Notes under the pieces: generated by a model | The model's input: the letters and a program-made list of their open reading frames with translations, nothing else | The model's database searches: none | Told to the model about the DNA's origin: nothing | Part shown: positions 1 to 64,000 of the stretch, in pieces | How positions within the stretch are numbered: position 1 is the stretch's first letter | Layout of the letters: each line of letters starts with the position of its first letter | NCBI RefSeq assembly: GCF_032444005.1 | Contig: NC_091291.1 | Location: 139,314,001 to 139,378,000 of the forward strand | DNA length: 64,000 bases | DNA from: Ranitomeya imitator | Taxonomy: Eukaryota | Direction of reading: 5' to 3' | Made by a program: the position numbers and the translations under genes

Positions 1-249
1 AGCACCATAAAACTGGGAATTAACCCCCTTCCTGCTGACCTCCCTGTGTGCGGACTGAGAGCCCGTTCAGTTATATAGAGCCTAAGTAAACATCTGAACA
101 ACCACCCTGTGACCCTCATTATTACTGTCTGCCAGCCCTGTGACCCACTTTGACGTACAGTATAATATTATACAGGACCTGAAGCTAGAGCTTGGTTTAT
201 CTGCAATCACAATCAGGATTACTTTGTGGAGTTCCTCTGCTTGCCCACC

Positions 250-1161
250 ATGCAACACCCTAGGGGAGCAGGGGCGGCTGATAAACTGAGGAAATTTGCC
301 AGAGATGATTCCTCGGACAATGTGCGCACTCTCAGAAATAATCCTACACTTACCCAGCGTAAGGGCCGTCCTTCTGATAGTAACGAGGAGGGAGAACAAG
401 ACGAACTGACTCTTAAACAAGCATCCGAGCAGTTAATGCAGGCTATCTCCCTCACTAGATCATCTCTTACGGAAAAAATAGAGGATGTGCATACTGAGGT
501 GGGTCGTTTGCGACATGACATGCAAGCTATGAGAGGACGTATTTCGGAGGTGGAAACAAGAGTGTCACATATAGAAGATACTATTACTCCCATGGAAGCT
601 AAACTGACAAAAGCTGCTGGCTCCGTAAACGCATGGAAACAAAAGGCGGATGATTTGGAAAACAGACTGCGTCGCAATAATATTCGAATTATTGGTCTCC
701 CGGAGCGATCGGAGGGTCAGCAGCCTGAGCAATTCCTGGAAGACTGGCTTAAGTCCACCCTGGGAGATGGATTCTCCTCAACATTCTCAGTGGAAAGAGC
801 CCATAGGGTCCCAACAAGACCTTTGCCCCCTGGAACTCCACCTCGACCGTTTCTGGCACGCCTCCTTAATTGCAGAGATAGAGATGCTATTCTTCGCTTG
901 GCAAGGCAGAAGGGCCCCATTAAACTCAACAATACCATCATATCGATTTTTCCGGATTTCTCCATGGAGCTCCAGAAACAGCGGGCACGATTTATGGAAG
1001 TCAAAAAGCTACTTCGAGACAAGAATATAATTTATTCCATGCTCTATCCAGCCCGGCTCCGCATTGTCCATGATGGATCCTCTTTATTTTTTACAGACCC
1101 AGCAGAAGTGGCCGAATGGTTGCGGTCTCACGGAGGGTCCAAAGCCCAAAAAAGCTCCTAA
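250..1161 (+). CDS. L1 ORF1p (coiled coil, RRM, CTD), 303 aa from the Kozak ATG at 250
   Basis: Hallmark motifs LENRLRRNNIRIIGLPE, VERAHRV and IFPDFS. cccaccATG at 250; the ORF track starts at an upstream GTG (226). Confidence 0.93.
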   Translation: MQHPRGAGAADKLRKFARDDSSDNVRTLRNNPTLTQRKGRPSDSNEEGEQDELTLKQASEQLMQAISLTRSSLTEKIEDVHTEVGRLRHDMQAMRGRISEVETRVSHIEDTITPMEAKLTKAAGSVNAWKQKADDLENRLRRNNIRIIGLPERSEGQQPEQFLEDWLKSTLGDGFSSTFSVERAHRVPTRPLPPGTPPRPFLARLLNCRDRDAILRLARQKGPIKLNNTIISIFPDFSMELQKQRARFMEVKKLLRDKNIIYSMLYPARLRIVHDGSSLFFTDPAEVAEWLRSHGGSKAQKSS

Positions 1162-1462
1162 TTTGGGTTCTTTATCAAATGGCAATATAAATAGAGCTCT
1201 TTACATAGGTGCGAAAGAAGTCAACAATACCGGACACTGAATTCAGTGAGGGTATCCCCGTTTCTATTTGACTGTGGGAGTATGGAAGCATGCTCCTCTA
1301 TTATTCAAGTTATGTTGAGTTTGAGTTTATGCACTAGTTCTGACTGTTTGATGTATATGGTTGCCGCCAATATTGATTTTTTCTTGCTCTGTGGGGTGTC
1401 TCTGGATCACGCCCGTATAATATTGTTGACATATATTATTTTTTTTCTCTTTTTATATAAAT

Positions 1463-4400
1463 ATGGGATCTGAAATTATATATATGACCTGGAACATACG
1501 GGGTATTAAGACTCCTCGGAAGAAAGTTAAAGTATTTTCACAGATCAAAAAACACAATCCTCATGTCGTGGCATTGATGGAGACACACCTGACTAGGGAT
1601 ACGGTTCGATGTATACAAAAGCCATGGGTACAGTGGTCGCTCCATGCATTCCATACTAGCTACTCAAGAGGGGTCTCCTTATTGATACACAGGGGGGTTA
1701 GGTGGGAGGCGAGGGAGGCACGGCGGGATCCGGAGGGCCGCTTTGTTTTTGTACATGCAATTCTCAATTCATGTGAATATGTGATACTTTGTGTTTATAA
1801 CCCTCCCCCTGCTGGTATGTCGGTTCTCCGTATGGCATTGGGTTTCTCCTTAAAATATCCAGATGCCAATGTTATCTGCATGGGTGACTTCAACCTAGTA
1901 ATGGACCATTCTAAGGACAGAGTGAGGTTGGATAACACAGCATCCGGGGAGTCTTTGCCTCAATCGCCCTCCCAGCTGGCGCTGTTTATGGATGGCAGCG
2001 GTTGGTTGGACTTGTGGAGAATGAGTCATCCAGAGGATAGAGGGTATACCTGCCACTCATCCACCAAACAATCTTTATCTCGTATAGATTATATATTTGG
2101 ATCTAGTGGCGTGGCACTGCAGGTGGATAATATTGAACATGGTAACAGGGGGATCTCGGACCACAGTCCAGTAATTCTTAAACTTAAATATGGTCAATCC
2201 AATAACAATAGATCCTGGAAATTAAACCCTTTCTGGTTGAAATTGATAGATTCAAGTGACAGGACAGTCGAACAATTAAATAGTTTTATTTTAGCACATC
2301 CAGAACCCCAGAATCTTGGTTTATTTTGGGACACTCTGAAGGCATATTTAAGGGGATGCTTGTCCTCTACAATCTCTTACATTAAAAGGGTGACGGCGGG
2401 GGAGGATGACGAGATGGAGCAACGATTAAAGGATTCAGAGGCTACATATATAGCAAATCAGACCAGCAGTAACAGAGCTGAGTGGCTCACCTCCCAGAGA
2501 TTATATGCCCAACATATAGACGTTAAATCGAAACGTAAATTATTCTTTACCCGCCAGTCCTATTTTGAGCTGGGGAACCAGGCCAGTACGCTCTTGGCTT
2601 TCTTAGTGCGCCAACACAATACATCCAACACAATATTACAAATCCGTATGCCTGATGGTACATTAGTATCCTCTACTGATGAGATACTTCAAGGTTTTCA
2701 TGATTATTATAATTTGTTATACAAATCTAGTAGCGGTTTTGATACTAATGAATGTTTGGATTATTTATCGGATATAACGTTTCCCTCGTTGAGCCCATCC
2801 CAACAGGCCTTTATGGATGCGGAGTTTACTTTGGAGGAAGTGGAGCAGGCTATAGCGGACATGGCTACAGGGAAGGCCCCGGGTCCTGATGGATTCCCCA
2901 TTGAGCTATATAGGAAATACAGGGACAAGTTGGCGCCACTTCTATTGAAGGTACTCGGGGGAATATGGAGGGGAGAGTCTGTCCCTGAAACGTTTTATGA
3001 TGCCAATATTATAGTACACAGGAAAGAGGGGAAGGATCCTCTCGATTGTGGATCGTACCGACCTATATCCCTGGTGAACGTAGATTACAAGATTTTTACT
3101 AAAATTCTGGCTACCAGACTGAATACGATTATATTAGATCTCATACACCCAGATCAAACAGGCTTTATGCCTGGGAAAAGTACTTCCATCAATATTAGAC
3201 GGGTCCAATCGGTTATTCAATATAGCTCTTTGGAGCCAGATAATAAGTGGGCATTGGCATCGTTGGATGCAGCCAAAGCTTTTGACTCCCTCGAGTGGTC
3301 CTTTCTGTTTGCATGTTTGCGGAAGTACGGTTTTGGGGACAGATTTCTGAAAGGGATAGGAACATTATATACGAAACCTAGGGCGCGTATGATAGTGAAT
3401 GGCTCAATATCCGAGCCTTTTTCTTTACATAGAGGGACTCGCCAAGGGTGCCCTCTCTCTCCTGCTCTATTTGCATTGGCAATAGAGGCTCTGGCAATAC
3501 AGATGAGATCCTCCAGCGACATCAAGGGGATACGCATTGCAGATCGGGTAGATATTATTGGCCTCTATGCTGATGATATGGTGGTATTTATGGATCAAAC
3601 AGAGGATACGCTACCAAAAGTAATAACAATTATAGACAAATTTAGCAAATTCTCTGGTCTTTATATAAATTGGGATAAGTCTGCCCTGATGCCTCTTTCT
3701 CATGTCCCAATGTTGCGTCTCGGGACTCTCTCGGCGTTACCCATTGTCTCTAATTTCAAATATCTAGGAATACATATGTCTCAACATAGTAGATTTGATT
3801 TACAATTTAACATTTACCCATTAATTGATCTGGTAAAATCTAAATTTAATACTTGGGATAAACTCCCTCTTTCTGTGGCTGGCCGCATTAATTTGATCAA
3901 AATGATACTGCTTCCCAAGTTGAACTACTGCATTCAACATAGTGCTGTCCCAATACCTAAATCCCTCTTTGCGACTCTAAATTCCCTAACCACGTCCTTT
4001 ATATGGGGGAAAAGTAGGCCTAAACTTAGGTTATCTACTCTACAGAGACCGAGACGGGGAGGAGGAGCGGCTTTGCCAGACTTCTACTTATATTATCTAG
4101 CCGGGCAGGTTAAAATGATAAATAAGTGGATGCCCAATAATTCTAATCCTCTTCCTAATTCAGAGAGTCATTTGCTTTACTCTGCTAGGATCGATTGTCC
4201 ACTGGGGTTTTTGGAGATGGAGAGGGTCGGTGTTCCCCGTTTGCTTCCTTTGCTTCGGTTGGCAAGATCAATATGGAGTCAAATAAAAAAAATAACCAAA
4301 TTTGTTGATATAGTGGCTGAAATGCCACTGTGGAATAACAGTTATCTCCCGGGTTTGTTGGGTCACCCATCCACGGAATTTTGGATATCACACGGTGTTC

Positions 4401-5236
4401 TCTCAGTAGGAAATGTACACAACCAGGGTTCTTTTACCTCCTTTGAACAATTACAAAATACTTATAACATCCCAAGATCCCAGTTTTTCCGCTATCTGCA
4501 GTTGAGATCAGCCTTTCAATCACACATGCGAAATGTGGGTACGGGTCGAGCCATTTCATCTCTTCCACTGATAGGTATTCTCAATTCACAAGGCCCTCAA
4601 GGACTTATCTCCTCTTTATACACTTATCTATTATCCATAGGAGAGGGGTCTACTATAGATTCTATTAAGAAAAGGTGGGAGGGGCTTCTTCCGGATACGC
4701 TGGGGGAAGAATGGGAAGACATTTTGGAATCTCCAACTAAGGTTTCCCCATCAATTAACAATAGGATGACTCAGCTGTACATAATATATCAATCCTATCT
4801 GACCCCGACTCGTCTTTTCAAGATGGGACGTCTCCATTCGTCAGATTGTCTGAGATGTCACTTAAGTGATGCGGATTTTATTCATATGATATGGAGATGT
4901 CCCATTATCTCTCATTATTGGAAAGAGGTGACAACATTGTTGACATCCTTGCTGTTGATCCCTGTCCCACTTGAGCCATTGACCTGCTTATTTGGGGTGT
5001 GGGATGCAGGAGTTTGGGACCACCACACTGGGATTTTTTTGCGAGAGACACTGTTCCTGGCGCGAAAAGTACTGGCGCTGAGATGGATGGGTGGTTCTTA
5101 CCCATCTCTTAGAGCTTGGGTGGATTTAGTGAACTCAATTATCCCGTATGAACGGACACTATATCAGAATAGAGGATGTCCAGATAAATTTGAGAAAATA
5201 TGGGGTAAATGGAACTCCTCTCATCTTACTCTATAA
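1463..5236 (+). CDS. L1 ORF2p (APE endonuclease, reverse transcriptase, C-terminal CCHC), 1257 aa
   Basis: Endonuclease motifs TWNIRG, ETH, GDFN, SRIDY, SDHS. RT motifs DAAKAFD, QGCPLSP, YADD, KYLGI. C-terminal CLRC...HMIWRC. Confidence 0.97.
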   Translation: MGSEIIYMTWNIRGIKTPRKKVKVFSQIKKHNPHVVALMETHLTRDTVRCIQKPWVQWSLHAFHTSYSRGVSLLIHRGVRWEAREARRDPEGRFVFVHAILNSCEYVILCVYNPPPAGMSVLRMALGFSLKYPDANVICMGDFNLVMDHSKDRVRLDNTASGESLPQSPSQLALFMDGSGWLDLWRMSHPEDRGYTCHSSTKQSLSRIDYIFGSSGVALQVDNIEHGNRGISDHSPVILKLKYGQSNNNRSWKLNPFWLKLIDSSDRTVEQLNSFILAHPEPQNLGLFWDTLKAYLRGCLSSTISYIKRVTAGEDDEMEQRLKDSEATYIANQTSSNRAEWLTSQRLYAQHIDVKSKRKLFFTRQSYFELGNQASTLLAFLVRQHNTSNTILQIRMPDGTLVSSTDEILQGFHDYYNLLYKSSSGFDTNECLDYLSDITFPSLSPSQQAFMDAEFTLEEVEQAIADMATGKAPGPDGFPIELYRKYRDKLAPLLLKVLGGIWRGESVPETFYDANIIVHRKEGKDPLDCGSYRPISLVNVDYKIFTKILATRLNTIILDLIHPDQTGFMPGKSTSINIRRVQSVIQYSSLEPDNKWALASLDAAKAFDSLEWSFLFACLRKYGFGDRFLKGIGTLYTKPRARMIVNGSISEPFSLHRGTRQGCPLSPALFALAIEALAIQMRSSSDIKGIRIADRVDIIGLYADDMVVFMDQTEDTLPKVITIIDKFSKFSGLYINWDKSALMPLSHVPMLRLGTLSALPIVSNFKYLGIHMSQHSRFDLQFNIYPLIDLVKSKFNTWDKLPLSVAGRINLIKMILLPKLNYCIQHSAVPIPKSLFATLNSLTTSFIWGKSRPKLRLSTLQRPRRGGGAALPDFYLYYLAGQVKMINKWMPNNSNPLPNSESHLLYSARIDCPLGFLEMERVGVPRLLPLLRLARSIWSQIKKITKFVDIVAEMPLWNNSYLPGLLGHPSTEFWISHGVLSVGNVHNQGSFTSFEQLQNTYNIPRSQFFRYLQLRSAFQSHMRNVGTGRAISSLPLIGILNSQGPQGLISSLYTYLLSIGEGSTIDSIKKRWEGLLPDTLGEEWEDILESPTKVSPSINNRMTQLYIIYQSYLTPTRLFKMGRLHSSDCLRCHLSDADFIHMIWRCPIISHYWKEVTTLLTSLLLIPVPLEPLTCLFGVWDAGVWDHHTGIFLRETLFLARKVLALRWMGGSYPSLRAWVDLVNSIIPYERTLYQNRGCPDKFEKIWGKWNSSHLTL

Positions 5237-8007
5237 CCTATAATACTCTAATATATACATAGGAAGTGAGGCCTGTGGTTTTGGAGACATTACTTACAGG
5301 GTGAAATCTATACGGAACTTTCTTTTGGCGGCGTTTGTTTTTTATTTATTTTTTTTTTTTTTTTTTTTTGTTTTTGTTCTTTTCGTTCTTTTAGTAGTTG
5401 AGGTAGTTAAAGTTTTACAATAAGATACTTGTGATTGATATGCACTGTTTATTACTTTTGTAATACTATACATTGTAACGATTCACATTGTATGTCATAA
5501 TGGATAATGATAGAATCAAATGCAAATGTGTGTATTGTATGATTTATTCTGCAATTAATAAACGAATTTAAAAAAAAAAAAACGGTTTTGTAAATATTGT
5601 TGGAAAAATAAGAAATTGCTGGTCAACTTTTAACACTTATATCTTCCTAACAAAAAAAAAATTGAGGTTTCAAAAATTGTGCTGATGTAAAGTAGACATG
5701 TGGGAAATGTTATTAACTATTTTGTGTGATATGACTGATTTAAAAAGGAAGAAAAAATTGAAATTTGAAAATTGCGAAATTTGTCAAATTTCTTTTTTTT
5801 TCCACAAACAAACAAGTCATATCGAAGAAGTGTTGCTACCATCATGAAGTACAATTTCTCAGAATCAGTGAGATCGAGTGAAGCGTTCCTGAGTTATTAC
5901 CACAAAGGGACAATGGTCAGAATTGTAAAAATAGGTCAGTACATTAATGTGCAAACAGGCTTGAGGTTAAAAAAAACAAAAAACGATTGCAATATTTCTG
6001 ACAAATTATTGTAAATGCAGTGACGATATCTGGCGAACATTTTTTTCGCATCCCTGAAAACATCCTTCCAACAATTCATTGTTGTCCAAATCTGCTTTAT
6101 TTACATAAACAGGACAAGCCCTTTAAGTGGCTTTTTCTTATGTATAGTTCCACGTAATTAATCTTGGCACAAAGGAATCAATGAATAGAAAACAGCTTAG
6201 TCAGGCCTAAGCCGACGGTGCGCCAGCGATCTGCAGGACTCCTATAAAGTAGCTCTGGGATATTAGAGCTGCATTCTCTGAATAGCAGGAGGATTTACAA
6301 GAGTTGTATAAAACCAGATTGATGGCCTATTTATAAAGTTAATGCGGTATCTGCGTCGTGCATACACATGGCCGGGACACTAAGCAGCAGTGTGACCGCT
6401 CGTCACGGCTATCTAATATGTAATGGAGTTGCGCCAAAAGCCGGAGACAAGACCCGTCAGCGGAGGTTTAGAGATGGAGGACGCCGCGCGGGTTTTAAAG
6501 GGAAAGCGCCCAACAGCATCAACTACGCCCGGTGTATGGCTCACTGTGTAGTGACCATTCTCTGCACTGCACCTCAGACCACATGTACTTCAATAGGAGA
6601 TGAACCCGAGAACAGCCACAACACAGTGTACGAGCTGCGGTGTCCCGACTCCATACAACTGATCGGCGGAGGGGGCCGGCTGTCATGATATTGATCACCT
6701 CTCGCTGGTCCTGGACATCCCCTTTAATGTTTATTGAAAACCAACAAACGTGACTGACACATAAGGAAGGCAGCAATCCGGCGCCCAGGATGAGGCACTG
6801 AGGTCTCTAGGTCTATTTCTGAGGTTTAACGCACCACGTACCCAGCACCACTCACGGGAGCATCTGGAAACACTCCTGACCTGAGGAGCACTATCAGACA
6901 CGTGAGAAAGAAAAGCAACATCTGACCAAACCTGTATTTCTGCTTCCACAGCTGTTTACATCCTAGAGAGCGGCCAGAGATGGTGCATTACCCCACAGCC
7001 TCCCCCACCGGGACACCATGTTCTGTTTACACTGCTCACAGGAACATCCATTCCTAAACCTGCTCCTCCTCTAGGAACAGGATCATGTCAGTAGCAGGGG
7101 TCTGCGGATAGCACAGAACAGGACTGGGGGGGGCAACAGGCTCCCATGTTAAGAAAAAAAAAAAACATGCAAAGGCACAAAGTACAGCAACGTGCACCAG
7201 CATGACGCCATCCCCACTGACACGGGGAAATCCATTCAAAAGTGATACCCGAGAATTATTTTTGCCCGGATATGGCCGACATTGGGTGCGTTCATTAACA
7301 TAACGGGAGAGTGACATTCTGAAAACTGCATCCACATATAATGCAAAATAAGTGGATTTTTTTACAATGCATAAGGGAAAAAAGGCAAGATCCACGTGCA
7401 ACATGTGCAAACTTTCCTGCATATTCAGGAGTAAATCATCCACCACATGAGGACTTATGGCTGATTGTCCGCTATGATGTAACCCTGGCAGTATACTTGT
7501 ATTCTACATCTCTGCACCAGGACATCCTAAGCACAAATGTCTGATAGATGCAGCTCCAACACCTACCTGGGGATTGGGGCCCCGTCTGGTGACGCTCAGA
7601 TGGCCACACTTCAGCTATTTAGACCCCAACACATGGCTGCACGAGACAGGACCCCTTTAATAGTCTCCAGCCAGGTGGACGGATTATAAATCCCAATTGA
7701 ACATTACAATATAAGTTGGTGCCGTCCATCCCTCCCCCGATGTATTCAGACGCCTCTATTTACAATGCAGAGTCATATAGGTTATTGTACAGACGTTTTG
7801 CAATAACATATTCCGGTGGGGAATATTTTACTCCAACCAGAATGATATCAGTAGCTGGAAAAGACCTCAGCAATTCGATGTAAAGCAATTATTTTCCTAC
7901 TATTTTCCGTGCTGAGGTTCATAGAGACCATGCGATTCACAGAAATGCAGCACGATGCAGACGTCCTACACACGATCTCTGCACCATTGTTGTCTCTGAC
8001 CCAGTAC

Positions 8008-8194
8008 CTGAAGCTCCTATGGGTGAGGTAGCTGGGGTTATCCCCTGAACATTTAGGCCAAGCTGGTGGGACACACTGGGAACGGGTCCTGCTACTGGTG
8101 GTCCAGGTGGGTTCTCTCTTTGTGGAGACGTAAGAGGAGTCGTGGGCTGCGATGACGGCCCACCAGCAAGCCGAGCCAGGCGCCTTCGTCTAAT
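8008..8194 (-). CDS. ube4b: UBE4B coding exon 2 (187 nt)
   Basis: Encodes [32 protein letters not shown]...SPIGASG, matching the UBE4B N-terminus. TACAG acceptor at 8195-8199 and GT donor at 8007-8006 on the minus strand. Confidence 0.95.
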
Positions 8195-8877
8195 CTGTAA
8201 AAGTGAAAAGAAACACGGAGTAAGAACAAATGCTGAAGAGATCTCCGGTACTGACAGAAGCTGCAGGGTGGGCTCATGTAGTATACCCGGACCCCCTGCC
8301 ATAAGAATATATACACCATACAAGTCCTGACAGGCCCCTACAACTCCTCCTGGAGAAGCTTTCATTTTTATGCAGTTCTGTGATGCACATGTACCAGGTC
8401 CATACAAGTTACAGGACCAGTAGGCTGCATTACTAGCGCCCATTACTGCTCAATAACTCCATGTGCAGACAGACTTCCTTGTGCAGGAACAAGTCTTAAT
8501 TTCATGGCCGTTATACAACGATAACTAAAGTAAGTCGGTCTCCATTCTTCATATTTGGCACATACATACACAATGTTTGCTGCGTTTCACACGGTAATAA
8601 AGGAACATTTTGTTCCCAAGCACAAAAATCAAGGTCCGCAGCAGAGTCGGGGTACGATCCAATACTGGAAAAGGAAGCAACAAACCGCCTCTATACAGTG
8701 TGGACCTGCACCATAAGGGAACCAGTCAGGACGATTTTACTACTGAAACTAGTGCTATGGCTGTTAAGGTCCTAGCAAAGACTAATAAGTAATCTGGCAT
8801 GCCAATGCTGAGAAATCACGCTTTAAAGCAACATGCAAATTAGCCTGGAGGTAAACTGGGGCGTGCCAATACACTAA

Positions 8878-9170
8878 GGCTACGTTCACATTAGCGTTGC
8901 GCGCCGGTGCGTCGGCGACGCAACGCACGACGCACAAAAAACGCGCGCAAAAACGCTGCGTGCGTCGTTTTTTGACGAAAATCGGACGCACGAAAAATGC
9001 AACTTGTTGCATTTTCTTGCATCCGACGCTAGCGTCGGAAACGACGCACGTGTCGAAAAACGCCACCCAAAAACGCACGTGTCCCCTATGTTAAACATAG
9101 GGGCGCGTCGCCGCTGCGTCGCCGACGCAACAGCGACGCACATTAGCGGAACGCTAATGTGAACGTAGCC
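8878..9170. mobile_element. PIF/Harbinger-type (Tourist-like) MITE, 293 bp
   Basis: Perfect terminal inverted repeat GGCTACGTTCACATTAGCGTT / AACGCTAATGTGAACGTAGCC, with TAA duplicated at 8875-8877 and 9171-9173. Confidence 0.85.
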
Positions 9171-10877
9171 TAAGTGCATAGACACGCTCCCAAAGCACTT
9201 TCAGGCTAATTTGCATGTGGCTTCAACGTTCGATTCCTCAATGCTGCCACATCAGATTATTAGAAGAGAGGTATTTTTTTATTTATTTTATAATTCATCA
9301 TCGAACAAAAAAAACAACAGGTACACCGCCTCACGTGGTTAGGCACTAGCGTCATGGCTTCGGTGTCATTGCGGAATTAAGAAGGAAGGCCGTTATTCTT
9401 CCTGCGGCAAGAACAATGCTGCAGAACATGCTGTTTTTACAGTCAAAAGTTACCAGAAACAAGGAAAAATATGCAAAAACCAGTGTGCACAGAACTAAAA
9501 ATGTTCAATACAAGGACACATGTATGCAAAAAAAATATACATAGATAATCATTCTAATCTGTGCAAGATGAGGGTCTTAGTGTTTCTTATAATCCTTATC
9601 GCTTTGCAGGAATTATAGAATATCGTCTTGTTACAGCACAAGAAATGAGCAGACGTAACACATTAGTTATAATACAAGGGGTTAATAGATTTGGGAATAA
9701 AGCCACCGCCATACGGGATCACAAAGGTGTTCTCTACTGTGCTGTCCTCCAGGGCGGTCAGCGGGGCGCATACAGCGGCAGCGTCACCGCTCTGCATTGC
9801 ACAAGACTTGGATCCCAGATATTATTTCAGTCCTGTGGAAAGCATGTGACGGCGGATGCAAAGAATCACGCCATGTGTCACAGCCAACGCTGCGCTCTGG
9901 GAGACGGAATGCAAGTCACAGCGAAAAAGCAGGAGACAAGGCAGCAGCAGAGGTTTCTTCAGGTCACCTTCATACAGGGGATTTGTGCGCCTCTTTTCTG
10001 CCCCTCTGTTTCATCAGGGTTAAACCTGGCTCTATTGTTCGTTATCGGATCGTGCACCTTCATATATGTAGGGCGGTTGCTGCAGATTTGTATTAGACCG
10101 AGTGGACTTTCAAATTGGCATCAGGTCAATTCATTTTGGTGGAAATCCTTGCAATGTAACAATGATGCAGCTAATGACTAGCTGCAGCGGTACAGCAGTG
10201 ATGGAGAAGTGACACCACAGCTTCCTGTGGATCCAGGCCGGTGACTGGCAGAGGCTGGAATATTTTACACCAACCATCCAGTGGGCAAAGTTTCAATTTG
10301 AACCCCTTTAATACATGGTGTGAAAATGGACGAATTTCTCTTGCGACGCCTTCCCGGGTCAACTGCACCCCCCGAAACTAAAGCAAGTAACTGACAAAGT
10401 TGGTAAACCAAAGAATAAGCCGCGATTTATGGGCAGTTGTTTCTAAAGTGAACCTGCACTGGAAATCGCAAACATTTCCATAATCACGTGTAAGTGACAA
10501 GCGAGAAAGCAAAGTAGGTCATATAACAGGGACAGCGGTGCTTTACCCGGTAATTACCGGCAGTCACCGCACCGTCGTGACTCACAGTTTATACCCAGAG
10601 CTCCAGCAGCCAATACAATAGTCCTCATGTCTGACACGCACCAGTATGGAAAAACACACTGCACTGGTGTCACTGGGAAAAAAAACAGCGGCCGAAATCC
10701 CCGGAATTTATTTCCTCTTCAACAAATCAATGTGGTGACGGCGTCTCCAGGCCATCACCCCTCGTGTGACGTAATCACCTGCCTTGTGAAGTCTCCCTGT
10801 AGCTCCATTCTCAGGATTCTGGGGTTTCACCATTGATCCCATAATCACCACCTGTCCTAGCAGCATGCCGTCACCTT

Positions 10878-11060
10878 TAACCTCTTCATGACAGGAGGTA
10901 GTTTACGTTTTTGCGTTTCCATTTTTCGCTCCCCTTCTTCCCAGAGCCATAACTATTTTTCGGTCAATATGGCCATGCGAGGGCTTGTTTTTTGGGGGAC
11001 AAGTTGTACTTTTGAATGACATCATTGGTTTTACCATGTCGTGTAATCTATTGTGTTTTA
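10878..11060. mobile_element. Fragment of a TTAA-CC-ended (piggyBac/Kolobok-like) non-autonomous DNA element
   Basis: Starts TTAACCTCTTCATGAC and resembles a common amphibian interspersed repeat as I recall it. No second end found. Confidence 0.35.
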
Positions 11061-11329
11061 TAATAAGCCAACGACCAAGTCCCTCCACAGACCCGATTGC
11101 TGTGGCCCCCGGTAGCTATTTTTTACATGTAATCTACTGACAACCAGTCCCTCCATACACCCAAAAGCTGTGGCCCCAGACAGTATTTTTGAACCGTAAT
11201 TGGCCGATGACCAGTCACTATCATAAACCCAATAGATGTGGCCCCTGGTAGTTATTCTGGCTTGTAACCTGCCGATGACCAGGCCCCTCCATAAACCAGA
11301 TAGCTGTGGCCCCCAGTACTATTTCTGAC

Positions 11330-24028: not shown

Positions 24029-25678
24029 ATGGTTTTAGATGACGAGGAAAAAGCTAACATATTAAACACCTTCTTCTCCACGGTATTCACGGTGGAAAAT
24101 GAAATGCTAGGTGAAATCCCAAGAAACAATGAAAACCCTATATTAAGGGTCACAAATCTAACCCAAGAAGAGGTGCGAAACCGGCTAAATAAGATTAAAA
24201 TAGATAAATCTCCGGGTCCGGATGGCATACACCCACGAGTACTAAGAGAACTAAGTAATGTAATAGATAAACCATTATTTCTTATTTTTAGGGACTCTAT
24301 AGCGACAGGGTCTGTTCCGCAGGATTGGCGCATAGCAAATGTGGTGCCAATATTCAAAAAGGGCTCTAAAAGTGAACCTGGAAATTATAGGCCAGTAAGT
24401 CTAACCTCTATTGTTGGTAAAATATTTGAAGGGTTTCTGAGGGATGTTATTCTGGATTATCTCAATGAGAATAACTGTTTAACTCCATATCAGCATGGGT
24501 TTATGAGAAATCGCTCCTGTCAAACCAATCTAATCAGTTGTTATGAAGAGGTAAGCTATAGGCTGGACCACGGTGAGTCATTGGACGTGGTATATCTCAA
24601 TTTTTCCAAAGTGTTTGATACCGTGCCGCACAAGAGGTTGGTACACAAAATGAGAATGCTTGGTCTGGGGGAAAATGTGTGTAAATGGGTTAGTAACTGG
24701 CTTAGTGATAGAAAGCAGAGGGTGGTTATAAATGGTATAGTCTCTAACTGGGTCGCTGTGACCAGTGGGGTACCGCAGGGGTCAGTATTGGGACCTGTTC
24801 TCTTCAACATATTCATTAATGATCTGGTAGAAGGTTTACACAGTAAAATATCGATATTTGCAGATGATACAAAACTATGTAAAGCAGTTAATACAAGAGA
24901 AGATAGTATTCTGCTACAGATGGATCTGGATAAGTTGGAAACTTGGGCTGAAAGGTGGCAGATGAGGTTTAACAATGATAAATGTAAGGTTATACACATG
25001 GGAAGAAGGAATCAATGTCACCATTACACACTGAATGGGAAACCACTGGGTAAATCTGACAGGGAGAAGGACTTGGGGATCCTAGTTAATGATAAACTTA
25101 CCTGGAGCAGCCAGTGCCAGGCAGCAGCTGCCAAGGCAAACAGGATCATGGGGTGCATTAAAAGAGGTCTGGATACACATGATGAGAGCATTATACTGCC
25201 TCTGTACAAATCCCTAGTTAGACCGCACATGGAGTACTGTGTCCAGTTTTGGGCACCGGTGCTCAGGAAGGATATAATGGAACTAGAGAGAGTACAAAGG
25301 AGGGCAACAAAATTAATAAAGGGGATGGGAGAACTACAATACCCAGATAGATTAGCGAAATTAGGATTATTTAGTCTAGAAAAAAGACGACTGAGGGGCG
25401 ATCTAATAACCATGTATAAGTATATAAGGGGACAATACAAATATCTCGCTGAGGATCTGTTTATACCAAGGAGGGTGACGGGCACAAGGGGGCATTCTTT
25501 GCGTCTGGAGGAGAGAAGGTTTTTCCACCAACATAGAAGAGGATTCTTTACTGTTAGGGCAGTGAGAATCTGGAATTGCTTGCCTGAGGAGGTGGTGATG
25601 GCGAACTCAGTCGAGGGGTTCAAGAGAGGCCTGGATGTCTTCCTGGAGCAGAACAATATTGTATCATACAATTATTAG
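24029..25678 (+). pseudogene. CR1 reverse transcriptase region of ORF2
   Basis: PGPDG, YRPVSLTS, GVPQGSVLGP and FADD motifs. Motif A reads YLNFSKVFD instead of YLDFSKAFD (catalytic Asp to Asn, codon 24599-24601). Confidence 0.9.
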
Positions 25679-26951
25679 GTTCTGTAGAAGGACGTAGATC
25701 TGGGGATTTATTATGATGGAATATAGGCTGAACTGGATGGACAAATGTCTTTTTTCGGCCTTACTAACTATGTTACTATGTTACTATGTTACTATGTTAC
25801 CTGCTTTGGTACTCTAACGCAAGGTACTGTAGGCCGCATTATTGATCTCCATTTGTTCCAAAAATTATCAGAGACCACCATATATCAGGCCCATAGATGG
25901 GCTACCAATAGTTAAAATGACATGATAATCCAAGGCAGATGTCACATCAGTGTTGTGATGGTCCCTGGCCTCAGCAGCCTCTTCCATACCTGACAGATTA
26001 CAGTCAGGAGACCAGCAGCCGGTCCATGGATCACTGTCCGCACGCAGACCTGAACACTGATGCACAAAGACAGCCTAAGGGCCCATTCACACATGTGGTT
26101 AGTAAACCTCATGTGACTGTCACAATAGAACGCATGCCCATTGTAGTCTACCTGGCTGGTCACACGTGCCAAAAAAAGTAGACCAAGAGTGAAAGGAAGA
26201 TTTGGGACATTACAGGGATTTTTGAGAAGGTGGCAGGAAAGTGGCGGCACTGGTAAATTCTGGGTTTAATCTCACCTGTATGATACATGCCCGGTACCTT
26301 CGTGGCTGGAGATTACCAGCTCGGTGCCGCTGACTCACCGCCGTTAATCCCTTCCTGTTGTGTACAATGCAAGTAGTAAGATGGACAAACAGAAACAAAT
26401 CACAAACAATCGTCACAGGTCAATAAAGTTTCCAATAGTGACCTGAACAGGCATCATTGTACTTGCAGTTCTATGAGTGGGTCCCATATCTGGTGGGCTC
26501 AAAACCATCTGAATTATATACGTCACATCATAGAAGAAGCATTAGGAATAAGATCCAAGTGTGGCCAACCGTTGCGATTCCCAGTTTAACATCTCACATT
26601 ACCTCCATAAAAAGTGAAGATTAAGAACCCAGCGGGGGGGGGGGCTCTGCTTCTGAGAGGGGTTAGGGGGCATACGAATTTCACCTAGCCATCCACTACC
26701 AGGAGTAAATATGGTGTTACACCGCAGCCCCCTTAATACTGATGCGAGACTTTCCATTAAATTAAAGTGCTCAGTTAATTCAGATTTCAAAATGTTTTAA
26801 TAGGCAAATGTAACAGAAAGAAAAAAAATCCATTAATATTTATAGTCACTGCAAGTGTCACACAAAGCCAGGAAATGAGTGAGAAATATAAATATACAGA
26901 ACACTTATTGCATAGATAGGTCTACTGTCCAGAATCGATGGGGTGGGGTCC

Positions 26952-27014
26952 TCAGCCAGCCTCCTCCGCTCTTCTGTACACTTGCTTACACACCTGATCT
27001 TCACAACTTAGTTC
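26952..27014 (-). CDS. rbp7: RBP7 exon 4 (ELSCEDQVCKQVYRRAEEAG*)
   Basis: CTGCAG acceptor and TGA at 26954-26952. Matches the CRBP C-terminus. Confidence 0.9.
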   Translation of the reverse strand, partial: ELSCEDQVCKQVYRRAEEAG

Positions 27015-28045
27015 CTGCAGGATGGAAACAGATTATAAATTAAAGCCCAAAACTTTGTATTGTTAGAGAAGTCGCTCCGTCCTGGAGGCTTTATTGCCAG
27101 CTATACTTTGCCTGTGGCCAGGCGTTCTATAATGGCGGGCAGGTAAGGGGGGATTATCCACTGCACAAGTTATCACAATGCCAGAGGTAATTGTGTTTCT
27201 ATGGGTGAAGTCTAAACCTGCAGCACTAGTCAGTTTCAGCTATGGGGGCTTCTCCATGATGTAAAATCTCATCCTTAGTTCTGGTACTGTATTACAGACG
27301 GTGCCCCCCCCCCCCCCCCCCCCCCCCTCCACCCTCCAGAAAATCTGCTGCCGACCCGTTTCCGGACCACAGACTTTTTATAGTCTAAAAGAAGTCACAA
27401 GATGACCCCCATGAATTGCCCTTTACCCCAAGCTGCACATATTAGACCCATGTACTACTATTGAGGAAGGTGGTGGGGGGGGGGGGGGGGCACTTGTGCA
27501 TCTGTAAGTACCATCTGTCTTTTATATAAATTTTGCTCCCCCACCAATAATGCCATGTATATGCGATTCTGCAGGTGGGGGGCACTAATAAATTTGGGGG
27601 TGCCTGTTGCATCATGAAGACACTACCATGCTTACGAGGGGCAAACCTACCCCGCAGCAGCTGCATCAGCCTCCACCGTCCCTACCCGACCACCAGCATG
27701 GTGCCTTGGCATTTCGCAGGCAGCCCACTCACATGTCTGTGCGCACCCACACAGCGGAGACGAGAATTACTGACAAGATGAATCCTGAGGCTGAACGCCT
27801 GCAGATCACAATGCAGCAGTCGGGTAGGAAACGTTACCCAAAACATAGCATTGTACCCCCGCTTGGAAAGTCACAGCAATTTCTGGACTTCTGCAATAGC
27901 CATGAACCAGGAGGAGCAGTATGAGCAACTCCATGAAGTGATCGTTTATTATAAAAGTGTAGGATTTGGGGGGGAATGGTCCCATTTTTAGCCTGGCAGT
28001 GTCAGCACCACCCTTTATGTGGATGCACCAGTAGGTAATACATAC

Positions 28046-28147
28046 CAAATGTAGGTCATCACCGTTGATCCAGTGTGTCCACCCTCGATTCTTCTTTTCT
28101 CCCTTCTGAACACAAACGAGGCGCCCATTGTCCAAGGTAACCAGACT
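28046..28147 (-). CDS. rbp7: RBP7 exon 3 (102 nt)
   Basis: SLVTLDNGRLVCVQKGEKKNRGWTHWINGDDLHL between AG and GT. The His in RGWTHW is typical of RBP7 as I recall. Confidence 0.93.
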
Positions 28148-28338
28148 CTGGGGAGACAAATAGAAGTTAGACTAGGAGGAAGAGGCGACTAGTTATTTAC
28201 TTTTTAGATATGGCTGGAAATACATGTTCTACCCACTTCCCTGAAGCTTTAACGTTCTACCTGCAGTGCTAGATTTTCTCCTGTAGCCACCCCTCAACTT
28301 TATGACATCATATGCAAGAGGGAACACAGAATTGTGAA

Positions 28339-28344
<6 letters not shown>

Positions 28345-28396
<52 letters not shown>
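28345..28396. repeat. (TA)n microsatellite in RBP7 intron 2
   Basis: Uninterrupted TA run. Confidence 0.95.
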
Positions 28397-28420
<24 letters not shown>

Positions 28421-28930
28421 ACAGAAGAAACAGAACTGGAAAGTTTCTCCAAATTCAGGTCAGAAGTGATGGCTCCTGACTAGAGATGGGCTGCCCCCTG
28501 CTGGCCAGTAGTGAAACTGCCCACTGATCAGTGGATGAAGCAGCCCTATACAATACATCCAGGTTACAATCAGGATAAAGGCATCTTAAGCACCTTCACA
28601 TATCTGAATAAAATTGGTACCGGTATCACGGTTTTTCCTGGTATGCAAGATATATATTTTACACATACACACATGTACAAATGAAGGGGGCCTTAAAGGG
28701 ACTTTGTTTATTTTCTCCTCTGCATGAAAGTCACAGGACATGGCTGGAGAGCAGGGGATGGAATGCTGCACATTTTTTAATCAGTCTTTAATAGTGTGCT
28801 AATCCATTTAGGTTTTTAAGGGGAGGAAAAATAAATCTGCACCATGTGAATGAGGCTTTAGATATGTGATGTTCCTCTAAACACGGCTTCCTTCACCCAC
28901 AATCTAAGGGACTAACCACTCGGACTTTAC

Positions 28931-29109
28931 CTGGCATTTCCGGTTGTCCAGGCCCTTTGTGTCCTCATCAAACTCTTGTCCCAATGTGAACTGAACCCGA
29001 TAACTGCGCAGGCTGCTCTGGGTCTGGATCTCGAAGGATTCTCCATTTTGTACGATGATTTTTTGAGGCTTGATTAGTTTTGCCAAGTTCCTGGTGACAA
29101 TGTCGATAC
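28931..29109 (-). CDS. rbp7: RBP7 exon 2 (179 nt)
   Basis: GIDIVTRNLAKLIKPQKIIVQNGESFEIQTQSSLRSYRVQFTLGQEFDEDTKGLDNRKCQ. TACAG acceptor and GTAAAG donor. Confidence 0.95.
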
Positions 29110-29971
29110 CTGTAACCAATAAAGACGAAGATTATGAGTTGTCTAATTGTCTTGGGTGTCAATATCTCCGCTTGCTGTCAGCACCTCATAGTCAGAGGCT
29201 GCGCAGTCCTGCACATAGTCACATTTATGGCCACTGACAGCTCCTTTTTATAGGGTTTGTTAGATTTGTATCCAGTTTGTAATTCAGACCAGATACATTG
29301 GTGTAATGTGGAAATACCTTGGTCCCATTGCAAAGTCACGACCCCCAACTACCAAAATAATTTATGACACCAAAAGTCACGACCCCCAACTACCAAAATA
29401 ATTTATGACACCAGTGTCCAATGGAGCAGAGGAGCCTTTAGGTTCCCCCAGTGCAATAACTAGCCCTGCAGCTTTTACAAGGACAAGACAAAGACAAGTG
29501 CAGCTGCTTAGAGGAGTAAAGCAGCCAAAGTAGAAGCAAAGAAATTCTTATTGAAAAACATAATACAAATAGAGGGAAAAACAAAACATACCAAAATGGG
29601 CTTTTTTTTTTTTTTTTTTCCCGTCAAGAGAGCTGGTTTAAAGAAACATGTGAACACAGCCTTAAAGGGGGCAGATTGCCTTCATCTGAGTCAGGTGCTG
29701 GATGCAATCTGTGCTTCTGTCATTGCACCAATATACTGACTCTGCCACACAGCTCCTCTGCGCCACTGACTCAGCACATGGGAGTCTCTCTCTCACTCTC
29801 AAACTGGGCTATGATCATGGATCCATAAAAAAAACTTTTGTGATTGTTGTGTTTAACACTATTGTGCATTTTTGTGACAAAATTCAGAATTGGTGTTTAA
29901 TAGCATAATTGAGGGATTCTCCTGATTTGTGTCAAACCCTTTGATGTGTGGAGCAGACAGCTGGGCTGGAG

Positions 29972-30925
29972 CCTGTGCATTCTGGGGGCTGTGCATTCTG
30001 GGGGCTGCGGGCTGTGCATTCTGGGGGCTGTGCATTCTGGGGGCTGCGGGCTGTGCATTCTGGGGGCTGTGCATTCTGGGGGCTGTGCATTCTGGGGGCT
30101 GTGCATTCTGGGGGCTGCAGCCTGTGCATTCTGGGGGGCTGTGCATTCTGGGGGCTGCAGCCTGTGCATTCTGGGGGGCTGTGCATTCTGGGGGCTGCAG
30201 CCTGTGCATTCTGGGGGGCTGTGCATTCTGGGGGCTGCAGCCTGTGCATTCTGGGGGGCTGTGCATTCTGGGGGCTGCAGCCTGTGCATTCTGGGGGGCT
30301 GTGCATTCTGGGGGCTGCAGCCTGTGCATTCTGGGGGCTGTGCATTCTGGGGCCTGTGCATTCTGGGGCCTGCAGCCTGTGCATTCTGGGGGCTGCGGCC
30401 TGTGCATTCTGGGGGCTGCGCATTCTGGGGGCTGCAGCCTGTGCATTCTGGGGGCTGCGCATTCTGGGGGCTGCAGCCTGTGCATTCTGGGGGCTGCGCA
30501 TTCTGGGGGCTGCAGCCTGTGCATTCTGGGGGCTGCGCATTCTGGGGGCTGCGCATTCTGGGGGCTGCAGCCTGTGCATTCTGGGGGCTGCGCATTCTGG
30601 GGGCTGTGCATTCTGGGGGCTGTGCATTCTGGGGGCTGCAGCCTGTGCATTCTGGGGGCTGTGCATTCTGGGGGCTGCAGCCTGTGCATTCTGGGGGCTG
30701 TGCATTCTGGGGGCTGCAGCCTGTGCATTCTGGGGGGGCTGTGCATTCTGGGGGCTGCAGCCTGTGCATTCTGGGGGGGCTGTGCATTCTGGGGGCTGCA
30801 GCCTGTGCATTCTGGGGGCTGTGCATTCTGGGGGCTGCAGCCGGTGCATTCTGGGGGCTGTGCATTCTGGGGGCTGTGCATTCTGGGGGCTGTGCATTCT
30901 GGGGGCTGCAGCCTGTGCATTCTGC
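29972..30925. repeat. 16/23-bp minisatellite in RBP7 intron 1
   Basis: GTGCATTCTGGGGGCT units with an optional GCAGCCT. Confidence 0.95.
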
Positions 30926-31597
30926 AGCCTGCTACACTGGCTGCTTAGCTCCATTACTGTGAACAAGGAGTTTGCAGAGAATCACTAACGGATTTTTCTT
31001 ACTAATGTTTCAAGATGAGTCTTGCAGCTGTTGCAATAAACTAATACAATCACGTTGTATCATTCACTTAGCAAAACATTACAGTTACATTGTCACTAAT
31101 GTTATGGACAGTCATTTCTGTGGGAAGAACTATTCCACAAAGAATGAAACCAAGTTACTTTCTGTCTTCACCTGTTGCAGCTCAGACACTTCGTACATGA
31201 CCCCTGTGTCTGCTGTGGTGGGGGGCATCATGCTCTGCAGAGACTTTGGCATGTTGGAGGTTGCATTTAGCCAGGTGACAGCTGCATTTAGGGGCGGCGG
31301 GGTGCATTTAGGGGCAGGGGGGGGGGGGGTAATGGTGCATTTAGGGGCAGGGGGGGGTAATGGTGCATTTAGGGGCAGGGGGGGGGGAATGGTGCATTTG
31401 GGGGGGGAATGGTGCATTTGGGGGGGGGGGGAATGGTGCATTGCTTTGTAGGTTACTCCTGGTCACTCAGGTCATACAGGTAACAACATGGCAGCAGCGC
31501 CCCCTGGTGGAGACAACTATATGAGCAGTAAAGCTGCCAATGCCAGCCCTCACCCCTGCCAAACATAGGACAATGTGACCTGTCATCACCCACTTAC

Positions 31598-31673
31598 CCA
31601 GGCTTTGCAGGTAGCGGTCACAGTTTTCATTGCTGACCATGTTCCAGGTGCCACTGAAGTCTGGTGGAGCCAT
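31598..31673 (-). CDS. rbp7: RBP7 exon 1 (cellular retinol-binding protein 7; 139 aa in total)
   Basis: MAPPDFSGTWNMVSNENCDRYLQSL(G) with a GTAAGT donor. Exons of 76+179+102+63 nt give 420 nt in frame. Position between NMNAT1 and UBE4B supports RBP7 over other CRBPs. Confidence 0.92.
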
Positions 31674-31710
31674 GAGAGCAGAGCTGTAGAGCCCCAGAAC
31701 AGCCGAGCAG

Positions 31711-31717
31711 TTATATA
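31711..31717 (-). promoter_or_regulatory. Candidate TATA box of RBP7
   Basis: TATATAA on the minus strand, 38 nt upstream of the ATG. Confidence 0.55.
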
Positions 31718-32350
31718 CTGAGTGAGGAGGAGTGTCAGCTCAGCAGGGAGGTCCAGATACAATCAGCTGATTTTAACCCTATCTCTACAGCTTGTGCATG
31801 GATGGGGGGTAAACCAGTGTCATTTTCCTCATACAAAACACAGTCTCTCCAAATTGTATGTAAAGCACAGAATTCACAGCAACCTTGTCATGCAAAGCGT
31901 CAAAACCATGCAGGCATCCTAGATCCATTCTTTACCATTCCCAACCACAGGATTGTGCAGGTAACCTACACTTTTAGGCCATGTTCGCACCATGAACTTT
32001 TTATGTTGCAGGTTTTCTTCAACAATTATGTTACTTACATTTGTAATAAAAAGCTGCAACATCAAGAACTCACCAAAAGCTCATTGTGTGAATGGAGCCA
32101 TAGGCTGGATTTGCACATCCATGTTGCATAGCCGGAGTATGGAAGACGCCCGCCCCGGCCTCGGGTCTCCGGACCTGAACTCGACACCACCATATTCACA
32201 GGTCTGTCATTGCAGTCCATACTTGTTCTGCTAAAAATCGGTGCGTGACTCCATCCTCAGCTATTAACAGCAATCAATGGAGTAAAGCAGGAGCTCAAGG
32301 GTTAAAATCAATTATCGGCGTTATGGAAAGTATCACTGTGGCCTTGTAGA

Positions 32351-32611
32351 GGCAGCATGGTGGCTCAGTGGTTAGCACTGCAGCGCTGGGGTCCTGGGTT
32401 CTAATCCCACCCAGGACAACATCTGCAAAGAGTTTGTATGTTCTCTCCGTGTTTCTGTGGGTTTCCTCCGGGTTCCTCCCACACTCCAAAGACATACTGA
32501 TAGGGAATTTAGATTGTGAGCCCCAATGGGGACAGCGATGATAATGTGTGCAGACTGTAAAGCGCTGCGGAATATGTTAGCGCTATATAAAAATAAACAT
32601 TAGTATTATTA
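32351..32611 (+). mobile_element. tRNA-derived V-SINE with an L2-like tail
   Basis: A box TGGCTCAGTGG, B-box-like GGTTCTAATCCC, V-domain-like GTTTGTATGTTCTCTCCGTG...GGGTTTCCTCCGGG, and tail GCGCTATATAAAAATAAA followed by (TTA)n. Confidence 0.8.
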
Positions 32612-33104
32612 TAGAGTATTGACCCAAGTCAGGAAGACATCCAAAGACCAGACATATTGTAAAATATCTTACCAGAAAAAATCTGCTTCTTTATGATCCA
32701 CTCAGATCTGTCTGCAGTGATGGATGACATTACACCTGCTGCCTATAGAAGTCTATGGAGAAGGGAGAGAGAAGGCGGTGGAAAGAAAAAGAGGAGAAGC
32801 ACACAACGAGAAAATGCTGAGACGTCTAGTGCTTAGAACCTGGAGAGGGGGAAACACTATAGTAATGCTGGAAACAAGTGATATGGCGGCCAGAAAGTGT
32901 TCTCCTGTATTCTGCTCATGTGCATGGCGCCATTAATTCCACAGCGTATACACTCATCTCATGTGCACCTGGCGGATTATTCTGAGAAGACACCTGACAT
33001 GAAAGATGAGATGATTAATGGTTGGTTTCACTTGGGGCTGACCAGTGCTACATGCGACTGTGATTTGACCAATGCAGATGATGATGGCGGCTATTGTACT
33101 TTTG

Positions 33105-33385
33105 ATGTCACTAGTGTACTCGTTGCTCGGGTGTCCTCCCGAGTATATGTTATTGCTCGGAGATTTAGTTTTCATCGCCTCAGCTGAATGATTTAGGACT
33201 GCTGGACAGGCTGAGAACATGTGGGAATTCCCTAACAAACAGGCAACCCCCACATGTATCCAACGTATCTGGAAGCCATAAATCATGAAGATGAGGCGAT
33301 GAAAACTAAATCTCAGAGCAATAACAAATACTCGGAGGACACCAGAGCGGGAAAACCCGAGCAACGCGTACACTCGCTCATCACT
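33105..33385. mobile_element. Palindromic MITE (TAGTGATG-ended, hAT-like), left end degraded
   Basis: About 60-bp inverted arms, 33125-33182 versus 33290-33348. The right end reads CTCGCTCATCACTA. Confidence 0.6.
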
Positions 33386-33764
33386 AGACGTCACCTGTCG
33401 GTTTGGGCTTGTAGGACTTGTTAGGGCCACATTCACACTGTCAGTATTTGGTCAGTATTTTACATCAGTCTTTATAAGCTTAAACCATGAGGGTGATACA
33501 GAAGTTGTCCTGATTTTGGCTACAAATAACAATGTAAAATACTGATCAGATACTGACTGTGGCCTTCGGTGAGCGGGGGGCACCATTGTGTCTCTACGGC
33601 ACCAACCTCCACAGCAAAGTAAGGACAGACCAGTGTCTTTTTCACCCCATTTCAAGCAATTTTTAGTCATGTTTAATCAATGTTAGTATTTTTTTGCATT
33701 GGTTAGCCATACAATATCACTTCTTTGTACTAACTTAGTATAGAAATTAATAAAAGTGATGTTT

Positions 33765-35045
33765 TATCCTGTACCCGACTGTCAGTGTCATTATCCTGCA
33801 CCCCGAGCGTCAGTGTCATTATCCTGTACCCCGAGTGTCAGCGTCATTATCCTGTACCCCGAGTGTCAGCGTCATTATCCTGTACCCCGAGTGTCAGCGT
33901 CATTATCCTGTACCCCGAGTGTCAGCGTCATTATCCTGTACCCCGAGTGTCAGCGTCATTATCCTGTACCCCGAGTGTCAGCGTCATTATCCTGTACCCC
34001 GAGTGTCAGCGTCATTATCCTGTACCCCGAGTGTCAGCGTCATTATCCTGTACCCCGACTGTCAGTGTCATTATCCTGCACCCCGAGCGTCAGTGTCATT
34101 ATCCTGTACCCCGAGCGTCAGCGTCATTATCCTGTACCCCGAGTGTTAGTGTCATTATCCTGTACCCCGAGTGTCAGCGTCATTATCCTGTACCCCGACT
34201 GTCAGTGTCATTATCCTGTACCCCGAGTGTCAGTGTCATTATCCTGTACCCCGAGTGTCAGTGTCATTATCCTGTACCCCGAGTGTCAGCGTCATTATCC
34301 TGTACCCCGACTGTCAGCGTCATTATCCTGTACCCCGAGTGTCAGTGTCATTATCCTGTACCCCGAGTGTCAGCGTCATTATCCTGTACCCCGAGTGTCA
34401 GCGTCATTATCCTGTACCCCGACTGTCAGTGTCATTATCCTGCACCCCGAGCGTCAGTGTCATTATCCTGTACCCCGAGTGTCAGCGTCATTATCCTGTA
34501 CCCCGAGTGTTAGTGTCATTATCCTGTACCCCGAGTGTCAGTGTCATTATCCTGTACCCCGAGTGTCAGCGTCATTATCCTGTACCCCGAGTGTTAGTGT
34601 CATTATCCTGTACCCCGACTGTCAGTGTCATTATCCTGCACCCCGAGCGTCAGTGTCATTATCCTGTACCCCGAGTGTCAGCGTCATTATCCTGTACCCC
34701 GAGTGTCAGCGTCATTATCCTGTACCCCGAGTGTTAGTGTCATTATCCTGTACCCCGACTGTCAGTGTCATTATCCTGTACCCCGACTGTCAGTGTCATT
34801 ATCCTGTACCCCGAGTGTCAGCGTCATTATCCTGTACCCCGAGTGTCAGTGTCATTATCCTGTACCCCGAGTGTCAGCGTCATTATCCTGTACCCCGAGT
34901 GTCAGCGTCATTATCCTGTACCCCGAGTGTCAGTGTCATTACCCTGTACCCCGAGTGTCAGTGTCATTATCCTGTACCCCGAGTGTCATTATCCTGTACC
35001 CAGAGTGTCAGTGTCATTATCCTGTACCCAGAGTGTCAGTGTCAT
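33765..35045. repeat. 28-bp tandem array, about 45 copies
   Basis: Unit GTGTCAGCGTCATTATCCTGTACCCCGA. Confidence 0.96.
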
Positions 35046-36259
35046 TCTCCCAGGCCCGTATACACTTTATAGACACATTGCACAGTATATAAAGCTCTTG
35101 TATATTCGCGCTGTGCCCCGGACATCTGCGGAGCTGCAGTTCACCACTTCTTGGTCACGTACAGCGATGAATATTTGTCTGACCTGGTAAATACAGACGG
35201 TTGTGGCGTCTGCTCCACTTTGCACCATCGGCGGCTGCACGGTGTGAAAGGGCAGCGTACAATAGCAGAGCGTTCACACTGGCAGGAGCGGCTCCGTCCA
35301 GGGGTCACAGAGGACTGATGTAACCCAAGGACAAATTGCAATTAAGGATAGAAAGAATGTATGCTATACGTATGCAATGACTAAGATCGTACTAGATAGA
35401 AACGCGTCGTATTAACTTCTTTTTTCACTGGCATGCATTCCTGTCTGTGCAAGGATATATTGAAATGAAGACATTTTAAATGGACAAATAAAGAACTACT
35501 AATTTTAAGGAGCTGGAACATCACATTCTTTCTATCCTCTGTTATTACACGTCCTGGTCAAAGACGGAGTTCTGTGCACCTGCGGTGATCGGTGAGCTGG
35601 CTGTGGCTCTTGTGGCCCTTTTTTCATTTATTTGATTGCATCTTACAAATTGCAATTATTATACAAATGGTTTATCCGGTGTTATATAAGTGTATAAAGC
35701 ACCCGTCCCTCCTTATATCACCTCAATAGTGATGTGAACACTGGCATTACTAATAACAAGGGCCCCGCTGCAGGGGCCACATGAGAAGACAATAGTGGTA
35801 CAAGTGATGCATGATGGGTGGGGGCTTGTGAGAGACCCCACAAATGGTTGCTTGTCTAGACCTCATTGTCGCTCTCCTTGTTTCCGGTCTTGCAGTTTTT
35901 GTATATTTGCATTATTTTTTGATCGGAGGTCGGATCCCGCTGGTTTTGTGTCAGTGACGTCAGCGGCCATTGTATCCTGAGATATTGCCTGCTGATCCCC
36001 CGCTGCCACAGGAAACCCCCCACGAACCGCACGGACGAAGCTGCAGTCATGGGCACAGATTAAGAAGCAACCGAGTCCCTTCACCTACGGACCACCCTCC
36101 GCACAATAGATATGGAGGGGCAACGCACAGGGACATAATCCTAATACTCAGCGCTGCCTGGGCACCATCATGGGGAACAGAAGAGGGTCTTCTCCAGGGC
36201 ACCATCATGGGGAACAGAAGAGGGTCTTCTCCTAACTGAACCCACAAAGCCGGAAGCTA

Positions 36260-36720
36260 CAATTATCCTCAATGTCTTGTGCTGAAGATTAAGATTTCCC
36301 TTTACTGGAGCTGAGGGTCCGAGGTCGCCCCCTGATTACAAGCCCATAGTATCATCCTCCTCCACCATCTGTACTGGGGGCACAATGCAGTCAGGGGGTA
36401 ACGTCCTCCTGGAATCACCAAACCCAGACTCCTCCAGATAGAAGTGTGATCCGTCACTGCACAGAACACGTCTCCTCCAGAGTCCAGGGGTGGCGGCTTT
36501 ACACCTCTCCATCAGACGCTCGGCATTGTGCTTGGTGATGTACGGCTGTGTGCTGCTGATCAGCCATGAAGCTCCCGGTGGGGGGCGCAGTGTTTGTGCT
36601 GACACCAGAGGAGGTCTGGACTCTGCAGTTATGGGGTCAGCAGAGTGTTGGTGACCTGTCTGCCTTCTGCTCCTCAGCACTCGCCCCCCCCCCCCACGCT
36701 GTAATATTACGGGGTCTCCA
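36260..36720 (-). mobile_element. Degraded Tc1 transposase fragment
   Basis: The minus strand reads RRVLCSDGSHF...LPPDCIVPPVQ, resembling Tc1 VLWSDESRF...LPDCIVPTVK. Confidence 0.7.
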
Positions 36721-37589
36721 CTTTGTGGCTGAGTTGCTGCGGCTCCTTCCACTTCTCAATAATATCACTCACAGGTGATGGGGGAGATTCAGGAAGAATT
36801 GTCATGGACGGACTTGTTACCACAGTATTACAGGACCGCGCTGCTATCAGTGAGCTCCGCACCACCCGCCATTATGTCATATTACTAAACGCAGATGGAA
36901 TGACGGGGGGCCGGGAGTTATACACCTGGGGGGTGATGGGAATGGATGCTGTGCAGACACGGTCATGTTAGGGTTAAAGTAGAAATGATGAATGGACGCA
37001 GGTAACACCCGGGGCAGACAGTGACCGTCCTGATCTCGGCTGTCTGCCAGGCGGTGAGACCAGTAATCACATATTAACCAACAGTCAGGATACTGTACAG
37101 AAGGGGGGGGGGGGTTAACCTCCCCGGTGTAACTCTTTGTGTTCCAAGAATTGACAATTTATTTTTTTTCAATATTACAATATTGATAGGATCAGGACAA
37201 TAAATGAAGAATCAATCATCCGATTTATTTAAAGTTCACAAAAAAGAAACAAATTACCAAATCCTCTGCTCTACAGCAGCAGGAGTCCAGCATTGTGATA
37301 CTGTAACAATATCGTGCAGTTATAGATGGGACCCGAAACACGGAGGCGTCTAATCCGGTAACACCGGCGCATCTCCATCAGAAGCAACGAAAGCACGAAG
37401 CGACCACAGCAACCTCACATGTAACTTCAGAGGAAGGAAATGAAGGGACCAATAGTGCGTCTACCGTACAGATAGCAATATAATCTACAGAAACAGCCGA
37501 GTCACCGAGTACACGCTTACATCCCTCCAGAGCTGCACTCACTGTTCTGCTGGTGAAGTCTGCATGTTTAGGCTGCAACCCAGGATCAG

Positions 37590-39020
37590 TAATGTAATGT
37601 ATGTACACAGTGACTGCACCAGCAGAATAGTGAGTGCAGCTCTGGGGTATAATACAGGACGTAACTCAGGATCAGTAATGTAATGTATGTACACAGTGAC
37701 TGCACCAGCAGAATAGTGAGTGCAGCTCTGGGGTATAATACAGGACGTAACTCAGGATCAGTAATGTAATGTATGTACACAGTGACTGCACCAGCAGAAT
37801 AGTGAGTGCAGCTCTGGGGTATAATACAGGATGCAACCCAGGATCAGTAATGTAATGTATGTACACAGTGACTGCACCAGCAGAATAGTGAGTGCAGCTC
37901 TGGGGTATAATACAGGACGTAACTCAGGATCAGTAATGTAATGTATGTACACAGTGACTGCACCAGCAGAATAGTGAGTGCAGCTCTGGGGTATAATACA
38001 GGACGTAACTCAGGATCAGTAATGTAATGTATGTACACAGTGACTGCACCAGCAGAATAGTGAGTGCAGCTCTGGGGTATAATACAGGACGTAACTCAGG
38101 ATCAGTAATGTAATGTATGTACACAGTGACTGCACCAGCAGAATAGTGAGTGCAGCTCTGGGGTATAATACAGGACGTAACTCAGGATCAGTAATGTAAT
38201 GTATGTACACAGTGACTGCACCAGCAGAATAGTGAGTGCAGCTCTGGGGTATATTACAGGATGTAACTCAGGATCAGTAATGTAATGTATGTACACAGTG
38301 ACTGCACCAGCAGAATAGTGAGTGCAGCTCTGGGGTATAATATAGGATGTAACTCAGGATCAGTAATGTAATGTATGTACACAGTGACTGCACCAGCAGA
38401 ATAGTGAGTGCAGCTCTGGGGTATAATACAGGATGTAACTCAGGATCAGTAATGTAATGTATGTACACAGTGACTGCACCAGCAGAATAGTGAGTGCAGC
38501 TCTGGGGTATAATATAGGATGTAACTCAGGATCAGTAATGTAATGTATGTACACAGTGATTGCACCAGCAGAATAGTGAGTGCAGCTCTGGGGTATAATA
38601 CAGGATGTAACTCAGGATCAGTAATGTATGTACACAGTGACTGCACCAGCAGAATAGTGAGTGCAGCTCTGCAGTATAATACAGGATGTAACTCGGGATC
38701 AGTAATGTAATGTATGTACACAGTGACTGCACCAGCAGAATAGTGAGAGCAGCTCTGGAGTATAATACAGGATGTAACTCAGGATCAGTAATGTAATGTA
38801 TGTACACAGTGACTGCACCAGCAGAATAGTGAGTGCAGCTCTGGAGTATAATACAGGATGTAACTCAGGATCAGTAATGTAATGTATGTACACAGTGACT
38901 GCACCAGCAGAATAGTGAGTGCAGCTCTGGGGTATAATACAGGATGTAACTCAGGATCAGTAATGTATGTACACAGTGACTGCACCAGCAGAATAGTGAG
39001 TGCAGCTCTGCAGTATAATA
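37590..39020. repeat. 86-bp tandem array, about 16 copies, downstream of the NMNAT1 stop
   Basis: Unit GGATCAGTAATGTAATGTATGTACACAGTGACTGCACCAGCAGAATAGTGAGTGCAGCTCTGGGGTATAATACAGGACGTAACTCA. The ORF track repeats every 86 nt. Confidence 0.96.
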
Positions 39021-39455
39021 CAGCAGTGACAATATTTGATGTAGATCATATTTATATGTATCCTGTACAGTAGATGGTGGTCAGATACTTAAAATCTAGC
39101 ACAGATTTTAGCGTTCTCCAACCCCAAAATGGTGTAACCTTCCCCCTGACAGGAGCCTCCCCCGGGGTCACATGCTGTTACATTTGTGAGGACCTTTATG
39201 TGGCTTATACAGAGATGTCCATCAGTTCCTGGTAGCTCCGTGTGGCCACGTCTCGCCTTTTATCCAGCTATGGAGGGGGCTGGTTTGACCTCTAGGAGCA
39301 GATGGGCTCTTTCTATCATCTGTCTGGGGGCACCAGAACCAGGCAGCCGTGACGTAAAAGAAGCTCAAACCCTAAATCACTGACATTAAATAATTGTTTC
39401 CACTATGCGACCATCTTGTTGGCGCCTCCCAAGCGTTGCGGCAGTGACGGGTCCA

Positions 39456-39856
39456 TCATTGCTGCGGAGTGGTGGAGTTTCTTAGGAAGGGCTCTAGGAT
39501 GAGGTCGGAGTTCTTCCCCTCGCTTTCCTCGCTGTACAGGTCGTGTTCCTTGATGTAGTCCAGGACGGCATCGGGCACCAGGTACCGCACGCTCATGCCC
39601 CGCCGCAGGGCTCGGCGCACCTTGGTGGAGGAGATGTCGTTGGTGATCCACTCCTGCACCAGGTGGATATTGTCCCGGTGCTTCCACAGGACATCGGACT
39701 CGTAGATGAACTTGCTGGCGTCGCTGCCCATCCGGGTGATGCAGACCAGACCGAACGACGACACAATTTCTACAACGTGCTCCGGTTTCCAAAGGTTCGG
39801 GACCCCGAGAGACTCCAACATGTCGGCTCCACAAAGAAGCTTAACCCGAGGAGGCG
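39456..39856 (-). CDS. nmnat1: NMNAT1 last coding exon (401 nt)
   Basis: [16 protein letters not shown]...[27 protein letters not shown], containing the ISSTxxR motif. TTTCAG acceptor. Confidence 0.96.
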
Positions 39857-40057
39857 CTGAAAGTAAGAGAAGACAGTAACACCGGCAGCATCAGATCTGA
39901 TGGGGGTGTAGTGTATTATCTGTACAGAGTCACACAATGATATTATAGTTGGAGCATGCTGGGGGTTGTAGTGCTCTGTGCATACACTATAACTGGACTG
40001 TGTCGGTCATATTATAATCCATGTAATGTGTGACTCCGGTCCGTGCACGGCGCGTAC

Positions 40058-40194
40058 CTCTACCCTCCGGACAGTGATAGTCGGGGACATCTTCTCTGAC
40101 GTTATTTCTCTTCCTCTTCTGACCCTTTCTGTGCCCCGGTTTCTTCTCCATCGCTCCAGTGTGACCAGTACAAGTCTGCAGCCGCTGGTAATGT
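40058..40194 (-). CDS. nmnat1: NMNAT1 third coding exon (137 nt), carrying the nuclear localisation signal
   Basis: HYQRLQTCTGHTGAMEKKPGHRKGQKRKRNNVREDVPDYHCPEGR. CACCAG acceptor and GTACGC donor; phases fit both neighbours. Confidence 0.9.
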
Positions 40195-40223
40195 CTGGTG
40201 AGGACAAAGAGTAACACGTTTCT

Positions 40224-40225
<2 letters not shown>

Positions 40226-40309
<84 letters not shown>

Positions 40310-42822
40310 GGGATTGGCATCTGCACCGTCGCAGCCACAGCCACAAAATTTTGCACAGTCACACGTCTGGACCCTGAGAGCGTCATAGGCTATGTTGTGA
40401 GGCGAAATTTTAACCCCGCGCGTTCCAATTCACCAAACAATTTTGCCCCTATCTACATAATGGGGAAAAAGTGAAAGGAAAAGTGTTGGAGGCAAATTGA
40501 CAGCTGCCAGATGTGAACAAGGAGGACTTAAAGAATGAGAGCGATGGCGCCAAAGAGTATATACCGTACAGTTGCTTAAGTGGGGCCCCGACATGGGATA
40601 CTCACCACACACACACAAAATGCGCCACACACTACCACGTGCTTCAACACATATACCACCCTCAGCACACATTTCACCACACATACACCAACCTCGCCAC
40701 ATAAGTCGAAACACAAAAGTCGCCGCCCAAAACTCGCCACGCGCAAAATTCGCCACATGCAAGACTAGGCTCACGTAAAACTTGCACACGTGGAAAAATT
40801 GCCACATGCACAAAAGTTACAACACATGCAAAAGTTGCCTCACACAAAACTTGCACATACTCAAAACGCACCACACATAAAACTCGCCACGCGCAAAACT
40901 CGCCATGCACAAAACTTGCTGCACACAACTTGCTACACTAACCTGTCACATGCAACTCGACACACAAAAAGTTGCCACACGCATGTTGCCACACAAAACT
41001 CATCTCACAAAAGTCGCTACATGCATGTCGCCACACACAACTCAACACACACAACTTGACACATGAAACTCGCCCTAAAACACACAAAAGCCTGGTATTA
41101 TTCTTCAAAAATAAAAATCTGATTAATAAGCAGACAAACTACAAGAGCAACAAATGTACCATATAGGAAATACGGCAGCTGTCAGTCACATGACCTGTCT
41201 ATTATGTGTATGTGTGAGCTAATATATACTGCCAGGGGGAGGGCTTCCTGTTGGCTGGGGATTTATCAGGCTGCCAATTTATCTTACAAATACTGAGGTA
41301 AAAATACTGAGCAAATAACGTGTGAACACGGTCTAATACAGGAGGAGATGACATACAGGTACATACTATATACAGGGAAGATGACACAGGTATATATTAT
41401 ATACAGGAGGAGATGACATACAGGTATATACTATACACAGGAGATGACACACAGGTATATACTATATACAGGAGAGATGACACAGGTATATACTATATAC
41501 AGGGGAGATGACACAGGTATATACTATATACAGGAGATGACACAGGTATATACTATATACAGAAGGAGATGACAAACAGGTATATACTATATACAGAAGG
41601 AGATGACAAACAGGTATATACTATATACAAGAGGAGATGACACACAGGCATATACTATATACAGGAGGAGATGACACACTGGTATATACTATATATAGGA
41701 GGAAATGACACACAGGTATATACTATATACAGGAGGAGAGGACATACAGGCACATACTATATACAGGGGAGATGACAGGTATATACTATATACAGAGGAG
41801 ATGACAGAGGTATATACTATATACAGGAGATGACATACAGGTATATACTATATACAAGAGGAGATGACACACAGGTATATACTATACAGGAGGAGATGAC
41901 ACACGTATATACTATATACAGGAGGAGATGACATACAGGTATATACTATATATGGGAGGAGATGACATACAGGTATATACTATATACAGGAGGAGATGAC
42001 ACACGTATATACTATATACAGGAAATGACATACAGGTATATACTATATACAGGAGATGACATACAGGTATATACTATATACAAGAGGAGATGACACACAG
42101 GTATATACTATACAGGAGGAGATGACACACGTATATACTATATACAGGAGGAGATGACATACAGGTATATACTATATATGGGAGGAGATGACATACAGGT
42201 ATATACTATATACAGGAGGAGATGACACACGTATATACTATATACAGGAAATGACATACAGGTATATACTATATACAGGAGATGACATACAGGTATATAC
42301 TATACACAGAAGAGATGACATACAGGTATAGACTATACAGGAGGAGATGACACATAGGTATATACAATATACAGGAGAAGATGACACAGGTATATACTAT
42401 ATACAGGAGGAGATGACACAGGTATATACTATTTACAGGGGAGATGACATACAGGATGTATACTATATACAGGGGAGATGACATACAGGTATATACTATA
42501 TACAGGAGATGACACAGGTGTATACTATATATAAGGGAGATGACAAACATGTATATACTGAGGGGAAAATGAGAAGTGTGAGGTGAAAATGAAAAGGTGT
42601 GAGTGCAAAATGAGAGGAGTGAGGGAAAATAGTGGAGTGATCGGAAAATGACAGATGTGAGGTCGAAATGACAAGTGTTAGGGGGGAATGAGAGGAGTGA
42701 GGGGGAAAATGAGAGATGTGAGGGGGAAAATGAAAGATGTGGGGGGAAAATGAGAGGCGTGGGGGGAAAAATCAGAGAAGTGAGATGCTATAACTAACCA
42801 CAGATATTTACTATGCCCAGGC
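40226..42822 (+). mobile_element. Helitron-like non-autonomous element with a (TG)n head and internal tandem repeats, in an NMNAT1 intron; 3' end lost in the gap at 42823-42979
   Basis: (TG)n at 40226-40307, an internal ATATACTATATACAGGAGGAGATGACACACAGGT array at about 41340-42560, and GA-rich repeats. It ends in ACTATGCCCAGGC at the gap, which could be the start of a 3' hairpin. Family assignment is from memory only. Confidence 0.45.
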
Positions 42823-43005
42823 NNNNNNNNNNNNNNNNNNNNNNNNNNNNNNNNNNNNNNNNNNNNNNNNNNNNNNNNNNNNNNNNNNNNNNNNNNNNNN
42901 NNNNNNNNNNNNNNNNNNNNNNNNNNNNNNNNNNNNNNNNNNNNNNNNNNNNNNNNNNNNNNNNNNNNNNNNNNNNNNNGCTCCGTGCCCCCTTCTCATC
43001 TTTAC

Positions 43006-43189
43006 CTTAATGCTAGAGCGGTCTCCGTCCATTCCTTCTTTAAACATTCCCAGGGGTCCACCTCTATCCAGTCACAATTTTCAGTAGCCAGCTGTGCCAT
43101 GGCCAGACGATGAGACCCCTCAACAAGCCCCCTCTTCTTATACCCATCACTCACTGGAGAGATAATACCTTTCACAACCTTGTATTTTC
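43006..43189 (-). CDS. nmnat1: NMNAT1 second coding exon (184 nt)
   Basis: [62 protein letters not shown] between TTTGCAG and GTAAAG. Confidence 0.96.
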
Positions 43190-43235
43190 CTGCAAAAAAA
43201 GAAAAAAAAACATTAAAGTATTTATCCTGAGTTTT

Positions 43236-44067
<832 letters not shown>

Positions 44068-44805
44068 TTACACAGGCGCCTTCCTGCGCAGCAGTTGCCT
44101 TGTCTACTTGATGCGCAGGGAACCGCAGCAGAGACCACTGAAGTGAATGGGCCTCTGTTATTGTTCTCTGCCGGAAGCCCCATAGGGGGACTCTGAAAAG
44201 GAACCACAGATATTAGAGGGTTCCTCCACACTTGCCCAGGAATTAGCGACTGATGTGGCCACATCTTCATTCTCATGGGTCATTTCAGACCCTCGTTCTG
44301 GGGATCAATGGGGTCCCAGAGGTCGGATACGTCGCCAAGTTGGAGAATAACCTTTTAATGATTGCTGCAGTCTACGGAGGCTGAGAAATGGTGGGCACCC
44401 CCTCCCCCACCGAACAGCAAGAGATGGCAGACCCCTGAAATCAGGGGATGGAGAACCCCTTTAAGAATTGAATAAATCCATATTTGCAGCGATACCTTCA
44501 TTCTGTCCTAATTTTTTTTCTTGTCCATTCACTCAGAGACCCGGGAAAGCAAGGACCAGGCAGAGAAATGGTTAACCTTTGTCATGTCATAATCAGGGTG
44601 TTGTAATCCGGTCTGCGTTATTACGCCAGGCACTGTACATGTATTCACACTGACCCCTGCACACATCGCACTTGGGAAAGCAAAAATGGGGCTAGAGGTG
44701 AGAAGAGATCCAGACGGCGGCCAAAACCGCGCCATGATTTCATTACAGCCGGACGAGCGAAAGCAGCGCACGGGATCATGTGGCCTCCGATGTACAAGGA
44801 TCAAA

Positions 44806-44970
44806 GATTATTATTATTATACATTTTTTATAGCGCCATTTATTCCATGGCGCTTTACATGTGAATACGGGGCAAATATAGACAATTACATTAAACATGA
44901 GCAGATAACAGGCACACGAGTACATAAGGAGGGAGGACCCTGCCCACGAGGGCTCACAGTCTGCAGGGGG
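44806..44970 (-). mobile_element. Short L2-clade LINE 3' fragment
   Basis: Near-identical to the tail end of the copy at 45616-45988 and begins with (TTA)n. Confidence 0.7.
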
Positions 44971-45271
44971 ACCCATGTCTCTGCGTCTGGCTAACAGCAC
45001 TGGCTGTACATGGACGGGGCGGTTTTAGCTCCCATGCTCGGCTTGGCCACCTCTCTGTCCATTTTGGGCTTTTTCATTACCCTGATAGGCAAAATATAAG
45101 GTGTCCTGGTAATAGGAGCTGCAGCGATCATCTGTGACCTGTGGAGGAACTCAGAAGTGTGCAAGTGCTCTGCAGCGCCTCCGCAGGGGGGAGGAAGCAT
45201 TGCACAGCTCCCATGTGATACATTGCCAGACTGGGTTCTCCAGAGGAGGATGTGACACAAAGGACAGACAG

Positions 45272-46066
45272 CGTTACAGGAGCATATACTACAGGAGCAT
45301 ATACTACAGCATGCGCATATACAGGAGCATATACTACAGTATGAGCACATACAGAAACATATACTACAGTATGTGCATATACAGGAGCATATACTACAGT
45401 ATACTCATATACAGGAGCATATACTACGGTATGCGCACATACAGGAGCATATACTACAGGAGCATATACTACAGCATGCGCATATACAGGAGCATATACT
45501 ACAGCATGCGCATATACAGGAGCATATACTACAGCATGCGCATATACAGGAGCATACACTACACTATACTCATATACAGGAGCATATACTACGGTATGCG
45601 CATATACTAGAGCATATTATTATTATTATTATTATTATTATACATTTTTATAGCGCCATTTATTCCATGGCGCTTTACATGTGAATACGAGGCAAATATA
45701 GACAAATACATTAAACATGAGCAGATAACAGGCACACGGGTACATAAGGAGGGAGGACCCTGCCCGCGAGGGCTCACAGTCTGCAGGGGATGGGTGATGA
45801 TACACTAGGAGAGGGTAGGGCAGGTTGCGCGGCGGTTCAGCAACTTCAGGATCACTGCAGGCTGTAGGCTTGTCGGAAGAGGTGGGTCTTCAGGTTCTTT
45901 TTGAAGGTTTCTATGGTAGGCGAGAGTCTGATGTGTTGGGGTAGAGAGTTCCAGAGTATGGGGCAAGCACGGAAGAAGTCTTGGATGCATATACTAAGGT
46001 ATGCGCATATAAATGAGCACACACTACAGTATGAGAATATACAGGAGCATATACTACAGTGTGCGC

Positions 46067-46097
<31 letters not shown>

Positions 46098-46140
46098 TAC
46101 ATATACTACAGTATGTGCATATACAGGAGCACCCACTACA
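45272..46140. repeat. About 30-bp GCATATACTACAG...CATATACAGGA minisatellite, split by the L2 fragment
   Basis: Units occur at 45272-45615 and 45988-46140 on both sides of the insertion. Confidence 0.8.
45616..45988 (-). mobile_element. L2-clade LINE 3' fragment
   Basis: The minus strand encodes ACPILWNSLPQHIRLSPTIETFKKNLKTHLFRQAY*, typical of an L2 ORF2 C-terminus, then a 3' UTR and (TAA)n tail. Confidence 0.85.
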
Positions 46141-47434
46141 TATAGTCTTGAGTGAAAACCTATGTTTACAGCCCCTAAGAAGAGCAATGTGTCTCCAAGA
46201 GGACCGACTACAAAGTTGAGGCTTTGGCTTCTTGCTAATCTGCAGACAGTAGAAAAGAGGCAGATGGACCCGTCAGCATTCTCCTCTGCCTCCCCCTTAC
46301 ACATGGATGTGTTTTCAAGAAGAAAAGTGGGGTATCTCCCCTCCGACATTGGAGGAGAGTCGGGAGCCCCCATAACCACTGGATGGGCAATATATCTGTA
46401 AGCCTTATGGCCACTTATACACACGACTGCACGATCAGATTCTAACCACCGTTGCACCAGGATTGTACATTTGTATAAGACATGATATAAAATAAATATT
46501 AAAGGAAAACTCCGCTTCCAGTTGACAAAATTCTGTAAAGGGCAACAAAGGAAATGTGAAAGGCGGCAACGTATAAAAGAGGAGAAACAGCGTAAAATCC
46601 AAAGAGTTGGCGACATTCACTCACCCTGTGCTCGCTGTGATCTCCTCGTACTGGCGTCACCCTGAGCAGGTATTACCAGGCCCCTGATCGGCGTTCGCCT
46701 CTGGTGACTACACCGCCAGGTGCAGACATTACTGGGGTCTCTACGTCTGCACCTGGACAGTCGGGGGCACAGGGCTAAAATTATTTTGGATAAACCCAAC
46801 ATAAGAAGCCGGGAGGATGGATCACCCCAAATCCGCGGTGCTATATCCCATCACTGATAAAATAAAGGGGAGAAATCGGCAAATGATACAAAAGCAAAGA
46901 AAACAATAACATAAAATGAATGAAACAAAGCATAAGGTGCAGCGTCTGGATCACGACGCAAGGGTGAGGTGGGGGCTTATATGTCTGTATTCAATGGGTG
47001 AGCCGTAATGTGGAATAATAGATAGATGATAAGAGATAGGTAATTGATAGAGAGATAATAAATGTTAGACGATAATAGATAAATAGATAATAAATAGATA
47101 ATTCCCTCCTTAAATCGGTCACTCTCGTTACAACAAAATTTGCAAAAATTTATAGAACAAAGGAATATAAAAAAACTAGAAATAAATCTTATGAGAGAAT
47201 TCTGCTTCTATATCCACTTATGAGCCACTTCTCCAGCTGAACTCATAATTCACCCTAAAATCTGTCCTGCAAAAACAGACTGTCAACTCACTGAGAGATC
47301 AGATTACAGCTGTCCAATGAAGCTTTTGGAAACAGAGAGTAGATAAACAGAGGCACAGGCAGATCCATGCAACAGACTTATATTGTGCAGTGCTGGATTC
47401 ACAGCTTCACTGTTTAGTCCTGCAGCATAATGGC

Positions 47435-47900
47435 CTCCGTTCTGCTGCTGTCTAGTAAGTGTTTTATCTTACCCTAGACCTGGATTTACAACTACAATGC
47501 TTAATACTTAAGTATGCCCTCCATGCTGCTGCTGTCTAGTGTTTTATCTTACCCTAGACCTACGGCTACACTGCTTAGTATTTAAGTATGCCCTCCATGC
47601 TGCTGCTGTCCAGCGTTTTATCTTACCCTAGACCTACAGCTACACTGCTTAGTACTTCAGTATGCCATAAATGCTGCTGCTGTCTAGTAAGTGTCTTATC
47701 TCACCCCAGCTCTGGATTTATAGCTACACTGCAGTATGTCCTCTATGCTGCTGCTGTCTAGTAAGTGTTTTATCTTACCCTAGACCTGGGTTTACAGCTG
47801 CACTGCTTAGTGCTGCAATATGTTCTCCATGCTGCCGCTATCTAGTAAGTACTTTATCTCATTCCAGAGCTGGATTTACAGCTACACTGCTCAGTACTGT
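47435..47900. repeat. Degenerate tandem repeat of about 65-80 bp
   Basis: Recurrent ATGCTGCTGCTGTCTAG(TAAG)TGTTTTATCTTACCCTAGACCT...GCTACACTGC. Confidence 0.8.
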
Positions 47901-48758
47901 ATTATAATGTACTCCATGCTGCTGCTTCTGAACATGCTACAAAGAGACAGGGGAGCAATAATTCCCCTTTTCTTTGTGTGTTGTGTATAGGAAACAAAGA
48001 GGCTAGTCTACTCCCACAGGCTTAAAGAGAACTGAAAATTTCAGAAAGAAGCTACAGATGGGACAACGTGTTAAAATGTTAAGATGCATGTGATGTATTG
48101 ACTCATGCACACACATGCCAGTTTATTTTGAAAAGAGACCAGTCAGGGGGTTATACATGGCAGATCATAGAGTGGAAAGAGTGAAAAAGCATCTACAGTC
48201 TCAGGGAGGGTGGAGAAAACAGGATGACAATTTGGAGGTAAGCACATGTAGGTAAAGCATTTCAGAAATAAAGTTGTGCTGATACATAAAAACTAATGAA
48301 GGTAGCAATATCCAGGATATATTACTGAGAGGGGCATGGTCACAAGTGAAAAGTCCGAACCAGCGAGAAGACTGCAAACTGGAATCAGGAGGTCTGAAAA
48401 TGAATGATAATTGCAGAATGAAACTTAGTACCTAATAACATATGTAACAATCATTTTCTCTACATTCTAATTACTGAAAATAATGAAAATGTCCCCACCT
48501 ATGACCAGCCCCCTCCACAGAGTCCACGCATGTGTACAGCAGAGGGCGCTGCCCGCACAGTATCACAGACTGGAGAATGGTCCCAGTGTGCGGCCGGCAG
48601 ATGCCCACACATCACATAGCTCCGCTGAATACTTTTGTCTGCATCCAACCAACTGTATGAACCATTGAGATGCTAATCCGTCCCAGGCCGCTCCCTTCCC
48701 CCCCTTTCACAGATGCCACGCTGCCCCGTGCCACTATTGTCCTGTAGCTGCATCCGCC

Positions 48759-48881
48759 ATGCTCCTTTGGGTGGCTCAGTCTCTGGCTATCACAGTGATG
48801 GTCTGTGTCATAGTCACTAACTGGCTCGTGGTGAAGAGTGCCGAGGTCCTGCACGGCGTCATCCGCAAGCTCCACCGGTAA
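48759..48881 (+). CDS. Candidate 40-aa single-pass membrane micropeptide, or the terminal exon of an unresolved gene
   Basis: tccgccATG, then MLLWVAQSLAITVMVCVIVTNWLVVKSAEVLHGVIRKLHR*. 30 of the 39 codons after the ATG end in G or C. Strong upstream acceptor CCCCCTTTCACAG at 48712. Confidence 0.5.
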   Translation: MLLWVAQSLAITVMVCVIVTNWLVVKSAEVLHGVIRKLHR

Positions 48882-49364
48882 CGGAGACTGGAGTCCGGCG
48901 CAATGGTGAAGAATTAACCCATGCGACACCAGAAGCAAAGTTGGCATCCTGTTTCCAAAAAGACAAATCTTGGGTCATAAGGCCGAAGTGACAAGTGCAG
49001 AAGTGGCGCAGAAAAGAAGAAAACCGAACAAAACTGGCAAAAGAATTAAAAAAAGAAATGTTGGTTTATGAAGGTGGGTACGAGGCGACATCGCGCATGT
49101 TCCCGGAAATTCCTCTGGAAAACGTAAGGTGAAATTGTGCAACTTTCTCATTAAGGCCGGAGACACACTAACATTTGTAAAATCGCTCCGATGTTGTTCC
49201 CGAAAAGTCAGACGAGTGTCATGCGACCTTCGTGCAAGTACAATGCGATTTTCATCACCTAGCATCCGAAAGAAATGTGACTACAATGCGATTTTAACAT
49301 TAGCGTTTACAAAGAGTAATTATCTGTCATATAAAGTTTTAAAAGGAAATATTCTCCAATACAT

Positions 49365-49520
49365 ATATAGGAGTTTCTCACCAAAATTAGAATATCATCA
49401 AAAAGTGAATTTATTTCAGTTCTTCAATACAAAAAGTGAACCTCATATATTATATAGAGTCATTACAGACAGAGTGAACTATTTCACGTGTTTATTTCTG
49501 TTAATGTTGATGATTATGGG
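49365..49520. mobile_element. Tc1-like terminal fragment
   Basis: TTCTCACCAAAATTAGAATATCATCAAAAAG... resembles an amphibian Tc1 end as I recall it. Confidence 0.55.
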
Positions 49521-49829
49521 CGGATAGTATTGGGGTTGATGTCGGCTTTGTATTGGCAGCTGAAATCAAGCCCAGGGGTTAATAATGGAGAGGCGTCATT
49601 TGGTCAGTACCGGACACCAGTATTGTAGCCAAAACCAGGAGTGGAACAATCAGAGGAAAAGTAGAAACTTGTCACCGCTTCTGTATTTATCACGCACTGC
49701 TGGCTTTGGTTACAAATACAGATATAAAATCCTGACTGTGTGAACACGGCCTTCAGAGTCTCCTCTGCAGCGTAGGAGGAGAGCAGTACAGCGGGCACAG
49801 AATGAGCCGGGAGCCGCGTTACATTATTC

Positions 49830-49930
49830 ATGGCTGAGGATCAGGTGACAGACGACATGATCCACTACTTTCTAGCCCACGTCTCCCATCACCTCGGCCG
49901 CTGGTTACCCCGAACCCACAAATCCAGATT
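49830..49930 (+). CDS. Nested four-TM protein gene (TMEM274-like by position), coding exon 1
   Basis: MAEDQVTDDMIHYFLAHVSHHLGRWLPRTHKSR(L), then a GTAAGT donor in phase 2. A second in-frame ATG lies at 49857. Confidence 0.78.
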
Positions 49931-50013
49931 GTAAGTGCGCCCCCTATCTGCTACACGAGCAGCGACCCGCCATGATGGTCCCTAATCTCTCCTGTCTTCT
50001 CCCTTTTCTCCAG

Positions 50014-50076
50014 GCTGGTGACCGTGGCATCCTCGGGGGTCGCCCTGACCATCCCGCAGCTGTATGTTCTGCTCAG
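50014..50076 (+). CDS. Nested four-TM protein gene, coding exon 2 (TM1)
   Basis: Long pyrimidine tract plus CAG, LVTVASSGVALTIPQLYVLL, GTCAGT donor; phase 2 to phase 2. Confidence 0.82.
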
Positions 50077-50938
50077 GTCAGTAGAAGTCTTTACCATATA
50101 TAATACCCAATGAGATATTTTCATGCATTTTGTACAGGATGCATTTTGTAATCGTGGCTTCTAGAATATGAGCCCCCATTGTTTACACTGCTGGCTGCAA
50201 TAAAGGGGTTGTACAGGGTAGGAAAAACATGGCTGCCTTCCTCCAAAAGCACACAATGGAATATTACAATATTTACAGCCGGCATGTGGGGTCTTACCTG
50301 TCCTCTCAGCTTGGCTGGTGGTCCTACATGATTTCGGGATGACTGACCCTGCGGCCTGTCCCATAGCTCTACCTCCCGCTCACCGCGTCCTCCATGATAA
50401 ACCTGAGCACTAAATACTACAAGGTATAAAACCTCCATAAAGATGATGCCGTTATAGGAAGGTAACGCAGCAACATATTACACAGAGCAATGCAGAGGAG
50501 GGATAGAGGGGCGACTGGCAGGATAAGGGTGCAGCATTTTAATATGCCCCCATCCTAGGCCTGTGTGGGCAATGGCAGAGGAAACGCTCCTATTCTATAG
50601 TATAGGGCAGCAAATTATGGCACTCCTGCTATTGTTACACTACACCTCCCAGCATGCCCTGACTGCCTGCACAAGAGCTGGACCCCGACATAGGTGATTC
50701 CTCTCCACAGCCCAAGACCCCGACTGATGAAAGGATTTAGCATCGTATAGCAGGTATGTTACAGAGCTGCGCACCCTTCCTGATCGCTGCCAGTGCCCCT
50801 TTAAAGTGTTGTCTGGTTTAGGTAATACTTTATTTAATAGAGTTCCACGTTGATAAACTGTATGGAGGTGGGGGGGGGGGGGGGGTCCGCATCTCAGGCT
50901 GGTGTTTGTAGATCGGACTAACAATATTTTCCCCCCAG

Positions 50939-51018
50939 GCCGAGCTCATCGCGATTTTGCAGCCAACCTCTTCTCAACAACCTGATCAGCAACATCGGCT
51001 TCACCCTATTCGCAACCG
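50939..51018 (+). CDS. Nested four-TM protein gene, coding exon 3
   Basis: TTTTCCCCCCAG acceptor, PSSSRFCSQPLLNNLISNIGFTLFAT, GTGAGG donor; phase 2 to phase 1. Confidence 0.82.
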
Positions 51019-51231
51019 GTGAGGGTCCGCACAACATTACATGCAGCATATAAAGGGGGATCTAATAAAAAAAACAAAGGGGCTCATATGTTGGGGCTAC
51101 GTGGATGTTTTTGAAAAATCTAAACTTTTTGAATATTCCTTAGAGTGGTCTCCAACCGGTGACTCTCCAGCTACTAAAAAGCTACAATGCCAAACATTCC
51201 TAAACAGCCGCAGCCCACTGTCATGCGCTAA

Positions 51232-54200
51232 CAGACCACCTTCTATTACTGCCCTGCGCTGACAGTCCACCTTCTATTACTGCCCAGCGCTGACAGTCCA
51301 CCTTCTATTATTGCCCGGCGAAGACAGTCCACCTTCTATTATTGCCCAGCGCTGACAGTCCACCTTCTATTATTGCCCTGCGCTGACAGTCCACCTTCTA
51401 TTATTGCCCAGCGCTGACAGTCCACCTTCTATTATTGCCCGGCGAAGACAGTCCACCTTCTATTATTGCTCGGCGCTGACAGTCCACCTTCTATTATTGC
51501 TCGGCGCTGACAGTCCACCTTCTATTACTGCCCTGCGCTGACAGTCCACCTTCTATTACTGCAGGCGATGACAGTCCACCTTCTCTTACTGCCCTGCGCT
51601 GACAGTCCACCTTCTCTTACTGCCCTGCGCTGACAGTCCACCTTCTATTACTGCCCTGCGAAGACAGTCCACCTTCTATTACTGCCCTGCGCTGACAGTC
51701 CACCTTCTATTACTGCCCTTACAGTCCACCTTCTATTACTGCCCTGCGCTGACAGTCCACCTTCTATTACTGCCCAGCGAAGACAGTCCACCTATTACTG
51801 CCCTGCGCTGACAGTCCACCTTCTATTACTGCCCTGCGCTGACAGTCCACCTTCTATTACTGCCCAGCGAAGACAGTCCACCTTCTATTACTGCCCTGCG
51901 CTGACAGTCCACCTTCTATTACTGCCCTGCGCTGACAGTCCACCTTCTATTACTGCCCTGCGCTGACAGTCCACCTTCTATTACTGCCCTGCGCTGACAG
52001 TCCACCTTCTATTACTGCCCTTACAGTCTACCTTCTATTACTGCCCTGCGCTGACAGTCCACCTTCTATTACTGCCCTGCGCTGACAGTCCACCTTCTAT
52101 TACTGCCCAGCGAAGACAGTCCACCTTCTATTATTGCCCTGCGCTGACAGTCCACCTTCTATTACTGCCCTTACAGTCCACCTTCTATTACTGCCCTTAC
52201 AGTCCACCTTCTCTTACTGCCCTGCGCTGACAGTCCACCTTCTCTTACTGCCCTGACAGTCCACCTTCTATTACTGCCCTGCGCTGACAGTCCACCTTCT
52301 ATTACTGCCCAGCGAAGACAGTCCACCTTCTATTACTGCCCTGCACTGACAGTCCACCTTCTATTACTGCCTGCGCTGACAGTCAACCTTCTATTATTGC
52401 CCTGCGCTGACAGTCCACCTTCTATTACTGCCCTGCGCTGACAGACCACCTTCTCTTACTGCCCAGCGCTGACAGACCACCTTCTCTTACTGCCCTGCGC
52501 TGACAGTCCACCTTCTATTACTGCCTGCGCTGACAGTCCACCTTCTATTATTGCCCTGCGCTGACAGACCACCTTCTCTTACTGCCCTGCGCTGACAGTC
52601 CACCTTCTATTACTGCCCTGCGCTGACAGTCCACCTTCTATTACTGCCCTGCGCTGACAGTCCACCTTCTATTACTGCCCTGCGCTGACAGTCCACCTTC
52701 TATTACTGCCCTGCGCTGACAGTCCACCTTCTATTACTGCCCTGCGCTGACAGTCCACCTTCTATTACTGCCCTGCGCTGACAGACCACCTTCTATTACT
52801 GCCCTGCGCTGACAGTCCACCTTCTCTTACTGCCCTGCGCTGACAGTCCACCTTCTATTACTGCCCTGCGCTGACAGTCCACCTTCTATTACTGCCCTGC
52901 GCTGACAGTCCACCTTCTATTACTGCCCTGCGCTGACAGTCCACCTTCTATTACTGCCCTGCGCTGACAGTCCACCTTCTCTTACTGCCCTGCGCTGACA
53001 GTCCACCTTCTCTTACTGCCCTGCGCTGACAGTCCACCTTCTCTTACTGCCCTGCGCTGACAGTCCACCTTCTCTTACTGCCCTGCGCTGACAGTCCACC
53101 TTCTATTACTGCCCTGCGCTGACAGTCCACCTTCTATTACTGCCCTGCGCTGACAGTCCACCTTCTCTTACTGCCCTGCGCTGACAGTCCACCTTCTCTT
53201 ACTGCCCTGCGCTGACAGTCCACCTTCTATTACTGCCCTGCGCTGACAGTCCACCTTCTATTACTGCCCAGCGAAGACAGTCCACCTTCTATTATTGCCC
53301 TGCGCTGACAGTCCACCTTCTATTACTGCCCTTACAGTCCACCTTCTATTACTGCCCTTACAGTCCACCTTCTCTTACTGCCCTGCGCTGACAGTCCACC
53401 TTCTCTTACTGCCCTGACAGTCCACCTTCTATTACTGCCCTGCGCTGACAGTCCACCTTCTATTACTGCCCAGCGAAGACAGTCCACCTTCTATTACTGC
53501 CCTGCACTGACAGTCCACCTTCTATTACTGCCTGCGCTGACAGTCAACCTTCTATTATTGCCCTGCGCTGACAGTCCACCTTCTATTACTGCCCTGCGCT
53601 GACAGACCACCTTCTCTTACTGCCCAGCGCTGACAGACCACCTTCTCTTACTGCCCTGCGCTGACAGTCCACCTTCTATTACTGCCTGCGCTGACAGTCC
53701 ACCTTCTATTATTGCCCTGCGCTGACAGACCACCTTCTCTTACTGCCCTGCGCTGACAGTCCACCTTCTATTACTGCCCTGCGCTGACAGTCCACCTTCT
53801 ATTACTGCACTGCACTGACAGTCCACCTTCTATTACTGCCCTGCGCTGACAGTCCACCTTCTATTACTGCCCTGCGCTGACAGTCCACCTTCTATTACTG
53901 CCCTGCGCTGACAGTCCACCTTCTATTACTGCCCTGCGCTGACAGACCACCTTCTATTACTGCCCTGCGCTGACAGTCCACCTTCTCTTACTGCCCTGCG
54001 CTGACAGTCCACCTTCTATTACTGCCCTGCGCTGACAGTCCACCTTCTATTACTGCCCTGCGCTGACAGTCCACCTTCTATTACTGCCCTGCGCTGACAG
54101 TCCACCTTCTCTTACTGCCCTGCGCTGACAGTCCACCTTCTCTTACTGCCCTGCGCTGACAGTCCACCTTCTCTTACTGCCCTGCGCTGACAGTCCACCT

Positions 54201-54458
54201 TCTCTTACTGCCCTGCGCTGACAGTCCACCTTCTATTACTGCCCTGCGCTGACAGTCCACCTTCTATTACTGCCCTGCGCTGACAGTCCACCTTCTATTA
54301 CTGCCCTGCGCTGACAGTCCACCTTCTATTACTGCCCTGCGCTGACAGTCCACCTTCTATTACTGCCCTGCGCTGACAGTCCACCTTCTATTACTGCCCT
54401 GCGCTGACAGTCCACCTTCTCTTACTGCCCTGCGCTGACAGTCCACCTTCTATTGCAG
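51232..54458. repeat. 31-bp tandem array, about 100 copies, filling intron 3 of the nested gene
   Basis: Unit TTCTATTACTGCCCTGCGCTGACAGTCCACC, running directly into the exon 4 acceptor. Confidence 0.97.
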
Positions 54459-54589
54459 CGTTTGCGCTCATCCTCGTACTTGTGGAGCTGATACCGTGTT
54501 GGCTGAAGACCCTTTTTCACATATTTGGGGTGGCCTCCTTCATCGAGGGGATCTGCACCATTCTAGTGACATCTCTGGCTGCAGAATGT
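54459..54589 (+). CDS. Nested four-TM protein gene, coding exon 4
   Basis: AFALILVLVELIPCWLKTLFHIFGVASFIEGICTILVTSLAAEC, GTAAGT donor; phase 1 to phase 0. Confidence 0.82.
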
Positions 54590-54936
54590 GTAAGTGCTCG
54601 AGTTGTTGATCACAACCCAAGAACCACTACATGAAGAATTAGTAAAAGTTTACAGAACTGAATCTATAAGGAAACTGCAGTATATTGTGAATATATCCCC
54701 ACATATATTGCACCAAGCAGTCCTAGTGCCATACAATAGCTGTAGGGCCGATGCAAAATGTATAACAGAAACCCCTCAACCAACATGTACAAATGGCTTT
54801 CTTTCAAGTTAACCAGGGATATTTAGTGCACCCCTGTATCGCAGCCCCCGTGTGACCTTTAGTGGCAGCCATATTCGTTATCATTGATCTGCATTTGACA
54901 GAACACTATAAACGTGAAGTCTTCCATGTTTTGCAG

Positions 54937-55003
54937 GCCATGAGCACTCCAGCTCTGTACTACCTGTCTGTGGTGCAGTCCTCCATCAGCGTCTTATCTA
55001 CAG
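54937..55003 (+). CDS. Nested four-TM protein gene, coding exon 5
   Basis: TTTTGCAG acceptor, AMSTPALYYLSVVQSSISVLST, GTGTGT donor; phase 0 to phase 1. Confidence 0.75.
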
Positions 55004-55812
55004 GTGTGTACATATCCCTATATACAGCCACACACAGACATCAGAACACGTGATAATCCTACAGCCTGTGACCTACAAGCAGCCGACTGCCATAAAACAA
55101 ATTGCATATATGTGTGTGAACAGGGTGGTATCATAAGGCGAGTTATTTCTGGAGGCTTAGCTCTCATTTCTGGATGCTTTGGGGACACTTACCGTCACTT
55201 ATCTTTGCTTTATGCCATTATTGTTGGCACTGAGCAGAATTACCCCAAAAAGATAATTGCAATTCTTTATCAAAGGCTTAAATCAAATCTCTGGCTTTGC
55301 CCCATGACAACACTTCCTGATCCTGTGTCCACACAGCTCGGTACCACCATGGGAAGAGATAGAGACTTGTACCCCAATAAGTCAGACATTGATGACATCT
55401 CTATTTAATATACTAGGAAACCCCTTACAGCACTGCTCCCCAACCTACAAAACTACAGCCCCCATCATGACGGGAGTAGCAGCTGCAGTGCCATATTATT
55501 GCCTTGTAGAGACGATACGCCTACGATCGATTATCTGTGCATGTGCTGAGCAGGTGAAAGTGAACTATTGCTCTCTGATACCAGCCACTTAAAGCTAGAA
55601 GAAAGGATCCCTGCCCTCTCCACTTTAGGAAAATAAGACCTTATTCACCCCATCATGTACTGGCCCTATTTTACGGTCCATGTTATGGCTGCAATTCCTG
55701 ACCTGACTGAGACCTAACATCGCTGTATAAACTGCACCAAGAGCTTTGGAACAAATGGGCTCTTACAAATATCAGACACTGACTTTAGAACTATGGACTT
55801 TTTTTTTTGCAG

Positions 55813-55943
55813 TGTTTTTCCTGATCGTTGGCTCTTTCTGGCTTTCCAACTCCATTTTTCCTGGGATGGTCTTTAGTAAAGAAACTAGAACCGGCATCTG
55901 CTATGAAGTAGTGACCTGCTGCCCATGTACATGGCACGTCTGA
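55813..55943 (+). CDS. Nested four-TM protein gene, coding exon 6 (stop)
   Basis: T-tract plus GCAG acceptor, VFFLIVGSFWLSNSIFPGMVFSKETRTGICYEVVTCCPCTWHV*. First downstream AATAAA at 56686-56691. Confidence 0.75.
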
Positions 55944-58019
55944 GGAGTTGTAGCCCCCCGAAGTCACTGCTTCATAAAGAACTACTGTACTTGTGGACAA
56001 TGGAAAGGGGGGACGGGCTGAGAACAGTGAGGATTAATGCGCTTCATACCTATTGGTCCTGCAAATCAGTCCACAAAGGCAGCAGAACAGAGGAGCATTC
56101 AGCTTCACTGGGAAACAATGGTCCCTTCCCACTATGAAACTGGGGAGAGGGATTCCAGCAGCGGCCAGGAGAGGGGCAGCCGATGGTGGGGGGGCTCCTG
56201 ACTGCCGAAGTCTGCCAATGATTGGCGGATCCTGTGCTAACAGTTTTTGGCTGAGTTCCCAAATGGACAAATTATTGTGTCACAAAGATTAGAGGGGACA
56301 TAAAGGAGCAGAGACACGTGGGGGGGGGGGGGGGGGGGCATTTTTCGCAGCAGAAAACCACAGGCAAAGGCTGACAGCCTGCAGTAAGGCAGAACTCCCA
56401 CTGTCACACACCTGCTCATGTATATGGGTGCACTCATCTCTGCATATAATGAGCTTTTTCCAGTTATATGATAGTAAATGATACAATTTCCATTCATACC
56501 ATATAGCGCTTTAAGTCCTAAAAATGCCCAGCTCTTAAAAGGGGATGTCCAAATTAGGATGACCCTACAACTGATTGCTGCAGGACTTGTTGGCATCCCT
56601 GGTGGTCAGTGCGAGGCTGCACCTTTTTCAGGCTTCGTGTACTAAAGGACCCCCTCAGTCTATGCCCAAGAATGGGTCACTATGTAATAAATTTTTGACC
56701 AATGTTAAACTATTTGTGACAATGACTCCCACTCAGGGTAATATAATGGAGTCCTTCATGTTCCCCATGATATCTGCTAGAAGACACTAAAGCAGACAAT
56801 AGTTATAGAATGTATAAAAGTAAAAGAATATACAGCTCCACAATGTAGTTCATTATACATCTTTCCCCTGAGCTACTGCATCGGCCAAAAGGAAAAAAAA
56901 AATGCCACCAACCAGGAGATGGCGCTGCTGTAATTCTGGTTTACATAAAGACGCTTCAGATGATCCTAAACTACAGAACGTTTGGAAAAGTTCAGTCGCT
57001 TGTGATTGGCTGGCAGAACTCATGTTGATCTGGCGGAATGCGCAGTGAGGTATACCAAGAGGTGAGAAGTCTGTGACCCCCACCCTCCATACATGTCCTG
57101 TCCTGACAAGGTCACTGCCTTCCACTAAATCAGTACACTCCTCTCCTGAAATACTCTGTGCTGCAAGACACCATGTAAAGCTCAATTTCTCATTAAATAA
57201 AATGAGCATAAACATATATCTGATCTCATTGGTTTATTATAAAGAGTTTCTATTTGATTAGTCATAAATGACCACGCGAGACGCCACGGAAACCGGACAA
57301 GATCCTTGGTATAGTGAATATATGTGTAAAGCCGCCTGTAGATTTGGTTCTCTTACATAAATAACCTCAGGGACGTTACATCCGGCTTAATCAGGGTCTT
57401 TAATTTAAAAAATCTTTACTGATAAGGTGATCACAAACTTTCCTCCTGCCGGGATCCCCAGTGATCAGCTCTAATCTGTTTTCAATTTCTCTGCCGCGCC
57501 CCCAGAGGAAACATTGCATTACGCCGTAAAATTAATGGCGTAATCTGTGTAATGCAGAACAGGAAGGATCCTCCAGCGAAGAGACATTTTCTAGAACCGC
57601 TCCACTCTGCTATGAGGGTCCTAGACAGAGGACCCTCCTCTATTAACTCAGAATTCTCTAATAAAATCCGTTTATTACAATGTAGAATCTAAGAATGACA
57701 TTATGGGGGAAATGAGTAATTTGTTTGGTCACTGGTAATGCACATAGAAAAAAATGTCCTACAGGAAAAGTGTCCAATATCTCAGAGAGGCCCCGGAAGG
57801 AACCAGGTTTATAAAGTCATCAACCACAGATGAAAGACAAGACAGTAACATGTGCAGCAGGACATGGAAAGGATGAGGCTTGTGGCCATGATGTTCTGGC
57901 TACACAGAGGAAGAACATAACAGACACATACAACACAGAGGGTCCAAAAAAGTTTTCAGAAAAGTGGATGACCCCCACACGAGCAGGAGATGGGGGCCCA
58001 ACGAGGGCCAATAGGGGGA

Positions 58020-58890
58020 AAGGAGATGGGACCCCCCCCCCCCCCCCGAGGGCTGGTATGGGGACAGGATATGGGACCCCACGAGGCCAGTAGGGGGACA
58101 GGATATGGGACCCCACGAGGCCAGTAGGGGGACAGGATATGGGACCCCACGAGGCCAGTAGGGGGGACAGGATATGGGACCCCACGAGGCCAGTAGGGGG
58201 ACAGGATATGGGACCCCACGAGGCCAGTAGGGGGACAGGATATGGGACCCCACGAGGCCAGTAGGGGGACAGGATATGGGACCCCACGAGGCCAGTAGGG
58301 GGACAGGATATGGGACCCCACGAGGCCAGTAGGGGGACAGGATATGGGACCCCACGAGGCCAGTAGGGGGACAGGATATGGGACCCCACGAGGCCAGTAG
58401 GGGGACAGGATATGGGACCCCACGAGGCCAGTAGGGGGACAGGATATGGGACCCCACGAGGCCAGTAGGGGGACAGGATATGGGACCCCACGAGGCCAGT
58501 AGGGGGACAGGATATGGGACCCCACGAGGCCAGTAGGGGGACAGGATATGGGACCCCACGAGGCCAGTAGGGGGACAGGATATGGGACCCCACGAGGCCA
58601 GTAGGGGGACAGGATATGGGACCCCACGAGGGCCGGTAAGTAGACTGGAGATGGGACCCCACGAGGCCAGTAGGGGGACAGGATATGGGGCCCCACGAGG
58701 GCTGGTAGGGGGACAGGATATGGGACCCCACGAGGGCCGGTAAATAGACAGGAGATGGGACCCCACGAGGGCTGGTAAGTAGACAGGATATGGGGCCCCA
58801 CGAGGGCCGGTAAATAGACAGGAGATGGGACCCCACGAGGGGCGGTAAGTAGACAGGAGATGGGACCCCACGAGGGCCGGTAGGGGGACA
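58020..58890. repeat. 34-bp G-rich minisatellite, about 25 copies
   Basis: Unit GGGGACAGGATATGGGACCCCACGAGGCCAGTAG. Confidence 0.95.
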
Positions 58891-59699
58891 GCAAGTGGAG
58901 CCAAAAAAGGGCAAGAGACGGTACCTCGCAAAGGTCATGGGGCAGGAAACAGGGCCACACGAGGGCCAGGAAACTTGGCTAAAGAAGGGCCAGAGACGGG
59001 GACTCATGAGGACAATACAGGGCCTCACAAGTCGGGGAGGGGGCAGGATATGGGGCCCCACAAGGGCAGGAGACCCCATAAGGCCTCAGACAGAAGCGGT
59101 ACACAGTGAGCATCATACAGAGGCTGTGCTACAAGGATAGCGACAACATGTTTCCAGGACAGTCGGAGGCCGTGCAGTCTCAGAACAACCTGCGTGATGC
59201 CGAAGGGGCCAGGGACATCGGGTGCGGGGTCCTCCATGAGATGAGCTACCTCCCACCACCCCAGGTCCAGGGGGACAGATTTGGGAAGCACTCTCCCTTC
59301 ACGGAGGTCGGTGGCATGTCCCCGGGTCAGCTGGACCAGGCCGGGGTGTGTGGATCGCAGTCTGGGCTCCAGCCTCCTCCATTGCCAGCCATGATCTATG
59401 GCAGCGCATTCTTCTAACTCCTCCAGAACTAGTGAAAGTGAACGGCACGAGGTCAGGGGTCGTCACTGAGGCTCCAATGAGAAATGCTGGTGAGCACCGG
59501 GCATACAGGGCGGTGACTACCACCATAGTACAGGGCCAGGGTGGGCGCCTGGAGGTCGCTGCTCCCCCTGCACCTGACGTGTGCTGCCCATGTGCCTCTC
59601 TGACCAGTCATGTAGCTGCACTGCAGGCTGCTCCACCCGCACAGAGCCCGCAGGAGGCCCAGAAACACAGCACCTGTGTCACCCGAGCTCCCCCAGCAC

Positions 59700-59880
59700 T
59701 GCGCCCCCGGTACTCACCTTCAACGTGGGGGAAGATATTAAACGCTGCACATGGAAAGAAAAGTGCTTTCTCATTGGACGACACCTCAGCCCCGCTCGTC
59801 CATTGGTTGCCCTCCAGTGACGTCATCAGGATGCGCGCAGCATTTGTGAAGCCAGCGCCGGAGCCAGGTAGGGAGCAGTA
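59700..59880. promoter_or_regulatory. Bidirectional NMNAT1/LZIC promoter with candidate non-coding first exons
   Basis: Minus-strand donor AAG|GTGAGTA at 59718/59717 and plus-strand donor CAG|GTAGGG at 59867/59868. Between them are ATTGG at 59773-59777 and 59802-59806 and a full CRE TGACGTCA at 59818-59825. The head-to-head arrangement is known in mammals. Confidence 0.7.
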
Positions 59881-60449
59881 ATGTGGCGGCGGTGTCTGTG
59901 TCACCTGCAGGGTGTGACGGGCGGCTGTGGTCGGGGGACTCGGGCGCTGTCCTCACCCTGCTAGGACCGGTGTAAAGGAGGGAGGTCATTGTGTGCAGTA
60001 GCCCAGGACGTGTCCTGCCTCCGTCACGCTCCGTGTTCAGGATCTTTATTGCTGATTTCACCCTTCACCGGCGTTCGGTAAAATCTCCCGCCAGGGACGT
60101 GCGGCTCCTGGTCGCTGCTCGCATCGCCGGTTTCTACATTGCAATCTGCAGCGTTTCTGCACGAGTTTTCTGCACGGTTCTCTCGTATTTTATGTGCGTT
60201 TTTGTTTAGCAGAAATGTAAAAAAAAAAGGAATCAAAAATGTTTCAGAGCAGCCGACTAATTCTGGGCTCTAAGATTAATATTAAAATACACGGGGAAAA
60301 TCCGGACCAGAAAATGCAAGATGAGAATGAAAAAAAACTATCTGACCATAGTGCCGGCTCTACAGTCCATCCGCTGTGACCCGCGCGCCCTCACCGAGTA
60401 CCTGCTGGACGGTCACTTGTGCCGCGCCCTCTATACTGTCTGGGACACC

Positions 60450-61720
60450 ACACACCGAGCCGTCTGGGATCTCTCGTGCTGTGCCCAGTGTACAGTCTGG
60501 GATCTCTCATGCCGTGCCCAGTGTACAGTCTGGGATCTCTCGTGCTGTGCCCAGTGTACAGTCTGGGATCTCTCGTGCTGTGCCCAGTGTACAGTCTGGG
60601 ATATCTCATGCCGTGCCCAATGTGCAGTCTGGGATCTCTCGTGCCATGCCCAATGTGCAGTCTGGGATCTCTCGTGCCGTGCCCAGTGTACAGTCTGGGA
60701 TCTCTCGTGCCGTGCCCAATGTGCAGTCTGGGATCTCTCGTGCCGTGCCCAGTGTACAGTCTGGGATCTCTCGTGCCGTGCCCAGTGTACAGTCTGGGAT
60801 CTCTCGTGCCGTGCCCAGTGTACAGTCTGGGATCTCTCCTGCCGTGCCCGAAGTACGGTCTGGGATCCCTTGCGCTGTGCCTGATGTATGGTCAGCAATC
60901 CCTTGCGCCGTGCCCAATGTGCAGTCTGGGATCTCTTGTGCCGTGCCCAGTGTACAGTCTGGGATCTCTTGTGCCGTGCCCAGTGTACAGTCTGGGATCT
61001 CTTGTGCCGTGCCCAGTGTACAGTCTGGGATCTCTTGTGCCGTGCCCAGTGTACAGTCTGGGATCTCTCGTGCCGTGCCCAATGTACAGTCTGGGATCTC
61101 TCGTGCCGTGCCCAGTGTACAGTCTGGGATCTCTCGTGCCGTGCCCAGTGTACAGTCTGGGATCTCTCGTGCCGTGCCCAGTGTACAGTCTGGGATCTCT
61201 CGCGCCGTGCCCAGTGTACAGTCTGGGATCTCTCGTGCCGTGCCCAGTGTACAGTCTAGGATCTCTCGTGCCGTGCCCAGTGTACAGTCTGGGATCTCTC
61301 GTGCCGTGCCCAGTGTACAGTCTGGGATCTCTCGTGCCGTGCCCAGTGTACGGTTTGGGATCTCGCGCCGTGCCCGATGTACGCTCTGGGATCTCTCATG
61401 CCGTGCCCAATGTATGGTCTGGGATCTCTCGTGCCGTGGCCGATGTACAGTTTGGGATCTATCGTCCCGTGCTTGATGTACGGTTTGGGATCTCTCTTGC
61501 CATGCCCGATGTACGTTCTGGGATCTCTCGTGCCGTGCCTGATGTAGGATCTGGGATCTATCACGCCGTGCCTGATGTACGCTCTGGGATCTCTCGTGCC
61601 GTTCCTGATGTACGCTCTGGGTTCTCTCGTGCCATACTGTCTTGAGACACCTAGCACTGTGTCTGCTGTACAGTCTGGGATGCTTAATGCCTTACCAGCT
61701 GTACAGTCTGGGAACCCTTA
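60450..61720. repeat. 33-bp minisatellite, about 38 copies, in the LZIC 5' intron
   Basis: Unit GTCTGGGATCTCTCGTGCCGTGCCCAGTGTACA; 11-aa periodicity in the ORF track. Confidence 0.95.
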
Positions 61721-62441
61721 TGTTGTGGCAGCTGTGCGGTCCAGGATTGTCGCGTCATGCCCGCTGTATGGTCTGGGGACTTTCATGTAATATCCGCTGT
61801 ACGGTCCGGGAACCCTTGGGCCGTACCCCCTGTATGTGCTGATGTGCACTCCCTCCTGGCCCACTCCTGCATATACATCATACTTCCAGTATGTCCCAGT
61901 GCACATGTTTGTACGTTTGGTGCATTGCATCGTACACGGTACAAGATGCCCCTAACATACGAGTGCCAACTGCAGTGCCATTTTCCTAACTGTTGACGAC
62001 TGGCTTTCAAGTTGAAAATATCCTGGCACTTTCTGTCCAGATAAGGGTCATGTCATGTAGTGGCTGCACACACTACGATGTCATTACAAAGTGATCTAGA
62101 AATATACGTCCCCCCCCCATAATCAGTGGAGATCCTCTATCCTCACCTTCTGCTGATCCCCAGCCTGGAGCACCTCCTCTCTTCTCACGGGCCGCTGGCA
62201 TCTCCTTCCTCAGAATACGGCACTTCCAGTCTTTGCAGTTCCAGTGCTGGGGCCGTCAGCCATCTTCCTATATGATAGTACTTTTCACCAGTACCTGTAA
62301 GAAGTGGCCACACTTGTCTGCAGAAGAGCCTGGACATCCAGCATGGTCATCTCCGGCAGGACAGTGCAGCTGCCAAGCCTTAATGTTTACTCCAACATGG
62401 CACCTAGTACCTCACATTCTGGGTCTTGCGGAGGATTATAA

Positions 62442-62642
<201 letters not shown>

Positions 62643-62645
62643 TAG

Positions 62646-62813
<168 letters not shown>

Positions 62814-63126
62814 TAGATTCACAAGAACGTGTTATGGCTGCAGTCCCAATTCCTGGCCTGACTGCGACTCTCCTGAGCCGGGCTAGGACCCTCGTAGTCA
62901 GATCTGATGCTGTTATAGATCAGGTCCAGAAACCAGGAATTACTGCCACAGGAATCATAACATCCTTCATGTGAATATGTCCTAAATCAGGGATCACAAA
63001 CCTGCGGCTGCCCAGTGGTTGGGGAATCTACAACCCCTATCTGTTATATGACCCTTCTATACCCATCCAGTAATCCAGAATGTCTGACAATCCAGCGCCG
63101 ATCTTGTCCCATTGATACCGGATTAA

Positions 63127-63369
<243 letters not shown>

Positions 63370-63372
63370 TAA

Positions 63373-64000
<628 letters not shown>

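What the first reader, a model, noticed from the sequence alone, without database searches (positions are those of the whole stretch)
48713..49073. Candidate 40-aa transmembrane micropeptide, possibly on a bicistronic transcript with the nested gene
Seen: a CTAAT branch-like site (48673), a pyrimidine tract and CAG acceptor (48712), tccgccATG (48759), one hydrophobic helix and a basic tail (IRKLHR). The last 13 codons all end in G or C. A donor AAG|GTGGGT at 49073 could join the strong acceptor TCTCCTCTGCAG at 49770, just before the four-TM start. The frame is also open from the acceptor (CHAAPCHYCPVAASA-MLLW...), and VAQSLAI...IVTNWL loosely echoes VVQSSIS...IVGSFWL in TM4 of the neighbour. 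Inference: either an unannotated micropeptide/uORF co-expressed with the four-TM protein, or the last exon of a paralogue. It is below the ORF-track length cut-off.
Basis: partly seen in the sequence, partly recalled or inferred. Interest (0 to 1): 0.7.

Follow-up and report, generated by a model that had tools for sequence, protein, structure and literature searches.

The report
Conserved frog 40-residue membrane micropeptide gene
A 40-codon reading frame in an alternative first exon of the frog TMEM274 gene has kept its start, stop, length and amino-acid sequence in six frog species back to the tailed frog, so it very probably encodes a real, unannotated one-helix membrane micropeptide.

Summary
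The ORF is real: 48759-48881, + strand, 40 codons. On its own it is chance-level, since the window holds 278 ATG ORFs of that size. Comparison decides it. The same 40-codon frame, with the same start and stop columns and no indel, is present in five other frogs, including Engystomops, Mixophyes and Ascaphus. ML dN/dS is 0.13 (LRT against 1, p = 6e-14). Variable columns by codon position are 12/4/28. Conservation collapses right after the stop.

The exon is transcribed and spliced on the + strand. The CAG at 48712 is not used and not conserved. The donor at 49073 joins 50014, not 49771, and so skips the exon holding the TMEM274 start codon. In this species the TMEM274 frame is closed by TGA just before that donor, so this isoform's only conserved ORF is the mini-ORF. 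Only two of five frogs have a TMEM274-frame ATG in the same exon, which is the true uORF layout.

No homologue was found at the skink, fish or bullfrog TMEM274 loci. There is no similarity to TMEM274.

Verdict: a new, anuran-conserved single-pass micropeptide. Translation is inferred, not shown. An earlier follow-up in this scan (s1-294793, same window) had already noted a "conserved 40-codon mini-gene".

The parts
48759..48881 (+). Mini-ORF: 40 codons plus TAA. Predicted N-terminal TM helix (residues 1-25, invariant core MVCVIVTNW) and a basic amphipathic tail (KSAEVLHGVIRKLHR).
   Evidence: Orthologous 40-codon ORFs in five other frogs with the same start and stop columns. Omega 0.126, LRT p = 6e-14. 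AF2 gives a single helix 2-39, pLDDT 89.
48753..48762 (+). Start-codon context RCCATGC, conserved in all five complete sequences.
   Evidence: Alignment A4.
48504..49073 (+). Alternative leader exon 1a of TMEM274, as covered by RNA-derived contigs. The true 5' end is unknown and probably lies downstream of 48660. The donor AAG|GTGGGT is at 49073.
   Evidence: Contigs 48504-49071 (X15), 48734-49071 (X11), 48561-48995 (X1), 48527-48891 (X5). GT..AG joint 49073 to 50014 in X1, X11 and X15. Donor conserved in L001, Engystomops and Mixophyes.
48528..48668 (.). Conserved promoter-like block, 64-83% identical across frogs. It holds a CTCF-like core (48537-48549) and a TATA-like site (TATGAA here, TATAAA in three other frogs) at about 48655.
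   Evidence: Function is inferred only.
49069..49071 (+). TGA that closes the TMEM274 reading frame directly before the exon-1a donor in this species.
   Evidence: No variant at this place in the four runs laid.
50014..50076 (+). TMEM274 coding exon that receives the splice from exon 1a, and also from exon 1b.
   Evidence: Joints 49073 to 50014, 49930 to 50014 and 50076 to 50939.
49720..49930 (+). Alternative first exon 1b with the canonical TMEM274 start (ATG 49830; 190-aa protein). Exon-1a transcripts skip it.
   Evidence: Spliced contig 49720-49930 joined to 50014. ORF reconstruction by coordinates. The N-terminus M[IF]HY..AH is conserved in frogs, skink and fish.

Best explanation
The 40-codon ORF is a genuine protein-coding unit: a 40-residue single-pass membrane micropeptide conserved across frogs. 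It sits in an alternative, promoter-proximal first exon (1a) of TMEM274, about 1.1 kb upstream of the canonical start-codon exon (1b).

Transcripts that start at exon 1a splice from 49073 directly to the second coding exon (50014) and skip 1b. Ribosomes are expected to initiate at the ATG in the conserved RCCATGC context and to release a peptide of one continuous helix. That helix has a 25-residue hydrophobic N-terminal segment with the invariant core MVCVIVTNW, followed by a basic amphipathic tail.

By the positive-inside rule the tail should be cytosolic and the N-terminus lumenal or extracellular. At 40 residues the helix leaves the ribosome only at termination, so insertion would be post-translational. 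The invariant polar and aromatic face (T20, N21, W22, C16) points to helix-helix packing with a partner membrane protein, in the manner of other small regulatory subunits. TMEM274, transcribed from the same locus, is an obvious but untested candidate partner.

Shown: the ORF, its conservation and codon-level selection, transcription, and the splice pattern. Inferred: translation, membrane insertion, topology and partner.
For: 1. The ORF is intact, with identical length and identical start and stop columns, in window, L001 sp., Engystomops pustulosus, Mixophyes fleayi and Ascaphus truei. A sixth species is partial (mRNA contig L008). Three different stop codons (TAA, TGA, TAG) occupy codon 41.
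2. Pairwise NG86 omega is 0.05-0.26, with dS above 1 against Ascaphus. Variable columns by codon position are 12/4/28 (p = 4e-5). ML omega is 0.126; the LRT against omega = 1 gives 2dlnL = 56.4, p = 6e-14. Other frames and the antisense strand show mostly non-synonymous changes.
3. The ORF has no gap. Identity is 80-86% inside it, against 26-58% with gaps in the 19 nt after the stop, and 49-74% with 5-18 gaps in the 90 nt before the ATG.
4. The Kozak-like RCCATGC is conserved; the upstream ATGs are not.
5. There are + strand spliced transcripts. The GT..AG joint 49073 to 50014 appears in contigs of three studies, including a 1125-nt contig that runs on into the downstream exons. The same 1a-to-3 architecture occurs in an mRNA contig of another frog and in the NCBI models of Engystomops and Mixophyes.
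6. The downstream TMEM274-frame start in exon 1a is present in only 2 of 5 species. The mini-ORF is therefore the only conserved ORF of this isoform.
7. Hydropathy and AF2 (one helix, pLDDT 89) fit a TM micropeptide.
Against: - There is no direct evidence of translation: no ribosome profiling and no mass spectrometry.
- The transcription start is unknown. If it lay at or before 48504, six upstream ATGs would precede the mini-ORF start in this species.
- The stop lies 192 nt upstream of the first exon junction, so a terminating ribosome would mark the mRNA for nonsense-mediated decay (established EJC rule). That fits a regulatory uORF as well as it fits a coding gene.
- The runs laid are only guessed to be RNA, although their GT..AG joints argue that they are. 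Contigs give no strand or abundance.
- The ORF was not found at the bullfrog TMEM274 locus. It is therefore not universal in frogs, or it has moved.
- No known family matches it.
Confidence: 0.72

Rival explanations
1. It is a cis-acting, peptide-dependent regulatory uORF. The mini-ORF is translated, but its role is to control TMEM274 output from exon-1a transcripts, not to supply a free peptide. It could do so by blocking or permitting re-initiation, by triggering NMD, or by its nascent hydrophobic helix taking the mRNA-ribosome complex to the ER.
For: The ORF lies upstream of a TMEM274 ORF on the same mRNA in L008 sp. (131 nt gap) and in Engystomops (78 nt gap). The stop lies 192-241 nt before the first junction in all species, an NMD-prone layout. 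TMEM274 is weakly expressed everywhere (PMC6886504).
Against: In 3 of 5 frogs (window, L001 sp., Mixophyes) exon 1a offers no ATG in the TMEM274 frame. In the window that frame is closed by TGA at the donor, and the next in-frame ATG leaves only 64 residues, so there is no conserved downstream cistron to regulate. Selection acts on the whole 40 residues, including the TM core, not only on the residues near the stop.
Confidence: 0.15
2. It is an alternative N-terminal coding exon of TMEM274. An internal intron in exon 1a removes the tail and stop and fuses the TM helix in frame to TMEM274, giving a five-helix isoform as in the Mixophyes RefSeq model XP_075045776.
For: P0003 (Mixophyes) begins MLLGLAKSLALTLMVCVIVTNWLVVT and continues into TMEM274. 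The modelled intron has GT..AG ends.
Against: The modelled donor (CAA|GTACCC) is weak, and its GT is absent in L001 sp. and Ascaphus, where that codon is AGC. The 15 tail codons and the stop position are conserved with synonymous changes, so they are read. The window contigs are unspliced across the ORF, and so is the L008 mRNA. In the window the TMEM274 frame is closed at 49069-71 whatever happens upstream.
Confidence: 0.05
3. It is not coding. The conservation reflects a DNA or RNA element, such as a promoter-proximal element or an exon of the antisense RNA, and the ORF is fortuitous.
For: The window has 278 ORFs of this size. A conserved non-coding block lies just upstream. A minus-strand spliced RNA overlaps the neighbourhood.
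Against: Substitutions have three-base periodicity. Omega is 0.13. There is no indel across a divergence with dS above 1. Three different stop codons occupy the same column. Conservation has sharp edges at the ATG and at the stop. The antisense frames show no such pattern.
Confidence: 0.04
4. It is the last exon of an unannotated paralogue, entered through the acceptor at 48712.
For: An acceptor-like motif exists, and the frame is open from 48669.
Against: No contig is spliced at 48712. The CAG is not conserved, and 2-nt and 12-nt indels break or reshape the upstream frame between species. There is no similarity to TMEM274.
Confidence: 0.02

Closest known systems
uORF-encoded membrane microproteins on mRNAs of multi-pass membrane proteins, e.g. 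SLC35A4-MP (PMC12396333) and STREMI, a dual-function uORF product (PMC13303939)
   Same: A small conserved ORF in the 5' leader of a transcript whose downstream exons encode a multi-pass membrane protein. The peptide itself is under selection and is predicted to span a membrane (TM nature of SLC35A4-MP: my own knowledge).
   Different: No sequence similarity. It is 40 residues, against about 100. It sits in an alternative first exon that in this species skips the main start codon, so the two ORFs are not on one mRNA here. It is known only from frogs. Translation is not shown.
Regulins (phospholamban, sarcolipin, myoregulin, DWORF): single-pass peptide subunits of SERCA (PMC8396278)
   Same: Size class of 30-50 residues. 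One TM helix with conserved polar residues in the membrane, plus a short charged flank. The presumed mode of action is helix-helix binding to a larger membrane protein.
   Different: No Pfam, PDB or Atlas match. The orientation is opposite: the TM is at the N-terminus and the basic tail at the C-terminus. The partner is unknown. It is not encoded by a stand-alone transcript.
Conserved-peptide uORFs (CPuORFs) that stall ribosomes
   Same: An upstream ORF with amino-acid-level conservation. It is placed before a main ORF in two of the frogs.
   Different: Conservation covers a whole hydrophobic helix and not a C-terminal arrest motif. The downstream cistron is not conserved.
TMEM274 (Tmem274 in mouse, TMEM274P unitary pseudogene in human; PMC6886504)
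   Same: Same locus and shared downstream exons. The host gene is the frog orthologue: 190 aa, six coding exons, canonical N-terminus conserved to fish.
   Different: The mini-ORF is not homologous to any part of TMEM274 and is read in its own frame with its own stop.

Membership tests
Conserved smORF-encoded micropeptide | ORF of 100 codons or fewer on a transcribed RNA | tested here: met
   40 codons. Lies on + strand spliced contigs in three studies and on an mRNA contig of another frog.
Conserved smORF-encoded micropeptide | Purifying selection on the amino-acid sequence, with start, stop and length kept | tested here: met
   Omega 0.126, LRT p = 6e-14. Codon-position pattern 12/4/28. No indel. 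Same start and stop columns in five complete sequences.
Conserved smORF-encoded micropeptide | Direct evidence of translation (ribosome footprints, peptide by mass spectrometry) | not testable with these tools
   No Ribo-seq or proteomics was available. Only contigs were laid.
uORF of the TMEM274 mRNA (bicistronic transcript) | Lies upstream of the main start codon on the same mature mRNA | tested here: not met
   Window species: exon 1a splices 49073 to 50014, skipping ATG 49830, and the TMEM274 frame is closed by TGA 49069-71. The feature is met in L008 sp. and Engystomops, and not met in L001 sp. and Mixophyes.
Single-pass TM regulatory micropeptides (regulin-like) | One hydrophobic helix long enough to span a bilayer | tested here: met
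   Residues 1-25, hydropathy up to 2.4. AF2 gives a continuous helix 2-39, pLDDT 89.
Single-pass TM regulatory micropeptides (regulin-like) | Sequence membership in a described family (phospholamban, sarcolipin, SMIM families and the like) | tested here: not met
   Pfam: 0 families at E <= 10. PDB profile search: 0. Atlas best score 0.78.
Single-pass TM regulatory micropeptides (regulin-like) | Binds and modulates a defined membrane protein | not testable with these tools
   No partner is known. TMEM274 is only a guess from shared transcription.
TMEM274 family (paralogue exon or alternative N-terminus) | Sequence similarity to TMEM274 | tested here: not met
   BLASTP against frog TMEM274 (P0008) gives no alignment at E <= 100.
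TMEM274 family (paralogue exon or alternative N-terminus) | Read in frame with the TMEM274 exons | tested here: not met
   A stop is conserved at codon 41 in all frogs. The fused reading exists only in one predicted Mixophyes model, through a non-conserved weak donor.

The most novel reading that the evidence does not exclude
The mini-ORF is an independent, roughly 200-million-year-old frog gene that borrows the TMEM274 exons merely as a 3' UTR. Its peptide would be an obligatory small subunit or chaperone of a membrane protein, possibly TMEM274 itself. The locus would then encode a two-component membrane complex through alternative first exons and not through a bicistronic mRNA. A bolder variant is that the nascent or released helix takes the transcript to the ER, coupling micropeptide synthesis to local translation of TMEM274 in the species that keep a downstream start.
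Probability: 0.2. Interest if true: 0.75.

Novelty: new member of a known kind. Interest (0 to 1): 0.58.

Why it matters
Few micropeptides have an evolutionary signature this clean: omega 0.13, no indel, and a fixed length across the deepest split among living frogs. None is annotated at this locus. The only public traces are an unnamed 65-aa Logan ORF and the first 26 residues of one predicted Mixophyes protein.

The finding gives a concrete, testable candidate for a new single-pass membrane peptide. It also shows that 'the TMEM274 leader exon' is really a second coding unit whose link to TMEM274 varies between species: a true uORF in some, a separate isoform in others. That makes it a natural experiment on how uORF peptides and main ORFs become coupled or uncoupled.

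It also corrects gene models. The Mixophyes fusion and the alternative N-termini in Engystomops probably arise because annotation pipelines cannot place a 40-codon CDS.

Tried and rejected
- Pfam scan of the 40-aa and 70-aa readings: nothing.
- Two word searches with the peptide and with a two-species profile: only P0001.
- Rfam on the whole window: nothing.
- ESM Atlas look-alikes: best 0.78, uninformative.
- PDB profile search: nothing.
- Degenerate DNA pattern for MVCVIVTNW in JGI metagenome contigs: 0 hits.
- The Lissotriton (newt) TMEM274 protein could not be traced to DNA, so salamanders remain untested.
- HMM of the peptide and nhmmer of the promoter block against the skink, tarpon and bullfrog loci: no hit.
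- The 136-codon ORF in another frame of the TMEM274 exons, from ATG 49068, is rejected as chance. It is only 45 codons in the L008 mRNA.
- The acceptor at 48712 and the 49073-to-49771 junction are rejected.
I searched TMEM274 exon 5 by reference, then used natural full-length proteins by id. Exons were concatenated only inside scripts, by coordinates, to list reading frames.
- N runs in the window and in L011 were left alone.

Full report
**1. What is there**

The window is frog DNA. It carries NMNAT1 coding exons on the minus strand (43756-44067, 43005-43253, 39459-39890). It also carries a six-coding-exon TMEM274 orthologue on the plus strand. The TMEM274 exons are:
- exon 1b, ending at 49930, with ATG 49830
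- 50014-50076
- 50939-51018
- 54459-54589
- 54937-55003
- 55813-55943, ending in the stop codon

These boundaries were derived. TMEM274 was described as a novel mouse gene and a human unitary pseudogene with weak expression everywhere (PMC6886504).

So do the sequence motifs around it. A 40-codon ATG ORF is not remarkable in itself, because the window has 278 of them.

**2. Transcripts**

I laid Logan contigs of four studies on 47950-51200. The runs are only guessed to be RNA, but their contigs carry GT..AG joints and leave the introns nearly empty.
- The donor at 49073 is used in three studies. It joins 50014, not 49771.
- One 1125-nt contig continues from exon 1a through 50014-50077 into a further 491 nt of downstream exons.
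- A separate spliced contig (49720-49930, joined to 50014) crosses the supposed acceptor at 49770 without splicing.

TMEM274 therefore has two alternative first exons, and both are joined to 50014. Exon 1a carries the mini-ORF. Exon 1b carries the canonical start.

In the 1a isoform the TMEM274 frame is closed by TGA at 49069-71, directly before the donor. The next in-frame ATG would leave 64 residues.

**3. Orthologues**

The word search with the peptide gave one unnamed 65-aa Logan ORF, 90% identical over the 40 residues. It lies on genomic-looking contigs of another frog.

To reach other genomes I searched TMEM274 exon 5 by reference against the representative library. I then ran the last word search with the Mixophyes protein. 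These gave the following loci or contigs:
- Engystomops pustulosus
- Mixophyes fleayi
- Ascaphus truei
- Aquarana catesbeiana (bullfrog)
- a skink, Lerista
- a fish, Megalops
- two frog mRNA contigs

The mini-ORF is present and intact in Engystomops (L005 9800-9922), Mixophyes (L004 10001-10123) and Ascaphus (L006 8880-9002). It is also on the mRNA contig L008, from codon 3 on, after an Illumina adapter. In every case it lies 1.1-3.5 kb upstream of the canonical exon 1b, which all these loci also keep.

**4. Selection**

All five complete copies have 40 codons, the same ATG column and the same stop column. The stop codons are TAA, TGA, TAG, TAA and TAA.
- Pairwise omega is 0.05-0.26. dS exceeds 1 against Ascaphus, while the peptides stay 73-90% identical.
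- Variable columns fall 12/4/28 on codon positions 1/2/3 (p = 4e-5).
- A codon-model fit gives omega 0.126. Fixing omega at 1 costs 28 log-likelihood units (p = 6e-14).
- The other two frames and the antisense frames show mostly non-synonymous differences.
- There is no gap inside the ORF. Identity drops from 80-86% inside it to 26-58%, with gaps, in the 19 nt after the stop. It is 49-74%, with 5-18 gaps, in the 90 nt before the ATG.
- The start context RCCATGC is shared by all. The upstream ATGs at 48670 and 48713 are not.

There are no frameshifts and no stops, dN/dS is not near 1, and a plus-strand transcript exists.

**5. Relation to TMEM274**

The mRNA contig L008 has the architecture 1a-3-4-5-6-7. 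It carries the mini-ORF and, 131 nt further on, an ATG that opens a 180-aa TMEM274 with a new 24-residue N-terminus. This is a true bicistronic layout. Engystomops has the same layout with a 78-nt gap, which is how its two database proteins begin.

The window species, L001 sp. and Mixophyes have no ATG in that frame in exon 1a. The RefSeq model of Mixophyes instead removes an internal 'intron' from inside the mini-ORF to fuse its helix to TMEM274. That donor is weak (CAA|GTACCC). Its GT is absent in two species, and the tail it would delete is itself conserved with synonymous changes.

The mini-ORF is thus the only conserved reading frame of exon-1a transcripts. It is not similar to TMEM274.

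**6. The product**

The peptide has these features:
- a 25-residue hydrophobic N-terminal segment with the invariant core MVCVIVTNW
- a tail with conserved K26, K37 and R40, and R36 in four of five species
- an AF2 model that is one helix from residue 2 to 39, pLDDT 89

Pfam, PDB and the ESM Atlas give no relatives. By the positive-inside rule the tail would be cytosolic. Insertion must be post-translational for so short a chain. Both points are inferences from established knowledge.

**7. Range**

No homologue of the peptide or of the upstream conserved block was found within the fetched skink and fish loci.

The bullfrog locus has CTNNBIP1 rather than NMNAT1 upstream. Neither the ORF nor the block was found within 16.7 kb upstream of exon 3, although one 500-N gap there was left alone. 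A ranid mRNA contig uses a different 478-nt leader.

Salamanders, caecilians, Xenopus, birds and mammals could not be tested.

**8. Verdict**

The coding inference is strongly supported by comparative evidence. It is a new member of a known kind, a conserved leader-exon micropeptide, and it has an unusually clean signature.

An earlier follow-up in this scan (s1-294793, on the neighbouring TMEM274 finding in this same window) had already remarked on a 'conserved 40-codon mini-gene'. I used that note as a lead and tested it independently.

Exons were searched by reference, and natural database proteins were used by id. Exon concatenation was done only inside scripts, to list frames. N runs were not touched.

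Noticed in passing
window 48394-48498 (intron), exons about 48499-48530+ and 48393 down to at least 48240, minus strand: Contigs of two studies carry a joint with CT..AC ends, which is a GT-AG intron on the minus strand. A spliced minus-strand RNA therefore starts or passes right beside exon 1a. It is probably a 5' UTR exon of NMNAT1, whose coding exons lie further left on the minus strand, or a divergent lncRNA. This implies a bidirectional promoter and not simple nesting in NMNAT1 intron 1.
   Followed up: partly
window 48528-48668: A 140-nt block is conserved in all five frogs. It holds a CTCF-like core CAGCAGAGGGCGC (48537-48549) and a TATAAA-like site (TATGAA in the window) about 100 nt before the mini-ORF ATG. 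It was not found at the skink, fish or bullfrog loci.
   Followed up: partly
window 48905-48935: A short motif GA(A/G)TTAACC followed by CCAG, 25-60 nt after the mini-ORF stop, is kept even in Ascaphus, while the rest of the exon's 3' part is not alignable. Its function is unknown.
   Followed up: no
window 49068 onward, through the TMEM274 exons: In the exon-1a isoform an ATG six bases before the donor opens a 136-codon ORF in another frame of the TMEM274 coding exons. In the L008 mRNA the corresponding frame runs only 45 codons, so it is probably chance.
   Followed up: yes
window 49382-49693: A high-copy interspersed repeat lies in the intron between exons 1a and 1b. Contig depth is in the thousands, with many loose ends.
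   Followed up: no
L011 (Aquarana catesbeiana) 16571-16804: The bullfrog RefSeq model XP_073459851 (252 aa) reads the exon-1b region in a different frame from the conserved MIHYLLAH... peptide encoded there. It also runs 1b and the next exon together without an intron, so it is probably a mis-model.
   Followed up: no
L004 (Mixophyes fleayi) 10001-10365: The RefSeq protein XP_075045776 starts at the mini-ORF ATG and removes a roughly 190-nt internal intron with weak sites to reach the TMEM274 frame. This is likely an annotation artefact that hides the 40-codon CDS.
   Followed up: partly
window 51232-54458: A 31-nt minisatellite fills the intron between TMEM274 exons 50939-51018 and 54459-54589. 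Another finding of the scan (s1-295465) already notes it.
   Followed up: no

What the first reader, a model, noticed from the sequence alone, without database searches (positions are those of the whole stretch)
49830..55943. Intact six-exon four-TM gene nested antisense in NMNAT1 intron 1
Seen: exons of 101+63+80+131+67+131 = 573 nt join through canonical GT-AG sites with matching phases into a stop-free 190-aa protein. It has four hydrophobic segments, one Cys in each predicted outer loop (FCSQP and AECAM) and a VTCCPC tail that could be palmitoylated. The ORF track shows only its last two exons, as parts of unrelated-looking ORFs. From memory: human NMNAT1 intron 1 contains the antisense pseudogene TMEM274P, and the loop-Cys layout resembles the uncharacterised TMEM272 family. 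Inference: a functional orthologue of a gene lost in humans, of unknown function, whose transcription converges on NMNAT1 transcription.
Basis: partly seen in the sequence, partly recalled or inferred. Interest (0 to 1): 0.8.

Follow-up and report, generated by a model that had tools for sequence, protein, structure and literature searches.

The report
Frog orthologue of the TMEM274 gene
This is a real, spliced, expressed and intact copy of TMEM274, a small four-helix membrane protein gene of unknown function already described in mouse and reported as a pseudogene in humans, so the gene is ordinary, though its leader exon carries a conserved 40-codon mini-gene.

Summary
The six-exon model is correct: six + strand exons (573 nt, all GT..AG) give a stop-free 190-aa protein. 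It aligns without gaps across all five junctions to annotated and transcript-derived orthologues. These include a rodent protein named Tmem274 (50% identity, E 8e-45), a mollusc and a coral protein (39%).

RNA contigs of this species show junctions 1-2 and 2-3 exactly. A related frog's cDNA is collinear with exons 2-6. dN/dS is 0.16-0.21. The gene order NMNAT1(-), TMEM274(+), LZIC(+) holds in two frogs, a lizard and a mouse. This family was described in 2019 (PMC6886504), so the gene is already known, and its function is untested.

- The conserved start is the second ATG (49857), giving 181 aa.
- The mRNA has a further 5' leader exon ending at 49073, which carries a conserved 40-codon ORF. The scan had already flagged that ORF (s1-295041).
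- Nesting in NMNAT1 intron 1 is not shown. RNA shows a minus-strand spliced transcript diverging from the same promoter region.
- No Pfam family and no significant fold match were found. The fold is only MARVEL/MS4A-like.

The parts
48738..49073 (+). 5' leader exon of the TMEM274 mRNA. The donor is at 49073; the 5' end is uncertain, as contigs begin between 48529 and 48738.
   Evidence: GT..AG joint 49073->49722 (X12) and 49073->50014 (X3), with contigs covering 48529/48552/48738 to 49073; a related frog cDNA (L002) starts with the homologous exon.
48759..48881 (+). Conserved 40-codon upstream ORF encoding a single hydrophobic helix, on the leader exon.
   Evidence: a same-length ORF occurs in Mixophyes, Ascaphus and three Logan transcripts. 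Differences are mostly at third codon positions, with dN/dS 0.05-0.25.
49722..49930 (+). First coding exon: 5'UTR 49722-49829, first ATG 49830, conserved start ATG 49857.
   Evidence: One search gives the acceptor at 49722 and the joint 49930->50014. One search shows all homologues begin at the residue aligned with M10.
50014..50076 (+). Coding exon 2 (TM1).
   Evidence: joints on both sides; L002 cDNA.
50939..51018 (+). Coding exon 3 (outer loop 1 with the invariant Cys, and TM2).
   Evidence: joint 50076->50939 in three runs. An X1 contig has 198 letters beyond the 72 that lie on 50947-51018, equal to exons 4+5.
51217..54454 (+). Array of 106 copies of a 31-bp unit that fills intron 3 up to the acceptor of exon 4.
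   Evidence: It is absent from the orthologous Mixophyes intron.
54459..54589 (+). Coding exon 4 (TM2 end, TM3, outer loop 2 Cys).
   Evidence: this exon alone finds frog orthologues at E 5e-13. L002 and L003 cDNAs.
54937..55003 (+). Coding exon 5 (start of TM4).
   Evidence: collinear with orthologues and with the L002 cDNA.
55813..56014 (+). Coding exon 6 (TM4 end, Cys-rich tail, stop at 55941-55943) plus at least 71 nt of 3'UTR.
   Evidence: L002 aligns 55810-56014 at 87%; conservation with Mixophyes reaches 56236.
47930..48629 (-). Divergent minus-strand spliced transcript: exon down to 48499, intron 48498-48394, exon from 48393 to beyond 47930. It is the probable NMNAT1 5' exons.
   Evidence: CT..AC joint (GT..AG on the minus strand) in X1 and X13. 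One search shows a good donor and a TTTTCAG acceptor.
46677..46802 (-). Candidate alternative NMNAT1 start-codon exon.
   Evidence: 47% identical to the first coding exon of the Mixophyes NMNAT1 model, and followed by GTAATA.
43803..43976 (-). NMNAT1 canonical first coding exon (ATG 43920), with an AG acceptor that requires an upstream exon.
39456..39821 (-). NMNAT1 last coding exon.
   Evidence: E 5.5e-52 to human NMNAT1 (1kqn), residues 159-275.
62469..63579 (+). LZIC coding exons (62469-62575, 62664-62806, ICAT exon ending 63579).

Best explanation
The locus is the anuran orthologue of TMEM274, an ancient metazoan gene for a protein of about 181 aa built almost entirely of four membrane helices. 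Shown: it is transcribed and spliced as predicted, intact, and under purifying selection. It lies between NMNAT1 and LZIC as in other tetrapods. Its mRNA starts with a leader exon that carries a separately conserved 40-codon ORF. Inferred, not shown: the protein has both ends in the cytosol. The two invariant cysteines of the short outer loops form a disulfide. The conserved Cys-rich tail (C..CC.C.WH, kept from coral to frog but lost in mammals and teleosts) is S-acylated or binds metal. The protein would then act as a small MARVEL/MS4A-like tetraspan scaffold or auxiliary subunit in a restricted cell type, rather than as an enzyme or a transporter.
For: Identity:
- Exon 4 alone retrieves frog orthologues.
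- A profile search finds 109 relatives, including 'Tmem274 [Phodopus]' and proteins fused with or named after LZIC.
- The spliced protein is 73% identical to a frog transcript product, 50% to rodent Tmem274 and 39% to mollusc and coral proteins, ungapped across all junctions.
- Synteny is shown.

Expression and splicing:
- One search gives joints 49073->49722, 49930->50014 and 50076->50939.
- The L002 cDNA is collinear with exons 2-6.

Constraint:
- dN/dS is 0.16-0.21.
- All invariant family residues are present.

Fold:
- Four helices, pLDDT 76.8.
- The best solved matches are synaptophysin (Z 9.9), a chain of the dystrophin-glycoprotein complex, CD20 and an Fc-epsilon-RI chain. Predicted-model matches include CASP-like, MS4A18 and TMEM196.
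- A scallop orthologue carries an automatic MARVEL label.

Literature: PMC6886504.
Against: - Function is untested in any species. There is no Pfam family, no PDB sequence match, and all fold matches are below the level that is meaningful for helical bundles.
- Junctions 3-4, 4-5 and 5-6 have no direct read evidence in this species. They rest on orthologue collinearity and on one contig whose length fits.
- The leader has several upstream ATGs, and an exon-1-skipping isoform destroys the frame, so translation of the main ORF may be inefficient.
- The runs are only guessed to be RNA.
Confidence: 0.9

Rival explanations
1. One reading: TMEM274 lies wholly inside NMNAT1 intron 1, antisense to it, so the two transcription units collide and may repress each other.
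For: By MGI coordinates, mouse Tmem274 lies inside the Nmnat1 range, and the Nmnat1 5' end is 27 bp from Lzic. The Ascaphus NMNAT1 gene range encloses the orthologue. The window's NMNAT1 first canonical coding exon has an acceptor and so needs an upstream exon.
Against: RNA contigs show a minus-strand spliced transcript arising beside the TMEM274 leader exon and running away from it. The Mixophyes NMNAT1 model ends before TMEM274, and its start-codon exon maps to 46802-46677 in the window. No block is conserved with Mixophyes between 56.2 and 62.4 kb.
Confidence: 0.35
2. The leader ORF and TMEM274 form one functional unit: a bicistronic mRNA makes a 40-aa single-pass peptide and the four-helix protein, and the two act together in the membrane.
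For: Both lie on one spliced RNA. The ORF has been under protein-level constraint since the split from the Ascaphus lineage. The Mixophyes annotation fuses the peptide's helix to TMEM274.
Against: There is no translation evidence. The ORF may act only as a translational brake on the main ORF. It was not found within 10 kb of the lizard or mouse gene.
Confidence: 0.3
3. The locus is a transcribed relic, with its coding capacity decaying as in humans.
For: Expression is low (word depth 2-6). There is an exon-skipping isoform that destroys the frame and an upstream-ATG-rich leader. A 3.2-kb array has invaded intron 3.
Against: The frame is intact, all invariant residues are kept, and dN/dS is 0.16-0.21.
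Confidence: 0.04

Closest known systems
Mouse Tmem274 / human TMEM274P (Mudge et al. 2019, PMC6886504)
   Same: It has homologous sequence (50% identity to rodent proteins), four helices, the same invariant loop cysteines, and the same neighbours NMNAT1 and LZIC.
   Different: Frog, lizard, shark, mollusc and coral proteins keep an 18-residue Cys-rich C-terminal tail that mammals and teleosts lack. The frog mRNA has a leader exon with a conserved 40-codon ORF, which was not found near the mouse or lizard gene. Nesting in NMNAT1 is not shown here.
MARVEL-domain proteins (synaptophysin, MAL, CMTM, plant CASP-like)
   Same: Both are four-helix membrane bundles of similar size with short loops. 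Synaptophysin is the best solved match (Z 9.9, 131 residues), and CASP-like models recur.
   Different: There is no significant sequence match: 1 of 58 members hits Pfam MARVEL, at E 0.023 and below threshold. The Z-score is in the range expected for unrelated helical bundles.
MS4A family (CD20, Fc-epsilon-RI beta) and a chain of the dystrophin-glycoprotein complex (sarcospan by my reading)
   Same: Tetraspan fold, small size and cytosolic termini, with Z 7.7-9.3.
   Different: There is no sequence similarity. The MS4A disulfide lies within one loop, not between two.
TMEM272
   Same: Only the recalled layout of four helices with loop cysteines.
   Different: It is not among the 30 Swiss-Prot model matches listed. 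No sequence comparison was possible, because no TMEM272 sequence was available from a tool.

Membership tests
TMEM274 | Significant full-length sequence homology to proteins named Tmem274 | tested here: met
   The profile search gives E 8e-49 to Tmem274 [Phodopus]. blastp of the window protein gives E 8e-45 at 50% identity.
TMEM274 | About 160-181 aa, four membrane helices, invariant Cys in each outer loop | tested here: met
   The protein is 181 aa from the conserved Met.
TMEM274 | Position between NMNAT1 and LZIC, on the strand opposite to NMNAT1 | tested here: met
   The window's neighbours are shown. The same order holds in Mixophyes, Podarcis and Mus caroli.
TMEM274 | Lies inside the NMNAT1 transcription unit, as in mouse | tested here: inconclusive
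   Mouse coordinates are nested. In the window, RNA shows a divergent minus-strand transcript next to the leader exon, and the distal region was not testable.
MARVEL domain (PF01284) | Score above the Pfam gathering threshold | tested here: not met
   There are 0 families for the closest orthologue, and 1 of 58 members hits at E 0.023.
MARVEL domain (PF01284) | Fold match clearly above the background for helical bundles | tested here: inconclusive
   Synaptophysin scores Z 9.9, under the roughly 13 advised for helical bundles. Foldseek E-values are all above 0.09 outside the own family.
TMEM272 | Sequence or fold homology | not tested
   No TMEM272 sequence was obtainable from the tools. It is absent from the 30 Swiss-Prot fold matches listed.

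The most novel reading that the evidence does not exclude
In frogs the TMEM274 locus is a true bicistronic gene. A 40-aa single-pass membrane peptide, conserved since the split from the Ascaphus lineage and with only one unannotated match in the protein collection searched, is made from the leader exon. It works with, or regulates, the four-helix TMEM274 protein. The pair is driven from a promoter shared head-to-head with NMNAT1.
Probability: 0.25. Interest if true: 0.6.

Novelty: already known. Interest (0 to 1): 0.25.

Why it matters
TMEM274 is one of the few ancient metazoan genes reported as lost only in humans, and its function is unknown. Frogs keep the full-length form with the Cys-rich tail that mammals have lost. 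They are also easy to manipulate, so an intact, expressed frog copy gives a practical system for a knockout and for localising the protein. As an annotation result, it is an orthologue that related frog genomes already list as an uncharacterised protein.

Tried and rejected
- Pfam on the six exon pieces found nothing, apart from a below-threshold DUF4738 hit on exon 6. Pfam on 58 family members gave only scattered sub-threshold hits.
- An HMM search of PDB sequences found nothing at E up to 10.
- Foldseek against PDB, Swiss-Prot models and AFDB clusters, the ESM Atlas by features and by shape, and VIA-align gave only the family itself plus generic four-helix bundles.
- Rfam on 48-57 kb found nothing, so the conserved intron-2 block is not a known RNA family.
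- The whole spliced 190-aa protein could not be given to the database tools, because it has no reference. Exon pieces and orthologues were used instead, and the structure is that of the 73%-identical orthologue P0006.
- No protein at least 90% identical to the window's was returned. The gene may be unannotated in this genome, but that is not proven.

Full report
**Observation**

I rebuilt the model from the window. Six + strand exons (49830-49930, 50014-50076, 50939-51018, 54459-54589, 54937-55003, 55813-55943) total 573 nt. All are bounded by GT..AG, and they read through to a TGA as a 190-aa protein.

**Is it a gene?**

Exon 4 alone (43 aa) was searched against 1.8 billion representatives and returned five proteins. 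The best two are frog proteins of 169 and 214 aa at 74% and 67% identity. Searching with one of them, and then with a seven-sequence profile, returned 109 relatives. They come from frogs, a newt, lizards, bats, rodents, ray-finned fishes, sharks, coelacanth, a gastropod and a soft coral.

Nearly all are labelled 'uncharacterized'. One is named Tmem274 (Phodopus roborovskii). Several are fused with, or mislabelled as, LZIC, the neighbouring gene.

Aligned locally, the spliced window protein matches these proteins without gaps across every exon junction:
- 73% identity to a frog transcript product (E 5e-92);
- 63% to Ascaphus;
- 52% to a lizard;
- 50% to rodent Tmem274 (E 8e-45);
- 39% to the gastropod and the coral, over the full length.

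All residues invariant in a 58-sequence alignment are present. dN/dS against two related frog cDNAs is 0.21 and 0.16. All homologues begin at the position of the window's second Met. The conserved start is therefore ATG 49857 (181 aa, purine at -3), and the nine residues from ATG 49830 are not conserved.

**RNA**

Two searches found runs that hold both halves of the gene in about the proportion expected for exons plus UTR. It showed the following.
- Contigs of three runs carry the joint 50076->50939.
- One run carries 49930->50014.
- One run carries 49073->49722.
- One run carries 49073->50014.

So junctions 1-2 and 2-3 are exact. The first coding exon begins at 49722, and there is a leader exon ending at 49073. 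The isoform that skips exon 1 loses the frame.

An X1 contig of 270 nt lies with 72 nt on the end of exon 3 and has 198 nt beyond it. That equals exons 4+5 (131+67).

Junctions 3-4, 4-5 and 5-6 were not seen directly in this species. A 938-nt transcript contig from a related frog (L002) is collinear with the leader exon, exons 2-6 and 71 nt of 3'UTR. A second contig (L003) is collinear with exons 3, 4 and 6.

**Surroundings**

- NMNAT1 lies on the minus strand. Its last coding exon (39456-39821) matches human NMNAT1 at E 5.5e-52.
- Its canonical first coding exon is 43976-43803, with an AG acceptor.
- LZIC coding exons lie on the + strand from 62469.
- The order NMNAT1(-), TMEM274(+), LZIC(+) recurs in Mixophyes, Podarcis and Mus caroli.

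**Nested or not?**

In mouse, a table of MGI coordinates puts Tmem274 inside the Nmnat1 range, and the Nmnat1 5' end is 27 bp from Lzic (PMC10376023). The Ascaphus annotation also has NMNAT1 enclosing the gene.

In this window the evidence points the other way.
- RNA contigs of two runs show a 105-nt skip with CT..AC ends at 48394-48498. On the minus strand this is an intron with a good donor and a TTTTCAG acceptor.
- That intron belongs to a transcript that begins at or above 48629 and runs leftwards past 47930.
- The start-codon exon of the Mixophyes NMNAT1 model is homologous to 46802-46677(-).

This looks like a bidirectional promoter at about 48.5-48.7 kb, with divergent rather than convergent transcription. 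I could not show that the minus-strand transcript joins NMNAT1 exon 2. I also could not test for a second NMNAT1 start near LZIC. Nesting is therefore unresolved, and I put it at about one in three for this species.

**What the protein is like**

- AlphaFold2 on the closest orthologue, with the family alignment, gives four long helices plus an N-terminal amphipathic helix (pLDDT 76.8, pTM 0.62).
- Arg and Lys residues are more frequent before helix 1 than in the other loops. Together with the short loops, this suggests both ends are cytosolic. The two invariant cysteines would then lie in the two outer loops.
- The tail motif (Cys, Cys-Cys, Cys, Trp-His) is conserved from coral to frog but missing in mammals and teleosts.
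- No Pfam family is hit, and there is no PDB sequence relative.
- Fold searches return the family's own members, then generic tetraspan bundles. These are synaptophysin (Z 9.9), LRRC8A, a chain of the dystrophin-glycoprotein complex, CD20, an Fc-epsilon-RI chain, CASP-like models, MS4A18 and TMEM196. All are below the level that means more than a common helical arrangement.

My working mechanism is therefore an inference. I read it as a small MARVEL/MS4A-like scaffold or auxiliary subunit with an outer-face disulfide and an acylated or metal-binding cytosolic tail.

**Comparison with what is known**

Mudge et al. 2019 (PMC6886504) described human TMEM274P as a unitary pseudogene and mouse Tmem274 as a new coding gene. 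They reported synteny back to coelacanth, possible relatives in scallop and Trichoplax, and weak expression everywhere. The present locus is its frog orthologue, so the main finding is already known. The only later mentions I found are gene lists.

**Beyond the finding**

The leader exon carries a 40-codon ORF (48759-48881) that the scan had already flagged (s1-295041).
- It has the same length and stop in Mixophyes, Ascaphus and three transcript contigs.
- Substitutions are concentrated at third codon positions, with dN/dS 0.05-0.25.
- Its only database match is one unannotated transcript product.
- It was not detected within 10 kb of the lizard or mouse gene.

This is the most novel element at the locus, and it deserves its own follow-up.

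**Verdict**

The gene is already known as a family and its function remains open. Interest is low to moderate.

Noticed in passing
window 48759-48881 (+): A 40-codon ORF for a single hydrophobic helix sits on the TMEM274 leader exon. It is conserved in length and sequence in Mixophyes, Ascaphus and three frog transcript contigs, with dN/dS 0.05-0.25. Its only database hit is an unannotated Logan product.
   Followed up: partly
window 47930-48629 (-): A minus-strand spliced transcript (intron 48498-48394) diverges from the TMEM274 promoter region. It is probably the NMNAT1 5' exons, and a candidate alternative NMNAT1 start-codon exon lies at 46802-46677.
   Followed up: partly
window 50338-50454 (intron 2): This block is 83% identical to Mixophyes (a 57-nt core with 55 matches) and partly conserved in Ascaphus, which is more than the flanking coding exons. 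It has stops in all + frames, contains a donor-like CAAG|GTATAA, and has no Rfam match. X1 contigs flank it. It could be a poison exon or a regulatory element.
   Followed up: partly
window 51217-54454: An array of 106 copies of a 31-bp unit fills intron 3 and ends 4 bp before exon 4. Each unit carries CTGAC plus a pyrimidine run and a CAG. It is confined to this intron and absent from the Mixophyes orthologous intron.
   Followed up: partly
window 49382-49663: A high-copy element lies in the intron between the leader exon and exon 1, with word depth in the thousands in all four runs and many loose ends.
   Followed up: no
window 1463-5236 and 21808-25678 (+): There are long ORFs typical of LINE-type retrotransposons (1257 aa; 684 and 549 aa), and many minisatellite arrays across the window.
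   Followed up: no
L002 191-338: In the related frog transcript, the segment between the leader exon and exon 2 does not align with the window's exon 1, and it gives a different N-terminus. This is an alternative or strongly diverged first coding exon.
   Followed up: no
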